From positions 1-64,000 of the forward strand of contig CAYFXC010000004.1 in assembly GCA_964347045.1 (NCBI GenBank): a DNA stretch of 64,000 nucleotides, in the 5' to 3' direction. The position numbers were made by a program, and so were the translations under genes. The DNA is from an uncultured archaeon. GTDB taxonomy: Archaea; Asgardarchaeota; Hermodarchaeia; Hermodarchaeales; Hermodarchaeaceae. How positions within the stretch are numbered: position 1 is the stretch's first letter; each line of letters starts with the position of its first letter. This document shows positions 1 to 64,000 of the stretch, piece by piece. Below the pieces are notes generated by a model. That model was not told the DNA's origin and searched no databases. It was given only the letters and a program-made list of their open reading frames with translations.

Positions 1-1
1 A

Positions 2-73
2 ATGGATACACGAACGGGAACAAAAGTACAGTCATTTTACAGTGACCTTGTGACCAAATTAATGGAGAAGTAA
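2..73 (+). CDS. Probable 3' end of an upstream CDS (…TGTKVQSFYSDLVTKLMEK*), truncated by window edge
   Basis: Open frame from 2 to TAA 71-73, ending 4 nt before the next ATG (78); product unidentifiable. Confidence 0.35.
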   Translation: MDTRTGTKVQSFYSDLVTKLMEK

Positions 74-77
74 AAAA

Positions 78-503
78 ATGACAAATGAACAACTAATTGA
101 ACTGCTAGAAACTCAGCTAACCTTAGAAAAGGAATCAGCACGAGCGCTTCGAAAAGAAATGAAAGACATCGATCATATTGGCATTAAAATCCTCTTCGAA
201 ATCTGTGCTGCAGATTCGACCAAACATGCTAGCATGGTCCAAATGTTAATCGACTCACTGAAGAAAAGTGAAGTTTCACGAAAAGACCCTGAAGAAAAAA
301 CCTATTTGAGCACATGGAAGCAACGTAACCAAGCACTTGAAGCAATAAAGCATCATATCAATCGCGAAGCCAAAATGATTGAACTCATTAAAGATGAAAT
401 TTTACAAACTGATGATAAAATCATAAAGGCTATCCTCAAACATATCGTTGCAGACGAAGAAAGACATCATAAGATACTCAAAGAGGAAATCTGGGAGCTA
501 TAA
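78..503 (+). CDS. Ferritin-like (rubrerythrin-type four-helix bundle) protein
   Basis: E…DSTKH and E…DEERHH diiron-type motifs in a twofold repeated helical pattern. Confidence 0.8.
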   Translation: MTNEQLIELLETQLTLEKESARALRKEMKDIDHIGIKILFEICAADSTKHASMVQMLIDSLKKSEVSRKDPEEKTYLSTWKQRNQALEAIKHHINREAKMIELIKDEILQTDDKIIKAILKHIVADEERHHKILKEEIWEL

Positions 504-583
504 AATGATTCTATACCAAGAGGAGAAGTCTTTTTTATAGGAGAATCCCACTTCCGTGTTATCAAATCCACGGTGTGAATACC

Positions 584-1006
584 ATGTCTGAAGGCCCCCA
601 CAAGGAATTACTAGAAATGATTGCAAGAGCAATCAAGGTTGAAAAAAAGGCAGTAGAGCTCTACAAAAAAACGGCAAATACGGTTAACAACGCCGCTGTC
701 AAACTTTTGATTGATGAGCTAGGCATGGATTCTGGTAAGCATGCAAAAATGTATCAAACCATTGAACGCGTGTTAAAAGAACAACCCTACTCATTCAAAG
801 ATTTTCATGAAGAAAGATGGACAGATAAACTCGTTGCGAAACGTGACCTTTCACAGCATATCGAAGTTGAAAAAAGAATGATCGAAATCCTAAATGAACA
901 GCTCAAGTTCGTCAAGCAGCCAACTGTGAAAGTCATCCTTGAACATATTCTCGAAGACGAAAAGCGCCATCACAAGATTCTCATGCAAGTTATCGGTGAG
1001 GTCTAA
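584..1006 (+). CDS. Ferritin-like (rubrerythrin-type) protein, paralog of 78..503
   Basis: AIKVE…DSGKH…HIEVE…DEKRHH; ATG 584 preferred over GTG 575. Confidence 0.85.
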   Translation: MSEGPHKELLEMIARAIKVEKKAVELYKKTANTVNNAAVKLLIDELGMDSGKHAKMYQTIERVLKEQPYSFKDFHEERWTDKLVAKRDLSQHIEVEKRMIEILNEQLKFVKQPTVKVILEHILEDEKRHHKILMQVIGEV

Positions 1007-1069
1007 TCTAACTGAATTAGAACCTTCTGACGAATAGAAGGAGCAGCTATCCTTTTAGCCAATCTACTT

Positions 1070-2053
1070 ATGTATTTGACTAGCCAAAAAACAGGTTTCA
1101 TGGATATTCGAATTCAGTCTTGGGCGGAAGTTAATCCAGAAGATATTGCTCGATTTACATTTCAAATCAGACACCAAGAAGGGCTAATAACCGAAAATAC
1201 AACGATTGATACCTATCTGACTGCGGTCGATTGGTGGATTACCCAATCAAGCAGCACCCCCATCATCGCATATATTGATGATCAGATGGTCGGGTGGCTT
1301 GTGTTTTTCTCATTTGTTTCAAAGATAGCCACGATTGGACGGTGGCACCCGATTGTGGCACCCGGACCCCAACAAGAGAAGATAGCGCAGCAACTTCTCA
1401 AAGCCAGTATAAGTCATGCAAAAGAACAAAAATTTGAGCGTTTAGAGGCTGAGTTAACCGGTATCACATCCGAAAATGAATCGTCGTATAAGAAATACGA
1501 GAAATGGTATCATACCCAAGGATTTCACATTGCCGCAGAAGAATCCCGATTGGAAAAAGACCTAACGCAAGAGCCGCTACCTAAACCGACATTTCCTCCA
1601 AAATTCCAACTCCAACCACTAAGCCATTTTACTAATCAAGCTCTTGAAGGTCCGTTCTTCAATATGTTTAATAATAGCAAAGATCGGTTCTGGTTGGACC
1701 AAACACAAGAACAACGAAAAGAGAGTTTTAATTTTTGGTTTGATCGGAAAAGAGCCTTCGTAGAGGAAGCCACGGGAGTTCTTTTGAAAGGAGACGAGAT
1801 AATTGGACTTACCGTTGTCCGCCCCATTCAAGATATTGGAATGCTGGGGCCAATTGCAATTCTCCCAGAGTACCGACGGAGAGGGTTAGGCCGAGCTTTA
1901 CTGGCATATAGTTTTCAGGGCACCTTAAAAAGCGGGATTCCAACAATGCAACTTGAGTTTGACGTCACAAATGAGCCAGCACATAGACTGTATCAGGAGT
2001 TGGGATTTCATCATGTGCATCAGCTCGTGATTTTTGCGCATGTGTTGAAATGA
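1070..2053 (+). CDS. Tandem-domain GNAT N-acetyltransferase
   Basis: C-terminal acetyl-CoA motif PEYRRRGLGRALL and NEPAHRLYQELGF; degenerate N-terminal GNAT (WYHTQGF). Confidence 0.85.
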   Translation: MYLTSQKTGFMDIRIQSWAEVNPEDIARFTFQIRHQEGLITENTTIDTYLTAVDWWITQSSSTPIIAYIDDQMVGWLVFFSFVSKIATIGRWHPIVAPGPQQEKIAQQLLKASISHAKEQKFERLEAELTGITSENESSYKKYEKWYHTQGFHIAAEESRLEKDLTQEPLPKPTFPPKFQLQPLSHFTNQALEGPFFNMFNNSKDRFWLDQTQEQRKESFNFWFDRKRAFVEEATGVLLKGDEIIGLTVVRPIQDIGMLGPIAILPEYRRRGLGRALLAYSFQGTLKSGIPTMQLEFDVTNEPAHRLYQELGFHHVHQLVIFAHVLK

Positions 2054-2144
2054 TTCGATTACAAAAAATTTACTGGTTTTCCGTTTAAACTTAAATTTAC
2101 GGAAAAACAGTTAATTTTATAGGGGGGAACACCACATTCATACA

Positions 2145-3299
2145 ATGGAGACACCAGCTTTGTCACCACCGTCGACCTTGTCGCCAAATCGTTTAATTCC
2201 TTCCAATCGTCCTATCTTAGGTGCAGAAGAAATAGCAGCGGTAAAAGAAGTACTGGAAACGGGAATGCTTACACATAAATCGGGAGCAGGCACTTTTACG
2301 CTTCGCTTTGAGGAAGCCTTTGCGAAGTTTATTGGTGTCAAACATGCGATTGCAGTAAATTCTGGAACCGCTGCTCTTCATGCTGCATTATTAGCTTTTG
2401 ACATCAAGCACGGCGATGAGGTGATTGCACCCCCTTTTAGTTTCATAGCCGCAACGAATATGGTACTGTTGAATGGTGCAAAAGTAGTATTTGCTGATAT
2501 TTCACCAGACACATTCAACTTGGATCCAGAAAAAGTAGAAGCGGCAATTACGTCAAATACAAAAGCCATTATGCCTGTCCATTTGTATGGCCACCCTGCC
2601 GACATGAATCTATTAATGGAACTGGCAAAGAAACACGATATTGCAGTTATTGAAGACGCATGCCAAGCTCATGGGTCAAAGTATCGTGGTCGCGATGTAG
2701 GTACTATTGGAGATGTAGGGTGTTTTAGCCTATATCCAAGCAAAATAATTACAACTGGTGAAGGCGGATTATTGACAACCAATGACGAGGAGCTTGCGGA
2801 GCGTTTAAAACAAATTCGAACCCATGGGGAAATTCGCCCCTATGAATACGTGCAGCTAGGACACAATTACCGAATGCCTGAACTTCAATCAGCCATTGGC
2901 CAAGCACAGGTCAAACGCCTCCCAGAATTCCTACACCAACGCAAGACTAACGCGGCGTATTTGACGAAACATCTCCGTGATATAGAAGGCATAGTGTTAC
3001 CAACACAGGCGTCGTGGGCAATTCATAACTGGTATTTATATACAATCCGAATTTCTCCTCCACGAAATCGAGATAAAATTCAAAGAACTTTACATAGGGC
3101 AAAAATTGATGCCGCCATCTATTACGAGATACCTCTCCATCTTACTCCGATTTATCGTCAACTCTTTCAATATAAGGAAGGGCTGATGCCTGTTTCTGAG
3201 CAAGCAGCGAAGGAAGTTTTATCCCTTCCGGTTCATCCTGCCCTCACCAAGGAAGAGCTAGAATGGATTGTGCAGCAGAGCCGTCAAGCCCTCGCGTAA
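2145..3299 (+). CDS. DegT/DnrJ/EryC1/StrS PLP-dependent sugar aminotransferase
   Basis: NSGTAAL, PVHLYG, EDACQAHG, SLYPSKIITTGEGG (PLP lysine). Confidence 0.95.
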   Translation: METPALSPPSTLSPNRLIPSNRPILGAEEIAAVKEVLETGMLTHKSGAGTFTLRFEEAFAKFIGVKHAIAVNSGTAALHAALLAFDIKHGDEVIAPPFSFIAATNMVLLNGAKVVFADISPDTFNLDPEKVEAAITSNTKAIMPVHLYGHPADMNLLMELAKKHDIAVIEDACQAHGSKYRGRDVGTIGDVGCFSLYPSKIITTGEGGLLTTNDEELAERLKQIRTHGEIRPYEYVQLGHNYRMPELQSAIGQAQVKRLPEFLHQRKTNAAYLTKHLRDIEGIVLPTQASWAIHNWYLYTIRISPPRNRDKIQRTLHRAKIDAAIYYEIPLHLTPIYRQLFQYKEGLMPVSEQAAKEVLSLPVHPALTKEELEWIVQQSRQALA

Positions 3300-3351
3300 C
3301 TAGGCTATTCCGATGATAGCCAGGCCCGGAATAGCCAGTTGCGCAGGGCTT
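3286..3351. terminator. Long GC-rich inverted repeat between convergent genes (probable bidirectional terminator or stability hairpin)
   Basis: aagccct/agggctt, gcgtaact/agttgcgc (one G-U), ggctattccg/cggaatagcc perfect 10 bp. Confidence 0.55.
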
Positions 3352-3363
3352 CGGTCTGATATT

Positions 3364-3948
3364 CTAGACCTGGTAATCGATAAGCTCTTGGAGTTTTTCC
3401 TCTATCTCCTGGGCTAAAGGATGATTAGGTTCTTTCACCAGAAGTTGTTGTGCCCGCTCAAGACAATTGATAGCATCAAGAGTGAAGCCAGTTTCTCGAT
3501 GAAGAATGGTAGCATTCTTGAATAAGAGTTCAATAGCAAGAGATACATCTTCTAAGCTGATGGAAAGATCAATGGCTTTTTCCACTGCTTGAGTAATTAA
3601 AATCCAAAGATCTTGGTTTTTTTCGCGAACCATAAAAAACGAGTTCGCAGCAGAAAGATAAGAACTGCGAGCATCTTCAGTCCGCCCAATTAAAGCTTCA
3701 AGCTCTGCTAACCGAAAATAACTATTTCCCGCCTGAAATGGGGCATCAGTTGCAGTAAAACCAGCGGCAGCATGGCCCCATAGTTGAAGAAGTTGATCAG
3801 TTTTCTCAGCTCTTTCAAGTTTAGCTGCTGCGCTTTCAAACTCCATTAGAGCTCGTTGGCGCTGACCCTCTCGAATAAATTCCTCGGCATTTTCGAGGTG
3901 TTCTTCAATAGCTCGACGAAGTTGTTCCTCTTCGTTCATCGTAATCAC
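3364..3948 (-). CDS. Alpha-SNAP (NSF attachment protein)-like TPR-type helical repeat protein
   Basis: AAAGF-x8-AGNSY…AEL…DA…AANSF and DAINCLERA follow the SNAP helical-hairpin pattern; likely start ATG 3939. Confidence 0.6.
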   Translation of the reverse strand: MITMNEEEQLRRAIEEHLENAEEFIREGQRQRALMEFESAAAKLERAEKTDQLLQLWGHAAAGFTATDAPFQAGNSYFRLAELEALIGRTEDARSSYLSAANSFFMVREKNQDLWILITQAVEKAIDLSISLEDVSLAIELLFKNATILHRETGFTLDAINCLERAQQLLVKEPNHPLAQEIEEKLQELIDYQV

Positions 3949-4052
3949 CCTTTAGAATACTTTGTAAAATGGTATCTTTACAATTTGATAAGGGAATAGA
4001 CGCAACTATCAAATAAAAGAAGAGGGGAGGTCTGCATAAGAGAACAAAAGAA

Positions 4053-5162
4053 TTGTTGGAACGAACGCCAATGACACGAATTTGGATTGATCCTTTAACC
4101 CCAAAACAGGCTCTTTTCTGTAGTAAGATCGGAAACCGATTTGAAGCCGCGGGTTTCGAAGTCATATATACAACTCGCGAATATTCACAGGTTACAGGAA
4201 AACTTAATCTCCTAGAGATCTCTGCACAGATCATAGGAAAACATGGAGGAGCAGGACTGTACGAGAAGCTCCTAGCAAGTGCCGAAAGAGTAGTCGAACT
4301 TGCTAAATATGTCAAATCCATCAACGCAGAACTGGCATTTAGCTTTGCCTCTCCAGAAGGCGCTCGAGTAGCCTATGGATTAGGAATTCCCTATTTCACC
4401 GCAAATGATTCACCCCATTCACGATTTGTAGCCCAGCTTACCATTCCCTTTGCAATTACACTATTCACACCATGGATAATGGAAGAAGCATGGTTGGAGT
4501 TAGGCATTCCCAAACATAAAATAATATCATATCATGGGCTAGATCCAGTTGCATGGCTACACGATTTCAAACCAGATCCTCAAGCTTTGAATAAATTAGG
4601 ATTAGATGCAAATTCTGAGTTTGTCGTCATACGACCAGAGGAGGCACAAGCTTCGTATTTACATGGGCAAACAGATGAAATAAGTCCGGTCACAAATCCT
4701 GTAATCAAGGCTATTGAAAAGGAGCACTCTGATCTTCAGATAGTCGTTTTGTGTCGCTACCCAGAGCAACGGAGAGCGATCCAAGACCGCTTTGGAGACA
4801 AAATTATTCTTCCTGAAACCGTTGTCGACGCCACAAGCCTACTTTCTTCTGCACAACTGCTTGTAGGCGCCGGTGGAACAATGAATCAAGAAGCAGCTCT
4901 CCTTGGCACCCCGGTCATCTCTTGTTTTCCCGGAAACCATTTAATCACCGACCGATACCTTGCGAAAAAAACACTTCTTTACCGATTAGTGGACCCCGTA
5001 GAAGCCGCCCAAAAAGCGGTGGAGATTCTCCAAAACCGGAAACAATATTTGTCAGAACACAATGAAAGAGCACAAAAACTAATGGAACAAATGGAAAATC
5101 CAGCGGAAATTATCTTCTCCAAAATTCTAGCGTATTACAAAGAGAAATTGGAAAAAAGATGA
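4053..5162 (+). CDS. DUF354 family GT-B fold protein (putative glycosyltransferase)
   Basis: IWIDPLTPKQ, IGKHGG, VIRPEE…ASY, GAGGTMNQEAALLGTP. Confidence 0.85.
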   Translation: MLERTPMTRIWIDPLTPKQALFCSKIGNRFEAAGFEVIYTTREYSQVTGKLNLLEISAQIIGKHGGAGLYEKLLASAERVVELAKYVKSINAELAFSFASPEGARVAYGLGIPYFTANDSPHSRFVAQLTIPFAITLFTPWIMEEAWLELGIPKHKIISYHGLDPVAWLHDFKPDPQALNKLGLDANSEFVVIRPEEAQASYLHGQTDEISPVTNPVIKAIEKEHSDLQIVVLCRYPEQRRAIQDRFGDKIILPETVVDATSLLSSAQLLVGAGGTMNQEAALLGTPVISCFPGNHLITDRYLAKKTLLYRLVDPVEAAQKAVEILQNRKQYLSEHNERAQKLMEQMENPAEIIFSKILAYYKEKLEKR

Positions 5163-5230
5163 ACTCATAACAAGACAGAAGGAATTTAAAAATAACCTTC
5201 CAAAACAATTGACGAGGATTTTGTATAAGA

Positions 5231-6097
5231 ATGAACCGCCAACAACTTTGCACAGTAACACTAGTCATTGCTTTGATATTCGCATGGAACGTCTATAGCT
5301 CATCTAATTCTCTTGTATTTGCCTATTCACCCATCATTGACCACCACTCAATTTACAACTATGGATTCATTAATGTGCTCAATAATCAGACTGCCGCAGA
5401 AATCGACTATTGGACCAACCTAATACTTCCTGAAAGCAACTACACTATGAACTGGCATCAATTAGTAAATTTATCAATTCGTGTCGCTCACCTGGTTCCC
5501 ATTGGTCCTATCATCCAAGCATATTACAATTTCTCGGTTACTATCTTTAGGAACGTTGTTACAGTATTTAATAATACATGGCAAACAATTGTTTCGTTTA
5601 ATGGATCTGTTCCAGCTCCTGCCCCAACAGGTATTAGCTCGGGCCTTGTTGATTATCCAATTACTGAAGGACTTCCAGGTTTCTTTCTAGATGTTGGTAC
5701 GCTCAGCGTAATTACTACAGGTTCGAATGTAATAATTGGAGAAAGTCTTTGGCAAATGGTGTCTCACACAACGATTACATTAGGGAGTAGTCCGCAACTT
5801 TGCTATCAACTTTTTAACAGTAGTTCAAGCTCAAATCAGCAAATTACGACTACATATATTATCGACCAAGATGTAGGAATCTATTACCAAGCTAATGAAA
5901 CTACCGTAGTTACAGTAGGTTCTACTGACACTTCAATAACTTACTATTATCAAGTCTTGACGACGAATATCTCATTAATTCCCCCACCCAGCCCATTACC
6001 AATATTCATTATAGTGGCAACAGTTATAGTAGTCGTAGTTGGTGTAGCCGTCTTGCTGCTCCGCAGGCTCTGGTTACATCGAAAACAAGACTCCTAA
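5231..6097 (+). CDS. Secreted, C-terminally anchored surface (glyco)protein
   Basis: N-terminal hydrophobic signal, many N-x-S/T sequons, Pro-rich linker, TM helix and basic tail. Confidence 0.7.
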   Translation: MNRQQLCTVTLVIALIFAWNVYSSSNSLVFAYSPIIDHHSIYNYGFINVLNNQTAAEIDYWTNLILPESNYTMNWHQLVNLSIRVAHLVPIGPIIQAYYNFSVTIFRNVVTVFNNTWQTIVSFNGSVPAPAPTGISSGLVDYPITEGLPGFFLDVGTLSVITTGSNVIIGESLWQMVSHTTITLGSSPQLCYQLFNSSSSSNQQITTTYIIDQDVGIYYQANETTVVTVGSTDTSITYYYQVLTTNISLIPPPSPLPIFIIVATVIVVVVGVAVLLLRRLWLHRKQDS

Positions 6098-6345
6098 AAA
6101 ATCTCGGATTTCCATTGCTACCATCCTACTAGGCACTCTGCTAGCTGTGACCCATGTTTTCTTGGTAAGAAAGAAAACACGATAACAATCAATTGCGTGG
6201 AAAGATTGGTTTTCCTAATTTTGTTATTTCCAGTTTTTTAACCTAGAAAATGCCCATTGGGCGGAAGCTATTAATTCCCGTTTTGGAATACCAAGTAAAT
6301 GCCTGTTGCTGGCTTACGTGGTAGAAAGGTATCTGTTGAAGAAAA

Positions 6346-7398
6346 ATGATTCACCAACTGTATCATTTTCACAAAAATGGACTAGTGTTAACGTCAGTGG
6401 GATTTGGTTCTATGGAAGTGGATGTTAGCCCTGAACTAGTCTCGGGATTTCTTTCAGCATTGCGTATGTTTGGGCAGGACCTCCTTGCCGATGATGTCAC
6501 CACTATTGAAACAGGTAATTTCCAATTTGTTTGGGATTTTGCAGATCCAGTTCTCAGTGTTGCACTTGCTGATCGAGAAGATGATGATGTTTCAATAATG
6601 GCAGTTTTAAAAACCCTAAACGCTTTGTTCCTTGACCGATATCAAAAAGAACTCAGCCTCTGGACAGGAGAAATCGCCCCCTTTCGAAATTTCGATCCTG
6701 TTGCCCGAGAGGTCGTACAAGATTATCTGCCAACCTTTGAAAAACCTCTGGAAACAACAGAACTGCGTCCTGCAATAATTCGACTTTGGCGACGATTCGG
6801 ACCAGGTCTGGATATACTCCTATATGGTCTTCTTCGGGGTGCACCAATCCTTACAGTAGGACGAAAATCAAGAAATCAATCGGTTATCCAAGCACTTCAA
6901 ACACTGCGCCGTAGACGAATCCCAGTCATGCACTTTAACGATGCAGGAGCAGCTCTCCAAGTCCTACAAGACCGCCCAGCCAACATGTCCTTCATTCTTA
7001 GCCTCCCCAATCGGGCTTATGAAGAAACTTTCGCCGATTCAGCGAATCAGGGACTTCTTTACATTTGTTTGCTTGTTGAAGAGCATATCGTGTTACCTGT
7101 TGGATTTGAAACCAAACCTCTGAATATCGCTGAAGCTGTTGCCCATGCCGAAAAAGTTCTGGGTGAAAGTGGTGTTGAACTTCGCAATGTCGCTGAAAGA
7201 GCTTTTCTTACAGTGCGAGATCGCATAGATGATGTTGCTAATCTCCTTGCAAACTCGGAAAACCTTCCTGTCGATGAAGCTTCGAAGCTCTTACGATTAT
7301 CGAAAAGCGATTATGCGATTTTTAAAGAATTAGCTGTTGAAGGGGGATATGTGCGTCGTGCCAGAAAAAGAGGCGAACAACAACAAAAACCGGCTTGA
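6346..7398 (+). CDS. Longin-domain protein with DENN-like middle domain and C-terminal wHTH-like segment
   Basis: N-terminus LYHFHKNGLVL…ELVSGFLSALRMF…LFLDRY…W.GE..PFRNF is a typical Asgard longin; aa ~145-185 resemble the start of a cDENN domain. Confidence 0.7.
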   Translation: MIHQLYHFHKNGLVLTSVGFGSMEVDVSPELVSGFLSALRMFGQDLLADDVTTIETGNFQFVWDFADPVLSVALADREDDDVSIMAVLKTLNALFLDRYQKELSLWTGEIAPFRNFDPVAREVVQDYLPTFEKPLETTELRPAIIRLWRRFGPGLDILLYGLLRGAPILTVGRKSRNQSVIQALQTLRRRRIPVMHFNDAGAALQVLQDRPANMSFILSLPNRAYEETFADSANQGLLYICLLVEEHIVLPVGFETKPLNIAEAVAHAEKVLGESGVELRNVAERAFLTVRDRIDDVANLLANSENLPVDEASKLLRLSKSDYAIFKELAVEGGYVRRARKRGEQQQKPA

Positions 7399-7420
7399 AG
7401 AAGATCTTCTCGTCTTTGAA

Positions 7421-7891
7421 ATGATTCACGCCCTTCCAAAGCACTATTTCGACTTGATGAACAAGGGAAGTGAATTAGCGAAGCACGGTAAATTTTTAGA
7501 AGCCGCACAACGTTTTGAGGAAGCACGAAAAGAAGTAGGAAAGATTATTCAGCAACTCCTCGAAATGCCAAAAGATCCCACCTCGCAAATGTGGCAATTT
7601 TTTGGTATACTATGGGCCTTTAAACTCATCAAAAGTGCGTTCTACTGGTTCCTAGCGAAAAGTGAAACAGTTGAAACGGCAAAACAACGTAAAGAGTTAC
7701 TGATGGCGGCTGTGGGAGCACAACAGATCGGAGCTGATTTAATTCCAGCCTTCGAAACCCTGAACGAAAGTTTCAAGGGTGAAGACCGTGAGCTTCTACC
7801 GATGCTTGGGGAAGCAATTCGAAACTTCGAAGAACGACAACGGGTTTTAGATAAAGCCCTAGAAGAACAAGGCCTGGATTTTCAAATATAG
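7421..7891 (+). CDS. Hypothetical all-helical protein (N-terminal TPR/MIT-like helix pair)
   Basis: KGSELAKHGKFLEAAQRFEEA; ATG 7421 avoids overlap with the upstream gene. Confidence 0.55.
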   Translation: MIHALPKHYFDLMNKGSELAKHGKFLEAAQRFEEARKEVGKIIQQLLEMPKDPTSQMWQFFGILWAFKLIKSAFYWFLAKSETVETAKQRKELLMAAVGAQQIGADLIPAFETLNESFKGEDRELLPMLGEAIRNFEERQRVLDKALEEQGLDFQI

Positions 7892-7945
7892 AATGACTTA
7901 TTTCTTGGAAAAAAGCCGATTTATATAGTTTATAAGGCAAAATAA

Positions 7946-7978
7946 GGCGACAGAAACCTTTTTAAAGAAAAAGTCGCC
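7946..7978 (+). promoter_or_regulatory. BRE/TATA promoter of the histone gene, flanked by inverted repeat ggcgac…gtcgcc
   Basis: gaaacc-tttttaaa (TATA 7959-7966) enclosed by a 6 bp inverted repeat. Confidence 0.45.
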
Positions 7979-8055
7979 AGACCTCTTTTTAGCGGCATTT
8001 CTTCTCTTAATCTAATAGGAGGAGAAGTCGTTTCTTCAAGTTGGAGGAAATAAAA

Positions 8056-8232
8056 ATGGCTGTTGATAAAATCGTCAAGAAAGCCGTAGCTGCAAAAGCC
8101 CACAAGATGGGATTCAATGTCTCAGGTGATGCCTACCAAGCCGTCGATGATCTCGTCGAACAAATTATCACCAAGGCAACTCATCGGGCTAAAGCCAATA
8201 AGCGAAAAACTTTGATGGCTTATGACTTTTAG
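8056..8232 (+). CDS. Histone-fold protein with truncated alpha3 helix (58 aa)
   Basis: NVSGDA…RAKANKRKTL..YDF (RKT-x4-D motif, then stop); GGAGG RBS at 8043-8047. Confidence 0.85.
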   Translation: MAVDKIVKKAVAAKAHKMGFNVSGDAYQAVDDLVEQIITKATHRAKANKRKTLMAYDF

Positions 8233-8268
8233 TTAATTAAAACATTTGTTAACTAAACGCAATGGACT

Positions 8269-8323
8269 GGGACAGTTCCGTCGGCGAGTTTGTTGCGGGG
8301 GATTGTCCTCTTCTCCTTTTTTT
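8269..8323 (+). terminator. Stem-loop plus T-tract after the histone gene
   Basis: gggacagtt…gattgtcct stem followed by tcttctccttttttt. Confidence 0.55.
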
Positions 8324-8330
8324 CGCATCC

Positions 8331-8951
8331 CTATAATGATGGGACACTATTTTCAACCGTAGAGATTGAAGAGCTCTTTTGTTTTCGGAATCGATTCAGC
8401 AGAGGAACAGCGAGATAGTAGCGTATAAGCAGATAGAGTGCAAGAAAAACGCCTACAAACCCAACGGCCATGGCGGCAAAGTAAACGAAAACAGAAAGGA
8501 GACTAGGTAGATAAGAGAAGTTGTAAGGGATCCCCAAAAGGTGGAGAAGGAGAAGAATACCGAAAGCCGAAAGGGAAGAGACGGGTATGACGATGACAGG
8601 TATGAGTGCAGCAGTAATGAGGATAATTGAGACAATGATGCCACCAATGGCCAAAAGCACGATCATTGGATCAAGTGGAATCCCCCTCTGTCCAACAAGT
8701 AAGAGTACATTTTCGTTGATATTGACGACAAGAGTAAGAACCAAAGCCGCCATGCAAGTGCCAATAAGCCAGCTGAATAAGTATTGAAACCAGGATGCTT
8801 GTTGGGGTTCGACACCAAAGAGTGAACGAAACGACTCGTTGTATTTAAAAACCCAAGGAATGTGTTGGCGGATTATGAGTACCAATATAGATCCACTAGT
8901 GAGGATGACAGTAGTAATCAGTAACCAGGTTTGATGAAGAGCCAGGCTCAT
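8331..8951 (-). CDS. Hypothetical polytopic membrane protein
   Basis: About 5 hydrophobic segments. Confidence 0.6.
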   Translation of the reverse strand: MSLALHQTWLLITTVILTSGSILVLIIRQHIPWVFKYNESFRSLFGVEPQQASWFQYLFSWLIGTCMAALVLTLVVNINENVLLLVGQRGIPLDPMIVLLAIGGIIVSIILITAALIPVIVIPVSSLSAFGILLLLHLLGIPYNFSYLPSLLSVFVYFAAMAVGFVGVFLALYLLIRYYLAVPLLNRFRKQKSSSISTVENSVPSL

Positions 8952-9125
8952 GTTTGATCACATCATTTTATTGAAGACTTGGATGAAATAAGTTCTCTAA
9001 AAGTTTACGTGTTGTGAATCCTAGCAATTTAAGGTTGGAAAAGGGAGTGCAAGCGGAATTTATAAACTGTTGTGCCAAATATGAGGTATTGCAGCGGAGT
9101 ACTACTGGATATCGGAGGAATACTC

Positions 9126-9512
9126 ATGCCTTCCACGTTAGATTCGCTCACAGAAATTTTAGAAGAACTAAACAAAACAGGTCGAGTAAAGGCAAGTATT
9201 GTCGCAACTGATGAGGGATTTGTTATTGCTTCAGCTGTTAGGCGCGGGGTCGATGAAAAGGTCGCGGCAGCTATGGGAAGTTTTGTTTTCAATACCGCGG
9301 ATAGAGCAAGAGATGAACTCAAGTTAGGTAGGATTCGTGATATTACTATCCGGTGTGAAAAGGGTTCATTAGTTTGTAAGTCGACCTTCTTAGAGGATGA
9401 ACGTCCGGTTGTTTTAGCAGCATTGGTTCCTCGAACCACAAGATTCTACATTCGAGAAGTTAACAAAGCCCTACGAGAAATCCGGGAAGTACTTCGAGAG
9501 CTGGAGATTTAA
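9126..9512 (+). CDS. Roadblock/LC7 domain protein
   Basis: VKASIVATDEGFVIAS…VAAAM…A.RA..EL..G; GGAGG RBS before ATG 9126. Confidence 0.9.
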   Translation: MPSTLDSLTEILEELNKTGRVKASIVATDEGFVIASAVRRGVDEKVAAAMGSFVFNTADRARDELKLGRIRDITIRCEKGSLVCKSTFLEDERPVVLAALVPRTTRFYIREVNKALREIREVLRELEI

Positions 9513-9584
9513 CTTCATCAGAAGTTTAAGATCCAAGACGGTTAGGGGTGATATTGTCTGGACTCAAGGATTAATGAAGAACAG

Positions 9585-10289
9585 GTGCTCTCCTCGATCA
9601 ACAATGGATCCCAGCTTCGAAGCTTCTTGCTTGCAACCAAGGGTCAAACATCGTTTGAAACCTTTCAACTTCCAAAGATTGCCCAAGATCCAATTTTTCT
9701 TCATTCCCTAGAATCGGTGCACCTAATCCAAAAAAAGGAGCACCATTGGCTATTTCCTGGCTATGCTAAGGTTCGAGTGGCAATTCGTGCGTTACAATTA
9801 GGTGAGTCAAATCGACTGATACTTACATCCTTGACGTGGCAGGAGTTTGAGGAATTTGTAGCGCAGATACTTTCAGCTCATGGTTTCCAAGTTCGACATC
9901 GATTTCGATATACGACAACCCGCCGATATGAAATCGACATTCTCGCAGGACGTCAGCCGGTGTTATTTTGTATTGATTGCAAACAGTATGGAGTGCGATT
10001 AGGAAAAGCTGCAAGCCTTAGAACGGCCTCTGAAGAACAATTCCAACGGACTCAAGCTCTTGCGCGAAATTTCGTAAAATTCCAAGCAGATCTCGGTTTT
10101 TTGGATTGGCCAGACATTATCCTAATTCCAATGCTTGTGACCTTACTTACTGAGGACATTCAATTTCATGATCGAGTTCCCATAATTCCTGCGTCTCTTT
10201 TCAATGCCTTTCTTCTCGGGTATGAAGAACAGATGGATACTTTATGCACTATTCAACCTAATTTAGGACGGCAACAACGCCTTATTTGA
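9585..10289 (+). CDS. Mrr-like PD-(D/E)xK endonuclease
   Basis: WQEFEEFVAQIL…EIDILA…IDCKQY. Confidence 0.8.
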   Translation: MLSSINNGSQLRSFLLATKGQTSFETFQLPKIAQDPIFLHSLESVHLIQKKEHHWLFPGYAKVRVAIRALQLGESNRLILTSLTWQEFEEFVAQILSAHGFQVRHRFRYTTTRRYEIDILAGRQPVLFCIDCKQYGVRLGKAASLRTASEEQFQRTQALARNFVKFQADLGFLDWPDIILIPMLVTLLTEDIQFHDRVPIIPASLFNAFLLGYEEQMDTLCTIQPNLGRQQRLI

Positions 10290-10629
10290 GAAGCCGAGGA
10301 CTTCCTCCATTTTTCGCAATTGCACAGTTTAGAATCCAAAGAAAATCTTCAAGAAGGACCAACATGCGATCCAAGTTTTGATGCGACCTAGATGTAAGCA
10401 TTGAACCACTTTCGTTGATAATAGCATGTCCTTCATCGATAAGGAAAGCTTGAATTAGTTCAAGATTATGGAAAAGAGTATCAAGTTGGCTAAGCCGGTC
10501 TTGAATAATTCTTTTCTCTCCAATACCACGTCCTGGTCCCCGACGCTTTCGCTGTTTGGTGAACTTTTCCAATTCGATAATTTTTGATGCTGTGGGAGTT
10601 TCAAGGGGTTTGGTCATTTTAATCCTCAT
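10282..10629 (-). CDS. Hypothetical protein
   Basis: Begins 10 nt downstream of 10639..12402 on the same strand. Confidence 0.5.
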   Translation of the reverse strand: MRIKMTKPLETPTASKIIELEKFTKQRKRRGPGRGIGEKRIIQDRLSQLDTLFHNLELIQAFLIDEGHAIINESGSMLTSRSHQNLDRMLVLLEDFLWILNCAIAKNGGSPRLLK

Positions 10630-10638
10630 AGAAATTAA

Positions 10639-12402
10639 TTAGCTTGTAAATTGAATGCGTTCGTTTTCCAGTAGATCTCGGTTTTGAGATTCCACATGGT
10701 CAAAAGCTGTTGGGAAGTATTCTCGGAACCATTGCCATTGTCCCATTTCGAAATTAAATTTACAACGCTGACGAACTTGAGGAATGATGAAATCTTTTGC
10801 ACCGTTTCCATAGAATATCGCAGCGTCGAATTCATTCTGTTCTAGAAACAGATGATTGAGCTCTCGACCTACTCTGATAGCTACTCCGGTGGGTAACCCA
10901 AAGGCAACTATACATCCAGGTGTAGGATGTTTGAATACTGATCCACCGAATAGAGGTGCTTCTCGACAGCCAGCTAGGAAATTCCAAACGATCTCATCAC
11001 TTCCTTCAAGGATTATGAATAGCGTTTCATTTAATCCAAGATGATACATGGATAAATCGGGGCGATCAAAGAGTACTTGCTGTTTGAAAAGCGACTTGAG
11101 GTGACGACGGATTACATGAACAGATTCTCCAAGGAGAAGCGCCAAATCCTCTGCTGTATTAACCGGGGTGACGTGGGCTAAGAGACGATAGGCAATAGGG
11201 TCCAAATCTGCTGGTTCAATATTGGGCTCATCATATTCGTAAATATAAGGTTGGGTTAACACTTCGCCGTAACCTTCTTGAATTAGCACATCTCGTATGT
11301 ATCGAATCCATGCGACCCAACGAAACCGTTCTGCAATGGGGATATCAGCTTTGTGGGCAAGATAACTTCGGAGATTATAACCATTGAAGACGCCACTCAA
11401 TTGATAAAAGCGATACCGGGTTAGATGCCCAAGACTAACGAGCTCTTGAAGCCATTCTTGAAGCCGTCGAATACGTAAACGGGGAAGCGTATAGCTAAGG
11501 AGATAGGGTGCCCCAGTTCCACCGAACTTGTGAGTTTTTCGAAGATATGGACATTCCTCTAAGTACCGAGATAAACGATTCCCTGGAGCAGGATAGGCAA
11601 GAACCGCTACATGATTCAAGCGTATCCGAGGGTAATTCACACGATAAAACTTAGAGAGGAGTAATTTCTCTCGAAATTTAGTCATATAATTACTTAGTGA
11701 CCCAATAGAGTATGAGGAGATTTTTTGTAATTCACGGAGAGAAGCGGTTGGGTTTTCTTGGATCAGGTGAAGGACTAGCAATTCTTGCTCATTCAGAGGC
11801 GACGCATAGTTTAACATGAACGTTTCGAGTAAATCGACATATTCACGTGATGAGAGTGGCTTAAACGCAGGTTCAAGCTCATCAAAAAAAGGGAGTATAC
11901 GACGAAGAAAAGTTCCCTGGGTTACACGATTGAAAAGGGGAAAGGAAAATGGAGCATTATATTCAACATCTCCGTAGTACCGACTTGGAGATACCACTTG
12001 CCATAGTTTCAAAAATGATTCATGATTGTTCTCGTTGGTATGTTGATATGCACACAGAAGTCCCAAGTCACCACTTTCGGGCACAACTTTGACAACAGGG
12101 GGAAGCATGATGGTATACATTTCTCGGTAAAGGACAGTTTCAAGAAGAAGAGGACGATTTACAAGTTGTGATGCTATACTCAATTTCTTCTCTTCATAAT
12201 TTCCACAAAACCGTGGACTAATTAGAGCATCATCTTCATAAAACTGGATTCGATTTGGTAATGGCGGAACACGCCCTGTTAATCGCATAATCTTGGTCTG
12301 AATAGTTTTCAGCCGTTTTTTGATTTCGTGTCGGTGGTGTCGACGTTGATTTGCACTGAGCTGTTTTTTCCTAGGCTGTTGTGTACGTGTCGTCTTTGCC
12401 AA
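10639..12402 (-). CDS. Large multi-domain wHTH / Lrp-AsnC-like putative DNA-binding protein
   Basis: Two wHTH segments (NPTASLRELQKISSYSIGSL; TAEDLALLLGESVHVIRRHL), each followed by an alpha/beta RAM-like region; basic N-terminus. Confidence 0.6.
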   Translation of the reverse strand: MAKTTRTQQPRKKQLSANQRRHHRHEIKKRLKTIQTKIMRLTGRVPPLPNRIQFYEDDALISPRFCGNYEEKKLSIASQLVNRPLLLETVLYREMYTIMLPPVVKVVPESGDLGLLCAYQHTNENNHESFLKLWQVVSPSRYYGDVEYNAPFSFPLFNRVTQGTFLRRILPFFDELEPAFKPLSSREYVDLLETFMLNYASPLNEQELLVLHLIQENPTASLRELQKISSYSIGSLSNYMTKFREKLLLSKFYRVNYPRIRLNHVAVLAYPAPGNRLSRYLEECPYLRKTHKFGGTGAPYLLSYTLPRLRIRRLQEWLQELVSLGHLTRYRFYQLSGVFNGYNLRSYLAHKADIPIAERFRWVAWIRYIRDVLIQEGYGEVLTQPYIYEYDEPNIEPADLDPIAYRLLAHVTPVNTAEDLALLLGESVHVIRRHLKSLFKQQVLFDRPDLSMYHLGLNETLFIILEGSDEIVWNFLAGCREAPLFGGSVFKHPTPGCIVAFGLPTGVAIRVGRELNHLFLEQNEFDAAIFYGNGAKDFIIPQVRQRCKFNFEMGQWQWFREYFPTAFDHVESQNRDLLENERIQFTS

Positions 12403-12692
12403 GCCATGATTCGCCCCCTGCTCGGCAATTGCCCTATGAAAGGGCGAAAATTCCCTGAAAGGTATTTAAAGTCCACGATTGATGTTAAAAGAACAAAGGA
12501 AAATCAATTAAACCAGCTATTTAAGTTAGATTAGACCCAAAAAATCATTTAAAGCGTTTTTAGTAGAGTTGGAAGAAAAATAACAGCTTAGAAAACAATG
12601 AGCATCATCTCTTTTCTTGAGCTATCGTCGCTGATGAGATAATTCTTTCAAATGGAAAAATTATCCCAAGATATTACTATCATAAAAAAGAA

Positions 12693-13658
12693 CTATTGCT
12701 GGGTTCGTCGAGTAAGGGGATGGACTTCGCAAGTTCTATTTTTACAAGTTGTGCATTCTGAACTTTGATGAACCCAAAACTCATCAAATCGTTTGGTAAA
12801 TTGATCTACAAAATCAAAGTTGTTAGTCCATGTAGCTTGTTCACCGATTCCAGAAAGGCCTTTGGCTGTGAAATTGGCGCTGCCTTCGAGAACCTCTGTT
12901 TCATCTATGATGAGAGCTTTGATATGCATTTGTGCGCAGACTAGTATTTCGATATCAGGCGCATCTTGTAGGAGCGTTTCAACGGCTTCTTGAAAGTGTT
13001 TGGAAGCTGCCCCAAAAGCTTCAGGTTCACGAATAATAATTCGAACCTTTATGCCCTCTTTTGCTTTCTCAACCAACCGACCAATGAGGTTGACTTCGCA
13101 GGATTCGGTGCCAACGGTGACAGTCTTGACATCTGTTAAATTTTGAACCATGATTCGAATACTTCGGGTCGCTTTATCGAGCATTTCAGCGAGGGTGCAA
13201 GCAATAGAAATTCCATTAAGTAATTGATGATGGGGGAAACTTTCAATGGTTGAACTTTCAGGAGAAGGTTCGTCTTTGACTATATCACCAAGTTCTTCGG
13301 AAACTTCTTCTTCAGGGAGCAAAGTTTCTCTGTCATTATCAGACAAAGGTAGAGGAGGCTCCTCGCCTTCAGGGAAGAAACTATCTAGGGCATCCACAAG
13401 ACGTATGGGAAGAGGTTCTTCTTTCCGAAGTGCTTTGGTGATCTCAACTAGACTCCGTGCCCGTTGATAGGCAAGTTTTGAAGCAGATCCAGAGGAATGC
13501 TTTGCTATTTCATTGAAAGCTTCTGCAGCGTTAAGAGCCGCATTGGAAGCTCGTTGAAAATCACCCTGGCTCATGAACTTTCGAATTAAAAGCAAAGCCT
13601 CCTTTGCAACGCGACCAAGCCGAGTTGTAGTCACAAATAACCCTCTAATATTAATCAA
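12693..13658 (-). CDS. Phospholipase D (single HKD) domain protein with N-terminal MIT-like helical bundle and C-terminal C3H motif
   Basis: HIKALIIDETEVLEGSANFT; CTTCKNRTCEVH; acidic linker; likely start GTG 13634. Confidence 0.8.
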   Translation of the reverse strand: MINIRGLFVTTTRLGRVAKEALLLIRKFMSQGDFQRASNAALNAAEAFNEIAKHSSGSASKLAYQRARSLVEITKALRKEEPLPIRLVDALDSFFPEGEEPPLPLSDNDRETLLPEEEVSEELGDIVKDEPSPESSTIESFPHHQLLNGISIACTLAEMLDKATRSIRIMVQNLTDVKTVTVGTESCEVNLIGRLVEKAKEGIKVRIIIREPEAFGAASKHFQEAVETLLQDAPDIEILVCAQMHIKALIIDETEVLEGSANFTAKGLSGIGEQATWTNNFDFVDQFTKRFDEFWVHQSSECTTCKNRTCEVHPLTRRTQQ

Positions 13659-13872
13659 TGAAGTCTAGCATCAGAGCCATAAGAAGTTTGGCAACTTGAT
13701 TTTTTCATGATTCAAAGATTGGGAAGAAGTGAGTGAATAAAATGGAAGAAAACCCTGATAAACGATATGGAGGCTGGGATAACCATTAATTGTGCAAGTG
13801 ATAACTATCCCGCTGAAAAGGCGTTTTCGATTCATTGGGCTTCAATTTGACGACAGCCAAAGAGCTTCAACT

Positions 13873-14376
13873 TTACAAGAGAAAGAGGGTAAAAGCTCCG
13901 AGGCTTAAACCAATCAAGAGACAACCAAAGGTTGCAAGAGACCTTAAATTGAAGAGCGAAGGAAAAATTAGGAATGGAAGTGGAAAGAGGATTGGAAGAA
14001 AAATTAGAGTCCAAGCGTATGTATAAGGCCGGAGCAAATAGTTGATGATGATAAAAACGAATAGAAAAATCCCACTAAGACATAAACCTTGAATGAATCG
14101 CATTTTATCGCCTTTCTTTGAGGGTTTATTAGTCGTGGGAAGAGCCACTTGTGTAATTTGATACGGTGGGGTTGTAATAGCAGGATTAGCTGTTTGGTGA
14201 GAAGGCGTTGGGTTTTGATTGAGGACAACTAGTATTACTTGGTTATGAGGTGAAGCGGATTGAGAGCGTTTTCGACGTTTACGAAATATTCGAATTGCAA
14301 TCAATATCTCAAAGAAGAAAATGACAGGGATTAGGATTGTAAGACTCGTATACCAATTAATACTCATTGCGATCAT
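13873..14376 (-). CDS. Hypothetical membrane protein
   Basis: N-terminal TM, basic stretch, P/T-rich linker, three C-terminal TMs. Confidence 0.55.
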   Translation of the reverse strand: MIAMSINWYTSLTILIPVIFFFEILIAIRIFRKRRKRSQSASPHNQVILVVLNQNPTPSHQTANPAITTPPYQITQVALPTTNKPSKKGDKMRFIQGLCLSGIFLFVFIIINYLLRPYTYAWTLIFLPILFPLPFLIFPSLFNLRSLATFGCLLIGLSLGAFTLFLL

Positions 14377-14803
14377 CTTCTTGAAATCCCATCATCGGTA
14401 TGTATCGTGCCCTATGAGGGAAAATTGACTGCAAAAAAATCGGTTGAACCATTACTAATTGCAATATAAGAATGGGGGCTGTGAAACTAGGGAGAAGAGT
14501 GAGAAGACCCATTAGATGCATCTCAGTGACATGAGTGGCAAATTCTCGCTGCCCGCAGTCAGAGTTTGAGACATTGGTAACATAGGCATCGGAAAGAGGG
14601 GACGATTCAGATAGAGAAAGACAGTAAATATGTGATAGAGAAAGGGCGGCTTCTTGTAACCAAGTCTCAGGGAAAGTAGGGCTTGCAGATGTAGACAAGT
14701 CACGGGTAGTACAAAATGAGGTAATGCTACGGAGCAGCAGAATAATGGTTACCACCTTCATGATAGGGAGGCATCTCATGGGTTCTTCGATGTGCTGGCG
14801 CAA
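14357..14803 (-). CDS. Hypothetical protein (uncertain)
   Basis: Only sizeable ORF in the interval; overlaps the next gene by 20 nt; no recognisable motif. Confidence 0.3.
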   Translation of the reverse strand: MRQHIEEPMRCLPIMKVVTIILLLRSITSFCTTRDLSTSASPTFPETWLQEAALSLSHIYCLSLSESSPLSDAYVTNVSNSDCGQREFATHVTEMHLMGLLTLLPSFTAPILILQLVMVQPIFLQSIFPHRARYIPMMGFQEDDRNEY

Positions 14804-14929
14804 TTTGAGTCATTTATATGCGTTCCGGTGAGCCATACAACCAAGCTTAGGGAAGGGTACATTGGACAAAACGATGTTTTAAATAGTAACCAAAAAAATC
14901 GGATAATCCTGGTCACAGGTGAAATGATA

Positions 14930-15175
14930 ATGGCAAAAGTTCCGGATACTCCAGAAAATCTGGAAATCTGCAAGCGATTCTGTGGACCATGTCCCACCTT
15001 CACACCCAACGAACTGAATAAAATACCACCAAACGCGCTCTTCTGTGCACGAGGTACATCAGAAAAACCCGCAAGGGAAATTAAAGATAAAGGGTGCTTC
15101 TGTTTTGGTTGTGAAGTTTTTCAAAAATACAAGATTAGTGGTGGTTGGTTCTGCATGCACGGTTTTGAGGGGTGA
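14930..15175 (+). CDS. DUF2769 family Cys-rich small protein
   Basis: C…CGPCPTF…LFCARG…GCFCFGCEV…WFC; GGTGA RBS at 14918-14922. Confidence 0.8.
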   Translation: MAKVPDTPENLEICKRFCGPCPTFTPNELNKIPPNALFCARGTSEKPAREIKDKGCFCFGCEVFQKYKISGGWFCMHGFEG

Positions 15176-15235
15176 AAATAGCCCCCACCATTTTTTTCAA
15201 CTGAAATAACAGATGGTTCGTCTCTTCTGGTTATA

Positions 15236-18200
15236 TTAGTCATCATTCAAATTGGGCGAATCATTAGGTCGTTGTTCAGACAAAGATTGGTCAATTGATT
15301 GTAAACGATTGATTGATGAATTTGTGAATACACTTTGATTCGGTTTAATACCCTTGAGAAATTCGTTTAGCTGTTTCTGGAGCCGCATAAACACGATAAC
15401 ACCGACAAGTAAGCCAATAATCATAACAGCAACCGAGCCTAAAAGTAGAGGATTAAAAAGACCACCAACTACGTTTTGCGGATAATGAACTAATAATATG
15501 GTTTTTGCTAGGCTAGGAGCAAATCCTCGTTCCCCATTGAAACGAGCTGCTACTGAATAAAGTCCTGGTTGGGGAGTGTTGATTATTATCAGACTTGACC
15601 CAGTGACGTCCGTTTCAATCTCTAGGGTAACAAGAAGGACGTCATCTTGGGAATGAATTTGAATAGATAAATTCGCTGACAGCCCATAGGAATAGGTACC
15701 ATTGATGTATGAAAGATGTACTGTAATAAGTAGAGTCGGTTGTAACAAAGGATCAGCTATCTCAGGGGGATCAACTGCTATCGTGATCGACGGCGTGATA
15801 ATTTTTCGTACATAGATATGCAAAGCTGTGGAGGATTCAGAATATGAATCTGGAGTATCCAAATGTCCGAAAAGAATAACGATCAAATGGTCACCTGTAG
15901 ATTCCGAATAGAGGATTGGAATTTTGATACTTCCAAATCCTTGAGTAATTAGGATGTTATCTCGCCAGATTCCGTCCCAGAATACAGAGGCTGTTCCGTT
16001 GGGATTAGCAGAATTTAAGGCAACTATTTTGACGTCTATGTCGATTGTTTCTCCCAGATAGAGCTGTGTAGTGTTACTTGTTGCGCTAAGCGTGGTGGTA
16101 TCTCGTACTAGGTATATTAGAGGTGAGGAAATCCATGACTCATAGGTTGCGGTGCCCATGATTTCGATATGCAATTCTCGGAATCCGACAGGAGCGGATG
16201 TAAGCCACTGACAAATGGCTTTACCGTTTACATCAGTTGTGGCAGTATCGAGTAGCATACTATTTTCATAAAGATCAATTTGCAAATTCGCAAGGAAGGA
16301 TCCATTGAGACTATCAGAAACCTCAACCTGAATAAAACTTTGATTACCCAAATAGAGAACGGATGATGGGAGGAGTGTAACAAAACAAGCAAGCGGTCGA
16401 CCTTTAACTTGAACCAGTGTTACATTCTGACAAGCGCCAAACATGTCTTGTCCTGAAAATGTATAGACAATCGTCCATTCGCCGATCTCATTTGGTATCC
16501 ATGTGCAAGATGCTAGACCATTTTCATCTGTGATACTAGAAACTGAGTGAAATGGAAGTGCTTCAGTTGGGCGAGTAATGTTGAATATTATTTGATAGCC
16601 ACCTAGAGAAATTCCGGTGCCATTCCGAAGCTCAATTACTAAAGAAGTAGGATCAAATAAAACAGGCGCCGAAGGATAGATTTGTTTCGAGTATAGGTGC
16701 GTATCAAATACAACGACCGAAATTAGTAGAGTTTCGGTGTAAAAGGAACAGAAGGGGACAGTGGCATTGATGCGAAGAATGTGATTTGTGGGTGTTAGAT
16801 TGTGAGTAGAAATGAAGGCAAAATATTGATTTGATCTTTGGAGAGAAGCTTGGTAAGTATCAGATGTTGTTTCAACAGTGATGGTGACATTTCCGTTGAT
16901 GAGCGGTGTAGAAAAATTGGTGGCACCATCAAAACCCAATTGCATAGTTACATTTAGTGGAATGCTTCGAGGTACCCTTGTACTAGGTGATAACACCGTT
17001 TGTAAAGCAATTGTACCCCATCCGGTGAAAATGGTGGGAATATGAATGTAATTAGGTATGGCGCCAGGTGAATAAGCAGTGAGAGATAGATTTTGAGGTC
17101 CTAGACCACGTGGTGCATAGGGTATGACATCTTGATGTTCAAAGTATCCTAGAACGACTAGACTGCAAGAATCGATGAATGATGTGTTGAAGATTTGGGT
17201 TTGAACTTGGAGAGTAGGAGGGAGATATCCCCAGCGAATTTCGGTCACATATGCAGAAAAGGTGATATTTTGACCTAGTGGGAGGGTACCAGTGGGGTAA
17301 GTGATTTCTGTGAGGTTCAGTATTGGACTAACGTCAAGGTGTGTGACAAGCTGCAAACGATGAATCAGTTGTAAGGCTAGATTTACGAGGTGGGGCATCC
17401 ATTTTCTTGGAGGAAGTGATAAATCATTGACTAGCCCATCGAAGGAGAAGGCGTTGATAAGGTCTGTTTTAATGCTGGTCCAATTATGAAGATTGAAGGC
17501 ATCTGGTTTGAGGCCTGATTCAACTAGGAAATGCAGAATTTCTGTAGCATAATAGGTAGTAATCAAAGAGGGATTTTTTTGTAGAAAACTTAATGCATAT
17601 GTAGCTAGTTTTTGTCCATCGAGATTGGATAGTAAGGGATTGAGATAGGCGTAAGCTTGTAAGCCCATCCAGGTTTCAGCTAGATAATCTTTAGCGTCTC
17701 GCCAAGGCGCCGGAATTGAAACTGTTTGCGTGATGTCATAAAAATACTGATGTGTTGAGTTGGTTTGTAAGCAGCGAATTAAATAAGAAACAACTGATGA
17801 AGCGTTTTTGAGATCTACGGGTTGTCCACCTAGAATTTGATGGGCTATAAGATTCCAACAGGTAGTGTCGAATCGGAAGGTAAAATCACTTTCATGACCT
17901 ACGTAAAGATGATGGAGTCCTAGCATTCCTGAATATTCCAGAACCTCAGATTGACATGCTTCGATTTCATGTCGAATTTGAGTTGCATATGTGGTCCACG
18001 GAGTTCCAGAGAGACCGAGAATTGAGATCAGCTGACTATATGCATAATGATAAAGAGGGCCAAAAGTACCGGCTTCCAAGAGTATTCGATCTGGAGTCGG
18101 TGAATCAGTATCAGTGCCAACAACGGACGGAAGTTGATGCGAGACAAACGAAGAACGGCTTTGGGACCAACAATTTTCAAGATATTTCAGAAAGGCAGTG

Positions 18201-20179
18201 AGATTTATTCTCTTCAGAGCATCAATTTGTGATAGAGTTGATATAATTTCAACACTAGTTAGAAAGTCGCCGAAGAGGATTGGTTCAGTGGCACCTCCCC
18301 AATCCGTAAAGCATTGGGTGATATATTTGATGAGATTCTGCTCTGCTGTGCCTAGCCCACCTGTTAGAGTGAGGGCCTTGGTGACTTGCCATGTTTCGTC
18401 AGGTGAGTTATGGAAATCGTGAAGAGTGTCACCTCGCCCCCAACCACCGTTTGGATATTGGTTTGCTAGGATGTATGTGCGACTAGTATTGATATCATAA
18501 ACACCATGTGAGTTAAGAATGGTAAGAATCTGAATGACACAAGAGGTTCCTAGGATCCATTCATCGGAATCAAGGGTAAATTTCGTATCGAAGATTGCGC
18601 TGTCATGGGGTTCTTCGCAGCTTGCAATGAAGTAGAGCAGAGCAGATTGGTTGATATAATCCAATGCATCCAGTTGTTTGAGGGCGATAAGGGCATCAGT
18701 GGAATAAACAAGATTTGCCATAAGACCTCCACTAGTAGAGAAGTAGAATCCACCAAACTCAGAATCCAGTGGATTGAGTTCTTGGCAATTGACGATGTAG
18801 TCGATTGCAGCTGTCTTGTTAATGAGATGGAGTTGATTAAGTATTGCCAAAGCCTCGATTGCAAAACGGGTAGCAGCTATGCTAGTTGTCACTGAATTAC
18901 GCTCTGTGAAAAACCCACCCGAGGTTATATCTTGACAGTCAGCTAGATAATCGCTAATTCGCGATTGGTTAAAATGCTCAAGAACATCCAAGTAATTTGC
19001 CATAAGAACACTCATGGCGGTTGTAATGCATCGATCATGTATTTGTGAACTAGATAAATCTTCAAAATACCCCATGTCTGGATTATAGCGGTCAAAAAGC
19101 CAGGACCTAAAAATCGAAAGATTTAGGGGTAATCTGTTTGTATAAACCATTTCAGTTACAAAATATGAAAATCGGATAGAAGGTTCTAACGGATATCCAA
19201 ACCCGCCTGACCCTTGTATTGCCCAATAATCTTTGTCAGAAACAGCAGGTAATTGCCAGGCAGCAAGCGTTTCTCCTAGGCGGTGTTGTAAAGATGGACG
19301 GATTAGCCAATGAATAAGATTTTCACAGAACAGCCATCCCTGCGAGTTTAGACTGCGGACCTGATTGATTCCCCAGTAGTAGATATGAGGATTGGGAGAG
19401 AAGGACCTAAACCAGAATAGTTGAGCTCCAGATCCATCAAAGTTTGTGCCTAAAACTTCAACTTTTGGAGGAAGAACTGTCATTCGATAAGCATCGTAAT
19501 TTACATGATCTGAATAGATTCCTAATCGACCACTTGTATGTGGAATTTTATGTGGAAGGGAAAAGATTTGTTGGGTTTCATCAGTAGACCAAAGATAGCG
19601 TTCAACACTCGGAATGAAGTCTGTTAGAGGGTTAAATCCAAAAAGCCGATCAAGGACTTCGTGACCATAGCCAAGAAGGAGAATAGGTTGTGAACAAGCC
19701 CCAATTGCTTCTGCATTTGCTATTGGTACCCCAAAAGACGTGTTGCTTGTTCCTACGCTAGGCGTGACGATTAATAAATCGAATTCAGAAGATTGATTGA
19801 ACGCAGCAATGTGACTTGCCGTTGTATTAAATCCGAGGTTACGAAAAAGAGAAATCCATACCCCAATGGGTTCTTGGCTTGATTCATTGACATAATCACC
19901 ATAAAGGACAAGAAGATTACCAAATGTCGCGTGATTGAGAGGTCCATTTGGTGCTGATATTTCGCTAGTCGGAGTTGCGGGGAAGTTCAAACCTTGTGGA
20001 AGTGAATGAGGTTTAGAAGTTAGAGTTTCAAAAAAGGTGGGAGCTGATTCTTGAGATGTTGAAACGACTCGATAATCATTTTGGACATTGCGGGGTGTAA
20101 TAAAACATCCGTAAAGAAGGGGGACTAGAATAAGACAAAACAAAAGAAGTTGATAGATGGCTTTCTTATTGAATGACAT
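15236..20179 (-). CDS. 1647 aa surface protein: signal anchor, prenyltransferase/squalene-cyclase-type alpha/alpha repeats, Ig-like beta domains, C-terminal TM
   Basis: Repeats YLADCQ…GGF, YIVNCQ…GGF, YILANQ…GGW; Big-like TDENG/TDVNG/TDVTG motifs; TM near the C-terminus. Confidence 0.75.
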   Translation of the reverse strand: MSFNKKAIYQLLLFCLILVPLLYGCFITPRNVQNDYRVVSTSQESAPTFFETLTSKPHSLPQGLNFPATPTSEISAPNGPLNHATFGNLLVLYGDYVNESSQEPIGVWISLFRNLGFNTTASHIAAFNQSSEFDLLIVTPSVGTSNTSFGVPIANAEAIGACSQPILLLGYGHEVLDRLFGFNPLTDFIPSVERYLWSTDETQQIFSLPHKIPHTSGRLGIYSDHVNYDAYRMTVLPPKVEVLGTNFDGSGAQLFWFRSFSPNPHIYYWGINQVRSLNSQGWLFCENLIHWLIRPSLQHRLGETLAAWQLPAVSDKDYWAIQGSGGFGYPLEPSIRFSYFVTEMVYTNRLPLNLSIFRSWLFDRYNPDMGYFEDLSSSQIHDRCITTAMSVLMANYLDVLEHFNQSRISDYLADCQDITSGGFFTERNSVTTSIAATRFAIEALAILNQLHLINKTAAIDYIVNCQELNPLDSEFGGFYFSTSGGLMANLVYSTDALIALKQLDALDYINQSALLYFIASCEEPHDSAIFDTKFTLDSDEWILGTSCVIQILTILNSHGVYDINTSRTYILANQYPNGGWGRGDTLHDFHNSPDETWQVTKALTLTGGLGTAEQNLIKYITQCFTDWGGATEPILFGDFLTSVEIISTLSQIDALKRINLTAFLKYLENCWSQSRSSFVSHQLPSVVGTDTDSPTPDRILLEAGTFGPLYHYAYSQLISILGLSGTPWTTYATQIRHEIEACQSEVLEYSGMLGLHHLYVGHESDFTFRFDTTCWNLIAHQILGGQPVDLKNASSVVSYLIRCLQTNSTHQYFYDITQTVSIPAPWRDAKDYLAETWMGLQAYAYLNPLLSNLDGQKLATYALSFLQKNPSLITTYYATEILHFLVESGLKPDAFNLHNWTSIKTDLINAFSFDGLVNDLSLPPRKWMPHLVNLALQLIHRLQLVTHLDVSPILNLTEITYPTGTLPLGQNITFSAYVTEIRWGYLPPTLQVQTQIFNTSFIDSCSLVVLGYFEHQDVIPYAPRGLGPQNLSLTAYSPGAIPNYIHIPTIFTGWGTIALQTVLSPSTRVPRSIPLNVTMQLGFDGATNFSTPLINGNVTITVETTSDTYQASLQRSNQYFAFISTHNLTPTNHILRINATVPFCSFYTETLLISVVVFDTHLYSKQIYPSAPVLFDPTSLVIELRNGTGISLGGYQIIFNITRPTEALPFHSVSSITDENGLASCTWIPNEIGEWTIVYTFSGQDMFGACQNVTLVQVKGRPLACFVTLLPSSVLYLGNQSFIQVEVSDSLNGSFLANLQIDLYENSMLLDTATTDVNGKAICQWLTSAPVGFRELHIEIMGTATYESWISSPLIYLVRDTTTLSATSNTTQLYLGETIDIDVKIVALNSANPNGTASVFWDGIWRDNILITQGFGSIKIPILYSESTGDHLIVILFGHLDTPDSYSESSTALHIYVRKIITPSITIAVDPPEIADPLLQPTLLITVHLSYINGTYSYGLSANLSIQIHSQDDVLLVTLEIETDVTGSSLIIINTPQPGLYSVAARFNGERGFAPSLAKTILLVHYPQNVVGGLFNPLLLGSVAVMIIGLLVGVIVFMRLQKQLNEFLKGIKPNQSVFTNSSINRLQSIDQSLSEQRPNDSPNLNDD

Positions 20180-20226
20180 AGATTCTAATCACCATAACAT
20201 GGATGCAGGCGAATTTTAGTTTGTTT

Positions 20227-21057
20227 TTAAGCATTTTGTCTTGGTTGTGAGGTTTGACGGTGATAACGAGAGAGTGAAAGGAGATGCCTGAGTAAATAGT
20301 TGAAAATTAGTGTCAACAAGGTGGCACCGATAAGAGCTAGAATAAGTGATTGATAGTTTATCCAGTAATGGAAAAGCAGGTGGATAGTTGGGAGGGTAGG
20401 TTCAGCAGAGACAAGTTCAATGAATATTTCGTGGACAGGCTGGTTACCGTCTTGTAGAATTGAGGTTGCACGTATTAGAACCCCTGAATGAAATTCGTAG
20501 TAATAGGATTCAAATTGCGATTGACTCGAAGAATAGGAGAGCTGCCAGCAGAGATAGTAGTTGTCACGAATTTTGAGAGAAACAAGGTCAGTTACAATAA
20601 AGGGGGCAGTCCGAAGAAGGTTATTTGTGGCTGGTTCATCGCCGTCGATTTGAATCTGATCTCCGACCTGGATGTTGGGGTGTATCCACCAGCCAGTGTA
20701 AAGTAAAAGTCCTGCAAACTGGTAGCTCCGATTCCATGCATACAAATGAGAAGCGGTGTTGAAAGACCAGGTCTTTCCATCGTCCCAAGTTAGATTCCAA
20801 GTTAGGTGTCCAATATAAGAACGGAAACCGGTCGTATTCAGATTTAATTCCAGAATTCCTTGATAGGCACTTGTTAGATTATTGTAGCGTGTTGTAACTT
20901 CGAGGCGATAGTTTCGCACTTGTTCAAAATATGTTTGTTCGTAGTTGGGTTGATTTGATAAAAAAGATCCAAAGGGAATAAGAAGGAAAATGAAATAGAA
21001 CTGATATGCACGTAAAAAGGACGGCAATCGTTGCTTATTTAAAATCGCGAAAATCAT
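20227..21057 (-). CDS. Secreted, C-terminally anchored hypothetical protein
   Basis: N- and C-terminal hydrophobic helices around a beta-rich body; ATGA overlap with the upstream gene. Confidence 0.65.
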   Translation of the reverse strand: MIFAILNKQRLPSFLRAYQFYFIFLLIPFGSFLSNQPNYEQTYFEQVRNYRLEVTTRYNNLTSAYQGILELNLNTTGFRSYIGHLTWNLTWDDGKTWSFNTASHLYAWNRSYQFAGLLLYTGWWIHPNIQVGDQIQIDGDEPATNNLLRTAPFIVTDLVSLKIRDNYYLCWQLSYSSSQSQFESYYYEFHSGVLIRATSILQDGNQPVHEIFIELVSAEPTLPTIHLLFHYWINYQSLILALIGATLLTLIFNYLLRHLLSLSRYHRQTSQPRQNA

Positions 21058-21947
21058 TCAATCTCACCGTTTTCATAATTGACGTTCGCCCAAGTAGGAA
21101 GAGATTGTAGAAGCTCTAATATTGAGGTGAGTTCAGAAGGAATTTCGGTCTGTTTGGTGTGGGAGGCTAGTATCTGGGTTTGTTCAGTGGTGAGGACTGG
21201 AATGGTGTTTAAAATTTTAAATTGTTTGAAATATTTTGTTGCTTTTTGGAGGAGAACTGCTAGTCCAAGAATACTAACGAGAATCGTTATTAGTCCAATG
21301 GATAATAGTTCAAGACCAATTAGTACACCAGAAAGCCCGAATAGTAATGGGAGAAGGATGAGGGTGATACCAAGATTTCGATAAGATTTTCGTAGATATT
21401 GAACAGCATTATTTGAATTGTCTAATTGATATGATCGCTTTGAAATTTTTTGAGTAAGAAATTCTTCAAAATGGCTAAGATGAATTAATTGAGCGGGATA
21501 AGCTCTTGCACGTTCGCGAATCGAAGGAACATAAGTTTCTGTGTGATAGATGAGCACAGGAACTATTTGGCAATAGATTGGAGCACCAGATTCATCGGTT
21601 AAAACATGCGCCCTTTTTCCGAGGAAGCTGATTAGATGGCTTTGAAAGGCCGAGTTGAGAAGGTGTGGATTAGTTGGAAACTGAGTTTGCAGATCAGAAA
21701 GAGCATGATTGAGATTGATAACCTCATTTAGAAGTGCCTTACCCATTCTGTTGATTTTCCTGTAGACAAGTATATCGCAGCAAACAACTCCTTGAACACC
21801 ATAAGTTCGAATAGCTAGGTGAGTACCCTCATCTCTTGTTGGTAAGCTCACGAACTCGTGTCGACGAAGAATTGCCTGAAGATTTCCAGTAGGATGGGGA
21901 TGCACTCTATTGGTATTAGTCTGGTTCATGATGGCGGAAGGCAGCAT
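21054..21947 (-). CDS. Hypothetical membrane protein (cytoplasmic alpha/beta domain plus 2 TM)
   Basis: Two hydrophobic helices at aa ~192-235. Confidence 0.55.
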   Translation of the reverse strand: MLPSAIMNQTNTNRVHPHPTGNLQAILRRHEFVSLPTRDEGTHLAIRTYGVQGVVCCDILVYRKINRMGKALLNEVINLNHALSDLQTQFPTNPHLLNSAFQSHLISFLGKRAHVLTDESGAPIYCQIVPVLIYHTETYVPSIRERARAYPAQLIHLSHFEEFLTQKISKRSYQLDNSNNAVQYLRKSYRNLGITLILLPLLFGLSGVLIGLELLSIGLITILVSILGLAVLLQKATKYFKQFKILNTIPVLTTEQTQILASHTKQTEIPSELTSILELLQSLPTWANVNYENGEIE

Positions 21948-22252
21948 TTGAAGAATTTTTAAGGATTACTATTCATAGCTGCAGTTAGAGGAAATTGTGA
22001 GATATTGCAAATCTAGCGCCTAAGAATTGAAGCGCTTCACCTTGAGAACAGTGCCCACCAATTATTTGCCAACAATTAATTCTAAGTAGTTAATCATTAT
22101 CATGTGATTTGTAAGGGGTTTGATACTAGAGTGTTCAGAAATTCAGAAGAAAAACTGAACAGTCTAGCATCTTTTCCTTAGACTTTAAGGGATAACCTTT
22201 AATCTCAGAGAGCAAGGGGAAGGCAACAAACGACAAAGTTGAGGTAAAAAAC

Positions 22253-22492
22253 GTGACAGTTTCAGCATATTTCTTGTGTAAGGTTTTCATGGGTCATATT
22301 CAAAATGTCGTGGATGCTCTAAGGGAGCTTAAGGAGGCTACAAGTATTACCGTCACAACAGGAGATTATGATATAATTGCTCGATTTAATTTACCAAATC
22401 TTGAGGCACTTTATAATCTAACTGTAAATCATATCGGAAAGATCCAAGGTCTAGAGAGCGTTACGACATCTATAGTCGAAAAAGAATTTTAA
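22253..22492 (+). CDS. Stand-alone Lrp/AsnC ligand-binding (RAM) domain protein
   Basis: VTTGDYDIIA…IGKIQGLESVTTSI; no HTH; GAGGT RBS. Confidence 0.85.
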   Translation: MTVSAYFLCKVFMGHIQNVVDALRELKEATSITVTTGDYDIIARFNLPNLEALYNLTVNHIGKIQGLESVTTSIVEKEF

Positions 22493-22513
22493 CAATGATA
22501 ATAGGCATCAAAA

Positions 22514-23812
22514 GTGGAGCGGGTATCATTGCGAGCAGCGATGGAGAGGCGGATGGGTGCCCTACGAACAAAGCCAGTATTCTATTTTCTGGCGCTCATT
22601 TCAGGAGTTCTTTACGCTTTTTCCGTTTTCTACGACGTGCTTCTTTATCGATTATACTTTTACCCCTTTCTTCCAGACATATATTCATCTGTGGCTTTTG
22701 CACTTGGCGAACAATGGTTGGCACTCCTTTTCACCGTAATTTTACTCGTAATCGTAAGTATTCCAACAAACCGAGCGCGTCGTAGGAGTCTTGGGACCCA
22801 AATCGATCGATCCTTCGCCCATATAGCATTACCCTCACGGAAAAACATTCGTGATATTATCCTTGCTGGAATCTTTGCTGGTGTTGCTACTTTTGCATAC
22901 TATTTTGTCGCAGGGCAAAGCAGCGATGTCTCAGCTGTTATTCCTTTCTCACGCCTTTCACTAATTTACTTAATGATTGGTGATCTGATCCTTATCCGAG
23001 ATTGGCCTAGCTCACTTGAAGCCCTCTCCATTATCGTAATCGCATTTGGAGTTATTTTGGTGGGTGTAGCGCCCGTAGGTCTCTTCAATCCTTATTTATT
23101 GCTATTTGTAGTCACAGTGTGGGCAGGTGGCATTGCCATTAGCGTGTTCTTTCAAAGCCGGGCAAAACGTACTGAGATACGTCCGAAGGCGACAATTGAC
23201 TCTTTGAATCTGCGTTTGTGGATTCTTCTTTTTCTAAATATTGTCATGACCCTTTTCATGATTCCGTTCATTACCCCCGAAGTATTCAATATCCTCGCCA
23301 TACAACTTCCAGTAGTTTGGGGTTGGCTTCTACTTCCTGTAGCATTAACCTTCTTCTCACTAGTTGCATATCTTCAAGCCCTTGGTCGCGGAAAAATGTC
23401 CATTGTCCAAAGCATTGGATCCATTGCTATCGTCCTAGGAATTCCCTTAACCATGGTAGGGGCAATCCTTTATCCGGGCATTTTCTTTCCCCCTGCAAGC
23501 GACTTTTTATCCTGGATGGTAAAACTCACCGGCACGATTTTCGTGGTTGCAGGAATTGTAGCTTTATCAAGTGCCACGTTACGAGGATATGTGTTTGTAA
23601 AATTGCGACCAGGAACTGGTGATATCATGAGTGAATTACGACGCATCCATGGTGTTCGCAGTGTATCAGCAATTTCAGGACGCTGGGATTATCTCATACG
23701 GATCGAGATTCGCACTCTAAGCAGCACACGTGTGAAAACTCTCCGGAAAATCGAAGAAATCAAAGGCGTCACTGACATGGAAACTTCTCTTATCCTTAAA
23801 GAATGGGAATAA
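22514..23812 (+). CDS. DMT/EamA-like 10-TM transporter fused to a C-terminal Lrp/AsnC RAM domain
   Basis: Two 5-TM halves; C-terminus ISGRWDYLIRI…IEEIKGVTDMETSL. Confidence 0.75.
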   Translation: MERVSLRAAMERRMGALRTKPVFYFLALISGVLYAFSVFYDVLLYRLYFYPFLPDIYSSVAFALGEQWLALLFTVILLVIVSIPTNRARRRSLGTQIDRSFAHIALPSRKNIRDIILAGIFAGVATFAYYFVAGQSSDVSAVIPFSRLSLIYLMIGDLILIRDWPSSLEALSIIVIAFGVILVGVAPVGLFNPYLLLFVVTVWAGGIAISVFFQSRAKRTEIRPKATIDSLNLRLWILLFLNIVMTLFMIPFITPEVFNILAIQLPVVWGWLLLPVALTFFSLVAYLQALGRGKMSIVQSIGSIAIVLGIPLTMVGAILYPGIFFPPASDFLSWMVKLTGTIFVVAGIVALSSATLRGYVFVKLRPGTGDIMSELRRIHGVRSVSAISGRWDYLIRIEIRTLSSTRVKTLRKIEEIKGVTDMETSLILKEWE

Positions 23813-23893
23813 ACACCCAAGTTTCTGCTTTAGTTTTCAAACAGCCTCCGTAACCTATTTAAAAAGACCAAATTCTGCCCAATTCTGATTACG

Positions 23894-24841
23894 ATGGAAC
23901 CAAGCACTCTATTACCCATTGAAGGGCTAAGTGAAGGCTATGGCCTTCGAGATGAAGCCTTAGATCAATTGCTGATGACTACAGGTTACCGTGAGGTAAC
24001 GCTACAATATCGCTCTGCAATAAAGAGCGTTCAAGATGCATTTTGTAGCGATATGCGACTTCGCATTATTTCGATGCCCTACGAAGCTGAGGAAGATCCG
24101 CTTTGGCCCCATATGGCTTGGATGCCGTTATGGTCCAATCGAGATACCTGTGTCTTGGTGGCGGATCCATTGCAAACCCCTAGCCGTCATGATATCGATT
24201 ATTGCATTCCATTAGGATTTGCTCAACATTATGCACACGGAGAAGAAGATTACCCATATTACATGCCCATTAGTGCCCCGGAAATGATTCTTCCACAATA
24301 CCTAGAATGTCATCCTATTCAGTTTTCACCCATATACGCACTTAATCCAAAGATTCCTCATGATTACGATGATAGCGATCCAACCCTCTTCTCCCTAACA
24401 CTTGAAACCATTTTCCGTCTCAGAGTATATCTTGCTGATCAACTTCTAATCGATCGTGGATATGGTACGGGAGTGGCGTATCAGCACACAACTTTCCTTT
24501 ATGAACTTCCAATTCCGGCAGTTCCTGATGTTATATCATCACCGTGGTCCTTCGCTTTTCTACTCATGGATTCTGCCCGAGCTATAATCACCTTAGGACA
24601 AACGGACTGCATAACTTGGACTGGACTTCAGAATCTTATTAATCATGCTCGAAGCCGAATACAAGAACTTGATCTTCTTGTGGGAAACATCACGCCAAAT
24701 GCTACATTCCTAAGTCATTTTGATCAAATTCACCAATATTATACAACCCTTCATCGATCACTTCTTCGTCATCCTTCTGAAGCGAATAATTTCATTCTAA
24801 CACTGCTAGAAAGAGCGGGAATTTTTCAAGAAGAGAGCTAG
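23894..24841 (+). CDS. Hypothetical protein
   Basis: 315 aa ORF with TATA-like tatttaaaa upstream; no confident motif. Confidence 0.55.
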   Translation: MEPSTLLPIEGLSEGYGLRDEALDQLLMTTGYREVTLQYRSAIKSVQDAFCSDMRLRIISMPYEAEEDPLWPHMAWMPLWSNRDTCVLVADPLQTPSRHDIDYCIPLGFAQHYAHGEEDYPYYMPISAPEMILPQYLECHPIQFSPIYALNPKIPHDYDDSDPTLFSLTLETIFRLRVYLADQLLIDRGYGTGVAYQHTTFLYELPIPAVPDVISSPWSFAFLLMDSARAIITLGQTDCITWTGLQNLINHARSRIQELDLLVGNITPNATFLSHFDQIHQYYTTLHRSLLRHPSEANNFILTLLERAGIFQEES

Positions 24842-24972
24842 TCCTTGTTAGGCATCCTAAGCCCGATATTTGTCGTTTGAGATAAAAGTCATAATCCGTC
24901 ACGGGAAAATGGTAGTTTAAATGCTTAAAAGCAAAAACGAATCACAGATATGCCCTATCTAATTGGTGACTC

Positions 24973-25608
24973 TTGATGGTAGAGCCTTTACTTCCGATTA
25001 TTGAAATTTTCAAAGTTTTTGTAATGACCTTTATTGGCTGTATTCTTTTGGCCAAATGGATTAGAGGAGAAAAACGGTTCTACACAGATATGCCCTTCCT
25101 CTTCGGTATTGCTATGCTCTTTGCTGCAGCAGGAGAAAGTGCAGAGGTCTTGATGGATTTGGGGTTACTCCCGACTGAACTGATCATTTTTAAAATTCGG
25201 ACCACCATTGTGGCTTTTACCCTTATATTTTGGCTAATCGCAACTGTATTAATCTGGTTTAGTGAACGTCCACGATTAGGATACCTCATCGTGATTGGAT
25301 ACATTATAATTCTCCTATCCGTGATTTGGCTTGCTCCCGAAATAAATTTGGTCCGCCTTTGGGTGATGCCTTTCCTTTTTGCCCTCTTCATTGTTTTTGT
25401 AATCACCTTTATCCTTGCTTGGTATTGGAAACGCTTACCTGATGTCCACGGGCTGGTCATGGCGATAGGTGTTATTATTGCCATGTTTGGACAAGCACTC
25501 AAAGTATCGTTTAGTACCATTGGTCTAACGTGGGTTTCTGAAATAATCGATTTGGTTGGGCTTAGTATCTTAGCCCTTGGATTACTCATTAAGCCAGGTT
25601 ATGCATAA
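24973..25608 (+). CDS. Hypothetical 7-TM membrane protein
   Basis: Seven hydrophobic segments, no soluble domain. Confidence 0.65.
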   Translation: MMVEPLLPIIEIFKVFVMTFIGCILLAKWIRGEKRFYTDMPFLFGIAMLFAAAGESAEVLMDLGLLPTELIIFKIRTTIVAFTLIFWLIATVLIWFSERPRLGYLIVIGYIIILLSVIWLAPEINLVRLWVMPFLFALFIVFVITFILAWYWKRLPDVHGLVMAIGVIIAMFGQALKVSFSTIGLTWVSEIIDLVGLSILALGLLIKPGYA

Positions 25609-25660
25609 GCTAGTCCTCTCATTTGAAACAAAGGAGATTCTCATGAATTTGAAAAAGGAG

Positions 25661-25704
25661 AATTGCGAGAGCTTCAGAAAGTTAGTGCCCTTGCTCTCGC
25701 AATT
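25661..25704 (-). terminator. Intrinsic-type terminator after the GH3 gene
   Basis: 12 bp perfect IR aattgcgagagc/gctctcgcaatt starting 9 nt past the stop, followed on the minus strand by ctccttttt. Confidence 0.65.
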
Positions 25705-25712
25705 TTCTCATT

Positions 25713-27290
25713 TTATCCTTCAACTGAAATCGGGGTAGATATCAGATTTTGAAGTGCTTGATCTAGACTGGTTATTCGGGGCATTTTGGTTTGCCCAATG
25801 GCTTTATTGTGTTCACGAAGGCGTTGACGTTCAAGGGTGTCAAAGATTCCTATTGTAACAGGATGAATAACAGCAGGGAGAATTGTCCGGGCCTCGCGAA
25901 CGTGATAGTACAGTTCGCTGACTTCTTGTAGGTGAGTGTCAAATCGTTTCGAGAATGCATCTAGATTCGGTGGTGATTGACCGAATTCGGCAAAGACATG
26001 ATAGGTTCCACCCTTTGCAGTCACTTCGGGGGCAACTACAAATTCCCGTATTAGTAGCCCCTGGTCCTCACAGGTCAGCGTGAGAGCAACGCTGATATCA
26101 CCCTCAGTGACTTTTTCACCACTGATATTTATGGTGTTTTGACTTTTTCCAAGACATTGGAGAGTTGGGGGATTCTTTGATGTAAATACAACAAGGTCAT
26201 GGACATCATATCGCCATAATCCACTTGGAGCCGTTATAACGATACGATAGGGAGTATTGATTTTGACATCAGATAGGGGAATAGTTTGTGCGTCGGGAGA
26301 AATAGGACCCTCTTGGGATGGTACAAATTCGAATATTATATCATCTACAACAGGTACAACTCCACGTTGATCTTCGTACAGTTGAAATCCATAGGTGCCC
26401 TCAGTTCCCGCATAAGCTTCGTGTACATGCACATCGCCCACAAGATCTTTGATAACGGGTGAATACAATTCTTTTACTACACCAGATGAAAAAATAACAG
26501 ACAAGTTTGGCCACAGGGTTTGTAGATCAAGTAAGTTTTCTTTCGTAACTGCCGTATTTATTCGCCTTCGAGCCTTTGATGATATGCTAGTATCAGACAT
26601 TAGCCAGTCTAGAGATTCGAATTTAGTACGCCGAAGTAACGCCATGACAAAGGAGGTCAATCCTATACAAGCAGTGATATTAGGTTTTTCAATCGCTTGT
26701 CGAATGGTTTCTCGGAATTTTTCTTCCCAGTCAAGAATGTCAAACACATCAGTCTTGGGAACGATTTTACTCTTAAGAAATGGATTAGCATGTTTCATGC
26801 CATAACCCGTTAGATAGCCGATATCCCAGTTTTCCGTTCGTTTATAGATAGAAGGCGCCATTATTGCGAGAAGTTTCCCTTGTAGGAAAGATCGGATGTT
26901 ATCTGCTGAAGCAAAATAAAGTAACTGAAATCGGTTTGCGGATTTCCAAGTTGTAGGCGTGTAAGGAATTAGTTTAGGTTCACCTGTCGTACCACTCGTC
27001 GCCATTACAGCGAAGATTGGTTCAGGATAAAATACGTTTTGATTACCATTCAATTCCGCTTGGATGAATGGCTGAAGGTCTTTATACTGATTAATGGCAA
27101 CATTGTCTATGAAATCTTTATAATTGTTAATCTGAGAGAATTTATGTCGTTTGCCATAAACCGTATTTTTCGAAAAGCCAACTAGTTCTTTAAGTCGTTT
27201 AGACTGAGCAGCGTTAGGATCTTGCAGATTCTTGATAAACGGTTTAACCTTCGTTCGATAGAGAACTTTTGAAATCAGGTTCCATATCAT
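25713..27290 (-). CDS. GH3-family acyl-acid amido synthetase-like protein (ANL superfamily)
   Basis: TSGTTGEPKLIP, YAGTEG, GLWRYDVHD, GEKVTE, GQTKMPR. Confidence 0.9.
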   Translation of the reverse strand: MIWNLISKVLYRTKVKPFIKNLQDPNAAQSKRLKELVGFSKNTVYGKRHKFSQINNYKDFIDNVAINQYKDLQPFIQAELNGNQNVFYPEPIFAVMATSGTTGEPKLIPYTPTTWKSANRFQLLYFASADNIRSFLQGKLLAIMAPSIYKRTENWDIGYLTGYGMKHANPFLKSKIVPKTDVFDILDWEEKFRETIRQAIEKPNITACIGLTSFVMALLRRTKFESLDWLMSDTSISSKARRRINTAVTKENLLDLQTLWPNLSVIFSSGVVKELYSPVIKDLVGDVHVHEAYAGTEGTYGFQLYEDQRGVVPVVDDIIFEFVPSQEGPISPDAQTIPLSDVKINTPYRIVITAPSGLWRYDVHDLVVFTSKNPPTLQCLGKSQNTINISGEKVTEGDISVALTLTCEDQGLLIREFVVAPEVTAKGGTYHVFAEFGQSPPNLDAFSKRFDTHLQEVSELYYHVREARTILPAVIHPVTIGIFDTLERQRLREHNKAIGQTKMPRITSLDQALQNLISTPISVEG

Positions 27291-27430
27291 TTTTTTCGCT
27301 CCTAATCATTTCATGAGCGAAACCTCCACACAAATAGGACCAGAGGCATTGTTCCACCACGCTCACCTCGAAGCCACTAGCGGAATCAATGCCTGGTCAG
27401 CATGAGTATTTGTCCGCAAAGTTTCGCTCC
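27291..27430 (-). promoter_or_regulatory. Structured 5' leader of the GH3 gene with alternative pairings (riboswitch/attenuator-like)
   Basis: Long imperfect hairpin 27315-27429; its arm at 27315-27323 is also complementary to the RBS region 27294-27301; TATA-like element at 27459-27466. Confidence 0.55.
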
Positions 27431-27958
27431 ATCAAGCGAGCAGGCGTGAATTCAACCATTTTTAAGCGCTTTGGGAGCTAGAAAATCAAATAGTTATCAA
27501 AGAGATTAGCTGAAAGTGCTTTGAAGAGTCAAAAAACAGTTATTTCCAACATCAATAATGGGATGCGAAAAGATAACAAGAATGGATAACGAAGAATAAT
27601 TTTCTTCGATAGTATTTTTACTATTCTCAAAGAGGAATTAGATAATTTTCACGAATCTGCACTAATTACAGGATATATCCTCTTTAAAGACGAAGAAGCT
27701 GGTTTAGCAGCTCTGTAGAATAGTTTCACAGTCTGGAAATGCAAATTAGTAATCGACGTATCCCACATAACGCTTTTAAACTAAACAAAATTGTCGCAAG
27801 AGAGGACACAACCTACTCCAAATCGAATAAATGAAGGTGTAGAACAACATGGAACCACGATCCGATGGCCCAGTTTTCCCGTGTTAAGTTCAATAATCTA
27901 GAAGAGTCTTGGGATGTACAGTGGAAGCAACCCTGTCATCCCGATTTCTTCTTTTTCA

Positions 27959-28867
27959 TTACCCTTTCAGCTCCTGCAAGATGTAGGAGACAATTTCCTC
28001 AGCTGCATCGACGCCTGTTGCCTTTTGCAATCCACTCCAATTAGGAGCCGAGTTTACTTCACTGACCACCATTTGATCACCCACCTCGAGAATATCAATT
28101 CCTGCGAAATCCATTTCCAACGCTTTTGCAGCATTTAAAGCAAGCTTCTCTAACTCTATAGATATCTCACACTTCGTAGGTTTTGCCCCTCGAGATACAT
28201 TGGTTTTCCATTCACCGGGTTTGGCATATCGATACATTGCTCCAATCACTCGCGAACCAACAACGAAGGCGCGGATATCTCTACCTGGCGTTTCGATGAA
28301 CTCTTGAATTAACATTGTTTGATTCGCTGTTTGAAGAATCTTGAAAATTCTAAAGGCTAAATCTGGATCTTGTAAGCGGAATATCCCTTGACCTTGTGAG
28401 CCACGTAATGGCTTGGATACGATGTCTCCATATCGTTTCGTCGCAGCTACTGCAACCGCAAGACGTTCTGAGACCGTCGTTCGTGGAATCGGGATGCCGT
28501 GATGAGCTAACCAAACCAATGTTGCAAGTTTATCTTTTGCCCGTCGATGGCTATAAGCGCGATTGAATACTCGGATATCGGAAAACTCCAAAGCCTCAAG
28601 CACGGATATCCGACTGGTAATCTGATCTGTTGACCCTCCACCGATACTACGGAGTATAATCCCATTGACATCTAAAGAGCGCCGTCGAGGTAGCAAAAAT
28701 TGCATTTCCTTAGAATCCATATGTACTGAGAGGTCCTTAAGGCAAAACGTAATACTCTCACAAGAGTGGGCATCTAATGCACGTAATAACCGACGAACAG
28801 GCCAATTTGGTCGATCTCGACTCATAGCGATTCCAATTCGCAAATTTGGCACACTCCTAAAATCCAT
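27959..28867 (-). CDS. RimK-family ATP-grasp alpha-L-glutamate ligase (MptN/CofF-like)
   Basis: DKL…IPIPRT, KPLRGSQGQG, IQEFI, DIRAFVVG, WKTNVSRG, EVNSAP. Confidence 0.9.
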   Translation of the reverse strand: MDFRSVPNLRIGIAMSRDRPNWPVRRLLRALDAHSCESITFCLKDLSVHMDSKEMQFLLPRRRSLDVNGIILRSIGGGSTDQITSRISVLEALEFSDIRVFNRAYSHRRAKDKLATLVWLAHHGIPIPRTTVSERLAVAVAATKRYGDIVSKPLRGSQGQGIFRLQDPDLAFRIFKILQTANQTMLIQEFIETPGRDIRAFVVGSRVIGAMYRYAKPGEWKTNVSRGAKPTKCEISIELEKLALNAAKALEMDFAGIDILEVGDQMVVSEVNSAPNWSGLQKATGVDAAEEIVSYILQELKG

Positions 28868-28928
28868 GAATTACTGGAGTATGCGTTTCACCCCATTCCA
28901 TAAAAAGAGCACTAGGACTCCATGAGCT

Positions 28929-29996
28929 TTAAACAGGGCGAGTGCTCCGAATGTAATGCTCAAAAATGGTTTCACTTACAGAAAGTGGGTAGGGGCGTGG
29001 TGGCGCTTTAAATCCATATGAGCATACAGCATCTATTGGACCACAAAACCCGCGATCAACGCCAATCTGCACACCGCGAATGACATCAAGGAGTATTGAA
29101 GTACTATTGGGGGCATCCTGACTGACCAAGCGAAGATCAATTTTGAAGTCAGCATCGCCAATATATTTTCCGCGAAGGTAGAAGTAACTTTCACGGCGAT
29201 TGCCCAAGAAGTAGACGTAATCTGTTGAGCCCGCAGTGACAGGAACTTCATAAGGAATTTCGGTAGAAACAATTTTAGATTTCATTGACCTTTTCTGATC
29301 ACGGGCACGGTATAGCGATTCAAGAGATTCTGTCCCCCCTCCAACATCGAGTTGATAGCTTTCTTGAATTCGTACACCTCGTTTCACCAAAAAATCGAGG
29401 AGCGCGCGATGTAACGCCGTGGCACCTAATTGGCTCATAAGGTCATCACCGACAACTGGAATCTTGGCATCACTAAACCGTTGCGCCCATTTTCGGTCAC
29501 TAGCTAATAACACTGGAGAAGTGTTGACAAAGGCACACCCGGCTTTTAATGCAGCTTCGGCGTAATGATATGTGGCCTCGCTAGCGCCGCTGGGTAAGAG
29601 GCCAACTAAAACATTTACTTTGTTTTTACTGAGGGTAGCAGATACATCTATGGGCTTTGCTTTACTTTCTTTCACAAGTTCGCGAAGCTCAGATGTTATT
29701 CCATCTAAAGAAGGCCCACGTTGAACAATAACATTCATAGATGGAACATCTGCAAATTGAGGGGCATTGTTTGGTTGGGCAAAAATGGCCTTACTGAGGT
29801 CTTTTCCGATTTTTCTTTGATCGATATCAAAAGCAGTTACAATTTTGATATCACTTACAGCATAGTTTCCCAGCATGGGATGTGCTAATCCGGCACTTTC
29901 TTTGGCTTTCTGGGGATTTCCGTAGTGGTGAATGGCTTGAACAAGGCTACTAGCACAATTACCGACCCCTGCGAGAGCGATCTTGATTTTTCCCAT
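28929..29996 (-). CDS. ino1: myo-inositol-1-phosphate synthase (archaeal/bacterial type)
   Basis: GVGNCASSLVQ, VGDDLMSQLGAT, YQLDVGG, DAPNS, YGFKAPP. Confidence 0.9.
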   Translation of the reverse strand: MGKIKIALAGVGNCASSLVQAIHHYGNPQKAKESAGLAHPMLGNYAVSDIKIVTAFDIDQRKIGKDLSKAIFAQPNNAPQFADVPSMNVIVQRGPSLDGITSELRELVKESKAKPIDVSATLSKNKVNVLVGLLPSGASEATYHYAEAALKAGCAFVNTSPVLLASDRKWAQRFSDAKIPVVGDDLMSQLGATALHRALLDFLVKRGVRIQESYQLDVGGGTESLESLYRARDQKRSMKSKIVSTEIPYEVPVTAGSTDYVYFLGNRRESYFYLRGKYIGDADFKIDLRLVSQDAPNSTSILLDVIRGVQIGVDRGFCGPIDAVCSYGFKAPPRPYPLSVSETIFEHYIRSTRPV

Positions 29997-30124
29997 CGTA
30001 GATGACCTCGTAATTATTTTACAGTCATGAAGTATAAAGGGTTAATGGGCGTTCTACTCTAAATGAATTTAAGCGTTTCTCTTCTCAATCAATATGAGCA
30101 TTAACGAAGCTGGAGCGTGGAGCC

Positions 30125-30553
30125 TTGTTCGAACAAATCGTACCTTGTGTGGGTGCAGTTATCCTCGATGAACAAAATCGAGTTCTTCTCGTAAAACACG
30201 TGCAAGAGAAAGGTGGCTTTTGGAAAGACAAATACATTTGTCCCGGAGGACGACTTGAATTTGGCGAATCCTTGGAAGCAGGTATACGTCGGGAAATTCT
30301 TGAAGAAACCGGATTAGAGATTGAAATATTACGTTGGGTACGACCCATGGAACGAATGATCCGAAACGCCGATAACACCCTACAAGAGCATATTCTGTAT
30401 CTGGACGTTATTGCTAGAGTTAAACATGGAAAATTTAAACCTGCATCAGATGTGGGAGAGGGGGGGTGGTTTTCAAAAGACGACCTTTTAACAATACAGA
30501 AAGAAATACACGAAGACACTCAAGAACTCTTGAAAGAGGTAGAATTACTTTAG
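30125..30553 (+). CDS. NUDIX hydrolase
   Basis: Nudix box GGRLEFGESLEAGIRREILEETG. Confidence 0.9.
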   Translation: MFEQIVPCVGAVILDEQNRVLLVKHVQEKGGFWKDKYICPGGRLEFGESLEAGIRREILEETGLEIEILRWVRPMERMIRNADNTLQEHILYLDVIARVKHGKFKPASDVGEGGWFSKDDLLTIQKEIHEDTQELLKEVELL

Positions 30554-31093
30554 ATACTTTTTGAAATGTTCTTTGAGTTCAGAAGGATGTTTTAAAATTG
30601 TCATTCCTTTCATCGCACGAAGCCTTTCAACATTCTCTAAATCTACTTCTCGGGTCGTTAATTCCATTTTCTCTCCACTTGGTAAAATAGTAGTTACTGT
30701 CCCCCGTTTTTGATCTACGGGGTATATGTATATTGGGACTGCGGTTTTCATGGCTTGAGCCACCGCGTTGGTTACAAGCGTATCGGCAATACCATAAGCA
30801 ATTTTTGCCACAGTATTGGCAGTTGCAGGCATAACAAGGAGAAATTGATAGGTGCCTTTTTGGAGTGCCCCTGCAATGAATGGGGTGTTGGCGTCAATTT
30901 CTGTTCGGACCTTTGGAGAAATGGCTTCCAATTCTTTCCACAATTTATACCATTTGATAACTTGCAGACCCCCCTTTGATAAAAACACCAGAACTTTCGC
31001 ATCATGTTCAGCCAAGATTTCTTTTAGGACCTGAACAGATTCCCGTAAGTAGTCCCCTGCACCTGTAATTGCCCATGCAAATTTCACAGACAT
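30545..31093 (-). CDS. afpA: Archaeoflavoprotein AfpA
   Basis: AWAITGAG, PATANTVAKIAYGIADTLVTN, PVDQ. Confidence 0.85.
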   Translation of the reverse strand: MSVKFAWAITGAGDYLRESVQVLKEILAEHDAKVLVFLSKGGLQVIKWYKLWKELEAISPKVRTEIDANTPFIAGALQKGTYQFLLVMPATANTVAKIAYGIADTLVTNAVAQAMKTAVPIYIYPVDQKRGTVTTILPSGEKMELTTREVDLENVERLRAMKGMTILKHPSELKEHFKKYLK

Positions 31094-31224
31094 CGATAAT
31101 CACTCCGTAATTAGAGATATGCTAGTGCTTACTGCCTTTTTGGGTTATTTCTTTCGCTAAGATTGAATTTAGCTTCCTTTTTGATAATCGAAAACTTAGA
31201 TAAAATGGGAACCTATCCATAGCA

Positions 31225-31845
31225 TTGGTGACCTTGATGAGCGCCAAACAATTCCGAGTTCTTGGAATATCAGGTAGCCCACGGAAAGCCGCCACCGAAT
31301 ACGTAGTCCAAGAAGCTCTCAAATATCTAAAAGAAAAATATCAGATTGAAACTAAGTATTTCTCGGTCGCGGAAAAAAAACTAAACTTTTGCATTCATTG
31401 TGATCACTGCATCCAGACAAAACAAGGATGCACTTTCAAAGACGATATGGTTGAGGTATATGAACTGATGGAATGGGCGGATGGCTTTATCCTTGGAAGT
31501 CCTGTTTACCAAGGAAACATCAGTGGTCAACTAAAGACCCTTTTAGATCGCACACGAGCCATAGTAGCACGCAACCCTGACATCTTTGATGGTAAAATAG
31601 GAACAGGCATAGCTGTTGGTGGGGATCGTGTTGGGGGTCAAGAACCCACTTTACGTTCGATTCACGATTTCTATATCATAAACCATATTTTTTCTACTGG
31701 TGGAGGTGCATTTGGTGCAAACCTCGGCGCCACAATTTGGTCAAAGGACAAACGTGCCGAGGGCGCGAAAGCCGATAAACGTGGCCTGAAAACCCTTTAC
31801 AAAACAATGGACCGGCTATATATTGTGTTGCAAAAACTACGATAA
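31225..31845 (+). CDS. Iron-sulfur flavoprotein (Isf)/flavodoxin-fold FMN reductase
   Basis: GSPRK, CIHCDHC-x5-C, GSPVY, GGQE. Confidence 0.9.
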   Translation: MVTLMSAKQFRVLGISGSPRKAATEYVVQEALKYLKEKYQIETKYFSVAEKKLNFCIHCDHCIQTKQGCTFKDDMVEVYELMEWADGFILGSPVYQGNISGQLKTLLDRTRAIVARNPDIFDGKIGTGIAVGGDRVGGQEPTLRSIHDFYIINHIFSTGGGAFGANLGATIWSKDKRAEGAKADKRGLKTLYKTMDRLYIVLQKLR

Positions 31846-31908
31846 TAATCCTCTTTCGCCATTCAATTACACCAGCTGATTTACTAAAAAACCAGTACCA
31901 TTATGGAA

Positions 31909-33627
31909 TTAATCTATCAGAAGAAGGCGAGCCAGTAGTTTTCCCAACAGGTAGTTCGATGAAATTCCTATCCACAAACCAGCTAGTCCAGCAAGATGAG
32001 CAATTTGAACAGGATACCCAATGAAGAAGACAAGATACCAAAAGACACCAAATATTCCAATAGGGATGAATGCGATAAAAGCGCTCAATAATCCTACAAT
32101 CAACATTTGCGTAATATGCTGGCTAAGCTCGAAGCCAATTAGTCGTCCACCACCAATAATTCGTGTGAAGAGAACGAGGGAGATATATGCGGAAACATAG
32201 ACTGCTGGCATCATCGAGATGGCAAGAAGGAAAGATACAAGATTAGTGAAAGGTTTGAAAAAGGAAACCGCTATCACAAAAATCGGAATCGAAATCGCCA
32301 TTAAAGTGATAAGTTGAGCCTTAGCACGAAGAATTCGTTCTGTTGGAAGCGGAAGAGTCATTGTGTACGCCATCCCCCGTGCTTCAACGCCTAAGAAGAA
32401 AATTGAGAAGAAGCCTAACATAATGGTGGGAATCACAATGAAGACGATGATATCGGAAACATGCACAATACTAATTTCCCATATAAACTGGAAAAAAATC
32501 GGAAGCATCATCAAGATCGGAAGAAAGAACATCATTGCTTGACCAGGGGTTCTGGTAGCGATACGTATATCCTTTTGTAGTAGAGCCCATCCGACTCGAC
32601 TAACCTTGACATTTACAGGATGAATGGCATTCGATGTGGATATTGTAACACCACTAGTCCCAATTCGTTGTAAAAAATTCCTAGACCAACGGAGCCCTAA
32701 TAACGCGAGACCTCCATAAAAAACCACCACGATAAAGACTAGCCAAAAGGGGGGAGTACCAGAAATTCCGGTGGCAAGAACAACAAATGTTCCCATAGAG
32801 AATGGATAGCCAAAATACAGCAGATGCCAAAATGGCGATAATTGAATTGCAAAACCTTCTATAAGTGGGATAATGATATTGAGAAGTTGTAAGGAGAGTG
32901 AAAAGCCCATGATAGCAACTGCCCAAAGAACGATGAATAGTACTCGAATGATAGATCCTAGTCGAGAACCACCAGTCGATTGGATACGTGTATAGAAATA
33001 GAGGGCTAAAAGTAACATAATCGTAATTGCGAGTCCAACGCTGATGAGAAAGACAGCAAGACAGGCTAGAAACGCGGTAATCGCAAGCGTAGATATTCCA
33101 GAAATCAAGAAAATTACGATACCATATGCCAGGGGAAATCCAAAGATGATGGATATCATCTGGGAGTCAAACAATCGGACATAAGCAAGTAAGGCTAGTT
33201 TTCCGGTATCAGCACGTGAGACCGGCAGATAATGACCAATGCTGGCAGCATTTGATGAAATGAATGAAGTTGAAACCATAATTCCCCAAAATACGAGAAA
33301 AGCAAATCCAACAATACAGAAAACTGAGACCGTAAATGCGACGGTAATCCACTGATATTCTTCCGGTGTTCCATAAATGCCACTGAGAGTGCCCCAAATG
33401 ACGATGCCGAATACCATCGCAAGCATTCCAATAAAGAAACTTATTGTGATCTTGTTGAATCGGGCATTACTACGGGCTTTGTTGATTTGTTTTTCGACAC
33501 TTTGCGTCATAGCTCCTGAACTCATGGACATTGAAGATCGGAACTGCACTTCAAAGGCAATCTTTCCTGCGATCCTCCAAGCCTCGCGCCAACCGATTTT
33601 GTGTTGTGTTTCCGTGACTTCGAACAA
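31909..33627 (-). CDS. ABC-2-type exporter permease (double membrane domain)
   Basis: About 14 TM, KDIRIATR, E.RG..Y..TLP; adjacent ABC ATPase. Confidence 0.8.
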   Translation of the reverse strand: MFEVTETQHKIGWREAWRIAGKIAFEVQFRSSMSMSSGAMTQSVEKQINKARSNARFNKITISFFIGMLAMVFGIVIWGTLSGIYGTPEEYQWITVAFTVSVFCIVGFAFLVFWGIMVSTSFISSNAASIGHYLPVSRADTGKLALLAYVRLFDSQMISIIFGFPLAYGIVIFLISGISTLAITAFLACLAVFLISVGLAITIMLLLALYFYTRIQSTGGSRLGSIIRVLFIVLWAVAIMGFSLSLQLLNIIIPLIEGFAIQLSPFWHLLYFGYPFSMGTFVVLATGISGTPPFWLVFIVVVFYGGLALLGLRWSRNFLQRIGTSGVTISTSNAIHPVNVKVSRVGWALLQKDIRIATRTPGQAMMFFLPILMMLPIFFQFIWEISIVHVSDIIVFIVIPTIMLGFFSIFFLGVEARGMAYTMTLPLPTERILRAKAQLITLMAISIPIFVIAVSFFKPFTNLVSFLLAISMMPAVYVSAYISLVLFTRIIGGGRLIGFELSQHITQMLIVGLLSAFIAFIPIGIFGVFWYLVFFIGYPVQIAHLAGLAGLWIGISSNYLLGKLLARLLLID

Positions 33628-33649
33628 AATTAATGGACCACCCAGAATA

Positions 33650-34495
33650 TCACCGATTGCTATTTTTTGAAAGAGCCTTGCGAAGTGCTTGAACAGTTTC
33701 TGCTACTTCAGCATCTTGTTGGACGGCGCGTAGAAAAATTTCTTCAAGTGAACCGTGAGCTTTTACCATTTCTCGAAGCTCATCAACGGTACCTTCAGCA
33801 ACCATTTTACCGTCATCAATGATTCCGATTCGGTTACAAAGACTTTCAGCTACCTCGAGAATATGACTACTGAATAGAATCCCACCACCATTTTCTAGGT
33901 GGATGTTTAAAATGTCTTTGAGAACACGAACGGTACGTGCGTCCAATCCACTAAACGGTTCATCAAGAACCAGAAGAGGAGGATCATGAATTAATGCGGC
34001 AATTATACTGGCTTTTTGTCGGTTTCCATGGCTCAAAGCAGCAATAGGTTTGTCAAAATATTCTTGAAACTCAAAGGCATCAATTAATGATCTAACTCTT
34101 GTTTTCACTTGCCATTGATCGAGCTGACGAACCGAAGCAATGAAATTAAAAAATTCTCGAGGAGTAAGCGATTCATAGAGGATGTGGTCTTCGGGAACAA
34201 GGCCAATCCGGTTTTTGACCTCAATAGGTTGATTCATTGGATCAAAACCAAAGACTTCGACTTGACCGAGTGTGGGGGGAAGTAAGCCACTGACCATTTT
34301 GACCGTTGTCGTTTTTCCGGCACCATTAGGTCCAAGGAGTCCATAGATTTCACCAGCACGGACTTCAAAAGAGAGATGGTCTACAGCCACGGTCTTTCCA
34401 AAATTTCGTACAAGATCGTTTGCGACAATGGGTTTACCATTACCCTTCAAAGGTTCAAACATTGATTTTCTCCTATGATTCTCAAAATACTCCAA
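33650..34495 (-). CDS. ABC transporter ATP-binding protein
   Basis: GPNGAGKTT, LSHGN, LDEP, SSH; likely start 34462. Confidence 0.95.
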   Translation of the reverse strand: MEYFENHRRKSMFEPLKGNGKPIVANDLVRNFGKTVAVDHLSFEVRAGEIYGLLGPNGAGKTTTVKMVSGLLPPTLGQVEVFGFDPMNQPIEVKNRIGLVPEDHILYESLTPREFFNFIASVRQLDQWQVKTRVRSLIDAFEFQEYFDKPIAALSHGNRQKASIIAALIHDPPLLVLDEPFSGLDARTVRVLKDILNIHLENGGGILFSSHILEVAESLCNRIGIIDDGKMVAEGTVDELREMVKAHGSLEEIFLRAVQQDAEVAETVQALRKALSKNSNR

Positions 34496-34531
34496 GGCTA
34501 AAAAATTTCTGAACCCAGTAATATCTTGCCA

Positions 34532-35749
34532 TTATTTGTCCTTTTGGCGTAGATGGATGATGGGAACCAAAATTGCAGCAATAACTCCAAGTAATGCCAT
34601 TAATAAGAACCCTGCAACCCAGGTACCAAAGAAGAAATAGCTGATTGTAACGAGGGGAATGCCAAAGGCGCCAAGGCCAAAGCGGGTAAAGAAACTCCAA
34701 CCAAAAATCTGTCCTCGACTTTCTGGGCTTGACAAATTCGCAATCATCGTATTCGTTGCGGCTTGAGCCGCAAAGAAGGAAAACCCAAATAAAAGTACAG
34801 CAGTAACGAGCAGAGCATCACCCCATATAGTTGGCAAATAGGGAACAGCCAAAAGCCCAAGTGAACCGCTCGTCAACAGAGTCATTCCTATTAGGATTTT
34901 TCGCCACCCAAGACGATCGGTAAGTCGACCTCCAATCTCTTGACCAAAGATCCCACCAACATATACCAATGTTCCAATAAACCCTGCAATGACAAGTAAA
35001 GCTCCAAGTTCCAACGTGATATAAACTGGAAGTGCTGTTACGGTGCCACGATAAAGCATCCCTCTTGAAGCGAGAATTGCTGAGATAATCAGCATAGCCA
35101 GAGGAGTCACGAGACTAAAGAAGCCCTTACTTTTCTTTGTCTCTGGATCAGGAACAACTTCTAGATGAGTTGGCTGAACTTGAACACGGAGCGTCACAAA
35201 GGCGATTAGTAGTCCGATCACGGCCAGAAAGAGAAATATTACTGGCCAAAAAAGGGTACTCAAGATAAATGCGGAGATGAGCGGAGCCATAAGTTGACCC
35301 ACACTTCCTCCAATACCATGCCGCCCTAACGCTTTTCCGCGGTTATTTTCAAAAGTATTTGAAACCCATGTCGTGCCAGCGGGATGATACAATCCCGCAC
35401 CAAATGCATAAGTCATGAAGAGAACTGTGATGGCACCAACACCCAGAGGCCAGAAAAAGAAAAGTGCAACTCCGGAACATACAGAGAGCATTAGGCCCAT
35501 TGCTATTACCTTTCGAGGACCAATCCGATCACAAAGAACACCAGCAGGAATGGCACCAAAGCCAAAAACAAAGTACGCAGGAGTATTAAGAAGCAAAACA
35601 ACCAGCCATTCCAATCCAAGAGGAATTGGGGTAACGAGGAGTAGTTTTGTTGTGATATATGGGAGCGCGAGCATCAACAGATGAACCAACCCATGTGACG
35701 CCCCAGTAATTAACAAGGTTGTATTCTTTTGGTTCACCATCTGATGCAC
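34532..35749 (-). CDS. MFS transporter
   Basis: GVLCDRIGPRK and GRLTDRLGWRK motif A; 12 TM. Confidence 0.9.
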   Translation of the reverse strand: MHQMVNQKNTTLLITGASHGLVHLLMLALPYITTKLLLVTPIPLGLEWLVVLLLNTPAYFVFGFGAIPAGVLCDRIGPRKVIAMGLMLSVCSGVALFFFWPLGVGAITVLFMTYAFGAGLYHPAGTTWVSNTFENNRGKALGRHGIGGSVGQLMAPLISAFILSTLFWPVIFLFLAVIGLLIAFVTLRVQVQPTHLEVVPDPETKKSKGFFSLVTPLAMLIISAILASRGMLYRGTVTALPVYITLELGALLVIAGFIGTLVYVGGIFGQEIGGRLTDRLGWRKILIGMTLLTSGSLGLLAVPYLPTIWGDALLVTAVLLFGFSFFAAQAATNTMIANLSSPESRGQIFGWSFFTRFGLGAFGIPLVTISYFFFGTWVAGFLLMALLGVIAAILVPIIHLRQKDK

Positions 35750-35912
35750 CCTATGCTCATAGGTACTAGGAACGGGCTATTGAACCTGCCCTTTAAGTTT
35801 CTTTCACTTAACCAAGAACTCTTTTGGATGATTTCAGAGATTCTTTTGCTGACTAACAGAAAAACATTAAATAAAGAGGTGATTGGTTAGCCGCAAAGTT
35901 TGAGGGTGTATC

Positions 35913-37289
35913 ATGGAAACGACGAGAGAACCACCCGTTGCTAGAGCCTGGACTGGGCGAGACCGGTTATCCTATGGAATTCTATTCATTCTAGGTATTG
36001 TTGTAGCGGCAGCCAGTGCAATTCTTCCCCCCATGACAGGAGTTCTCGTAATCGCCTTGGGGGTTTCTTCAGATGCCTGGATCGCTCTTATCGTTACGAT
36101 TTTTCTTCTTATCTCAGGCTTTGCAGCATTACCTTGGGCATACATGGCTGACCGATCAACTCGTCGGAATCTGTTAATAATCAGCACGTTCTTCTGGATA
36201 TTTTGGTTTATCCCAGTTCTTTTCCCTTTTATCACCTACTGGCAACTTTTACTTTTTTACAGTCTTGCAGCCATTGGTGTTGGTGCGGCCGGACCTCTAT
36301 CACTCTCAATGACCATCGATTGTGTTCCGGCTCATTACCGTTCCACTACTATTGGAATTCTAGGGACAGCAGCAGGAGCAGGATATGGGCTTGGTTTCAT
36401 CATTGCGGGTTTATTAGTTGAAACTTTTGGCTGGCAAATGCCTTTCCTCGTTATTACAATCATTGGATTTGGTGCAGGTATACTCCTCTTTATTACACGA
36501 GAGCCCCCTCGGGGTCAACATGAAGAATGCTTAGTCGATCTACAAGAACCAGGGGTAGTTTATACATACACATTGAATCGAAAGGATCTAACTCGAATGT
36601 GGCGTAAAGGATCGAATGTATGGCTAATTGTCGTCGGAATCATCGCCATTATTCCTACTGCCGCGTTTGGCGCGTGGGCTGTTCGCTGGCTCAATGTAGA
36701 TCACAATCTTAGCATTTTTGTAGCCACATTATTCATGACCATCGCCCTCGCGAGCCAAATTATCGGTACTGCTCTCTTCGGCAGATTAGGTGATCGATTT
36801 TACAGAAAAGATCGCCGTGGACGAGCTTACCTCATCCTCCTCTGTTGCCTTGCAGCAGGACCTATCCTAATTCTTGCTAGCCTCTATCCTTTCACCGTTG
36901 CCCCCACAGCAACCATTTGGGACCTTTTTCTTAATCCAGCGACCTTCATCTTTTTCCTTCTCATCTTTGTGGGAACCCTTTTTGATGCTGGCATTACCCC
37001 GCTAATCTATGTCAGTGCTGGAGATGTTAATCCCCCGGAAATCCGTAGCACCGCACTTTCCATAAACATGCTAGCGCATGTAATTGGAGTTGCTTTGGGC
37101 ACTCAATTAGTCCCAACCATAGCGGTCATATTCTTTGCTGGCTTTTATTCCCCAGCATTTGCAATTATTTGCTTGTTCTTTTTCATTGGAGCTACAGTGA
37201 CGATTCCTATTATCCAAAACATTCGAAAGGACATCGAAATAACTGAAGAAGAAACACGTCAGCGCTTTGAAAACCAATCTACGAAATAA
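35913..37289 (+). CDS. MFS transporter
   Basis: AYMADRSTRR, GRLGDR; 12 TM. Confidence 0.9.
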   Translation: METTREPPVARAWTGRDRLSYGILFILGIVVAAASAILPPMTGVLVIALGVSSDAWIALIVTIFLLISGFAALPWAYMADRSTRRNLLIISTFFWIFWFIPVLFPFITYWQLLLFYSLAAIGVGAAGPLSLSMTIDCVPAHYRSTTIGILGTAAGAGYGLGFIIAGLLVETFGWQMPFLVITIIGFGAGILLFITREPPRGQHEECLVDLQEPGVVYTYTLNRKDLTRMWRKGSNVWLIVVGIIAIIPTAAFGAWAVRWLNVDHNLSIFVATLFMTIALASQIIGTALFGRLGDRFYRKDRRGRAYLILLCCLAAGPILILASLYPFTVAPTATIWDLFLNPATFIFFLLIFVGTLFDAGITPLIYVSAGDVNPPEIRSTALSINMLAHVIGVALGTQLVPTIAVIFFAGFYSPAFAIICLFFFIGATVTIPIIQNIRKDIEITEEETRQRFENQSTK

Positions 37290-37381
37290 GGGTCGATGGA
37301 AACCTAACCAGGTTTTTAAGTCACTATGATGCCCTAGACAAGCGCCGATCTCTAAGCTTATTACCCATCGGGTGATTTGAA

Positions 37382-38404
37382 ATGGAACAGTCGTCAGTAA
37401 CCATGGGTCTTGTCAGCACAGGTGTTTACTTACCCAAGCTGCGACACACAGCTGAATTCATCTCAGCACAAACTGGGATTCCCAAAGAAATCCTGAAAAC
37501 AAAATTTGGACTCATAAGCAAAACTGTCGGCGGCCCAGAGGACGGCCCTATCAAAATGGGCATCCGTGCATCAAACATCGCCTTGAAAAAAGCAAAAGCT
37601 GTAACGGTAGAAGATATTGATGTAATTTTATGGACCGGAGAAACATTCATTGAACGCCCAATGCAAGTAGCGGGTGTCAAACTTTCCTATGAAATTGGAG
37701 CAACGAACGCCTGGGCTTTGGATTTAAGCGCCCGTTGTGCAACCCTAATGGGGGGTATTCGTCTTGCCAAAGCCCTAATGGCCGCAGAGCCTGACATTCG
37801 CACGATTCTTTTGGCTAGCGGATATCAAAACTGTGATTTGATCAATTACCAAAACGAACGCAGTCGGTTCATGTTTAGTCTAGCAGCAAGTGGAGTAGCA
37901 GCGGTTTTGCAGCGGGATTATACCCACAACCAAGTTTTAGAAACAGCAATCATTACTGATGGAGCGTTTGCTGACGATGTATACTGTCCAGCGGGAGGAA
38001 CAGAAATGCCCATCAGTTGTGAAGCCATAGAGCAAGGCCTTCATTACCTCGATGTCCCTGACCCCCCCAGCATGAAAGAACGACTTGATAAGCTCTCGAT
38101 GCAAAACTTCATTCGTGTAATAAAAGAAGCCACGGAACGAAGTGGCTACTCAATAAGCGACATCGATTACCTAGCTTTGCTCCATATGAAACGTTCCGCG
38201 TTTTCCTATGTGCTCAGTGAGCTCGGATTAACAATGGACCAATCGACCTACTTTGAGGAATTAGGACACATGGGACAAAATGATGCTATTGTTTCGATTG
38301 AGGAAGGACTGAAAGCTGGAAAAATCAATGCGGGCGATTTGGTGGTAATGGCTGCCGCTGGAATTGGATATACATGGTCATCAACTTGTATTAAATGGGG
38401 CTAG
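37382..38404 (+). CDS. 3-oxoacyl-ACP synthase III (FabH)-like condensing enzyme, Cys-His-His variant
   Basis: ARCAT (Cys), LLHMK (His), GHMGQND, AAGIGYTW. Confidence 0.85.
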   Translation: MEQSSVTMGLVSTGVYLPKLRHTAEFISAQTGIPKEILKTKFGLISKTVGGPEDGPIKMGIRASNIALKKAKAVTVEDIDVILWTGETFIERPMQVAGVKLSYEIGATNAWALDLSARCATLMGGIRLAKALMAAEPDIRTILLASGYQNCDLINYQNERSRFMFSLAASGVAAVLQRDYTHNQVLETAIITDGAFADDVYCPAGGTEMPISCEAIEQGLHYLDVPDPPSMKERLDKLSMQNFIRVIKEATERSGYSISDIDYLALLHMKRSAFSYVLSELGLTMDQSTYFEELGHMGQNDAIVSIEEGLKAGKINAGDLVVMAAAGIGYTWSSTCIKWG

Positions 38405-38517
38405 CAGTCCTACCAGTTTTTTTACCAAAGACAACCGAATTTACACTTAAAAAAAATCGATTAGTAATAAAGTCACTTCCTGAAGCAAAGCCATATGTAT
38501 GTGAGGGCGTGGAGGCG

Positions 38518-39111
38518 TTAGGCAAAGTCTATGTAGTTTTCGAGGTTTCGAATCGTGCGACGGAGCCGATAGAACCCACCACCCAACACCAAGCTTCCTA
38601 GAATCAATAGACCAACGATGAAGAAAATCGGATAGAAGTATGTCACGAGAACTTCAAAGTGCTGTTTGGTTATGATGCGCACAAAAAAGGTGACATCGGA
38701 AGTGACTCGGCTGATTGTGAGCGTGGTGTTGATGTTTCCATACATGAGTCTGTCATTCTCGTAGAGGATCTGACTCCAATATTGATGTGCTGTGAGGTTC
38801 AAGGAAAAGAGGAGGGTGTTATTCCAATGTAAGCTGAAGGCAATGGGTGTGTCATTCGTCCAGAGTTGAGTCAGTTCTATTTGGTTGAACCGGCCGTCGA
38901 GGGTCAATTGGACCGAAGAGTTGGTTGTCGTCAGAACACCATGTTCGTAAGTATCACTAATTACAACGTTATAGATAACTGGGCTGGGATAAAGCCATCG
39001 CCACATCAGGATATTTATCCCGCCCATACAGAGCAGGGTAGTGCCAATGAGGATTAGGAGTCCACCGGTCATAATTTGCGAGGAGGCAGATTTGGTTGGT
39101 TTCTTTGCCAT
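38518..39111 (-). CDS. Hypothetical membrane protein (TM - extracellular beta domain - TM)
   Basis: Terminal hydrophobic helices, sequons; GGTGA RBS. Confidence 0.65.
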   Translation of the reverse strand: MAKKPTKSASSQIMTGGLLILIGTTLLCMGGINILMWRWLYPSPVIYNVVISDTYEHGVLTTTNSSVQLTLDGRFNQIELTQLWTNDTPIAFSLHWNNTLLFSLNLTAHQYWSQILYENDRLMYGNINTTLTISRVTSDVTFFVRIITKQHFEVLVTYFYPIFFIVGLLILGSLVLGGGFYRLRRTIRNLENYIDFA

Positions 39112-39231
39112 TTCACCATCCCTCTGGGAATAGATTTGAGCAGAAATATTTAGTTGTATGGATACCTATCTTTCACATTACATAGAATGATATGTCTTGT
39201 TTACATTCAGATGATACAACGAACGATGAAC

Positions 39232-39249
39232 TCTCTAACTGGTTAGAGA
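39232..39249. promoter_or_regulatory. 18 bp near-perfect palindrome, possible operator
   Basis: tctctaac-tg-gttagaga in the intergenic region upstream of 38518..39111. Confidence 0.3.
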
Positions 39250-39508
39250 ATCTTACCTTTTTTCAATGACTTCTCTTTCATGTAGGTGCAACCTCCGTTA
39301 TCCTAAGATGTCGTTATTAACAGCTAAGCTGATGTTCCGACCACTCCAAAATCTCTTAAGCTAAGAATTTATGAGCGGTAGCATTGTGTTTGATGGCAAG
39401 CCTTTGAAATCAGTAATAAAGTTGCAGTCTTGGATATTGTCTTTGCTCATCAAGCAAAACCGCCTAGTTGAGAGAAAGGGTTCGAGATTCTTCTCTTATG
39501 TTACTTAA

Positions 39509-41434
39509 TTATGGCGGTTTAATAACAAGTGAATGATAACCCTCTTTCTTTACTTTAAAGCCAAGGAGTTGGTCATCACCTATATCCACCCGGTCCCAGT
39601 CAGAAAGAACAACCTGAAAGCCATCTGGATAGTGAATAGATGGCACATAAATAATTGATGGGGCTTCGATTCTTGAATCTGCATCAAATTCAAAATGAAA
39701 TATTTTCTGTTTAGCTGAAAAGGACATCTTCAGTGGTGTTCCTGCAACGACCATAAGGTGGGGACGGCAGAAGCCGGTAATCGCGCGACCTCCACTGTTA
39801 ATGTCTGATGGATTGGTTTGTTGCGTGATACTGAAGATAGAGAAATCTTCTTGGTTCCATTGATCTCCCCATTCATTATCATTGTCTGGGGTATAGTTCC
39901 AAAGCATGGAGTGGAGGAGATTCTTATCCATGGCGTTGTAATACATTGTAAGAGCTTTGATGTGTTGTCGCCAAGCCTTTGTTGGCTTGGTTTTCCATAG
40001 ATGGAATGCCTGTCTGTTGTTTACGTCAAAGCATAAACCAAATTCACCAATTATTGTTGGAATGCCATCATGAACCTCTTGAGAAAGGAACTTAATTTTT
40101 GCAAGCTGTCGGTTGAACATTTTTTGCACGTTCTTAGTCCCAAGCACGAGTTTGTTTCGGGAGGTATCATAACTTAGCCATCCACGAAATCGTTTCAAAC
40201 CTACTGTAATTTCATCGTACCAATGTGATGAGTTCACGCAATTTACAGGTGGATCACTTAGAAACGCTTCGCCACGCATTCCTGTTTCCGGAGGCGGTTC
40301 AATTCCAATAATAATCTCTGGGCATACTGTACGAATCCTAGAAGCAAATTTGTGAACGAAAGGTGACAGATAATGTTCCAAGAAATCTACTGGTTTTCCT
40401 TCTCGAATTAGAAAATAATCGTTGCAAAGAATCACAGGCTCTCCCGTGGAATCAATATCCCAAACACCGTGTTTTCGCCAGAGATCCTCATATCCATCGA
40501 GCCAGCAACTAATTCCCTTTGGATTCAGAATGTCGTGTCGAACCTTTCTAACTGCAAAGCGTTTAATGAGACTGTAAGGAATTTTGCGTGGAAATCCAGC
40601 TGCAAGAACCATTGCATCAAAGGGATTGATACCGTAGAATAGTTCACGAGAAATGAGTTTCGATGCACCATCCACGCGTTGTCCAATCCAACCGGGGCTA
40701 GGTTCATTCATAGTTTCGAAACCAATCACATAGGGGTTATCAGAAACACGATTAGCAACTTGCTTAATGGCATTAAGATAATGTTCCTGCAGATAATCTT
40801 GAACCGGGGAATTTTCAACTCTAAATGAGGGCGCAAAGTCATTTCCTCCAAAAAAGAGGGTAAACATAGTACAGGAGGCAAATCGACCATAATTCTGGAG
40901 CCAAGCCATCGGGGGATAAGCATCAGGATTTTCCGAATCATAACGATATTGCATTACGAATGCAGCGGCTGACGCATCGAATTTTGTAACATCGAGACCC
41001 ACTTTTTCAAAAGTCCAAATTGGAGCTCCATCACCACCTGATGCGCGACTCCAGAGATCTTGGTGGGGATCGATGAATATGTATAGGTTGTGTTCAGCCG
41101 CCACCTTGAGGATTTCTTCAATATAATCTAGATATTCTTTGTCGTATTGTTTGGGACCATCATGCTCGATAGCTTCCCAGGTTATAATAAATCGTAATGC
41201 ATTGAAGCCCCAGTGACGAATTCGTTGAAAATGGGCATTCGCGTCTTGAAGAGGAAAAGGACGTCCGACAAATGAGACATTATAATCAGTATAATCTGTT
41301 TTGATATGAGTCGCACCATTCGGTGTCTTGGGTACCTTGGAGCTCCCTCCGATATTCACTCCCCGTAACAAAACTTTCCGACCTGCATCATCAATAAACC
41401 ATTCATTATCAATGGAAAGCAAGAGGATTACCAC
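39509..41434 (-). CDS. GH5 glycoside hydrolase, endoglycoceramidase / steryl-glucosidase (EGCrP)-like, cytoplasmic
   Basis: LRGVN.GGSSK.P, TWEAIEH.GP..YD, DPHQDLWSR.SGGDGAP, NEP, IGEFG, WNYTPDN…GD.WN.EDFS; no signal peptide. Confidence 0.85.
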   Translation of the reverse strand: MVILLLSIDNEWFIDDAGRKVLLRGVNIGGSSKVPKTPNGATHIKTDYTDYNVSFVGRPFPLQDANAHFQRIRHWGFNALRFIITWEAIEHDGPKQYDKEYLDYIEEILKVAAEHNLYIFIDPHQDLWSRASGGDGAPIWTFEKVGLDVTKFDASAAAFVMQYRYDSENPDAYPPMAWLQNYGRFASCTMFTLFFGGNDFAPSFRVENSPVQDYLQEHYLNAIKQVANRVSDNPYVIGFETMNEPSPGWIGQRVDGASKLISRELFYGINPFDAMVLAAGFPRKIPYSLIKRFAVRKVRHDILNPKGISCWLDGYEDLWRKHGVWDIDSTGEPVILCNDYFLIREGKPVDFLEHYLSPFVHKFASRIRTVCPEIIIGIEPPPETGMRGEAFLSDPPVNCVNSSHWYDEITVGLKRFRGWLSYDTSRNKLVLGTKNVQKMFNRQLAKIKFLSQEVHDGIPTIIGEFGLCFDVNNRQAFHLWKTKPTKAWRQHIKALTMYYNAMDKNLLHSMLWNYTPDNDNEWGDQWNQEDFSIFSITQQTNPSDINSGGRAITGFCRPHLMVVAGTPLKMSFSAKQKIFHFEFDADSRIEAPSIIYVPSIHYPDGFQVVLSDWDRVDIGDDQLLGFKVKKEGYHSLVIKPP

Positions 41435-41549
41435 AATAATCAGTCAGTTGTTTAGTCCATCGAGCCTTACCTTGTTTATAGGGAAGGAAAAGTCTATTTT
41501 TTGTATAACTTAGTGGATTGAATACCTAACATTTGCAGAGGTTTAGGTA

Positions 41550-42029
41550 ATGACAGAGTGGATTAGACAGGCTTTCGCAGATGCTCTTTATGGTAAACAT
41601 GCGCATTATGATGTCCTCAAAGCGTTACGAGGAATCACAGCCGAAGAAGCGAAAAAACAATCTGTTAAGAATGAGCATTCAATTTGGGACCACCTGTATC
41701 ATATCGTGTTTTGGCATGATATCACGCTAAAAGCCATTCATGGTGAAGAGTTTGATTGGAAGGCCCTTCACGATAAAGACTGGTTACAAAAAGATGCAAA
41801 GCTCACAGAAAAAGCTTGGAAGGACCTCATTGAAAGTTTCTCAAAACACCTCAATACCCTCAAGGAAATCAGTGAAACTGAAGGCTTGGCACGACCCCTC
41901 AAGGGATTTGGAAACACGCCCCTAGGAAGAGCTATCATTATCGAGTTTCAGCATAATGGATATCATATCGGACAAATCGTCAACCTGCGCAAAATTCAAG
42001 GCCTTTGGCCACCACCAGAGGACGAATAA
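41550..42029 (+). CDS. DinB family protein
   Basis: HSIWDHLYHI, HNGYHIGQI. Confidence 0.9.
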   Translation: MTEWIRQAFADALYGKHAHYDVLKALRGITAEEAKKQSVKNEHSIWDHLYHIVFWHDITLKAIHGEEFDWKALHDKDWLQKDAKLTEKAWKDLIESFSKHLNTLKEISETEGLARPLKGFGNTPLGRAIIIEFQHNGYHIGQIVNLRKIQGLWPPPEDE

Positions 42030-42045
42030 AAAGGATCTCGTCGCA

Positions 42046-43623
42046 CTAGGAGAACTCTCGGGCTTGTTTTTCTAAGATTCGTTTCGCAATCTTGCCTGCA
42101 CTGGTTTTGGGTAGCTCAGCTACAAAGACAAGACGTTTGGGTACTTTGTACCGGGCTAGTTTCGATTGCATGAACTCCACTAGGTCGTTTTCCGAAATTT
42201 TAGTATCCTGTTTCAAAACGATGAAAGCACATCCCACTTCACCCCATTTCTCATCGGGAATTCCTACAACTGCTGCTTGATCAACAGCGGGGTGTTCATC
42301 AAGTACACGTTCAATTTCGATGGGAAAGACGTTTTCTCCGCCTGAGATGAATAGTTCTTTCTTCCGACCTGCAATGTAGTAGAATCCATCTGAATCTTGG
42401 CGAGCTAGATCACCAGTGTGAATCCAGCCATCTGGTTCGATAACATCTTGAGTGGCTTGAGGGTTATTCCAGTATCCGCTGAAGGCATGAGGACCTCGAA
42501 GAAGGAGTTCACCCACTTCACCTTGCAACACGTCTTGAAGTTCATCATTGACAATTCGGACGCCATTATGAAAAAAAGGGAGACCCACGGCAGTCGGTTT
42601 CGTTTTTGAGGCACCATGAGGCATGTAGAAATTATTGGGTCCGACTTCTGTTAGTCCGTAGCCCATGGCAAATTCTTGGTGACGATTCCAAAAGGGCTCC
42701 ATAATTGAGACTGGGCAGGGGGCTCCCCCACTTAGCCAGAACCGAACTGAGCTGAAATCAGTCTTGGTGAAGGCTGGTGTGTTAATCATCATGTGGTACA
42801 TTGTAGGGACGCCGATGATTATGGTGCAGTGTTCTTCCTCGATGCGTCGAAGAGTATCAACCGCGTCAAATTGCCTCCAGAGAATTACTCGAGCCCCAAC
42901 ATGGAACAGTGGAATGAGGAGCACATTCCAACCCCCTGTGTGATACAGTGGAAAAATAATGGGACACACATCTGCTGGACCGAGCCCCCAGCAGACTATA
43001 GTGTTTACTGAATTCCAGAATATATGTCGGTGAGAGAGGACCGCCCCTTTCGGTGAACCGGTCGTTCCCCCTGTAGGAAGAATGAAGAAAGGGTCTTCAA
43101 AACCGAGCGAAGGGCGGGGTGGGGGTGTGGTGGGTTGATTGTTAAGCAGTTGTTTGTAAGATTGGAAGTTTTTGAGAGACGTTTTGTCTACGGCTAGGAA
43201 GTGCTTGAGACTCGGTACGTTTGGACGGAATTCGTCGATTGTATTATCGAAGGCGCCTTCGTAGATGAGTACAGCGGGTGTGGTGTTCGTTAGGTATTTT
43301 TGGTGTTCCACCGGGGTTAGTCGGACATTGAGTGGGACAAGGATGGCTCCGAGTTTTCCACAAGCCGAGAAGGCATCAATACACTCGATGCGGTTGTGGA
43401 GAAGGAACGCTACACGGTCGCCTTTCTTGATACTGTATTTAGTGGAGAGGAGATGTGCAAGTCGATTGCCTCTGATATCGAGCTCTGCATAGGAATAACG
43501 GCGTTCAGTGGAGGAATCGAGGAGAGCTTCTTGGTTAGGTGTTAGTGCGGCGCGACGTCCGAACCAGTCACCAATCCATTGCCAGTTCTCGGGGGGATTG
43601 ATGTTCATCATCGTGTTTCGCAC
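42046..43623 (-). CDS. Long-chain fatty-acid/acyl-CoA ligase
   Basis: TGGTTGSPKG, GYGLTE, HTGDL, ISGGENV, LPKTSAGK. Confidence 0.9.
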   Translation of the reverse strand: MRNTMMNINPPENWQWIGDWFGRRAALTPNQEALLDSSTERRYSYAELDIRGNRLAHLLSTKYSIKKGDRVAFLLHNRIECIDAFSACGKLGAILVPLNVRLTPVEHQKYLTNTTPAVLIYEGAFDNTIDEFRPNVPSLKHFLAVDKTSLKNFQSYKQLLNNQPTTPPPRPSLGFEDPFFILPTGGTTGSPKGAVLSHRHIFWNSVNTIVCWGLGPADVCPIIFPLYHTGGWNVLLIPLFHVGARVILWRQFDAVDTLRRIEEEHCTIIIGVPTMYHMMINTPAFTKTDFSSVRFWLSGGAPCPVSIMEPFWNRHQEFAMGYGLTEVGPNNFYMPHGASKTKPTAVGLPFFHNGVRIVNDELQDVLQGEVGELLLRGPHAFSGYWNNPQATQDVIEPDGWIHTGDLARQDSDGFYYIAGRKKELFISGGENVFPIEIERVLDEHPAVDQAAVVGIPDEKWGEVGCAFIVLKQDTKISENDLVEFMQSKLARYKVPKRLVFVAELPKTSAGKIAKRILEKQAREFS

Positions 43624-43647
43624 CGAAGGATTTGTATCCCTTTGGGA

Positions 43648-44427
43648 TTAGGTGGATGCATCGACTTCTCTAAGGAAGTCGAGGACCAGCTTGTTAAATT
43701 CTGCAGGGTTATCGACTGGTGTCATGTGAGAGGCGCCTTTCATGACTACAAATTTTGATTTGGGAATCCAGCTTTTCAGTTGTTCAGCATGCCACATGGG
43801 AACTGTTTCATCCTTTTCTCCTTGAATGATAAGAACAGGACTACGGATTTTTTTCAAATCATTTGCAATGTTAAAGCCAGCAGTCGAAAGAATCGCCAAA
43901 CGATAATCATTGCGATCCACACGTCGAATCATTTCTCGAACATGGATTTTGGCTTCATCAGAAGCTAATCGCAAGATTTTCTTTGTACCCCAGTCTGCAA
44001 ACCAGTTCATGTCATGCTCACTGATAAGGGTCAGTCGGTCGCTAACAGCGTAGTCAGCAATCATGGCGGCAGAATCAGCAAGAACCAGACCCTTCACAAC
44101 TTGAGGATATTTTATCGCAAGCACCTCAGCGACCATACCACCCATTGAGAGACCACAAACATGGGTTTGAGTGATGTTCAAATGTTGCAGAAGCATAAAG
44201 AGGTCATCAGCATGCGAGTGAACCCGGTATTCCTTGCGAGGCTTAGTAGATTTGCCAAATCCCTTTAAGTCGACCATGATGGTCCGATAATGCTTAGCAA
44301 ATGGTTCAACTTGGTATCGCCAGCTGGATAAATCACTTAACAATCCATGAATAAGGAGGAGCGGATAACCTTCACCTCTTTCTTTAAAGTTGAGTATTAT
44401 ATCGTCATATACTTGAACTTCTGGCAT
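43648..44427 (-). CDS. Alpha/beta-fold hydrolase
   Basis: LIHG, DLKGFGKS, GLSMGG, GEKD, ASH. Confidence 0.9.
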   Translation of the reverse strand: MPEVQVYDDIILNFKERGEGYPLLLIHGLLSDLSSWRYQVEPFAKHYRTIMVDLKGFGKSTKPRKEYRVHSHADDLFMLLQHLNITQTHVCGLSMGGMVAEVLAIKYPQVVKGLVLADSAAMIADYAVSDRLTLISEHDMNWFADWGTKKILRLASDEAKIHVREMIRRVDRNDYRLAILSTAGFNIANDLKKIRSPVLIIQGEKDETVPMWHAEQLKSWIPKSKFVVMKGASHMTPVDNPAEFNKLVLDFLREVDAST

Positions 44428-44536
44428 GCAAGAACCTCATTTGTGCCAACAACATTAGAAGGGTCACCAATTCACGCTTAAATATCTTAACTGCATGATA
44501 TAGGATTCGTCATAACGATCAACAGGTGTTGATAAA

Positions 44537-45775
44537 ATGACAGAAGACACACCATTTGAAGATCAGATGTGGCGTCCAGTTATCACAGAGCGTCGTTGGA
44601 ATTGGATTGTTTCAGGTTTAGTTAATTTCATCATTGTATTCATCGTTGCCCTAGTATTCTGGTATATCTTTATGGACTGGCGATTCTCCCTCTTTTACTG
44701 GTCGGGGTGGCTATTCCTAGGATCTGCAATAGCAGGATGGGGAATCCTCATTGTAGTATTTCAAATCTGGTTTGACCATTACCTATCATCCAAGATGAAA
44801 AGTCTAATTACTCAAGGAATTGTGGGAACAATACTCAATATCGTTGGCATCGCAGTAGTTATCGCTGTTTTCTGGTTCATCATCGGTCCGTACATGATTC
44901 CAATGTTTAGTCCCTATGCTCTCATGAATGTTTCTGCAATCGGAGGGAACTGGTATCTCGCACTCTTCCTTTCATCTGCAGCAATTGGTACGATACTCTC
45001 CTGTGGTTTCAGTTTTGCATCCATTTGGGCGGCTGGAGGCATCTATTGGCCATTTACAGAATTAGAGCAACCCAAACGTGGCTTCGCAGTTATGCTTCTA
45101 GCAACTGTCATCACCACCCTAACATGGCTAATCCTCTACTGGCCCTTTCAAATCGCCACAGCGCTTCCTCCTGTTACAACGACAGTTGATTGGACAATTT
45201 GGACCGCTTGGCCGTTCTGGGCATACGACCCCATTGCTGGCGAAGTCAACAATGGTGGCGCCTACCTATCCCTAGCGTTTACTCAGTGGATTATCGTGTT
45301 TGGATTAATGACCCTTATGACTTGGGAATATCAGCCATGGAAAGCCTTGAAGAAACAACCGTGGATTGGTTTGGCGGCATTAATTGGTTGCACTCTCCTT
45401 GGTGGCCTTTTCGCGTTCTTTATAATGCCAACTCTACTCTCCGGAATAATGTTGACAATGGGGTTTGCCGCAATGCACGGATTCTCCGCTTGGATTGCAG
45501 TTTTTATCATACTTCTCATATTCATCTGGACTCAATACTTCGGTAACTGGCCAACTCGATTCAATACCATAGTGAACATTCTAGTCCGGACTGTAATAGT
45601 TGTCGTACTCGGGATTATCAGCCTCTACATATACTTCTTAGTCTCACCGATTCTATTAGGTGATTTCCTCCTAACGGGAATATATAATCCAGTTAATTGG
45701 GTACTTTGGCTGCTCTGGGCTATGTTGATTCATGTATACATCTGGAAACGCGCACCAGGCTGGAAGAGCGTTTAG
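44537..45775 (+). CDS. Trp-rich polytopic membrane protein, putative transporter
   Basis: About 12 TM; repeated Y/W-x-P…QP..G motifs. Confidence 0.65.
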   Translation: MTEDTPFEDQMWRPVITERRWNWIVSGLVNFIIVFIVALVFWYIFMDWRFSLFYWSGWLFLGSAIAGWGILIVVFQIWFDHYLSSKMKSLITQGIVGTILNIVGIAVVIAVFWFIIGPYMIPMFSPYALMNVSAIGGNWYLALFLSSAAIGTILSCGFSFASIWAAGGIYWPFTELEQPKRGFAVMLLATVITTLTWLILYWPFQIATALPPVTTTVDWTIWTAWPFWAYDPIAGEVNNGGAYLSLAFTQWIIVFGLMTLMTWEYQPWKALKKQPWIGLAALIGCTLLGGLFAFFIMPTLLSGIMLTMGFAAMHGFSAWIAVFIILLIFIWTQYFGNWPTRFNTIVNILVRTVIVVVLGIISLYIYFLVSPILLGDFLLTGIYNPVNWVLWLLWAMLIHVYIWKRAPGWKSV

Positions 45776-45846
45776 TAAATCAGGTGAGCAAAACTACAAG
45801 GAATTTTAAAACGTTCTTCCTCTTCCCCTTTTTTTAGAACATGCGT

Positions 45847-46452
45847 CTAGAAAAGACCTAGAATATTTCCTAGACTGATGATTGCAAGAGCAATGAATAA
45901 AATTCCTAAGAGATCGCCTACAGTTGTTGTCAACGGAGGAATAACACTATCTGGATCTCGTCCAAACCTGTATACGATTCGAGCAGAGAAGAGTCCGATT
46001 ATACTGGTGCAGGCCGTAGCTAGCACTCCGGCCCCAATAATGGCAAGAAATAGCCATGGGAAACCCCAAGCAGGAAATATCGGTCCAATTATGGAAGCTA
46101 ACCATATAGCGATGCCGATGACACATATGCCCAAGAAAGCATAGGCTGTAGTGGAAATCAGAAGAATTGCCAAAAAATTAGTAATGAGTAAGCGATAGGG
46201 TCGAAAACTAGCATCGAGTTCACCTGTGTACAAGTGGCTCGTTGCTCGGGCACCAACCACGCCAGCAAGGTCACCTGTAACATCGATGAACGCGGGGATC
46301 ATGAGTAGAATTAGGGGGAAGATAATTTTGAGACCCTCAAGAGTGTAATCGAGAAATTGTCCAGCAATTAGGGCGAAGACTATGACGAGGCCGAGAACGG
46401 GGAGACTCTCAACGAGGATTTTCCGCACATTATTTTTTGTCAAATTTTTCAC
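45847..46452 (-). CDS. MgtE/SLC41-family membrane domain (no CBS domains)
   Basis: IPAFIDVTGD…GAR, GRDPDSVIPPLTTTVGD. Confidence 0.85.
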   Translation of the reverse strand: MKNLTKNNVRKILVESLPVLGLVIVFALIAGQFLDYTLEGLKIIFPLILLMIPAFIDVTGDLAGVVGARATSHLYTGELDASFRPYRLLITNFLAILLISTTAYAFLGICVIGIAIWLASIIGPIFPAWGFPWLFLAIIGAGVLATACTSIIGLFSARIVYRFGRDPDSVIPPLTTTVGDLLGILFIALAIISLGNILGLF

Positions 46453-46456
46453 CTTT

Positions 46457-47095
46457 TCATGTTACTACAGGGAGTGGGGGGATGAGTGTAATAGCTAGCA
46501 AAATAGCGATGAGCAGGCAGCCGATGGTGATAATGTCACCAATTGCAGCTACTATAGGAATAGTTACGTTGTCAGGATCAAGACCACGAGCGTGAGCAAG
46601 CAGAGCCACTGTAACCGTAATGGTTACTTGAAAAACACTAGCAAGCAATGCAGTTACCATGGCAATAATGATAAAATGTGGTAAAATCAATATCAATCCA
46701 CCTCGGGGAACCACCAATTGAGTAGCAATTGAAACAGTCCATGCCCCGATCGCTAGTAGAAAGGACATGATAAAGACTAGATAGAATGCTACCTTGATAT
46801 TAGCACGGAGGGGTTCGTTAAGACCTTGTTTCCAAGAAATTGTGCCTAGATGTGTACCTGATCCCAAACGTTGTGCAAGGCTGGTGGATATATTACCGCG
46901 CAGTTGCATGAGACCAGGAATTAGGATAAAAAGCCCGATGAGACTAGCGAATGTGATATCGAGGCTAAGAAGAAGAGTGCCTGCAAACAGCTCCGCTAAG
47001 ACTGTGAAGAGTACGACGGGCATCGCTTCGCGGTACACCCGCCAAATCAATGTACGCCCATATGAGCGGCCGTTGGCCATCCCCATCGTCATCAC
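46457..47095 (-). CDS. MgtE/SLC41-family membrane domain (no CBS domains)
   Basis: PGLMQLRGNISTSLAQRL, GLDPDNVTIPIVAAIGD. Confidence 0.9.
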   Translation of the reverse strand: MMTMGMANGRSYGRTLIWRVYREAMPVVLFTVLAELFAGTLLLSLDITFASLIGLFILIPGLMQLRGNISTSLAQRLGSGTHLGTISWKQGLNEPLRANIKVAFYLVFIMSFLLAIGAWTVSIATQLVVPRGGLILILPHFIIIAMVTALLASVFQVTITVTVALLAHARGLDPDNVTIPIVAAIGDIITIGCLLIAILLAITLIPPLPVVT

Positions 47096-47369
47096 CTTGC
47101 AAGTTGGCAGAGGTCAGCGCGGTTCGGCGTTGGCCTAGTCGAATGTAATCAGTCATTGGTTAGTCACCCTTTTGGAGCTTTGTATTACGCGCCTGTATTT
47201 TAGGCACGCTTATCGGCATAGCTGGAAATAATCAATAAATATGTTTCGTCCATTTAAATAATAAAACTCTGAAAACATGGAGCACTTATATGTTCTAAAC
47301 CCTTGAACAGCATCTTCGAGAGTGTTCTATTCCTTAGATTAATGGATAACGGAGATACCATCTACTTTT

Positions 47370-49232
47370 ATGCCAAGTTATCCTCGTATTTTATTGATAG
47401 TTCAAAATCGAGTACGACGAGCGCTCCCTAGACTTCGAAATGTGCTATTAGTTCTATTGATGATTGGTGGCTCGGTGTTCCTTAGCATTTATATTGGAAC
47501 CAGTAACCCTCCAGCGAATCTTCAGCAGTTTTCTTCAATATCAGAATTATCCCAACATATTAGATCTCATAACCCTCCGCCTCTGATCGGGATGCCTGAA
47601 TTTCCAGGGATTTTTTTGGGGCTGGGTACTGGTAATCCTGGGGGACAACCTCCAAGTTTAGAAGGAACTAGTGGTTACTCAACAACTAATATACAGGTTG
47701 AGGGAGTCGACGAACCAGATATCGTAAAAACCGATGGTTCGTACATTTACACAATCATTGATACAGAAATTGTCGTAATTGAAACATACCCTCCTACATC
47801 GGCAGAAGTTATTGCCCGTATCCAATCGTCTGAAACCCCTGAAGCCCTTTTCTTATTTGCATCTACAAAGCTTGTTGTTTTAGCAGTTGACCAAGGATTA
47901 ACCATCATTGAGATTTATGATGTCTCTAACCCAAGGTCAATAATTCAAAGTTCTAGAGTGACAATTTCGGGAAGATACAGAGGAGCTCGAATGATTGGTC
48001 CGCACTTATACCTCATCGCTTCTGCTTTTGCAGGTGATGGAAGCAGCGACGATATTCCAACAATTGTAATCGGGAGTAATCGTAGAACAATTTCTATCCA
48101 AGATGTTTACTATGATCCTGGTGAATATGATTGGAGTTTTTGTTTCCAAATGATCATTAGCTTGGATGTTTTTGATGTCGAGGCAAGCTTGAATACAGAA
48201 ACTATTCTAACGGGTAGCTCCACAAGTACACTTTATTCTTCACTAAATAACATCTACTTGGCTATCTCACGGTATCCAATATTCTCACGTAATTGGTTTG
48301 ATAAGCAAACTACAATACATCGATTCGAATTGACTAATGGAGGAGTGTCGTATCAAGCAAGTGGATATGTACCAGGCTATCTAATAAATCAGTTTGCGTT
48401 AGATGAGTCAGGCGGCTATCTTCGTGTCGCAACAACAAGTTTGGTGTTTTCAATTCAAAATGAGGCTGAATGGTTTCAAGTAAGTAATGTGTACATTTTG
48501 GATATGGAGTTAAAAACATGTGGACGAGTAGAAGGATTGGCACCTGGTGAACAGATTTACTCAGTACGGTTTATCGGAAACACTGGATACCTAGTAACAT
48601 TTTGGAAAGTTGATCCCTTGTTCCTAATTGATCTGACTGATCCATTCTTTCCTCGGCTGATGGGTGAATTAGTAATGCCTGGATACTCGGACTATCTACA
48701 TCCCCTCGATAATGGGTTTTTGCTCGGAATTGGGAAAGAAACAGTAGTAAGTGAGTCAGGGGATTTTTGGTGGTATCAAGGGGTTAAGGTTAGTCTATTC
48801 AATACTACAGACCCATCTTCTCCGGATGAAACTGATCGCTTAGTGATTGGTGTGCGGGGAACGGATTCGGATGTATTACATGATCACAGGGCAATCTTGG
48901 TTGATACACAGAGGGATTTCTTTGCAATGCCAATTCTGTTATGTGAATATGTAAACATATCCAATCCTGAACCGAATTTACCAGGCACACCTGTGTGGCA
49001 AGGCGTTTACATGTTTAAAACTAACACTAGTAATGGTGACGTAGAACTTTGGGGCAAAATTTCGCACCTTGAAGACTCTGAAGGATTCCCAGAGAACCAT
49101 TGGAAATTACAGGCGTATTTCATTCATAGAAGCCTATACATTGGTGATGTGCTTTACACGCTCTCAGCACAAAAGCTCATGTACCATAGTTTAGTAGATC
49201 TTAGCTATATTGGCGAAATTAGTCTTGTTTAG
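47370..49232 (+). CDS. Secreted beta-propeller domain protein (Beta_propel family)
   Basis: YSTTNIQVEGVDEPDIVKTDG, NQFALDE, GEQIYSVRF, VDPLF, PGYSDYLHP. Confidence 0.9.
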   Translation: MPSYPRILLIVQNRVRRALPRLRNVLLVLLMIGGSVFLSIYIGTSNPPANLQQFSSISELSQHIRSHNPPPLIGMPEFPGIFLGLGTGNPGGQPPSLEGTSGYSTTNIQVEGVDEPDIVKTDGSYIYTIIDTEIVVIETYPPTSAEVIARIQSSETPEALFLFASTKLVVLAVDQGLTIIEIYDVSNPRSIIQSSRVTISGRYRGARMIGPHLYLIASAFAGDGSSDDIPTIVIGSNRRTISIQDVYYDPGEYDWSFCFQMIISLDVFDVEASLNTETILTGSSTSTLYSSLNNIYLAISRYPIFSRNWFDKQTTIHRFELTNGGVSYQASGYVPGYLINQFALDESGGYLRVATTSLVFSIQNEAEWFQVSNVYILDMELKTCGRVEGLAPGEQIYSVRFIGNTGYLVTFWKVDPLFLIDLTDPFFPRLMGELVMPGYSDYLHPLDNGFLLGIGKETVVSESGDFWWYQGVKVSLFNTTDPSSPDETDRLVIGVRGTDSDVLHDHRAILVDTQRDFFAMPILLCEYVNISNPEPNLPGTPVWQGVYMFKTNTSNGDVELWGKISHLEDSEGFPENHWKLQAYFIHRSLYIGDVLYTLSAQKLMYHSLVDLSYIGEISLV

Positions 49233-49244
49233 GATATGAAAAAT

Positions 49245-50675
49245 TCAAAGCGAAAGAAGATATTGATGAATATTCCGTGCGGCATTTTTTCCCTCGCCCG
49301 CAGCAGCGATGACAGTACCGTCGCCTCCAGTAATATCACCAGCGGCCCAGACATGTGATATAGAGGTTTCTAGTGAATCAGGATCAACAACGACATCACC
49401 CCATCGATCACATTCTAACCCAGGTGTACAACTGGGCACCGAAGGATTTGCTAAGGCACCAATGGCAAAAATCACTGTATCAACAGGAAAGTCAAATTCG
49501 GATCCCTCGATGGGTTCAGGACGGCATCTTCCACTTTCATCCGGATCCCCAAGGCAGTTACGGAGACATCGCATCCTCTTGACACGCATTTGGTCGTCAC
49601 CAACTAGCTCAATGGGTTGAGTAAGAAATTGAAACTCGACCCCTTCTTCTTTTGCATGATAATACTCTTCTCGGCGAACTGGCATTTCATTTTCTGAACG
49701 GCGGTACACGATTTGCACCTTGGAAGCGCCCAAACGAATTGCAGTGCGGGCACTGTCCATTGCTGCGTTTCCGCCGCCGATAACAGCAACAACTTTTCCT
49801 TGGATGATCGGCGTGTCATATTCGGGGAATTGGTAGGCGCGCATGAGATTGACACGAGTAAGGAACTCATTACTGCTATAGCTCCCGATAAGATTTACTC
49901 CAGGAATACGAAGAAATCGTGGTAGACCCGCCCCTGAGGCAAGAAGAATCGCATCATAACCTTGTCCAAAGAGATCGTCAAGAGTATATAATTGACCGAT
50001 GAACGCATTTAATTGAAATTCCACACCAAGTTGTTTTAAGTAATTAATTTCAGCTTTGACTATTGCTTTGGGGAGACGAAACTCTGGAATTCCATAAACA
50101 AGGACACCACCCGGTTCATGCAGGCTTTCAAAAACTGTTACTTGGTGGCCTAAAAGGGCTAGATCTCCTGCAGCCGTAAGGCCACCTGGACCACTCCCAA
50201 CAATTGCAATACGGCGTCCAGTTAGTTTGGGAAGCGGGGGTACTTCGACACCATGCTCCCGTTCCCAATCCGCAAGGAAGCGTTCAATGCGACCAATTTC
50301 GATAGCATATCCTTTCCTATTGAAGATGCAGCCTGCTTGACATTGTGTCTCTTGTGGGCAAACACGACCACAAATAGCTGGGAGACTATTTTTTTCTTTA
50401 ATGATTCGAATAGCCTCTCGATAATCCCGTCCGCGAACAGCTTCTAAAAACCGATCGATTTCAATCTCAACGGGGCACCCTTCAACGCATTTAGGGTTCT
50501 TACAAGCCATACACCGTTCAGCTTCTTGAAGAATCTGATCTTCGGAATATCCAAGATTAACCTCATCAAAATTATTAATCCGATCTTTGGGATCCTGATG
50601 GGGCATCCCTGGTGGCTCAATTAGCCAAGGACGGGGTCGTTCAGATTTTTTTTCTTTGTGTTTACCTGATGTCAT
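49245..50675 (-). CDS. nfnB: GltD-like flavoprotein: NfnB / SudA large subunit of the electron-bifurcating transhydrogenase
   Basis: EAERCMAC…CVEGCP, CGRVCPQETQC, GSGPGG, GGGNAAMD; partner NfnA at 56808; no GltB in window. Confidence 0.8.
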   Translation of the reverse strand: MTSGKHKEKKSERPRPWLIEPPGMPHQDPKDRINNFDEVNLGYSEDQILQEAERCMACKNPKCVEGCPVEIEIDRFLEAVRGRDYREAIRIIKEKNSLPAICGRVCPQETQCQAGCIFNRKGYAIEIGRIERFLADWEREHGVEVPPLPKLTGRRIAIVGSGPGGLTAAGDLALLGHQVTVFESLHEPGGVLVYGIPEFRLPKAIVKAEINYLKQLGVEFQLNAFIGQLYTLDDLFGQGYDAILLASGAGLPRFLRIPGVNLIGSYSSNEFLTRVNLMRAYQFPEYDTPIIQGKVVAVIGGGNAAMDSARTAIRLGASKVQIVYRRSENEMPVRREEYYHAKEEGVEFQFLTQPIELVGDDQMRVKRMRCLRNCLGDPDESGRCRPEPIEGSEFDFPVDTVIFAIGALANPSVPSCTPGLECDRWGDVVVDPDSLETSISHVWAAGDITGGDGTVIAAAGEGKNAARNIHQYLLSL

Positions 50676-50789
50676 GTATAACCCTTTGTGAATTGAATTC
50701 CGCTATTCTGGTGCACTTCTAATAGAATTAAAGCCTTCTGAAAATTCAGTGAATGAATATTAAAAAATCACTGTGAAATACAGCCAGTC

Positions 50790-52646
50790 TTATTTAGGCC
50801 ACATATCTTCTATAACTCCACTTAGACCCAATTTGGTTAGTAACTTCCGAGTGGGTTTACCTGTCGTTGAATCCCATTGGCTAATTTCATAAAATTGCTG
50901 GAGTTGTTGTTTTAAATTTGGAACTTGTCCTTTATTAGACCCGTGAGTAAAGGGTGTTGCAAGTCCTATTGGCAGGTGATCGTCAGCCCTAGTGATGCCA
51001 CAGCGAATATTAAAAGCCCGTTTCAAGGTCATTGACCTTTCACCAATTTCAAGAAGTTCAACTGGTGTAAGATTTCGACCCGTTGCGCTATTATAAAGAT
51101 CTGTTACGAGCGGAGGTTCAAGAAGAGCTAGTTGGCAAAGTGTGAGAGAGTTAAATAGGGTTCTCCAGTTCCGTAACCTTGCGATTTTTAATCCTTGATT
51201 TCGGTCTGCATGTCGATCACCAGGTTCAATATCAAATTCAGGAATTTCGACACCCATATCTATGGTTTGAACATCACCTTGCATGTGAGAGGCACCGATG
51301 GGAGATACAGCATAGGTAGTAGCTAGCCCAAAGAAAGCCCGCGGGTCATGTAAAGGAATTTCCAGTCCTTTCACATGAAGGGCTAGATCAGGAATTCCAA
51401 GTTTATCAGCAGCCCGCTTAACCCCTTCAGCAAGAATATCCCCCAGCTCCTGGCGATTGACAATCATTTCAATTAGTTGAATAATGGCTTCCCCATTTCC
51501 AAAGTTGAGCTCAACAGACCCAATAGAATCCTTAGGAATTTTTCCTTTCTCGTTTGCCGCAAAGCTGAATGCAATGACATTTCCACAAGAGATAGTATCG
51601 AGCCCATACAGGTTGCAGAGATGATTTGCTTGACATAATAGTGGAAGATTTTCAACCTGACAAAGAGACCCAAAAGCGCCAATTGTCTCATATTCAGGAC
51701 CTGCAACATTCGTTAGTGCTACATTTGATTCTTCAACGGTAATGATTGGACCACACCCAATTGGACAGGCATGACACCGAAATTGTCCTGTTCGGTATTT
51801 TTTCAGAGCGGAAGCATTAATTTTTGAAATATCCATGAGAGATTCCGTAAAATAGCGAACAGGCATACCATTGAAGAGATTCATTAGCATATCGGCACTA
51901 TAGAGAGTCCCGTTCGCTCCTAAAATGGGTGCTAGAATTTCGAGTAGCTGAAATGCAATTCTAACATGCTTTCGGAATGCTTCAGGATCAGCCAATTCTG
52001 GTTTGTGTGATCCTCGTACTGCAATAGCTTTCAATAATTTAGCCCCAAAAACAGCTCCCGCTCCAGCACGGGCACTGGCTCTCCCTGCATCATTCATAAT
52101 CGCTGCGAACCGAACTTTATTTTCTCCCCCTTTACCTATAGATAATACGCGAGTTTTAGGGTCGCTAGTTTCTTTTTTAATGATTTTTTCTGTGTCATAT
52201 GTGTCTATTCCCCAAAGATGATCGGCTGACTTGATTATGGCTTCATCGTCATTGATGTATAGATAAACTGGTGATTTTGCAGCACCGGTGATTAGTATTC
52301 CATCTAAACCAGCATGACGCAGTTCAGCGCCAAAATAGCCTCCTCCCGTTGACTCTCCCCAAATGCCAGTTAGTGCAGACTTGGTACCAATTGCATGCCG
52401 CCCAGTGCATGGAGCTCCTGTAGCTGTAAGAGGCCCTGTGAAAATTGCTACTTCGTTCGAAGGATGAAAGGGATCCAATTCTTCAACGTTCAGCCGATCA
52501 TAAAGTAACCGCGTAGCATAACCTGCGCCTCCGATGAAATCACGAGCATACGTCCAATTGAGTGGTTTTCGTTGGATCCTTCCTTTTGTTAGATCAACAA
52601 GGAGAAACTCACCCATGTATCCCCTCAGGGTGCGCACCTGAATCAC
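50790..52646 (-). CDS. aor: Tungsten aldehyde:ferredoxin oxidoreductase family protein
   Basis: KSALTG.WGES..GG, CHACPIGC, GPEYET, GLDTIS, VKGLEIP.HDPR. Confidence 0.9.
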   Translation of the reverse strand: MIQVRTLRGYMGEFLLVDLTKGRIQRKPLNWTYARDFIGGAGYATRLLYDRLNVEELDPFHPSNEVAIFTGPLTATGAPCTGRHAIGTKSALTGIWGESTGGGYFGAELRHAGLDGILITGAAKSPVYLYINDDEAIIKSADHLWGIDTYDTEKIIKKETSDPKTRVLSIGKGGENKVRFAAIMNDAGRASARAGAGAVFGAKLLKAIAVRGSHKPELADPEAFRKHVRIAFQLLEILAPILGANGTLYSADMLMNLFNGMPVRYFTESLMDISKINASALKKYRTGQFRCHACPIGCGPIITVEESNVALTNVAGPEYETIGAFGSLCQVENLPLLCQANHLCNLYGLDTISCGNVIAFSFAANEKGKIPKDSIGSVELNFGNGEAIIQLIEMIVNRQELGDILAEGVKRAADKLGIPDLALHVKGLEIPLHDPRAFFGLATTYAVSPIGASHMQGDVQTIDMGVEIPEFDIEPGDRHADRNQGLKIARLRNWRTLFNSLTLCQLALLEPPLVTDLYNSATGRNLTPVELLEIGERSMTLKRAFNIRCGITRADDHLPIGLATPFTHGSNKGQVPNLKQQLQQFYEISQWDSTTGKPTRKLLTKLGLSGVIEDMWPK

Positions 52647-53317
52647 CAGTTCTTCATGCGCTTCATAAACTCGAACATCTCTTGTTGGGTCTTTATCGCC
52701 TCAAATGGTAGGATAGGTAATTTCATCCTACCACCAGCAGCAGCAGAAGCGAGCAAATAAATGTGAGCAACACGCTCGAGCAATAAGGAATTATGGAGGG
52801 CTATGTCTAATGTAGGACCACAACAGAGAGCACCATGGTTGGCTAAAAACACTGCATTTCTTGGTCCTAATGCAGCGACAACATTCTTTGCTAATTCTTC
52901 AGTTCCAGGCATACCGTATTTTGCCACTTCTACTTGTCCTCCCAGACGGATGACAAATTCGTCGACAATGGGAGGTAACGGTTTTTGAAGTACTGCCATA
53001 GCTGAGGCATAGATACAATGTGTATGAACTATAGCGTTCACATCAGGTCGAGCTTTGTAAATGGCTAAATGAAGAGGATACTCAATTGAAGGATTTCGAT
53101 CCCCCTCAACAATGTCACCAGCCATATTGATGATCATAACATCCTCAGCGCCCATACAAGAATAATCAACGCTACTTGGAGTAATTGCAATATTGTCTGT
53201 ATCCACGATTCGAAAACTAGCGTTTCCAGAACTACCGATGACTAACTCGGCGTTTTGCATGTTCTGACAGGTTTTGAGCACTTTATTTTTGGCTTCTTTG
53301 ATTTTTTCGGGTGTCAT
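52643..53317 (-). CDS. Class II aldolase/adducin family (FucA-like)
   Basis: GSSGNAS, ITPS, PSIEYPLH, HTH, LANHG; ATG 53317 avoids overlap with the kinase gene. Confidence 0.9.
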   Translation of the reverse strand: MTPEKIKEAKNKVLKTCQNMQNAELVIGSSGNASFRIVDTDNIAITPSSVDYSCMGAEDVMIINMAGDIVEGDRNPSIEYPLHLAIYKARPDVNAIVHTHCIYASAMAVLQKPLPPIVDEFVIRLGGQVEVAKYGMPGTEELAKNVVAALGPRNAVFLANHGALCCGPTLDIALHNSLLLERVAHIYLLASAAAGGRMKLPILPFEAIKTQQEMFEFMKRMKNW

Positions 53318-53345
53318 TTCAATCCGCCAACCATTAAGCATGAAA

Positions 53346-54875
53346 TTATAGATTTGCAGATTGCTTGTATAATGTTTGCCATCTGGTGAAATAACTTTCG
53401 TACTTTTTGTGCACATCCTGGCGGGGTAAAAGCTCAGACTGTAAAACAACCATATTATGCATTGCTTCAGCTAGCGATTTGTACATTCCCGCTGCAGTTG
53501 CTGCACAAATTGCCGCACCCAAACTCGAGGCCTCAGCGACTTTACCACATCTAGTTTTCAATCCAGTCACATCAGCAAGCATTTGTCGCCAAAAACTACT
53601 TCGTGCCATTCCTCCGGCTACCGTACAAAACTCAAACTGGTATGGAGCCAAGTCCTGAATTAGCTCTATATTTGTGTGAATTGCATAACTGATATTTTCA
53701 AACAACGCGCGTGTTACTTCCTTAATCGAAATGGGTGTCACAACAGGTGAAGCAGGAGCAGGAAAAAGAAAAATCGAAGGGCGAATAGTGGCCATATCCC
53801 TTGCGTTCATTATCTGAGGACCTAGTAACGCAAACGTATCGAAAGAGCCCACGGGCGCCTCAGAAGCTAGCTCTTCAAGACGACGAAATGCTAAATCGGT
53901 TGAACCCTTCAAATCCTTGCAAAGAGGACTTAGCATATTCTGCACAAACCAGCTTAGAACCGACCCTGTTGTTCCCGAATTGGCTTCAAGCACCCATCTA
54001 TGAGGAAAGAGAAATCTTCCTGTCCAGAGCCGATTATCTGGGTCTATAACGGGTTCGGATGTCACAAGTTGGACTGGTGCTGTATTACCTGCCACTACTC
54101 CAACATCCCCAGGTTCAGTGGCAGCCGATCCCAAAAGAGCACATTGAGTATCTGCTCCCCCAATGCCAACAACTGAAGCTGTTGACAGCCCAGTACTTTT
54201 ACTCGCCTTTTCAGATACGTTATCAACTAAGGAGCCAGGTTCAGAAATCACAGGTAATAAATCAGCAGATAACTCCGCCATTTCTAAAATTTCAGGTGAC
54301 CATTCTGAGGATTGAATGTCCATGAATTGAGTATTTGAAGCCTGTGTGGGATCAGTTGTAGCTTGACCGGTGAGTTGGTAGACAATCCAGTCACTGATAG
54401 ATAGGACATGTTTAATTTTTGAAAATTGTTCGGGTTTTTCACGTTTATACCAGAGAAGTCGACATAGAGAATATAATAGGGGTGGCCAACACCCAGTTGG
54501 CGGACAGGTTTCCTCCAAACCTTTCATTACTATACTCTGAACAAGTACCCCACGACCATCAAGATTAGGTCCAGCGTAGATAACTGCGCCTCTCTCATCG
54601 AGAAAAACAGCGCCGTGTCTTTGACTCGTAGCGACGATACTGATAATGTCGGAAGGTTTGGATTTGGCATCTCTCAACGCGATAGGTATCATTTTGCATA
54701 TGGTTTGCCATGCTTCTTTGGCGTTGAATTCTTTTCCAATTCCAAAGAGTCCTTCTGAATCGAAATATTGAATGGGTGTAAATTGCCGAGCACGGACTAT
54801 TCCTTTGTGTGAAAAAATCATGCATTTAATACCAGATGTACCAAAATCTATTGTGAGTAATTGTTGTTTGGACAT
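53346..54875 (-). CDS. FGGY carbohydrate kinase (YoaC/LsrK-like)
   Basis: IDFGTSG, TSQRHG, GGADTQ, AGG.ARS..W.QMLADV, LGAAI. Confidence 0.9.
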   Translation of the reverse strand: MSKQQLLTIDFGTSGIKCMIFSHKGIVRARQFTPIQYFDSEGLFGIGKEFNAKEAWQTICKMIPIALRDAKSKPSDIISIVATSQRHGAVFLDERGAVIYAGPNLDGRGVLVQSIVMKGLEETCPPTGCWPPLLYSLCRLLWYKREKPEQFSKIKHVLSISDWIVYQLTGQATTDPTQASNTQFMDIQSSEWSPEILEMAELSADLLPVISEPGSLVDNVSEKASKSTGLSTASVVGIGGADTQCALLGSAATEPGDVGVVAGNTAPVQLVTSEPVIDPDNRLWTGRFLFPHRWVLEANSGTTGSVLSWFVQNMLSPLCKDLKGSTDLAFRRLEELASEAPVGSFDTFALLGPQIMNARDMATIRPSIFLFPAPASPVVTPISIKEVTRALFENISYAIHTNIELIQDLAPYQFEFCTVAGGMARSSFWRQMLADVTGLKTRCGKVAEASSLGAAICAATAAGMYKSLAEAMHNMVVLQSELLPRQDVHKKYESYFTRWQTLYKQSANL

Positions 54876-54887
54876 GCCATACGCCCA

Positions 54888-55919
54888 TTAAGATGATTTG
54901 AGAACTTCTGGGTTTGCTAAGTATTTGGGAGTTTCTCCCTTTAAGAATCGGTTAATATCCGAGGCTAAAATCATTGATTGTCGATACACTACATCGAGGG
55001 TATTTCCTCCAATATGTGGTGTTACTGTGACATTATCGAATTGTAGGAATCGATTATTTGATCCAACTGGTTCTCGCGAATGAACGTCAAGCCCTGCCCC
55101 GGCAATCCTTCCTGTTTGAATAGCTTCAAACAAAGCCTCTTCGTCAATGATGGCTGAACGAGCTGTATTAATCAGATGAGCAGAAGGCTTCATCCATGCA
55201 AGTTGCTCTTTTCCAATCATTCTAAATGTTTCTGGAGTTGCCCGTGTATGAATAGTGATAAAATCCGATTCTCGCATGAGGGTTTCCAAATCTACTTTTT
55301 TTGCATTCACCTTCTTTCCATGTTTGGCATCAATATTGGGATCAGAGAAGAGAACTCGGGTTCCAAAGCCTTGTAGGCGTTCAGCGACTCGAAAGCCAAT
55401 TTGACCCAAGCCGATAATACCAACAGTACTTCGTCCTAGTTCTCGACCCTTAAGCGAGTCATGAAGTGTAGTAAACTTTTCAGCGCTGTTAATCTCGACT
55501 TGGCCTGATCTAAGAAGTCGATCCATATTGATGAGTTTGCGAGCCTGAGCGAGTATTAAAAGAATTGTCAGGTCTGCAACTGAGTCGGCATTCCTTCCAG
55601 GAGCATAGAACACTGGTACGCGATGAGCGGTTGCTGAGTCGATATCAATTTCTTTGGGACTATCTCGCGCACTTGCCAAGAATTTCAGAGGGAATCCTTC
55701 AAAGACTTCTTCTGTCACCGCATCTGCCTCAACAATGGCAGCATCTGCTTTGACAGCTTTGAGTTTTTCAAGAAACTCTTCACCCCAATAGATATGCCCA
55801 GTAATACGCCAATCTTCATGTATAACAGTAGCATGTTGACGTAGTATTGTGATTCCTTCTTCATGAAATGAGGCAGTAATCAGAATGCGCATATTTCTTC
55901 GCATCCTCAATATAGCCAA
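54888..55919 (-). CDS. D-isomer-specific 2-hydroxyacid dehydrogenase family (YoaD-like)
   Basis: PGRNADSVA, GLGQIG, INTAR, LDV..EP, TPHIGG. Confidence 0.9.
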   Translation of the reverse strand: MAILRMRRNMRILITASFHEEGITILRQHATVIHEDWRITGHIYWGEEFLEKLKAVKADAAIVEADAVTEEVFEGFPLKFLASARDSPKEIDIDSATAHRVPVFYAPGRNADSVADLTILLILAQARKLINMDRLLRSGQVEINSAEKFTTLHDSLKGRELGRSTVGIIGLGQIGFRVAERLQGFGTRVLFSDPNIDAKHGKKVNAKKVDLETLMRESDFITIHTRATPETFRMIGKEQLAWMKPSAHLINTARSAIIDEEALFEAIQTGRIAGAGLDVHSREPVGSNNRFLQFDNVTVTPHIGGNTLDVVYRQSMILASDINRFLKGETPKYLANPEVLKSS

Positions 55920-55920
55920 A

Positions 55921-56256
55921 CTACATAAGGATTTGGAGTTTCAATAGATCTGTCATACTTCCTTTTGCCTTCAATGTACCCATGGAATAAGCGTCAAGGG
56001 GACTCAGGTTACCTTGCAAGACTCCGATAAGCGTTCCACTATCCGTGGTAACTAAGAGATTAGGTTTTTCTAATTTACCTTCAGAAAAGGGATCCATTTC
56101 TCCATCATGGATGCGCGTATGGAAACTCGTTTCAAGATCAGAGAAACGGAATTGTAAAGTTCGGTCGAATCCTTCGAACTTAGACTTAGTACCCGGAGTA
56201 TTGAATTTCTCACGAATCCCCTCAAGCACCTTCAAGACCTCGTCTTTTGTTGCCAT
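55921..56256 (-). CDS. SCP2 sterol/lipid-binding domain protein
   Basis: G.LSPLDAYSMGTLKAKGSMTDLLKL; GGTGA RBS. Confidence 0.85.
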   Translation of the reverse strand: MATKDEVLKVLEGIREKFNTPGTKSKFEGFDRTLQFRFSDLETSFHTRIHDGEMDPFSEGKLEKPNLLVTTDSGTLIGVLQGNLSPLDAYSMGTLKAKGSMTDLLKLQILM

Positions 56257-56365
56257 AAGCCTACATCACCTAGTAAACTATCCAATTACTATGTTGGTTA
56301 AAAAATCAATCCCTCATCAGAATTCGTACTGAAATGGTTACATATTCTCCTAATATATCAAATAA

Positions 56366-56725
56366 TTAGATTGGGAGAAAAGGTAAAATGGTCAACCCTA
56401 TCAATCCAACCCCAAGCAACAAAACACCGGTAACTAGAATTACTACACCACTACTCGCTTGCTCAACACGCCTATCTGAGTAATGCCTTGCTGTGTCACG
56501 GGTTGATTGTGGATTTACAGCATATCGCATCGTTGCCATAGCTTCAATAAATGGTGTCTGGAGACACGCGCCGAAAATCAACATAATTACTCCGAGGAAT
56601 AATAAAACCAAAAAGTAACTCGCAAGTGTCCAAATCTGAAATACTAGAAAATTCACAACCCATGCCAGTACAAAACAAATAATCAAAGATACTGTTAATC
56701 GCTTTCCAAAGGAGATCCAATCCAT
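56366..56725 (-). CDS. Small 3-TM hypothetical protein
   Basis: Three hydrophobic helices. Confidence 0.6.
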   Translation of the reverse strand: MDWISFGKRLTVSLIICFVLAWVVNFLVFQIWTLASYFLVLLFLGVIMLIFGACLQTPFIEAMATMRYAVNPQSTRDTARHYSDRRVEQASSGVVILVTGVLLLGVGLIGLTILPFLPI

Positions 56726-56807
56726 TCAGGAACCCCAAGAAATGATGGAAAATTCACGTTTAAAAATCCATGTTAAAGCAAAAGCCAAAGTATAGCTTAA
56801 GAACCGT

Positions 56808-57656
56808 TCAATGACCCTTTAAATTGTGGGCGCATTTATCTTTGTACGCCTCAAAAGCCTGAAACTCCTGCCGCTTATAGATTTCAAGACGGGATAGTAG
56901 CAAATCAAAATTTACTTCATGGGCATCAAACTCAGGACCATCAACGCAGGCAAACTTCATTTCACCACCAATCTCAACTCGACAGGCGCCACACATTCCT
57001 GTGCCATCTACCATGATAGGGTTTAAGCTACATTCGGTTTTTACACCAAAAGATTTCGTGATTGCTGCAACAAATTTCATCATGATTGGTGGTCCGACAG
57101 TAAAGACATAGTCAATTTTTCGATTGGATTCAAGTAGTTCTTTTAGTTTTGTTGTGACGAATCCTTGTGTTCCTTTTGAGCCATCATCGGTGGTGACGTG
57201 GAGTTCATCACTTACTTGGCTAAGTTCGATTTCACAAACAAGGAGATCTTCCTGCCGTGCGCCTAGAATCGTTATGAGCTTATTTCCTGCGTCTTTAAAT
57301 TGATGTGCCCGTGGAAGAGCTTCTGCAGCACCGCAACCCCCAGCAACCACAACTACAGTTCCATAATTCTCTACAGCGGGAGGATTTCCCAATGGCCCAA
57401 GGATATCTTTAATCGTATCACCAGGTTTCAATTGAGCTAGTTCCATTGTGGATTTGCCAACGACTTGAAAAACAATAGTAATAGAACCTGTTTCACTATC
57501 CCAGTTTTTGATAGTGAGAGGAATTCGTTCCCCATGGTCGTGTAGACGATAAATAAGAAACTGCCCTGGACTGGCTTTTGCAGCAATTTTGGGAGCTTCC
57601 ACATCAAACTCGTAGATATCAATGGCAATTTGGCGAGTTGCTAAAACTTTGAACAT
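56808..57656 (-). CDS. nfnA: NfnA / SudB small subunit (FAD, 2Fe-2S)
   Basis: PGQF…GERIPLT, GPLGNP, TDDGS.G..G.VT, MVDGTGMCGACRV, CVDGPEFD. Confidence 0.9.
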   Translation of the reverse strand: MFKVLATRQIAIDIYEFDVEAPKIAAKASPGQFLIYRLHDHGERIPLTIKNWDSETGSITIVFQVVGKSTMELAQLKPGDTIKDILGPLGNPPAVENYGTVVVVAGGCGAAEALPRAHQFKDAGNKLITILGARQEDLLVCEIELSQVSDELHVTTDDGSKGTQGFVTTKLKELLESNRKIDYVFTVGPPIMMKFVAAITKSFGVKTECSLNPIMVDGTGMCGACRVEIGGEMKFACVDGPEFDAHEVNFDLLLSRLEIYKRQEFQAFEAYKDKCAHNLKGH

Positions 57657-57808
57657 CTATGTTCTTCTTCCTAGTGATGAGTAGAGGTTCTATGTGGCGG
57701 GTGAATTGACAAATGGTTTAAACATTCCCATTGTTTTACTGTTTTTTCCGAATGAAATGTAAAACCGTTTTGATTTTATCTTACCCTAATTATGTGGTAA
57801 TGATTTTG

Positions 57809-59533
57809 ATGGCAGAGTATGTTCACACATTTGATGCGATTGTAGTGGGTGGTGGGCTTTCTGGTCTACGAACTGCCATAGGGATTAATGATGCAGCACC
57901 TCATCATAAAATAGCTGTTGTTTCTAAGGTTCACCCCCTCAGGTCCCACTCAGTGGCAGCACAAGGAGGAATTAACGCAGCTCTTGGAAATCACCCCAAT
58001 GGAAGAGATGATACTTGGCGACACCATGCATTTGATACCATTAAAAGCGGCGATTATTTAGCAGATCAAAATGCAGTAGAAATCCTTGCAAAAGAAGCTC
58101 CAGATCGTGTTTTAGAACTAGCACGTTGGGGATCCGTTTTTTCTCGGTTTGATGATGGTTCCATCGCCCAACGACCTTTTGGGGGGGCAGGATTTCCTCG
58201 AACATGCTATGCCGCTGACCGAACTGGACATCACCTTTTGCACACATTATTCGAGCAGACTCTCAAGCGAGGAATTCCAATATTTGATGAACATTTCGTC
58301 TTTGACCTTATCACCGATGAAAATCGTTGTCAGGGAGCTGTTACCCTGCATCTACCCACAGGAAAAGTGAATTGTTTTTCTTCTAAAGCAACTGTTTTGG
58401 CCACCGGTGGTTGGGGCCGAATTTTTTCGTGTTCAACCAACGCTTTAATCTGTACTGGTGAAGGATGTGGCCTTGCATTAGCGAACGGGGCAGAATTACA
58501 AGATTTAGAATTTATCCAGTTTCATCCAACGACTCTTTATGGTTCAAATATTCTCATAACTGAGGGAGCGAGAGGAGAAGGTGGATATCTCTTAAATAAT
58601 AATGGAGAGCGGTTCATGGAGAAATATGCCTCAAAGGCAATGGAGTTAGCTCCTCGAGATATAGTTGCGCGAAGTATTCAAACAGAAATTAACGAAGGAC
58701 GGGGGATTAATGGAGAGAATTATGTTCATCTAGATTTGAGACATCTTGGCGCAAAACGCATCAGGGAACGATTACCAGGTATTCGTGAAATAAGTATAAA
58801 TTTCGCAGGAATCGATCCCATTGAATCACCTATTCCAGTACAGCCAAGCCAACATTATTCTATGGGAGGTATACGATGCGAGACTCCAAATGGGAATACT
58901 GCATTGAAAGGGCTTTATGCTGTTGGGGAATGTTCATCTGTGTCTGTCCATGGAGCCAATCGGCTTGGTGGAAACTCCCTTCTTGAAACTGTTGTTTTTG
59001 GAAAACTTGTCGGGCTACAAGTAGCACAAGACATAGACCAGATTCCAGAGGTTGAATCTGAATTAGCCGCAAAGCACCTCAAAGAGGGAAAATCGCGGGT
59101 AGAACGACTACTATCACAAAAGGGAACAAGTTCTCTTAGTGAAATTCGTTCTGAATTAGGATTAATTATGAACGACCATTTTGGTGTGTTTCGAAATCAT
59201 AGGCAAATGAAAGAAGGTTTGAAAAGAATCATGAAACTAAGAATAAACTATGAAAATATTGAGATAACTGAAAAACAGCCTATGTTCAATCAAACCCTCG
59301 TTGGCACCCTCGAATTGGAATATCAGCTAATTCTTGCGGAAGTGGTTGCACGAGCAGCGTATATGCGTGATGAGAGTCGTGGTGCCCATTACCGTATAGA
59401 TTTTCCTAATCGCAATGACACAAATTGGCTTTTTCACATAGTTGTTGGCATGAACAAGCAACGAGAATTAGGTTTTCGGAAAGTTTCAGTTAAGATTCTC
59501 CCAGATTATCCTATAAAGGAGCGTGCTTATTGA
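57809..59533 (+). CDS. sdhA: Succinate dehydrogenase / fumarate reductase flavoprotein subunit
   Basis: [47 protein letters not shown]. Confidence 0.95.
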
Positions 59534-59534
59534 T

Positions 59535-60293
59535 ATGCCCAAGTTCACTCGATTCAAGGTTTTTCGATATAACCCAGAAAATAAACCAAAAAGTCGGTAT
59601 GATGAGTTTGATGTTCCTCTTAATCCTGGAATGACAATTTTAGATGGCCTCTTTTACATTCAACACAACCTTGACCAAAGCATGGCTTTCCGATACTCAT
59701 GTCGGGGGGCAGTTTGTGGGAGCTGTGCGATAATTATCAATAAAGTTCCTCGTCTTGCGTGCCGAACTCAAATTGTCAACTTAATGAATGAGAAGATATT
59801 GGAACTCAAGGCACCATATGGGAAACTTCAACATACAATTGATTTCAATCCAGAACAAGAAGTGTTATTGGAACCGTTACCTAATTTTGAACTTATCAAA
59901 GACCTTGTTGTAGAACTCAAACCGTTCTGGGAAAAACTCGAAAAAATCCGTCCGTGGATTATTACCCAAAAACCTTCCGAAAAAATGTCTCCTGAACTCG
60001 CTCACCGCCTTGATCGGGTAGCGAATTGTTTTCTCTGTGCGCTCTGTTATGGATCTTGTCCTATCAACAATCGTTTTGAGGAGTATGTAGGTCCAGCGGC
60101 GTTAGCTCGAGCTTGGCGTTTCATTGTAGATTCCACCGATGAAGTTACCCAAGAGAGACTAGCGAACCTTAAATCCAAACCCGGTGGGGCTTTAGGATGC
60201 GAATATTTTTACAATTGTGTCAAGGTATGCCCTCGAAAGGTCGCTCCAGCCCTGGAAATTCGGAAAATTCATCAAAAAATGGGAATAGAATAA
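59535..60293 (+). CDS. sdhB: Succinate dehydrogenase / fumarate reductase Fe-S subunit
   Basis: SCRGAVCGSC…AC; CFLCALCYGSCP; CEYFYNCVKVCP. Confidence 0.95.
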   Translation: MPKFTRFKVFRYNPENKPKSRYDEFDVPLNPGMTILDGLFYIQHNLDQSMAFRYSCRGAVCGSCAIIINKVPRLACRTQIVNLMNEKILELKAPYGKLQHTIDFNPEQEVLLEPLPNFELIKDLVVELKPFWEKLEKIRPWIITQKPSEKMSPELAHRLDRVANCFLCALCYGSCPINNRFEEYVGPAALARAWRFIVDSTDEVTQERLANLKSKPGGALGCEYFYNCVKVCPRKVAPALEIRKIHQKMGIE

Positions 60294-60302
60294 TCATAGG
60301 AG

Positions 60303-61691
60303 TTGTTGAATATTAAAACTAGAAAAGAAATGGATTCTCTTGGAGAACTTGAGGTTCCTGCTAGGGCACTTTATGGAATTCAAACACTTCGGGCGAAAAA
60401 TAATTTTCCTATCACCGAAGGCTCCCCCCATGCGGAGTTTATCATTGCATATGCACATGTGAAAAAAGCGGCAGCCCAAACGAACCTTGAGACTAAGAAA
60501 CTAGCGAAAGAAATCGCTGAACCTATTATTCAAGCAGCCACTGAAATCACTACTGGCCAACACCTTGAACAATTCATTATAGATAGACTCGCGAACATTA
60601 CCTCCTTTAACATGAACGCCAATGAAGTGATTGCTAACCGAGCGCTCGATCTACTCGGAAAACCCCGTGGAAAAAAAAGCATTATCCACCCAAATGATCA
60701 CGTCAATATGAGTCAAAGCACCAACGACACTTTCCCAACTGCCATGGCAATTGCCATTCTTCAAACATGGAAACCCCTCAAGGAGGTTTTGGAACTTCTT
60801 CGTGATACGTTTTGGCAAAAAGGGAAAACTTGGCAAGATTTGCTGAAATCGGGTCGAACTCATCTTCAAGATGCAACACCTATTAGTCTTGGAGCCGAAT
60901 TCCAAATGTATGGCACAGTAATCAACAAACAAATCAATGGACTTGAACAGGCTTTAGAAAATGTTCGACTGGTTCCTATTGGTGGAACTGCTGTTGGAAC
61001 GGGAGTTAATACTCCCCCTAACTATATCAAACATTTCCTTGCGTTTATCCAAAAAGACGGTATTCAATTATCAACTCCTAAAGACCTGCCCTATATTCAA
61101 GCATCACGTCACAATCTATCACGATTCTCTGGATCTCTTCGAGAATTAGCCCTCGAACTCATCAGAATCGCTAATGATCTCCGCCTCCTTTCATCAGGAC
61201 CAACTAGCGGAATTGGCGAAATTGAGCTTCCTGCTGTACAGCCTGGTAGTTCGATTATGCCAGGAAAAGTCAATCCAGTAATGGCAGAATCTCTCAATAT
61301 GCTAGCTTTTCGCATTCTTGGTAATGACACAATGGTCTCATACGCAGTTCAAGCCGGTCAACTCGAACTAAATGTGATGATGCCCTTAATGATAGATGCG
61401 ATTCTCGATTCCATGAAAATGCTCATCCGTTATATCCCTGTATTTACAAAAAATTGCATTAACGGAATCATTCCCAACGTGAAAGCAATAGAGGCTAACC
61501 TAGAAAAAAACGCCAGTTTGGTAACCCTCCTTTCTCCGATTATTGGGTATGATAAAGCTGCAGAGCTAGCTAAGGAAGCCCGAGCGAAAAACCAAGCCAT
61601 TCGAAAACTAGCAAAGGAAAAGAACCTTCTCTCAGATGAAGAACTAGATCACCTCTTCTCCTCGGCAAACAAAAACAGCCAAAAACCCTGA
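60303..61691 (+). CDS. fumC: Class II fumarase (aspartase not excluded)
   Basis: HPNDHVN..QSTND, GRTHLQDATP, GSSIMPGKVNP; follows sdhAB. Confidence 0.7.
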   Translation: MLNIKTRKEMDSLGELEVPARALYGIQTLRAKNNFPITEGSPHAEFIIAYAHVKKAAAQTNLETKKLAKEIAEPIIQAATEITTGQHLEQFIIDRLANITSFNMNANEVIANRALDLLGKPRGKKSIIHPNDHVNMSQSTNDTFPTAMAIAILQTWKPLKEVLELLRDTFWQKGKTWQDLLKSGRTHLQDATPISLGAEFQMYGTVINKQINGLEQALENVRLVPIGGTAVGTGVNTPPNYIKHFLAFIQKDGIQLSTPKDLPYIQASRHNLSRFSGSLRELALELIRIANDLRLLSSGPTSGIGEIELPAVQPGSSIMPGKVNPVMAESLNMLAFRILGNDTMVSYAVQAGQLELNVMMPLMIDAILDSMKMLIRYIPVFTKNCINGIIPNVKAIEANLEKNASLVTLLSPIIGYDKAAELAKEARAKNQAIRKLAKEKNLLSDEELDHLFSSANKNSQKP

Positions 61692-61721
61692 AATCAAAGA
61701 AAAGTATGTTGTGATTTTGAT

Positions 61722-62258
61722 ATGACGAATCTATGGCGGGAAATATCACCAGGTCCTAATCCACCCAAGCGTGTGCATGTAATTGTAGAAGTCCCCAAAG
61801 GCGAGACGAATAAATATGAATACAATCATGATTTGGGGTTTTTTCTGCTAGATCGTGTCTTGTATGGAGCTTTATATTTCCCAGCTGACTATGGAATCAT
61901 TCCACAGACATGGTACACTGACAACGATCCCTTAGATATTATGGTTTTAACATCAAAACCAACTTTTACTGGTTGCATCTTAGAAGCACGACCAATTGGT
62001 GTATTGACTATGGAAGATGAGAAAGGTGAAGATGATAAGATCATCGCGGTTCCAGTAAAAGATCCTCGGTTTGATGAACTCACGGATTGTTCTTTGATGG
62101 CAAAGCATCTTCGAGCAGAAATTGCCGATTTTTTCTTGAATTACAAGAATCTTGAACCTCGTAAATGGGTCAAAGTCAAAGAATGGAAAGACTCTCCAGA
62201 AGCAGAGAAATTAATTTCAATGGCCATTAAACTATATCAAGAACAGATTAGCGACTAG
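61722..62258 (+). CDS. ppa: Family I inorganic pyrophosphatase
   Basis: NKYEY, LDRVL, DYGIIPQT, DNDPLD, DDKII, YKNLE. Confidence 0.95.
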   Translation: MTNLWREISPGPNPPKRVHVIVEVPKGETNKYEYNHDLGFFLLDRVLYGALYFPADYGIIPQTWYTDNDPLDIMVLTSKPTFTGCILEARPIGVLTMEDEKGEDDKIIAVPVKDPRFDELTDCSLMAKHLRAEIADFFLNYKNLEPRKWVKVKEWKDSPEAEKLISMAIKLYQEQISD

Positions 62259-62856
62259 CAAATTTTGCAGAAGCATTTTTCCGTTTTCGGCGAGTGAAAA
62301 ACAATCTAATGCTGGGAATTAGGAAAGGGGTTTTTCTCTTGTACTCAAGATATTTTTCTCCAAACCGACGTTTTAAGTTAGGTTCCTCACGTTTTTTAAT
62401 AATAATGAGTTGAACACCTAATACTATTAGAGGTATGAATAAAGCCATTCCAAGAGATCTAAAAAGTAAGCCCATACCCAACGGAAGCAGTGTGTATCCA
62501 AAGGTTATGGGGTTTCGCGTATACGCAAAGATGCCTGTAGTAATGAGAACCGTTGACTGAGATTGATCTTCAGCTTCACCCCATGGCAACCCTTTCCCAA
62601 TATCCCGTAGCTGTCGAGTAGCTTTGATACCAATTGTGGCACCGCCTACCATAATAGAGATGCCAGAAATGATATTGTATGGGAATGGAGGAAAACTGGG
62701 GAGTAGCAATAAAGCATCAAGCCACGACCCCAAAAGGAAAGTTCCAACAGGTACCAAGAGAAAGATTAGCAAGTATGGGATAAAATAGCGTAACCGAAGT
62801 ACGGGTTTAGTGGTTGAAGCTGTACTAGTTTGAGTATCCGATATCATTGTATCCAT
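62248..62856 (-). CDS. ICMT/PEMT-family membrane methyltransferase
   Basis: LITTGIFAYTRNP, EE..L..RFGEKY.EY…P. Confidence 0.85.
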   Translation of the reverse strand: MDTMISDTQTSTASTTKPVLRLRYFIPYLLIFLLVPVGTFLLGSWLDALLLLPSFPPFPYNIISGISIMVGGATIGIKATRQLRDIGKGLPWGEAEDQSQSTVLITTGIFAYTRNPITFGYTLLPLGMGLLFRSLGMALFIPLIVLGVQLIIIKKREEPNLKRRFGEKYLEYKRKTPFLIPSIRLFFTRRKRKNASAKFASR

Positions 62857-62863
62857 CCAGAAA

Positions 62864-62940
62864 TGGCGGGCCCGCAGGGATTCGAACCCTGGTTCTTCGG
62901 CTTAGAGGGCCGATGCCTTATCCAGCTTGGCCACGGGCCC
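62864..62940 (-). tRNA. tRNA-Arg (anticodon TCT), intronless, CCA encoded, C at position 33
   Basis: Acceptor GGGCCCG/CGGGCCC, discriminator G, CCA; D arm GCC…GGC with A20; anticodon arm TCGGC-CCTCTAA-GCCGA; T arm CAGGG-TTCGAAT-CCCTG. Confidence 0.93.
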
Positions 62941-63049
62941 GGATTTTAGGAAATAAGGAATTCGGGATATTCGATGAAGATAGCAGTAAGAGCTGGATAT
63001 ATTTTTATCTATACATCGTGTGGTGAGAGTAGAATGGCGGGTGTTATCG

Positions 63050-63265
63050 ATGGACATAGATCATAGTTCCATAGAGGACGCATTACCTAGTAGCGTTACA
63101 GAGATTCAAATCACTGAATCCAAGACTGTTCGGGCACTTTTAAAGGAATTGGGCTTACTTTACCGACACTATGTGGTCTTGGTAGATGGAAAGCGCGCCC
63201 ATTTAGCAGATGAAATCAAAGAAGGGCAACGTGTTATTGTTCTTCCAATCATTGCAGGGGGGTAA
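63050..63265 (+). CDS. MoaD/ThiS/SAMP ubiquitin-like sulfur carrier
   Basis: VVLVDG…VIVLPIIAGG C-terminal diglycine; start uncertain (63020 or 63050). Confidence 0.85.
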   Translation: MDIDHSSIEDALPSSVTEIQITESKTVRALLKELGLLYRHYVVLVDGKRAHLADEIKEGQRVIVLPIIAGG

Positions 63266-63271
63266 ATTCAC

Positions 63272-64000
63272 CTACCTAAATTCAATTTTTTCTTCTGTGG
63301 GCAAAAAGACGGGAATTTTACTATTAAATTCTTTTTTGAGTTCTTCTATTGCTTTAACATAATTGTTTTTAGAAACCCGTGTAGTTAAGTGTGTGAGAAG
63401 AACCCGTTTCACTTGCCCATGGTGAAAAACCTCGAAGGCTTGTCGTAATGTTAAATGAGGAGCTTCCTTGGCCGGAATCCATTGCGGATGAATCCACGAA
63501 GCATCAATAATCAATAGATCGGCTTCACGAACTTCATCTTCAAGGTGTGGTGCTGGACCTGTATCACCGGTGTAGACAATAGTACGACTTCGCGATGGCA
63601 ACAAGTATTCATGTGATCGAATAGTTTTGGAGCGGAGCCGAACTGATTTTTCCTGAGCTAGATCACTCCATTTTTTCTTTGGAATCCCATCGGCTTCGAG
63701 CTTTGCAGTGTTTAATCGTCGCTTAGGGGATTCCGATATCGTAAATCCACAACTAGGACTAGGATGGTTAACTTCAAATGCCCGAATTGTCAATTTCCCA
63801 ATTTTCACTGGTTTTTTTCCAGAGGGAAGTGGATGAAGCTTAATAAAGCCGGGTTCTCCCGAGATTTGGTACATTTGTTGAACTGTTGGGCCAATTTCTT
63901 GAGGAAATACTAAAAGAAGTTCATGGTTCCAATCACGCTGATTCAGGAACCAAAGTAGTGGTGGTAGACCCCATAGATGGTCGAGATGCGCATGGGAGAG
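63272..64000 (-). CDS. rnz: RNase Z-like metallo-beta-lactamase-fold nuclease, 5' truncated by window edge
   Basis: Frame open to 64000 reads LSHAHLDHLWGL (HxHxDH); flexible-arm insert; YTGDT; LTHL. Confidence 0.8.
   Translation of the reverse strand, partial: LSHAHLDHLWGLPPLLWFLNQRDWNHELLLVFPQEIGPTVQQMYQISGEPGFIKLHPLPSGKKPVKIGKLTIRAFEVNHPSPSCGFTISESPKRRLNTAKLEADGIPKKKWSDLAQEKSVRLRSKTIRSHEYLLPSRSRTIVYTGDTGPAPHLEDEVREADLLIIDASWIHPQWIPAKEAPHLTLRQAFEVFHHGQVKRVLLTHLTTRVSKNNYVKAIEELKKEFNSKIPVFLPTEEKIEFR

Follow-up and report, generated by a model that had tools for sequence, protein, structure and literature searches.

An Asgard archaeal protein that joins a diverged MIT-like domain to an intact single-HKD domain and may dock on ESCRT-III

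The window, i.e. the whole stretch of 64,000 nucleotides of DNA from an uncultured Asgard archaeon of the Hermodarchaeia that was analysed here, carries an open reading frame (ORF) on the minus strand at 12693..13658 that a sequence-only reading had interpreted, from a TTG start, as a MIT-like plus phospholipase D (PLD) protein with the architecture of MITD1. All features described in that reading (the ORF, the N-terminal helices, the linker, the HKD motif and the Cys-containing tail) are present, and the start codon was placed 8 codons too early. All 24 aligned homologs begin 8 codons inside the ORF, at the equivalent of MSTTRLG, and a GAGGG at 13641-13645 precedes the GTG at 13634 with a 6-nt spacer; both point to GTG 13634 as the start. 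The gene and its parts are listed below, with residue numbers referring to the 313-aa protein.

12693..13634, minus strand: complete PLD gene (family A), 313 aa plus stop, with a GTG start at 13634
13425..13628, minus strand: MIT-like three-helix bundle, residues 3-70 (AlphaFold2, Foldseek, VIA and hhalign)
13371..13415, minus strand: PLPxxLVxALDxFxP segment with a short helix 4, residues 74-88 (modelled helix 77-85)
13233..13370, minus strand: acidic Pro/Glu-rich disordered linker, residues 89-134
12765..13232, minus strand: single-HKD PLD-fold domain (PLDc_2, Pfam PF13091), residues 135-290
12873-12926, minus strand: catalytic motif HxK(x4)D(x6)GSxN, HIKALIIDETEVLEGSAN, with H237, K239, D244, G251, S252 and N254
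12720-12755, minus strand: C-terminal CxxCx4CxxH knuckle, CTTCKNRTCEVH, with C294, C297, C302 and H305, followed by a basic tail

A search of 5.8 billion clustered proteins assigned 48 clusters at 90% identity to this family (called family A), all of them from Asgard metagenome-assembled genomes (MAGs) labeled as Promethearchaeota, Hermodarchaeota or Thorarchaeota; the ORF therefore represents a real, conserved gene and not a product of chance. In a sample of 201 genomes spanning the phylum, full-length copies occurred in 17 of the 18 genomes of the window's own family (13/14 in genus g1 and 4/4 in genus g10) and in no other family.

The C-terminal part of the protein was assigned to PLDc_2 (PF13091) with 61.5 bits against a cut-off of 27 (E 1e-16, profile positions 2-132 of 132), and the AlphaFold2 (AF2) model showed an alpha/beta domain at residues 136-288. 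The single HKD motif, which had been read as intact, is complete and kept family-wide: K, S and N are invariant among the 24 homologs, and H, D and G are found in at least 90% of them. The best folds retrieved with Foldseek and VIA were NucT (6ehi; Z 17.2, rmsd 2.0, 140/159 residues) and then Nuc (1byr; Z 16.5), with FAM83B, Zucchini (Z 15.0) and TrmBL2 among the further structural matches, and the family A profile retrieved Zucchini/PLD6 (2e-5) and Nuc (7e-5) from the PDB sequences. The domain is a member of the Nuc-type HKD branch and not a MIT_C domain. Nuc, NucT and Zucchini/PLD6 are single-HKD homodimeric nucleases. Family A has in common with them (1byr, 6ehi and 4ggj) one HKD per chain, the minimal fold (Z 15-17) and all catalytic positions, and differs in the addition of the MIT-like module, the acidic tether and a Cys3His knuckle, as well as in having neither a signal peptide nor a membrane anchor. 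Judged by its motif, the enzyme is apparently an active phosphodiesterase; the example of Nuc and Zucchini suggests that it works as a homodimer, most likely on nucleic acid.

The C-x2-C-x4-C-x2-H pattern that the earlier reading had placed at the C-terminus was found at 12720-12755 and is kept in at least 90% of family A. Its three Cys residues are invariant in the paralogous family B and also occur in families C and D, all of which are described below. Model confidence at the knuckle and the tail is low because the metal is absent from the model. The Cys3His knuckle presumably binds zinc and, together with the basic tail, has the look of a nucleic-acid-binding element.

A membrane lipid was considered as the substrate instead, in which case the protein would be an ESCRT-docked phospholipase or transphosphatidylase that changes lipid head groups where scission takes place, comparable to the membrane binding described for MITD1 and the cardiolipin hydrolysis claimed for PLD6. 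PLD1/2, phosphatidylserine synthase and vaccinia F13 are further structural matches to the HKD fold (Z 13-16), PDB entries of Zucchini/PLD6 are titled 'cardiolipin hydrolase', and the PLD fold of MITD1 binds membranes according to the title of Hadders 2012, which PMC9477494 cites. We nevertheless regard a lipid substrate as improbable, since NucT and Nuc, both minimal nucleases with a single HKD, head the structural matches, the domain-level matches in NCBIfam and PADLOC are DpdK and DrmC, the knuckle and its basic tail would fit nucleic acid, and a membrane-binding segment is not evident in the protein. DpdK and DrmC are PLD-like parts of defence systems that target DNA, and these matches (PADLOC domain-level E 3e-11 for DrmC and 2e-9 for DpdK), together with a weak type II REase-like match on a neighbouring Mrr_cat protein, would be expected of a DrmC/DpdK-like PLD nuclease acting as an anti-virus effector. 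Such a role was rejected as extremely unlikely: the NCBIfam scores (30.7 bits for DrmC and 35.6 for DpdK) fall far short of the equivalog cut-offs of 133 and 100, no matches to DISARM or Dpd partners were found among the neighbouring genes, and the gene occupies a fixed syntenic position in the core genome of 17/18 genomes of the family, unlike a mobile defence island.

The N-terminal module was modelled with AF2 using the family alignment, yielding helices at about residues 3-23, 26-45 and 49-70 with pLDDT of about 90-95; modelled alone, the domain reached a pLDDT of 90.5 and a pTM of 0.81. The model is an antiparallel three-helix bundle of about 70 residues, which is the MIT-type shape. The first match in Foldseek was the MIT domain of Sulfolobus Vps4/CdvC (2w2u_A; TMt 0.84, rmsd 1.6, 72 columns), and much of the list consisted of other MIT domains (2v6y, MITD1 4a5x, Vps4 4niq/9bl8/2jq9, NRBF2, spartin and LIP5); the katanin MIT was also among the structural matches. 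VIA, which independently compared the model with 48,161 chains, likewise ranked 2w2u first (chain B; Z 10.6, rmsd 2.0, 73/74 residues), followed by calpain-7 (Z 10.3), MITD1 (Z 9.8, rmsd 2.3) and VPS4A (Z 9.5), with the caveat that Z values below about 13 are not discriminating for helical bundles and that designed and generic bundles scored within 1 Z unit of the MIT matches.

At the level of single sequences and standard profiles the relationship is faint. Pfam MIT (PF04212, cut-off 30 bits) gave no match on the protein or on its N-terminus even at E<=10, and the locus was not among the genome-wide Pfam MIT candidates. Two other weak genome-wide MIT matches, on contigs C5 and C19, proved to be ordinary TPR repeat proteins, and a helical protein encoded at 7337-7891 of the window was likewise set aside as TPR-like and not MIT-like. 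A PDB sequence-profile search with the N-terminal alignment returned designed helical repeats only, and for residues 1-90 a protein atlas gave TPR, MIT and katanin-MIT clusters as weak leads (score at most 0.85).

Profile-profile comparison was more informative. As a reference we used a profile of 12 Vps4 MIT domains from Asgard relatives, to which hhalign aligned the family A N-terminus alone over 60 columns with a probability of 70% (P 4e-5) and a score of 29.7, compared with 10.8 +/- 2.6 for 150 column shuffles, the highest of which reached 21.3, and 13.4 with the profile reversed. When the N-terminal profile was enriched with four divergent copies of the module, the probability rose to 92.4% (P 5e-7) over 68 gapless columns covering all three helices, with a score of 39.2, compared with 10.8 +/- 2.1 for shuffles. 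In circular-shift controls the local alignment survives the shift. TPR controls, i.e. TPR proteins and a TPR profile, gave P values from 0.03 to 0.001, and the Vps4 MIT itself matched the TPR profile at P 2e-5, so the likeness between the N-terminus and MIT is to be read as superfamily-grade. The MIT-type three-helix bundle assumed in the sequence-only reading, and the comparison with MIT that it had proposed, are thus borne out in silico by AF2 and by hhalign at 92%; 2w2u takes first place in both structural aligners, with generic and designed bundles close behind, and Pfam MIT misses the domain.

Compared with the Vps4/CdvC MIT (2w2u, 2v6y; PF04212), which is the best structural match in two aligners and resembles family A in profile over three helices, the module has a longer helix 1, a fourth helix and an invariant AKHSxG in the loop between helices 2 and 3, and its similarity lies below Pfam level; it is carried by a phosphodiesterase, whereas the Vps4 module is carried by an AAA ATPase. 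Residues 1-75 contain 13 K+R and 7 D+E, and this basic character would suit acidic ESCRT-III tails.

The fourth helix, a conserved element that the earlier reading had overlooked, is kept in family A and in the transglutaminase-fused copies of the module described below. In VIA, up-and-down four-helix bundles align over residues 1-88, cytochrome b562 for instance over 85 residues with an rmsd of 2.9, and because helix 4 aligns to the fourth helix of such bundles, it probably packs on helices 1 and 3. The groove between H1 and H3 is the site used by type-2 MIMs (PMC9477494). In this model the extra helix may occupy one MIM groove, and the H2/H3 groove would be left free. The segment that follows matches the Pro/Glu-rich acidic linker of the earlier reading: pLDDT is <50 across residues 89-133, and the family medians for the linker are 46 aa, 13 D+E, 2 K+R and 5 Pro. 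Its pairwise identity within the family is 14%, as opposed to 72% in the N-terminal domain, 69% in the PLD domain and 79% in the knuckle.

A PLDc_2 search of the same genome identified a 274-aa paralog on contig C11 whose homology to family A covers the PLD domain as well as the Cys knuckle (BLASTP 5e-18). It belongs to family B (about 49 clusters), whose members invariably have HxN and GTAP instead of HxK and GSxN and, judged by these substitutions, appear to be catalytically degenerate. The N-terminus of family B matched Vps4 MIT in hhalign with 92% (P 5e-7, z 12), and a direct profile comparison between the N-termini of families A and B revealed no similarity. Family A keeps HxK and GSxN, whereas family B has the recognisable MIT but HxN and GTAP. 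Proteins of family C (about 275 aa) reach 36 bits with Pfam MIT (cut-off 30) and combine this domain with PLDc_2, an intact HSK...D...GSAN and a CxxCx4C; automated Pfam annotation lists MIT and PLDc_2 on them. They occur in Jord-/Freyarchaeia and were found in 6/6 genomes of another Asgard family, including the closed genome of Ca. Freyarchaeum deiterrae, as well as in MAGs labeled Jordarchaeaceae and Lokiarchaeia, and their PLD domain and knuckle are homologous to those of family A (E 1e-38). The MIT of family A is the most diverged, and the protein has helix 4 and a long acidic linker, where the linker of family C is short. Neither these relatives with MIT at Pfam level and HKD nor the degenerate paralog in the same genome had been noticed in the sequence-only reading. 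Family D (about 400 aa) has an intact HKD motif, the knuckle and a different N-terminus, in which no MIT similarity was found.

In maximum likelihood trees of the shared region (uniform trimming), families A-D are each monophyletic, with an unrooted split AD|BC supported by at least 100/95. If the root of this unrooted tree lies on the long branch of family D, a single MIT fusion explains A, B and C. The three-helix module stands at the same position in 3 of the 4 sister families and is of Pfam grade in one of them. From the profile result and this shared position, we consider it highly probable that the N-terminus of family A descends from MIT; it is best described as a diverged MIT whose membership is supported by profile and context and lies below the Pfam threshold.

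The module is not confined to PLD proteins. When 1.84 billion representatives were searched exhaustively in HMMER with the N-terminal profile, it matched five, namely family A itself, two fragments, one TPR protein and a 277-aa transglutaminase fusion; no AAA fusion was found in this search. The 277-aa protein carries the same module, including helix 4, on a transglutaminase-like core (Pfam PF01841) in which a Cys/His/Asp set can be seen, and the fusion is present in 4/4 sampled genomes of the sister genus g10 (E about 1e-16). This occurrence on a transglutaminase-like core in a sister genus is new here. Judged from these sequences, one module on two unrelated enzymes behaves like a targeting domain. 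Eukaryotic MIT-protease fusions dock on ESCRT-III (PMC9477494), and the placement of the module on a papain-like transglutaminase core is parallel to the eukaryotic MIT-protease cofactors calpain-7, AMSH and USP8, although the catalytic families differ; the pair of fusions likewise has a counterpart in the MIT-protease and MIT-PLD cofactors of eukaryotes (PMC9477494).

The comparison with MITD1 that had been drawn from the sequence holds in part. MITD1 is recruited by ESCRT-III tails (PMC9477494), and its C-terminal domain is Pfam MIT_C without an HKD motif (PMC9477494, PMC12065111). The domain order, a MIT-type bundle (4a5x in MITD1) followed by a PLD fold, is common to both proteins, but a specific relationship found no support, as family A lacks MIT_C and has a PLDc_2 domain of Nuc-like fold, in which the HKD motif is complete, and the Cys3His tail. 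MIT_C (PF16565) gave no match on the protein or anywhere in the genome at E<=10, MITD1 chains were absent from the PDB sequence-profile searches with families A and B, and the structural matches listed for the PLD domain did not include MITD1. That family A is a direct archaeal ancestor or ortholog of eukaryotic MITD1 is very unlikely on these grounds and given the confinement of the family to a few Asgard lineages, even though the domain order is the same and family B no longer has the catalytic Lys, as would be the case in a pseudoenzyme like MITD1. The likeness is one of layout and not of orthology, and most likely arose independently.

The potential partners are present in the same genome, as the earlier reading had expected of an Asgard host: Vps4 (MIT 43 bits) and two adjacent ESCRT-III genes (30031-30522 and 30644-31114) are encoded on contig C8. 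Both ESCRT-III proteins have acidic tails, with the ends ...RELERLKKEVKE and ...ELEKEIERLKEEG, which are leucine-rich helices after short Pro-containing stretches and, by eye, resemble MIM1/MIM2-like motifs. MIM1/MIM2-like tails and MIT-MIM recognition have been proposed for Asgard ESCRT-III and Vps4 (PMC7240154), human MIT domains bring diverse enzymes to ESCRT-III, and in eukaryotes the ESCRT-III tails are a hub for more than a dozen MIT-domain enzymes (PMC9477494).

The best explanation of the data, to which we assign a probability of about one half, is a MIT-tethered Nuc-type phosphodiesterase that docks on ESCRT-III. The N-terminal module would be a diverged MIT, held to the enzyme by a 46-residue acidic disordered tether, and the C-terminal module a single-HKD phosphodiesterase of Nuc/NucT type with all catalytic residues, the Cys3His knuckle and the basic tail. 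The MIT-like bundle would dock on the C-terminal MIM-type tails of the archaeon's two ESCRT-III proteins, and docking would concentrate the phosphodiesterase where ESCRT-III polymers assemble, e.g. at division necks or other membrane-scission sites. The architecture, the intact motif, the Nuc-like fold, the MIT homology of the N-terminus and the sister families with bona fide MIT were all seen in silico, while what we infer from them is the binding of ESCRT-III and of zinc, the homodimer, the substrate and the role in the cell.

The genomic neighbourhood bears on a different outcome, in which the N-terminus stems from MIT but no longer reads ESCRT-III and the protein is a nuclease in DNA metabolism together with its conserved neighbours; after duplication, family B would have kept the canonical MIT and family A would have gained helix 4 and a new partner. 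The PLD gene is unlinked to the ESCRT locus, which lies on a separate contig, and is followed by genes for a 587-aa protein, a 115-aa protein, a convergent Mrr_cat/YraN-like nuclease and Roadblock. The order PLD - 587-aa - 115-aa - Mrr_cat is kept in 10-12/14 related loci, and with Roadblock included in 9-12/14, down to 52% identity. The 587-aa protein is a multi-wHTH protein with weak HTH_24/AsnC-type leads, and it and the Mrr/YraN-like nuclease would be the neighbours in question. A loss of ESCRT-III reading would also agree with the invariant AKHSxG loop and the added conserved helix, and with an N-terminus beyond Pfam MIT detection, unlike those of families B and C. The syntenic genomes are, however, all close kin from one family, which makes the conserved order a weak argument for functional coupling; the PLD gene and the 587-aa gene lie about 290 nt apart, the alignment of the enriched profile with Vps4 MIT still spans all three helices, and the tests run point to no alternative partner. 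We consider such a loss rather unlikely, and the MIT-tethered phosphodiesterase docking on ESCRT-III remains the preferred reading.

A broader version of this preferred reading is possible and is put forward tentatively. In an Asgard 'MIT-MIM code', several enzymes besides Vps4 would be brought to ESCRT-III, namely the HKD nuclease of families A and C, which would be active, the catalytically degenerate PLD of family B and a transglutaminase-like protease. Family A would clear or process nucleic acid where ESCRT-III carries out scission, and helix 4, as a pseudo-ligand that the protein itself provides for the H1/H3 groove, would gate binding.

In our literature search we found no paper describing family A and none joining MITD1 and Asgard archaea, and in the ESCRT surveys and domain-architecture papers searched archaeal MIT is described only in Vps4/CdvC (PMC10936438, PMC7240154, PMC8970359). 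If binding is true, the conserved MIT-type fusions other than Vps4 in Asgards would mean that the recruitment of cofactors by ESCRT-III predates eukaryogenesis, and the sequences suggest that enzymes may have been tethered to ESCRT-III before eukaryotes. Asgard ESCRT-III has been reported to associate with DNA or chromatin (bioRxiv 10.1101/2021.11.29.470303), an association to which the family A enzyme would connect. The system would be simple and testable, as it consists of a single MIT-like domain, a small nuclease and the tails of two ESCRT-III proteins, and the pair of active and dead paralogs (A or C versus B) offers a natural model for the origin of a pseudoenzyme like MITD1.

The MIT-like module of family A (the Asgard PLD-plus-knuckle family of the window's PLD gene), including the short conserved helix 4 after its three-helix bundle, recurs in the sister genus g10, where a Pro-rich linker joins it to a transglutaminase-like core (PF01841) that seems to hold a Cys/His/Asp triad. 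These fusion proteins comprise 277-279 aa, and the MIT-like-protease arrangement is reminiscent of either calpain-7 or AMSH.

MIT-like module fused to transglutaminase-like core, g10:
L051:525-1364, minus strand
L052:96-929, plus strand
L053:809-1642, minus strand
L054:637-1470, minus strand

The fused copies differ from family A in the loop that connects helices 2 and 3, which reads AKHSxG throughout family A; such an invariant loop is unusual for a MIT domain.

Loop in the PLD gene:
window 13479-13502, minus strand, AKHSxG (region of residues 45-52)

The proteins of family D, of approximately 400 aa, carry an intact HKD domain and a Cys knuckle, both as in family A, with which they group in an unrooted tree. 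Their N-terminal region (approximately 195 aa) is unrelated to that of family A and showed no MIT similarity.

Family D, from another Asgard family (f16):
L057:714-1919, minus strand
L058:418-1626, plus strand

In the window, the PLD gene adjoins a conserved syntenic block of four genes (9072-12402), from which it is separated by a gap that is similar in length (~290-310 nt) in most related loci.

Block and gap:
12403-12692, intergenic gap (~290 nt) separating the 587-aa gene from the PLD gene
10639-12402, minus strand, 587-aa protein with weak HTH_24/AsnC-type signals
10282-10629, minus strand, 115-aa protein without assigned family
9585-10289, plus strand, convergent, Mrr_cat/YraN-like PD-(D/E)xK nuclease-fold protein
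9072-9512, plus strand, Roadblock/LC7 protein

The helical protein encoded at 7337-7891 (plus strand), a TPR/MIT-like candidate, was rejected as a MIT protein, as it gave no match to MIT profiles (P 0.02 to 0.2); it matched a TPR profile (P 2e-4) along one hairpin.

Further proteins are encoded elsewhere in the same genome. In the 321-aa protein, a weak MarR/TrmB-type wHTH signal precedes a PLDc_2 domain retaining an HxK...D motif; the layout is TrmB-like, but the HKD appears to be intact. The gene of the 415-aa protein adjoins the two ESCRT-III genes of this genome. In the family B paralog, a recognisable MIT domain precedes a PLD domain and the three Cys of the knuckle.

Own-genome loci:
L024:1420-2385 (contig C3), minus strand, wHTH + PLDc_2 protein
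L019:124-1371 (contig C8), plus strand, 415-aa protein with N-terminal CxxC pair
L025:1336-2160 (contig C11), minus strand, family B paralog, MIT + PLD domain

Throughout family B, invariant HxN and GTAP replace HxK and GSxN, and the paralog is probably a pseudoenzyme. It is nearer in spirit to MITD1, the human MIT + MIT_C protein, than is the family A protein at 12693-13634.

Follow-up and report, generated by a model that had tools for sequence, protein, structure and literature searches.

The GH3 gene of a Hermodarchaeota genome is preceded by a structured RNA that is real, uncatalogued and restricted to its lineage. We tentatively read this RNA, at somewhat less than an even chance, as a 5' leader of the GH3 mRNA that acts post-transcriptionally and is recognized by a protein. 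Gene and leader lie on the minus strand of the window, by which we mean the whole 64,000-nucleotide stretch of DNA that was analysed. The initial annotation had offered three options for this leader: a protein-responsive element, which fits best, a novel riboswitch, which is unlikely, and a thermosensor, which is unsupported. The features referred to below are these.

25713..27290, minus strand: GH3-family acyl-acid amido synthetase, 525 aa (PF03321, PF23571, PF23572)
27291..27302, minus strand: GH3 ribosome-binding site (RBS) with GGAG at -12, placed by the genome-wide GGAG peak
27315..27323, minus strand: 3' strand of helix P1, a possible anti-Shine-Dalgarno (anti-SD) sequence (P1 pairing; alternative helix with the RBS)
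27315..27429, minus strand: leader hairpin of 115 nt, made of P1, variable middle helices and an apex (z -5.61; covariation)
27357..27380, minus strand: apical double-bulge motif (90% paired, 18 compensatory cells, 0/500 shuffles)
27411..27433, minus strand: 5' segment, the SD-like 5' strand of P1 followed by YGCGGAC (sequence conservation)
27433..27436, minus strand: predicted transcription start, about 23 bp after TATA
27447..27454, minus strand: proximal promoter element T[GC]AAWT[CGT]A, palindromic in the window (intergenic alignment)
27459..27470, minus strand: BRE/TATA of the GH3 promoter, TATA at 27466-27459 (YTTAWRAR kept in 20/20 orthologous leaders)
27849..27887, plus strand: Pro/Gly ORF of 12 codons with its own TATA (27773-27780), an SD, and a 3' hairpin (27911-27942) with U-tract

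The GH3 gene, its promoter and its neighbours

The gene is complete. Like plant JAR1/GH3 and OlsH, its product has all three GH3 Pfam domains; it also carries the S-G-T-T-G adenylation motif, and a profile search relates it to the structures of JAR1 and GH3 (E 6e-28). Orthologues with 54-91% identity are found in Ca. Hermodarchaeota and related Asgard MAGs, and GH3 genes of any kind in 62 of the 201 Asgard genomes searched. In the sister genus (G015-G018; L027-L039) each genome has 9-12 GH3 paralogues in tandem arrays; they share 31-36% identity with the window's GH3 protein, and these tandem paralogues are without the leader. A RimK-like ATP-grasp gene and an inositol-1-phosphate synthase gene lie upstream of GH3 on the same strand. 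Three genes from GH3, a membrane protein with a C-terminal Lrp/AsnC ligand-binding (RAM) domain is encoded at 22514-23812 on the plus strand. The only prokaryotic GH3 function that we found in the literature is that of the planctomycete OlsH in the synthesis of ornithine lipid, an amino-lipid (PMC12493201), so the signal for the GH3 leader cannot be guessed from the enzyme. In the literature that we searched, no GH3 gene is described as being controlled by an RNA.

We assembled 20 distinct orthologous GH3 leaders from genomes of the family and from JGI, Logan and NCBI contigs. The segments quoted in the initial annotation were all found where it had put them on the minus strand (27430-27421, 27323-27315, 27302-27288 and 27466-27459); the last of these, which it had called TATA-like, is the TATA conserved in all 20 leaders. 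The distance from the first T of TATA to the GGAGCGAG-like 5' strand of P1 is 31-37 nt in 20/20 leaders. The proximal element is fixed at 11 nt from the same T, again in 20/20, and the strict pattern of TATA plus element has one copy in the genome. In T. kodakarensis the median distance from TATA to the start is 23 bp (PMC4247193). Because the conserved TATA sits 31-37 nt before the conserved 5' strand, the transcript is predicted to begin at the hairpin, probably at 27436-27433 and 3-7 nt ahead of P1. A TG step at 27434-27433 is conserved in about half of the leaders. A search of the genome for a leaderless TATA peak with which to calibrate start sites found none. The earlier proposal of a start just before the hairpin thus agrees with the constant promoter distance, which predicts a start upstream of 27323, the exact position being a calculated one.

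A small-ORF unit that spans 27773-27956 on the plus strand runs away from GH3 and towards the RimK-like ligase gene. We found the ORF in 19 Hermodarchaeota loci, with 11-16 codons and the pattern M-[DNE]-P-x-G-P-x-x-P; among 121 genomes searched it is confined to the Hermodarchaeota family, apart from chance-level matches. All four Pro codons are used at the three fixed prolines, along with three Gly codons and three stop codons. This variety of synonymous codons, a strong signal, together with length changes that stay in frame, argues strongly that the small peptide is real. The 3' hairpin after the ORF covaries. A T[CG]AAAT-type element follows TATA at equal spacing in the two divergent promoters (27447-27454 on the minus strand and about 27785-27792 on the plus strand), and this suggests a shared regulator or promoter class. 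If we were to speculate, the peptide might be linked to GH3 or RimK as a substrate, signal or ligand, the link being the locus and the promoter type; pairing of the small-ORF RNA with the GH3 leader is not cognate-specific. Midway between the two promoters, at about 27608-27646 on the minus strand, there are two short A-rich blocks about 20 nt apart, one GAAAATTAT-like and one AAAAATACTATC-like. They are conserved in most orthologues and are possible transcription-factor sites.

The leader hairpin and its apical motif

The 123-nt leader folds at -54.3 kcal/mol (z -5.61), and none of 200 shuffles folds as well. The opposite strand reaches only -37.5 kcal/mol, and the G-U pairs of the hairpin favour the mRNA strand. 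Among 917 regions upstream of long ORFs in the genome, the GH3 leader is the second most stable. The most stable one, at about 6100-6260 of G000:C41 on the minus strand (in L109, z -4.6), contains an SRP-helix-8-like stretch, CCAGG...GGGAGCA; it has no Rfam match at E 0.5, and the true SRP RNA is on C1. Across 11 leaders 81.8% of the cells of the whole hairpin are paired and 35 are compensatory; none of 500 shuffles does as well, and slid controls reach about half as much. These covariation counts are inflated, since the leaders are related and represent only about 10 independent clades, and since the structure was derived from the very sequences on which it was scored. In the five pairs of the P1 core 54 of 55 cells are paired, with one compensatory change from G-C to A-U in one clade. 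The hairpin of about 115 nt that had been proposed is therefore real by stability, rank and covariation, and the comparison of orthologous GH3 leaders shows its structure to be conserved.

The gappy full alignment gave a different picture, since from it RNAalifold found only a weak mini-hairpin of 3 bp at the 5' end, GCG-N6-YGY. It could hold the 5' strand and is formed in 45/48 cells, which is not above shuffles (74/500). The same GCG-N6-CGC dyad could be taken for a DNA operator, but the C/T asymmetry is more like G-U pairing. Sequence conservation extends over the first ~23 nt, also in leaders where the pairing partner differs, and this 5' segment is kept in leaders without the apex, including three short ones. 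In every leader, long or short, P1 starts at the predicted +1.

The initial annotation had drawn the apex simply as a loop. This does not hold: the region 27380-27357 is structured, and no other part of the element is as well conserved. In the window it consists of the pair A27378-U27359, a bulged G27377, a lone pair U27376-G27360, a bulged G27375, a helix of 3-4 bp and a purine-rich loop. In the consensus, the closing A-U pair is followed by a G bulge, one isolated Y-R pair, a second bulge with a purine, the GCU/AGY helix and a loop of 7-8 nt rich in purines. The lone Y-R pair is formed in 15/15 motif-bearing leaders (C-G in 11, U-G in 2, U-A in 2), the six pairs below it vary freely in sequence, and the covariation of the apex exceeds all slid controls. 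Across the 20 leaders the apex is intact in 12, degenerate in 3 and lost in 5, the losses being in three short leaders, which have P1 only, and in two long hairpins whose apex has eroded. The short natural leaders (L015, L032 and L062; 65-80 nt) retain P1 and the 5' segment and would serve as ready-made controls for experiments.

Three look-alikes of the apex were considered and rejected. It is not a tRNA D-arm, as the D-loop GG and all other parts of a tRNA are absent; it is not SRP helix 8, the true SRP RNA being elsewhere in the genome; and its orientation and lone pair rule out a bulge-helix-bulge splice site.

The element is single-copy in each genome and always lies directly before GH3. 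Its full-length model matches only this genus among 151 Asgard genomes, more diverged versions precede the GH3 orthologues of the sister genus, and the leader was not found before 20 GH3 genes from other Asgard families. Outside the Hermodarchaeota family, matches to the apex pattern are near control level. Several single matches are due to chance: those of the apex model in two sister-genus genomes (E about 0.004) and in one more, which are inside coding genes, for instance antisense in a CDC48-like gene, and a match in G093. A scan with Rfam 15 gave no match that reached the gathering score, none on the hairpin even with E allowed up to 10, and none in 8 orthologous loci, in agreement with the earlier remark that no known aptamer class is recognizable here. 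Being single-copy, lineage-restricted and without an Rfam match, the leader is neither a MITE nor a catalogued RNA; the genome-wide MITE-like repeat that the initial annotation had considered is contradicted by the single copy at an orthologous position.

The ribosome-binding site and an alternative helix

Counted over the genome, GGAG begins most often at -15 to -12 and GTGA at -10 to -9; 48% of start regions contain SD-like words, vs 9.5% for the background further upstream. The GH3 GGAG at -12 is within the GGAG peak, and its reading as a Shine-Dalgarno sequence is borne out. Such heavy use of SD sites is unlike the situation in Lokiarchaea, where they are rare (PMC12993045). A GGAGGTGA-type SD signal is strong in about half of the genes of the whole genome (G000). 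No 16S rRNA is present in this assembly.

The 3' strand of P1 can pair either with the 5' strand (-16.3 kcal/mol) or, by 8 bp, with the RBS (-12.1 kcal/mol), so that the two partners of the proposed switch do exist as computed structures. For the window's leader the P1 state is favoured over the anti-SD state by 6.5 kcal/mol and accounts for almost all of the ensemble. Without the 5' strand, the computed accessibility of the SD falls from 0.53 to 0.17. By these calculations the SD would be open by default in the window's leader and the helix that masks it latent.

Across orthologues the difference between the two states ranges from -10.9 kcal/mol (SD blocked, in L011 and L012) to +15.7 kcal/mol, and in L017, L019 and L020 it is within 2 kcal/mol of zero. 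The alternative helix is possible in most genus-level orthologues, and neat versions with changed sequences are seen in L018, L022/L023, L062 and L107; it is absent in the sister genus. The leaders pair with their own RBS better than ordinary genes do (-8.0 vs -6.2 kcal/mol, Fisher p 0.024, 10 clades). Their pairing with the cognate RBS is not better than cross-species pairing: four versions of the test, including three window sets, were run and none is significant at the clade level (p 0.19-0.47), the value without correction for kinship being p 0.054.

The near-identity of the 5' strand to the RBS, to which attention had been drawn, is present as a 9-nt match but is only mildly unusual, as 3-7% of the start regions of the genome pair as well with the window's 3' strand and GGAGCGA occurs in 6/917 of them. 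Pairing with the RBS is possible because the 5' strand is SD-like. Of the mutually exclusive stems of the initial annotation, what stands is that the alternative helix can form, and more readily than in ordinary genes; what does not is specificity for the cognate site and presence in the sister genus. Switching of the GH3 leader by an anti-SD and an anti-anti-SD is thus plausible but weakly supported.

What might read the leader

Our preferred reading, recognition by a protein, can be put as follows. The RNA would form a single long stem; at its base the 5' end would be paired and the pyrimidine strand kept off the RBS. The default state in the window genome, as computed, would be translatable with a protected 5' end. 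The apex and the 5' segment are conserved in sequence beyond what pairing needs, and for this reason we read them as a recognition site for a trans-acting factor, most likely an RNA-binding protein or a nuclease. Binding may alter the lifetime of the mRNA. Another possibility is that capture of the 5' strand would free the 3' strand, which would pair with the SD and lower translation.

Counting for this reading are the fold, its covariation, the kept lone pair, the constant promoter distance, the use of SD sites and the retained 5' segment. So do the pairing with the RBS above that of ordinary genes, the change in accessibility and the hairpins at other Asgard GH3 genes. Counting against it is the apex, which is dispensable since it is lost or eroded in 8/20 leaders. 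The scattered state energies and the non-cognate anti-SD pairing also count against it, as does the outcome of a domain search that found no RNA-binding domain in the GH3 protein.

Among known systems the archaeal L7Ae autoregulatory leader, in which a small non-canonical motif is read by a protein and can control access to the RBS (PMC6298567), is the closest to the GH3 leader in how it would work. Unlike that leader, ours has no k-turn (no tandem G-A/A-G), is stably folded without a protein, has its SD outside the stem and precedes the gene of a GH3 ligase rather than of an RNA-binding protein. Tandem GA/GA is not conserved in leader alignments A3-A5; the apex is bulge-pair-bulge.

A rather unlikely alternative is that nothing is switched. 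The stem at the 5' end would constitutively stabilize the mRNA by slowing exonucleolytic decay and would tune translation, and the anti-SD match would be a by-product of a purine-rich, SD-like 5' strand. Bacterial mRNAs are known to have 5'-terminal stabilizers, such as the ompA hairpin and the cry3A STAB-SD, and these too have a stem or an SD-like sequence at the very start of the transcript, although the SD-like strand of the GH3 leader, unlike theirs, is paired. A stabilizer would account well for P1 at the predicted +1 of every leader, for short leaders that keep P1 only, for an anti-SD match without a cognate-specific signal and for the unrelated hairpins at the same place in other Asgard GH3 genes. 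It leaves unexplained, however, why a double-bulge apex 50-60 nt from the 5' end is conserved, and why the first 23 nt are conserved where their pairing partner changes. No requirement for a conserved internal bulge motif is known for stabilizers of the ompA and cry3A type.

A more ambitious proposal, which we hold to be unlikely, is a new class of two-state translational switch of Asgard archaea. A metabolite, a protein or the 12-residue peptide would choose between P1 and the anti-SD:SD helix, and GH3, the peptide and the RimK-like ligase would form one regulated unit of peptide or amide modification.

A conventional riboswitch, in which the double bulge or the 5' segment would bind a metabolite or ion and the balance of the same two helices would thereby be shifted, seems to us quite improbable. 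The conserved internal motif with covariation would suit it, as would a metabolic ligase as the downstream gene, exclusive helices that can form, and orthologues of which three are within 2 kcal/mol of balance and two favour the blocked SD. Yet among 151 Asgard genomes the element is confined to one gene, one copy and one family, neither a multi-helix junction nor a pseudoknot was found in it, and nothing in Rfam matches the hairpin even at E up to 10. Moreover, some 45 nt separate the apex from P1 and both predicted states contain it, so that binding there would have no obvious coupling, and 5/20 leaders have lost it. As of 2021 the fluoride (crcB) riboswitch of T. kodakarensis was the only experimentally determined one in archaea (PMC8241225). 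The GH3 leader does resemble translational riboswitches that sequester the SD, having a structured, covarying leader with a strand able to pair upstream or with the SD. It differs from them in lacking an Rfam match and a compact aptamer junction, in its restriction to a single gene and family, in a platform that is not significantly conserved and in an SD that is free by default in the window.

To a similar degree we doubt that the 5' segment is a decoy for ribosomes. A ribosome sitting on this start-like sequence would block P1, and the 3' strand would then mask the true SD. GGAG followed after 7 nt by NUG is found in 8/17 leaders and an AUG at the transcription start in 10/20; the segment is very like the GH3 RBS found in the nearest clade, and the threefold drop in SD accessibility on loss of the 5' strand is what a decoy would exploit. 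Neither start codon is conserved, however, the resulting uORF varies in length from 9 to 55 codons as well as in frame and peptide, and the apex is unaccounted for. A leader-peptide attenuator was rejected on similar grounds (AUG in 10/20; varying length, frame and sequence).

It is very improbable that the hairpin is an independent or processed small RNA, guide-like or trans-acting, that is co-transcribed with GH3. The hairpin is discrete and stable, has its own promoter and bears a box-C-like UGAUG at its 5' end, but no D box, k-turn or ACA box is conserved across orthologues, no U-tract follows it, it always lies directly before GH3, and the SRP and RNase P RNAs of the genome lie elsewhere. 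A C/D or H/ACA guide RNA in particular was rejected: only the C-like UGAUG is seen, in about half of the leaders, and the bases after P1 vary. An RNA thermometer or the end of a MITE or transposon is scarcely credible, despite a stable hairpin near the SD, because the SD is outside the stem with a computed accessibility that stays flat (0.49-0.57 from 10 to 55 C), and because one copy per genome at an orthologous position across the family, with imperfect, RNA-type pairing, is unlike a mobile element.

Thus recognition by a protein remains our preferred reading. The reach of the finding is limited to one gene and one family. Within it, the GH3 leader is a defined RNA of 120 nt, supported by covariation, that contains a small new motif and has natural deletion variants, and it is easy to probe in vitro and through Thermococcus or Methanosarcina reporters. 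Thorarchaeia-like and Odinarchaeia-like GH3 genes (loci L094, L095, L097-L100, L105 and L087, L088, L090, L091) carry short conserved hairpins of their own, different from ours, that touch or cover the SD. One of the two ends right at a GGAGG SD, often with a GGAC/GUCC core, and the other encloses an AAGGUG SD. These separate hairpins beside the SD hint that GH3 may often be controlled at its leader in Asgard lineages.

Follow-up and report, generated by a model that had tools for sequence, protein, structure and literature searches.

What might an archaeon break down with a gene cluster that encodes an SCP2-type lipid carrier together with sugar-type enzymes? This question is raised by a locus on a 64,000 nt stretch of DNA (contig CAYFXC010000004.1, assembly GCA_964347045.1; Asgardarchaeota, Hermodarchaeales, Hermodarchaeaceae), which as a whole is called the window in the following. 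On its minus strand, a cluster of five intact genes extends over positions 50790-56256, for which the initial annotation had proposed the oxidation, phosphorylation and cleavage of a lipid-linked polyol. ORF and domain profile checks recovered the five open reading frames with the domains assigned to them there. The genes and their flanks are as follows:

56808..57656, minus strand: NfnA/SudB-like FAD/NAD and Fe-S subunit, upstream flank (NF004862)
56366..56725, minus strand: orf119, small predicted membrane protein upstream of SCP2 (no Pfam or NCBIfam match)
55921..56256, minus strand: SCP2-domain protein, 111 aa, stand-alone and soluble (PF02036)
54888..55892, minus strand: D-2-hydroxyacid-dehydrogenase-family oxidoreductase, NAD-type, 334 aa, start ATG 55892 (PF02826)
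53346..54875, minus strand: FGGY carbohydrate kinase, LsrK-like, 509 aa (PF00370 and PF02782)
52643..53317, minus strand: class II (Zn) aldolase-family enzyme, 224 aa (PF00596)
50790..52616, minus strand: predicted tungsten-type aldehyde:ferredoxin oxidoreductase (AOR), 608 aa (PF02730 and PF01314)
49245..50675, minus strand: NfnB/SudA-like (GltD-type) NADPH oxidoreductase subunit, downstream flank (TIGR01316)

With the most likely ATG starts, the intergenic gaps from SCP2 to AOR are 28, 12, 28 and 26 nt. The genes are therefore tightly packed, as had been noted before, whereas the previously described overlap of aldolase and AOR exists only if AOR starts at the upstream GTG 52646; its ATG at 52616 is preceded by GAGGGG. 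Further in-frame start codons are found for the dehydrogenase (ATG 55904, TTG 55919), and ATG 53341 is an alternative start of the aldolase. Both NfnAB/SudAB subunits score above their model cut-offs (NF004862, 396 bits vs 220; TIGR01316, 536 bits vs 472), their genes are separated by the five-gene operon, and this synteny is conserved in genomes of the same family. Profile searches of Pfam and NCBIfam gave no match for orf119, which is kept at the same position with 52-65% identity in same-family loci only; its hydrophobic segments were read by eye only, and its membership in the system is uncertain.

The SCP2 assignment is supported by profile and structure. PF02036 was matched with 32.7 bits (cut-off 21.3), the C-terminal helix has the canonical motif G-x-M-x-D-L-L-K-L-Q, and the AlphaFold model (pLDDT 92.8) shows the alpha/beta SCP2 fold. 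Foldseek matched SCP2 proteins of archaea, human and insects as well as the SCP2 domains of alkylsulfatases at a probability of 1.0, with TM values of 0.65-0.77 to 3bn8, 1ikt, 1c44, 2cfu and 6h6o. Orthologues with 62-86% identity exist. One search match, P0184, is an SDR-SCP2-MaoC protein.

Is the carrier a chance neighbor of the enzymes? In genomes of the window's own Asgard family (f1; f6, f7 etc. denote the other Asgard families compared), the gene order including the nfnA/orf119 and nfnB flanks is kept at 58-86% identity, and the cluster is conserved in families f1, f6, f9, f14, f20 and f21. Four gene orders occur across the Asgard families, each of which keeps SCP2, dehydrogenase, kinase and aldolase; an f30 locus has only the kinase with four SCP2-like ORFs. 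Kinase orthologues were found in 89 of the 301 Asgard genomes sampled, and at least 48 of the 72 outside f1 lie no more than about 6 kb from an SCP2 gene, a lower bound obtained by matching the kinase and SCP2 lists by hand. Also, single polypeptides of 1247-1382 aa from Myxococcota carry the domains in the order FGGY, 2-Hacid_dh, SCP2 and Aldolase_II, and their SCP2 domain matches the profile of the Asgard operon SCP2 from end to end. A Halioglobus fusion is shorter and lacks the aldolase, and two-domain fusions of FGGY kinase and dehydrogenase are common in bacteria. The arrangement is thus far beyond what chance would give, and its recurrence across Asgard archaea together with the fusion in bacteria indicates a real pathway. 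The SCP2 linkage, whose conservation the initial annotation had put up as a test, is conserved. Judged from the Asgard-wide linkage and the bacterial fusion, the predicted SCP2 protein is an integral, conserved component of the system, and a hydrophobic or amphipathic ligand is therefore a reasonable, if putative, inference; structural roles are possible for SCP2 domains as well.

The enzymes belong to known families and differ from the characterized members in their details. In the kinase, the motifs DFGTSG and GGADTQ are intact. LsrK is the closest characterized kinase (about 30-34% identity; 204 bits to PDB 5ya0) and falls inside the kinase tree; the full-length match to the LsrK model NF008187 reaches 274 bits at a cut-off of 528. 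An assignment as LsrK equivalog was therefore rejected, and neither the window nor the Asgard loci showed an lsr context (LsrR, LsrACDB, LsrF, LsrG).

The dehydrogenase (PF02826, 183 bits; 185 bits to PDB 6bii) has its NAD domain, the GLGQIG motif and the Arg-Glu-His triad (NTAR, REP, TPHIGG). Glyoxylate reductase NF009714 was its best NCBIfam match; with 219 bits (cut-off 455) for this model and 164 bits (cut-off 492) for GhrB, it is not a glyoxylate/hydroxypyruvate reductase equivalog. The canonical substrate-carboxylate loop (A/G-V-G-x-D-N) is absent and is replaced by A-R-D-S-P, or by C-R-G in relatives, and a family-wide P-G-R-N motif provides a further arginine. These two extra arginines in the substrate loops (CRG/ARD; PGRN) are invariant across the whole family. 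D-2-hydroxyacid dehydrogenases are known to oxidize or reduce positions beside a carboxylate, or to use small anions, and are not known to accept polyol phosphates; an initial oxidation of the free polyol to a 2-ketose, as originally proposed, does not fit an enzyme of this family. Because of the fusion domain order and the two additional arginines, the dehydrogenase would most likely act on the kinase product, so that phosphorylation precedes oxidation of the phospho-compound.

In the aldolase (PF00596, 177 bits), the Zn ligands His92, His94 and His155 and the residue Glu73 (E. coli FucA numbering) are kept, as in 49 of 49 family members. The alignment with FucA revealed exchanges of Tyr113 to Asp, Phe131 to Pro and Ser72 to Ile; position 113 is Asp, followed by Glu or Asp, in 41 of the 49 members, and position 131 is Pro in 37. 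The best models are those for Ru1P aldolase and FucA, and every equivalog model stays under its cut-off (NF053831 for Ru1P aldolase, 152 vs 300 bits; PRK06833, 152 vs 264; TIGR01086 for FucA, 111 vs 400). The FucA-type aldolase assumed initially thus differs in its aldehyde site, and FucA equivalence was rejected on the basis of the TIGR01086 score and the missing Tyr113 and Phe131. Without this tyrosine, aldol cleavage is predicted from the metal ligands, from Glu73 and from the AOR encoded next to it.

AOR (AFOR_N, PF02730, 230 bits; AFOR_C, PF01314, 358 bits) has an intact [4Fe-4S] motif CxxCxxxC and the PEYET glutamate. Its closest relative is the broad-range AOR of P. furiosus (1aor; 368 bits over the full length), and it is predicted to be a tungsten rather than a Mo enzyme. 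It is one of 10 paralogues in the genome. The gene follows the aldolase gene in families f1 and f6, and in Asgard loci the presence of an adjacent AOR coincides with that of SCP2. Bacterial and several Asgard versions of the module lack AOR, which argues for an add-on rather than an entry step.

Taken together, we read the operon as the Asgard form, unfused and extended by AOR, of a widespread, uncharacterized four-part catabolic system of kinase, dehydrogenase, SCP2 and aldolase, and assign this reading, including the mechanism, a probability of roughly 45%. The probable function of the pathway is to split a three-carbon sugar phosphate from a polyol that is hydrophobic in part. The kinase would phosphorylate a polyol-type end group at its terminal primary hydroxyl, and the dehydrogenase would oxidize the neighboring C2 hydroxyl of the phospho-compound to give a 1-phospho-2-ketose end. 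Cleavage between C3 and C4 by the aldolase would then release DHAP and an aldehyde bearing the rest of the molecule, which in these Asgard lineages could be oxidized to an acid by the tungsten AOR with reduction of ferredoxin. Ferredoxin and NAD(P)H could be brought back into balance by the products of the NfnAB-type genes on both flanks. SCP2 would hold a hydrophobic portion, either of the substrate or of the aldehyde or acid product, and the substrate would thus probably be amphipathic and not a plain sugar. Supporting indications for a hydrophobic aldehyde or acid may be seen in the SCP2-linked AOR, in a second conserved module, SCP2b-FeADH-AOR2 (29 of 29 loci sampled), and in two acyl-CoA-ligase genes directly upstream in one locus; no lipase or lipid-transport gene was seen recurring beside the module. 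From the initial interpretation, the operon, its SCP2 linkage and the cleavage logic are retained, as it is plausible that kinase, class II aldolase and AOR together yield DHAP and an aldehyde that is oxidized to an acid; the oxidation-first step and the FucA-type aldehyde site are given up.

More doubtful is the generalization that the module is a head-clipping pathway for polyol-ended lipids at large, in which SCP2 would present the lipid tail, kinase, phospho-polyol dehydrogenase and aldolase would take off the three terminal carbons as DHAP, and AOR would convert the remaining lipid aldehyde to a fatty or terpenoid acid. If it is true, bacteriohopanepolyols would be one natural substrate, and their clipping would explain by an enzymatic reaction where the C32 hopanoic acids of sediments come from. 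Genes could then be assigned to an early diagenetic reaction that organic geochemists make use of. With a polyol lipid as substrate, Asgard archaea would moreover be scavengers of lipids.

Unlikely, in our view, is the catabolism or salvage of a small soluble compound, i.e. a (deoxy-)pentulose, a 5-substituted 5-deoxyribose from SAM enzymes or an AI-2/DPD-like diketone. Here, kinase and aldolase would produce DHAP and acetaldehyde, glycolaldehyde or lactaldehyde, AOR would form the acid, the dehydrogenase would reduce an alpha-dicarbonyl or oxidize the resulting 2-hydroxyacid, and SCP2 would have no more than an accessory or scaffolding role. The position of LsrK in the kinase tree, the top-ranking Ru1P aldolase and FucA models and the FucA-like score of DrdA (6btd) against the aldolase are in line with this, as is the wide distribution of triads without SCP2 (Asgard families f7, f8, f12 and f18; many Chloroflexi-type loci). 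One such bacterial locus, with a canonical dehydrogenase, contains a ribose/AI-2-type (CUT2) ABC transporter, a GntR regulator and an Amidohydro_2 gene, with LsrF and LsrG absent; a soluble sugar or sugar acid would fit as its substrate. The S-box regulation of the B. subtilis yoaDCB unit (PMC2743287) provides a lead only. However, the retention of SCP2 through several rearrangements and its bacterial fusion between dehydrogenase and aldolase are hard to reconcile with a freely soluble C5 compound. In addition, the Asgard operons showed no isomerase of the FucI, DrdI or LsrG type, and the equivalog cut-offs were all missed by about half.

Quite improbable is a sugar-acid route with another order of steps, in which AOR would form the aldonate from an aldose or hydroxy-aldehyde, the dehydrogenase would produce the 2-keto acid, the kinase would phosphorylate the opposite end, and the class II enzyme would be an OtnC-like decarboxylase or isomerase leading to DHAP and CO2. 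Enzymes of the dehydrogenase family normally require a carboxylate, and since the catalytic Arg is retained in the present one, its substrate could be an acid; the OtnC model (111 bits), the lactonase-type Amidohydro_2 gene of the CUT2-bearing locus and the Asp in place of Tyr113 point in the same direction. Against this stand the versions without AOR, the position of AOR after the aldolase gene in f1 and f6, the absence of an OtnI-type isomerase and the fact that no role is left for SCP2.

Very improbable is the specific case of the initial annotation, conversion of bacteriohopane-32,33,34,35-tetrol to DHAP and a C32 aldehyde and further to bishomohopanoic acid: its terminal tetrol of D-ribitol-type stereochemistry is chemically compatible with a FucA/Ru1P-type aldolase, SCP2 is integral to the system, Asgard archaea inhabit hopanoid-bearing sediments and a literature search found no paper on enzymes for this step, but this analysis gave no hopanoid-specific result, the module also occurs fused in aerobic marine and soil-type bacteria, and one SCP2-bearing locus has a GH4 glycosidase and a CUT1 sugar ABC importer.

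Each part of the system comes from a known enzyme family; for the combination, our literature searches gave no published description. A Rosetta-stone fusion in which a lipid carrier separates a sugar-type dehydrogenase from an aldolase is unusual and suggests an amphipathic substrate class with a breakdown route not yet described. The module is widespread: kinase orthologues in Asgard genomes usually have SCP2 alongside, and one multidomain protein combines the parts in several phyla of bacteria. Even for a small substrate, new specificities would result for LsrK-like kinases, phosphate-adapted 2-hydroxyacid dehydrogenases and Tyr113-less class II aldolases, as well as a physiological partner for one of the many Asgard AOR paralogues.

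By their model scores and residues, the predicted enzymes are not FucK, FucA or LsrK equivalogs, and the known systems share only parts of the module. To our knowledge, the B. subtilis YoaD/YoaC pair has no SCP2, aldolase or AOR; it resembles the operon, by family membership, in a 2-hydroxyacid-dehydrogenase-family gene beside an FGGY kinase gene. In E. coli L-fucose and L-rhamnose catabolism (FucK-FucA, RhaB-RhaD; AldA or FucO), an FGGY kinase likewise forms a ketose-1-phosphate, which a Zn class II aldolase cleaves into DHAP and an aldehyde; the aldehyde is then oxidized or reduced. The Asgard system differs by the lack of an isomerase, the obligatory D-2-hydroxyacid-dehydrogenase-family enzyme, the aldolase exchanges and sub-cut-off scores described above, the tungsten AOR for the aldehyde, and SCP2. 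Lsr processing of AI-2 (LsrK-LsrG-LsrF) shares the LsrK-like kinase and DHAP among the end products, but uses an isomerase and a thiolase where the Asgard system has dehydrogenase and class II aldolase; LsrG, LsrF and LsrR are missing from the latter, and its kinase stays far below the LsrK cut-off. In the Brucella erythritol pathway, the FGGY kinase EryA phosphorylates the polyol first and EryB then oxidizes the polyol phosphate, i.e. the order proposed here; EryB, however, is a flavoprotein and belongs to a different family, isomerases instead of an aldolase carry out the later steps, and neither SCP2 nor AOR is known to take part. In formal terms, the clipping of a ribitol-like end is matched most closely by the chemistry of the DHAP shunt for 5-deoxyribose disposal (DrdK-DrdI-DrdA; MtnK-MtnA-Ald2), in which a class II aldolase yields DHAP and an aldehyde with the C5 substituent; in comparison, the Asgard kinase is of a different family, there is no isomerase, and dehydrogenase, SCP2 and AOR are added. 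Finally, peroxisomal MFE-2 (dehydrogenase-hydratase-SCP2) and SCPx (thiolase-SCP2) likewise combine SCP2 with catabolic enzymes for hydrophobic substrates; their SCP2 partners are beta-oxidation enzymes, whereas here they are the sugar-type FGGY kinase and class II aldolase.

By domain matches, five genes on the minus strand form one operon, in which the most plausible ATG starts leave intergenic gaps of 28, 12, 28, and 26 nt. The operon and its flanks comprise the following features:

56808-57656, minus strand: NfnA/SudB-like gene on the upstream flank (family model match)
56366-56725, minus strand: orf119, a small hydrophobic or membrane ORF without family that separates nfnA from the SCP2 gene
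56256..50790, minus strand: five-gene operon encoding SCP2, a D-2-hydroxyacid dehydrogenase (DH), an FGGY kinase, a class II aldolase (ALD), and an aldehyde:ferredoxin oxidoreductase (AOR)
55892, 54875, 53317, and 52616, minus strand: most plausible ATG starts of the DH, kinase, aldolase, and AOR genes, respectively
49245-50675, minus strand: NfnB/SudA-like gene on the downstream flank (family model match)

The domains and the small gaps bear out the five-gene operon of the initial annotation, but the overlap of the aldolase and AOR genes it described does not hold unless AOR starts at GTG 52646. The order nfnA-orf119-operon-nfnB is preserved as a whole in genomes of the same family, with 58–86% identity.

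NfnA/SudB and NfnB/SudA normally constitute one two-subunit enzyme. Here, the two genes are split by orf119 and the five-gene operon, and this split is preserved across the window's family, the only one in which orf119 was found (52–65% identity, in the interval between nfnA and the SCP2 gene). Through the split pair, ferredoxin reduced by AOR may be coupled to NAD(P)H.

In the window sequence, the kinase motifs DFGTSG and GGADTQ, the DH motif GLGQIG together with the Arg-Glu-His triad, and the AOR motifs CxxCxxxC and PEYET are intact. In the DH, an invariant Arg sits in the loop (ARD in the window, CRG in relatives) that replaces the canonical AVGxDN substrate loop, and a PGRN motif provides a second additional invariant Arg.

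Close SCP2 homologues (≥62% identity) were found only in the window's lineage. A profile made from them matches 207 of 301 Asgard genomes, and the best SCP2 matches outside the window's family again adjoin pathway genes, at merely 35–41% SCP2 identity. Kinase orthologues are present in 89 of the 301 genomes. When SCP2 profile coordinates were paired by hand with those of the kinase orthologues, at least 48 of the 72 orthologues outside the window's family had an SCP2 gene no more than about 6 kb away. With the bacterial fusions described below, this confirms that SCP2 is retained in homologous operons, which the initial annotation had put forward as a check of its lipid-linked substrate. Gene orders by family, derived from 20-kb regions, were as follows:

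f6: SCP2-DH-FGGY-ALD-AOR, in three of eight loci followed by a second SCP2 gene on the opposite strand
f21: AOR-SCP2-ALD-FGGY-DH
f14 and f20: SCP2-DH-FGGY(-ALD)
f9: FGGY-SCP2-DH::ALD fusion, seen with a broader SCP2 profile
f30: four tandem SCP2-like ORFs adjoining the kinase gene (L080:10857-12539)

In the Asgard loci examined from f7, f8, f12, and f18, SCP2 was not found near genes of the triad of kinase, DH, and aldolase. Near the tandem SCP2-like ORFs of the f30 locus, a nitroreductase-family gene and an MFS carrier gene are located. Neighbours of the f6 operon (L066:14808-19546 and the mirror region in L067) include genes for an HdrA-like flavo-iron-sulfur protein of 1057 aa, a CCG-domain (HdrB-like) protein, and a Fer4 protein, as well as an ABC-2 exporter pair and an HTH_34 regulator.

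A search for longer kinase relatives yielded ten proteins of 1247–1382 aa containing FGGY (1–450), 2-Hacid_dh (520–850), SCP2 (930–1020), and Aldolase_II (1060–1240) domains, in this order. One cluster was named from Myxococcota, and a 930-aa form without the aldolase occurs in Halioglobus. The SCP2 domain of the fusions matches the profile of the Asgard operon SCP2 end to end, and the dehydrogenase domain shares 34–41% identity with the DH of the window. In the ESM Atlas, one cluster holds 81 such fused proteins, and two-domain fusions of FGGY and dehydrogenase are common. Since SCP2 is joined to these domains in single bacterial proteins, the domain architecture shows it to be part of the kinase-dehydrogenase-aldolase system proper, not just of the AOR step. 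The fusion was not found in the plasmid collection, where tblastn with one fused protein returned separate LsrK and dehydrogenase genes only; nor was the FGGY-DH-SCP2 form found in 401 Actinomycetota genomes at E ≤ 1e-100, a threshold that is perhaps too strict. In a midpoint-rooted kinase tree from a quick search, 23 of the 26 Asgard kinases fell into a single clade, with SCP2-linked and unlinked ones intermixed, and the fused forms into another clade near LsrK.

An adjacent AOR accompanies SCP2 in the Asgard loci examined. A second SCP2-led module is located outside the window in the same genome (C4:142014-146557 = L166:6014-10558, minus strand) and encodes SCP2b (135 aa), an Fe-type alcohol dehydrogenase (FeADH, 389 aa), AOR2 (612 aa), and a 305-aa protein without family. 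Across the Asgard set, 202 of 301 genomes encode SCP2b. The pair SCP2b-FeADH was kept in all 29 sampled loci, from families f1 (that of the window), f4, f6, f14, and f20; AOR2 follows in 22 of them, and the remaining sampled stretches end before it. This module resembles an alcohol/aldehyde/acid pathway with a hydrophobic substrate. Immediately upstream of its SCP2 gene, one f6 locus carries two acyl-CoA-ligase genes. The AOR-SCP2 adjacency, the second module, and the acyl-CoA-ligase neighbours suggest an association of these archaeal SCP2 proteins with hydrophobic aldehydes or acids. A role purely as a partner of AOR, to which SCP2b-FeADH-AOR2 would point, is ruled out by the bacterial FGGY-DH-SCP2-aldolase fusions.

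The structure model of the operon SCP2 (pLDDT 92.8) has matches in SCP2 proteins of archaea, humans, and insects, in alkylsulfatase SCP2 domains, and in UbiJ. We also considered SCP2 as a small enzyme comparable to the LsrG isomerase. The polar residues D31, R32, R48, and H50 are invariant in f1 but are not kept in operon-linked SCP2s of other families, and the idea was dropped because only canonical fold motifs, above all the C-terminal helix G-x-x-x-D-L-L-K-L-Q, are conserved between families.

Relatives of Chloroflexi-type kinases were found at 80 metagenome loci as DH-FGGY(-ALD) without SCP2 or AOR. Most of these DHs have no catalytic Arg and Glu (L086-L158, e.g. L128:7001-8002), with NAASAY or NTAGAA for NTAR and ETWP for xxEP, and retain the His plus the family-specific arginines of CRG and PARN. 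They may catalyse a different reaction or have a non-catalytic role; because catalytic Arg and Glu are lost, such loci are possibly poor guides. At locus L159, the triad residues of DH are kept, and a CUT2 (ribose/AI-2-type) ABC importer, an amidohydrolase, and a GntR regulator fit a soluble substrate. The metagenome contig L161 (455-16491) carries two SCP2 genes, FGGY, DH, AOR, ALD, and a GH4 glycosidase, along with two SBP_bac_1 proteins and two CUT1 permeases of an ABC importer and an MFS carrier, which hints at an imported glycoside whose aglycone feeds the module.

In the proposed route, the kinase would phosphorylate the substrate first, the dehydrogenase would act on the phospho-compound, the aldolase would then yield DHAP and an aldehyde, and AOR would finally oxidise the aldehyde to the acid with reduction of ferredoxin. 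Three features favour the kinase-before-DH order: the domains follow it in the fusions, two-domain proteins of FGGY and dehydrogenase are frequent, and the DH has additional arginines. Electrons could be rebalanced by the NfnAB-type neighbours in the window and by the Hdr-like genes in f6. Bacteriohopanetetrol, the substrate suggested initially, fits formally as one candidate, not singled out among the possibilities. No functional description of this gene combination, of SCP2 in Asgard archaea, or of yoaDC was found in the literature searched on these topics.

Judged by model scores, none of kinase, aldolase, and DH is an equivalog of a characterised enzyme: the best models were LsrK for the kinase (score 274, cut-off 528), Ru1P aldolase and FucA for the aldolase (about 152, cut-offs 300 and 264), and glyoxylate reductase for DH (219, cut-off 455). 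AOR is near P. furiosus AOR (368 bits) and is one of ten AOR-family paralogues in this Asgard archaeal genome (assembly 2.58 Mb, 89% complete). Aligned to E. coli L-fuculose-1-phosphate aldolase (FucA), the aldolase has the three Zn histidines and Glu73 intact, and the metal site and Glu73 are kept in all 49 family members; Asp-Glu stands at FucA Tyr113-Met114 and Pro at Phe131, with Asp113 in 41 and Pro131 in 37 of the 49.
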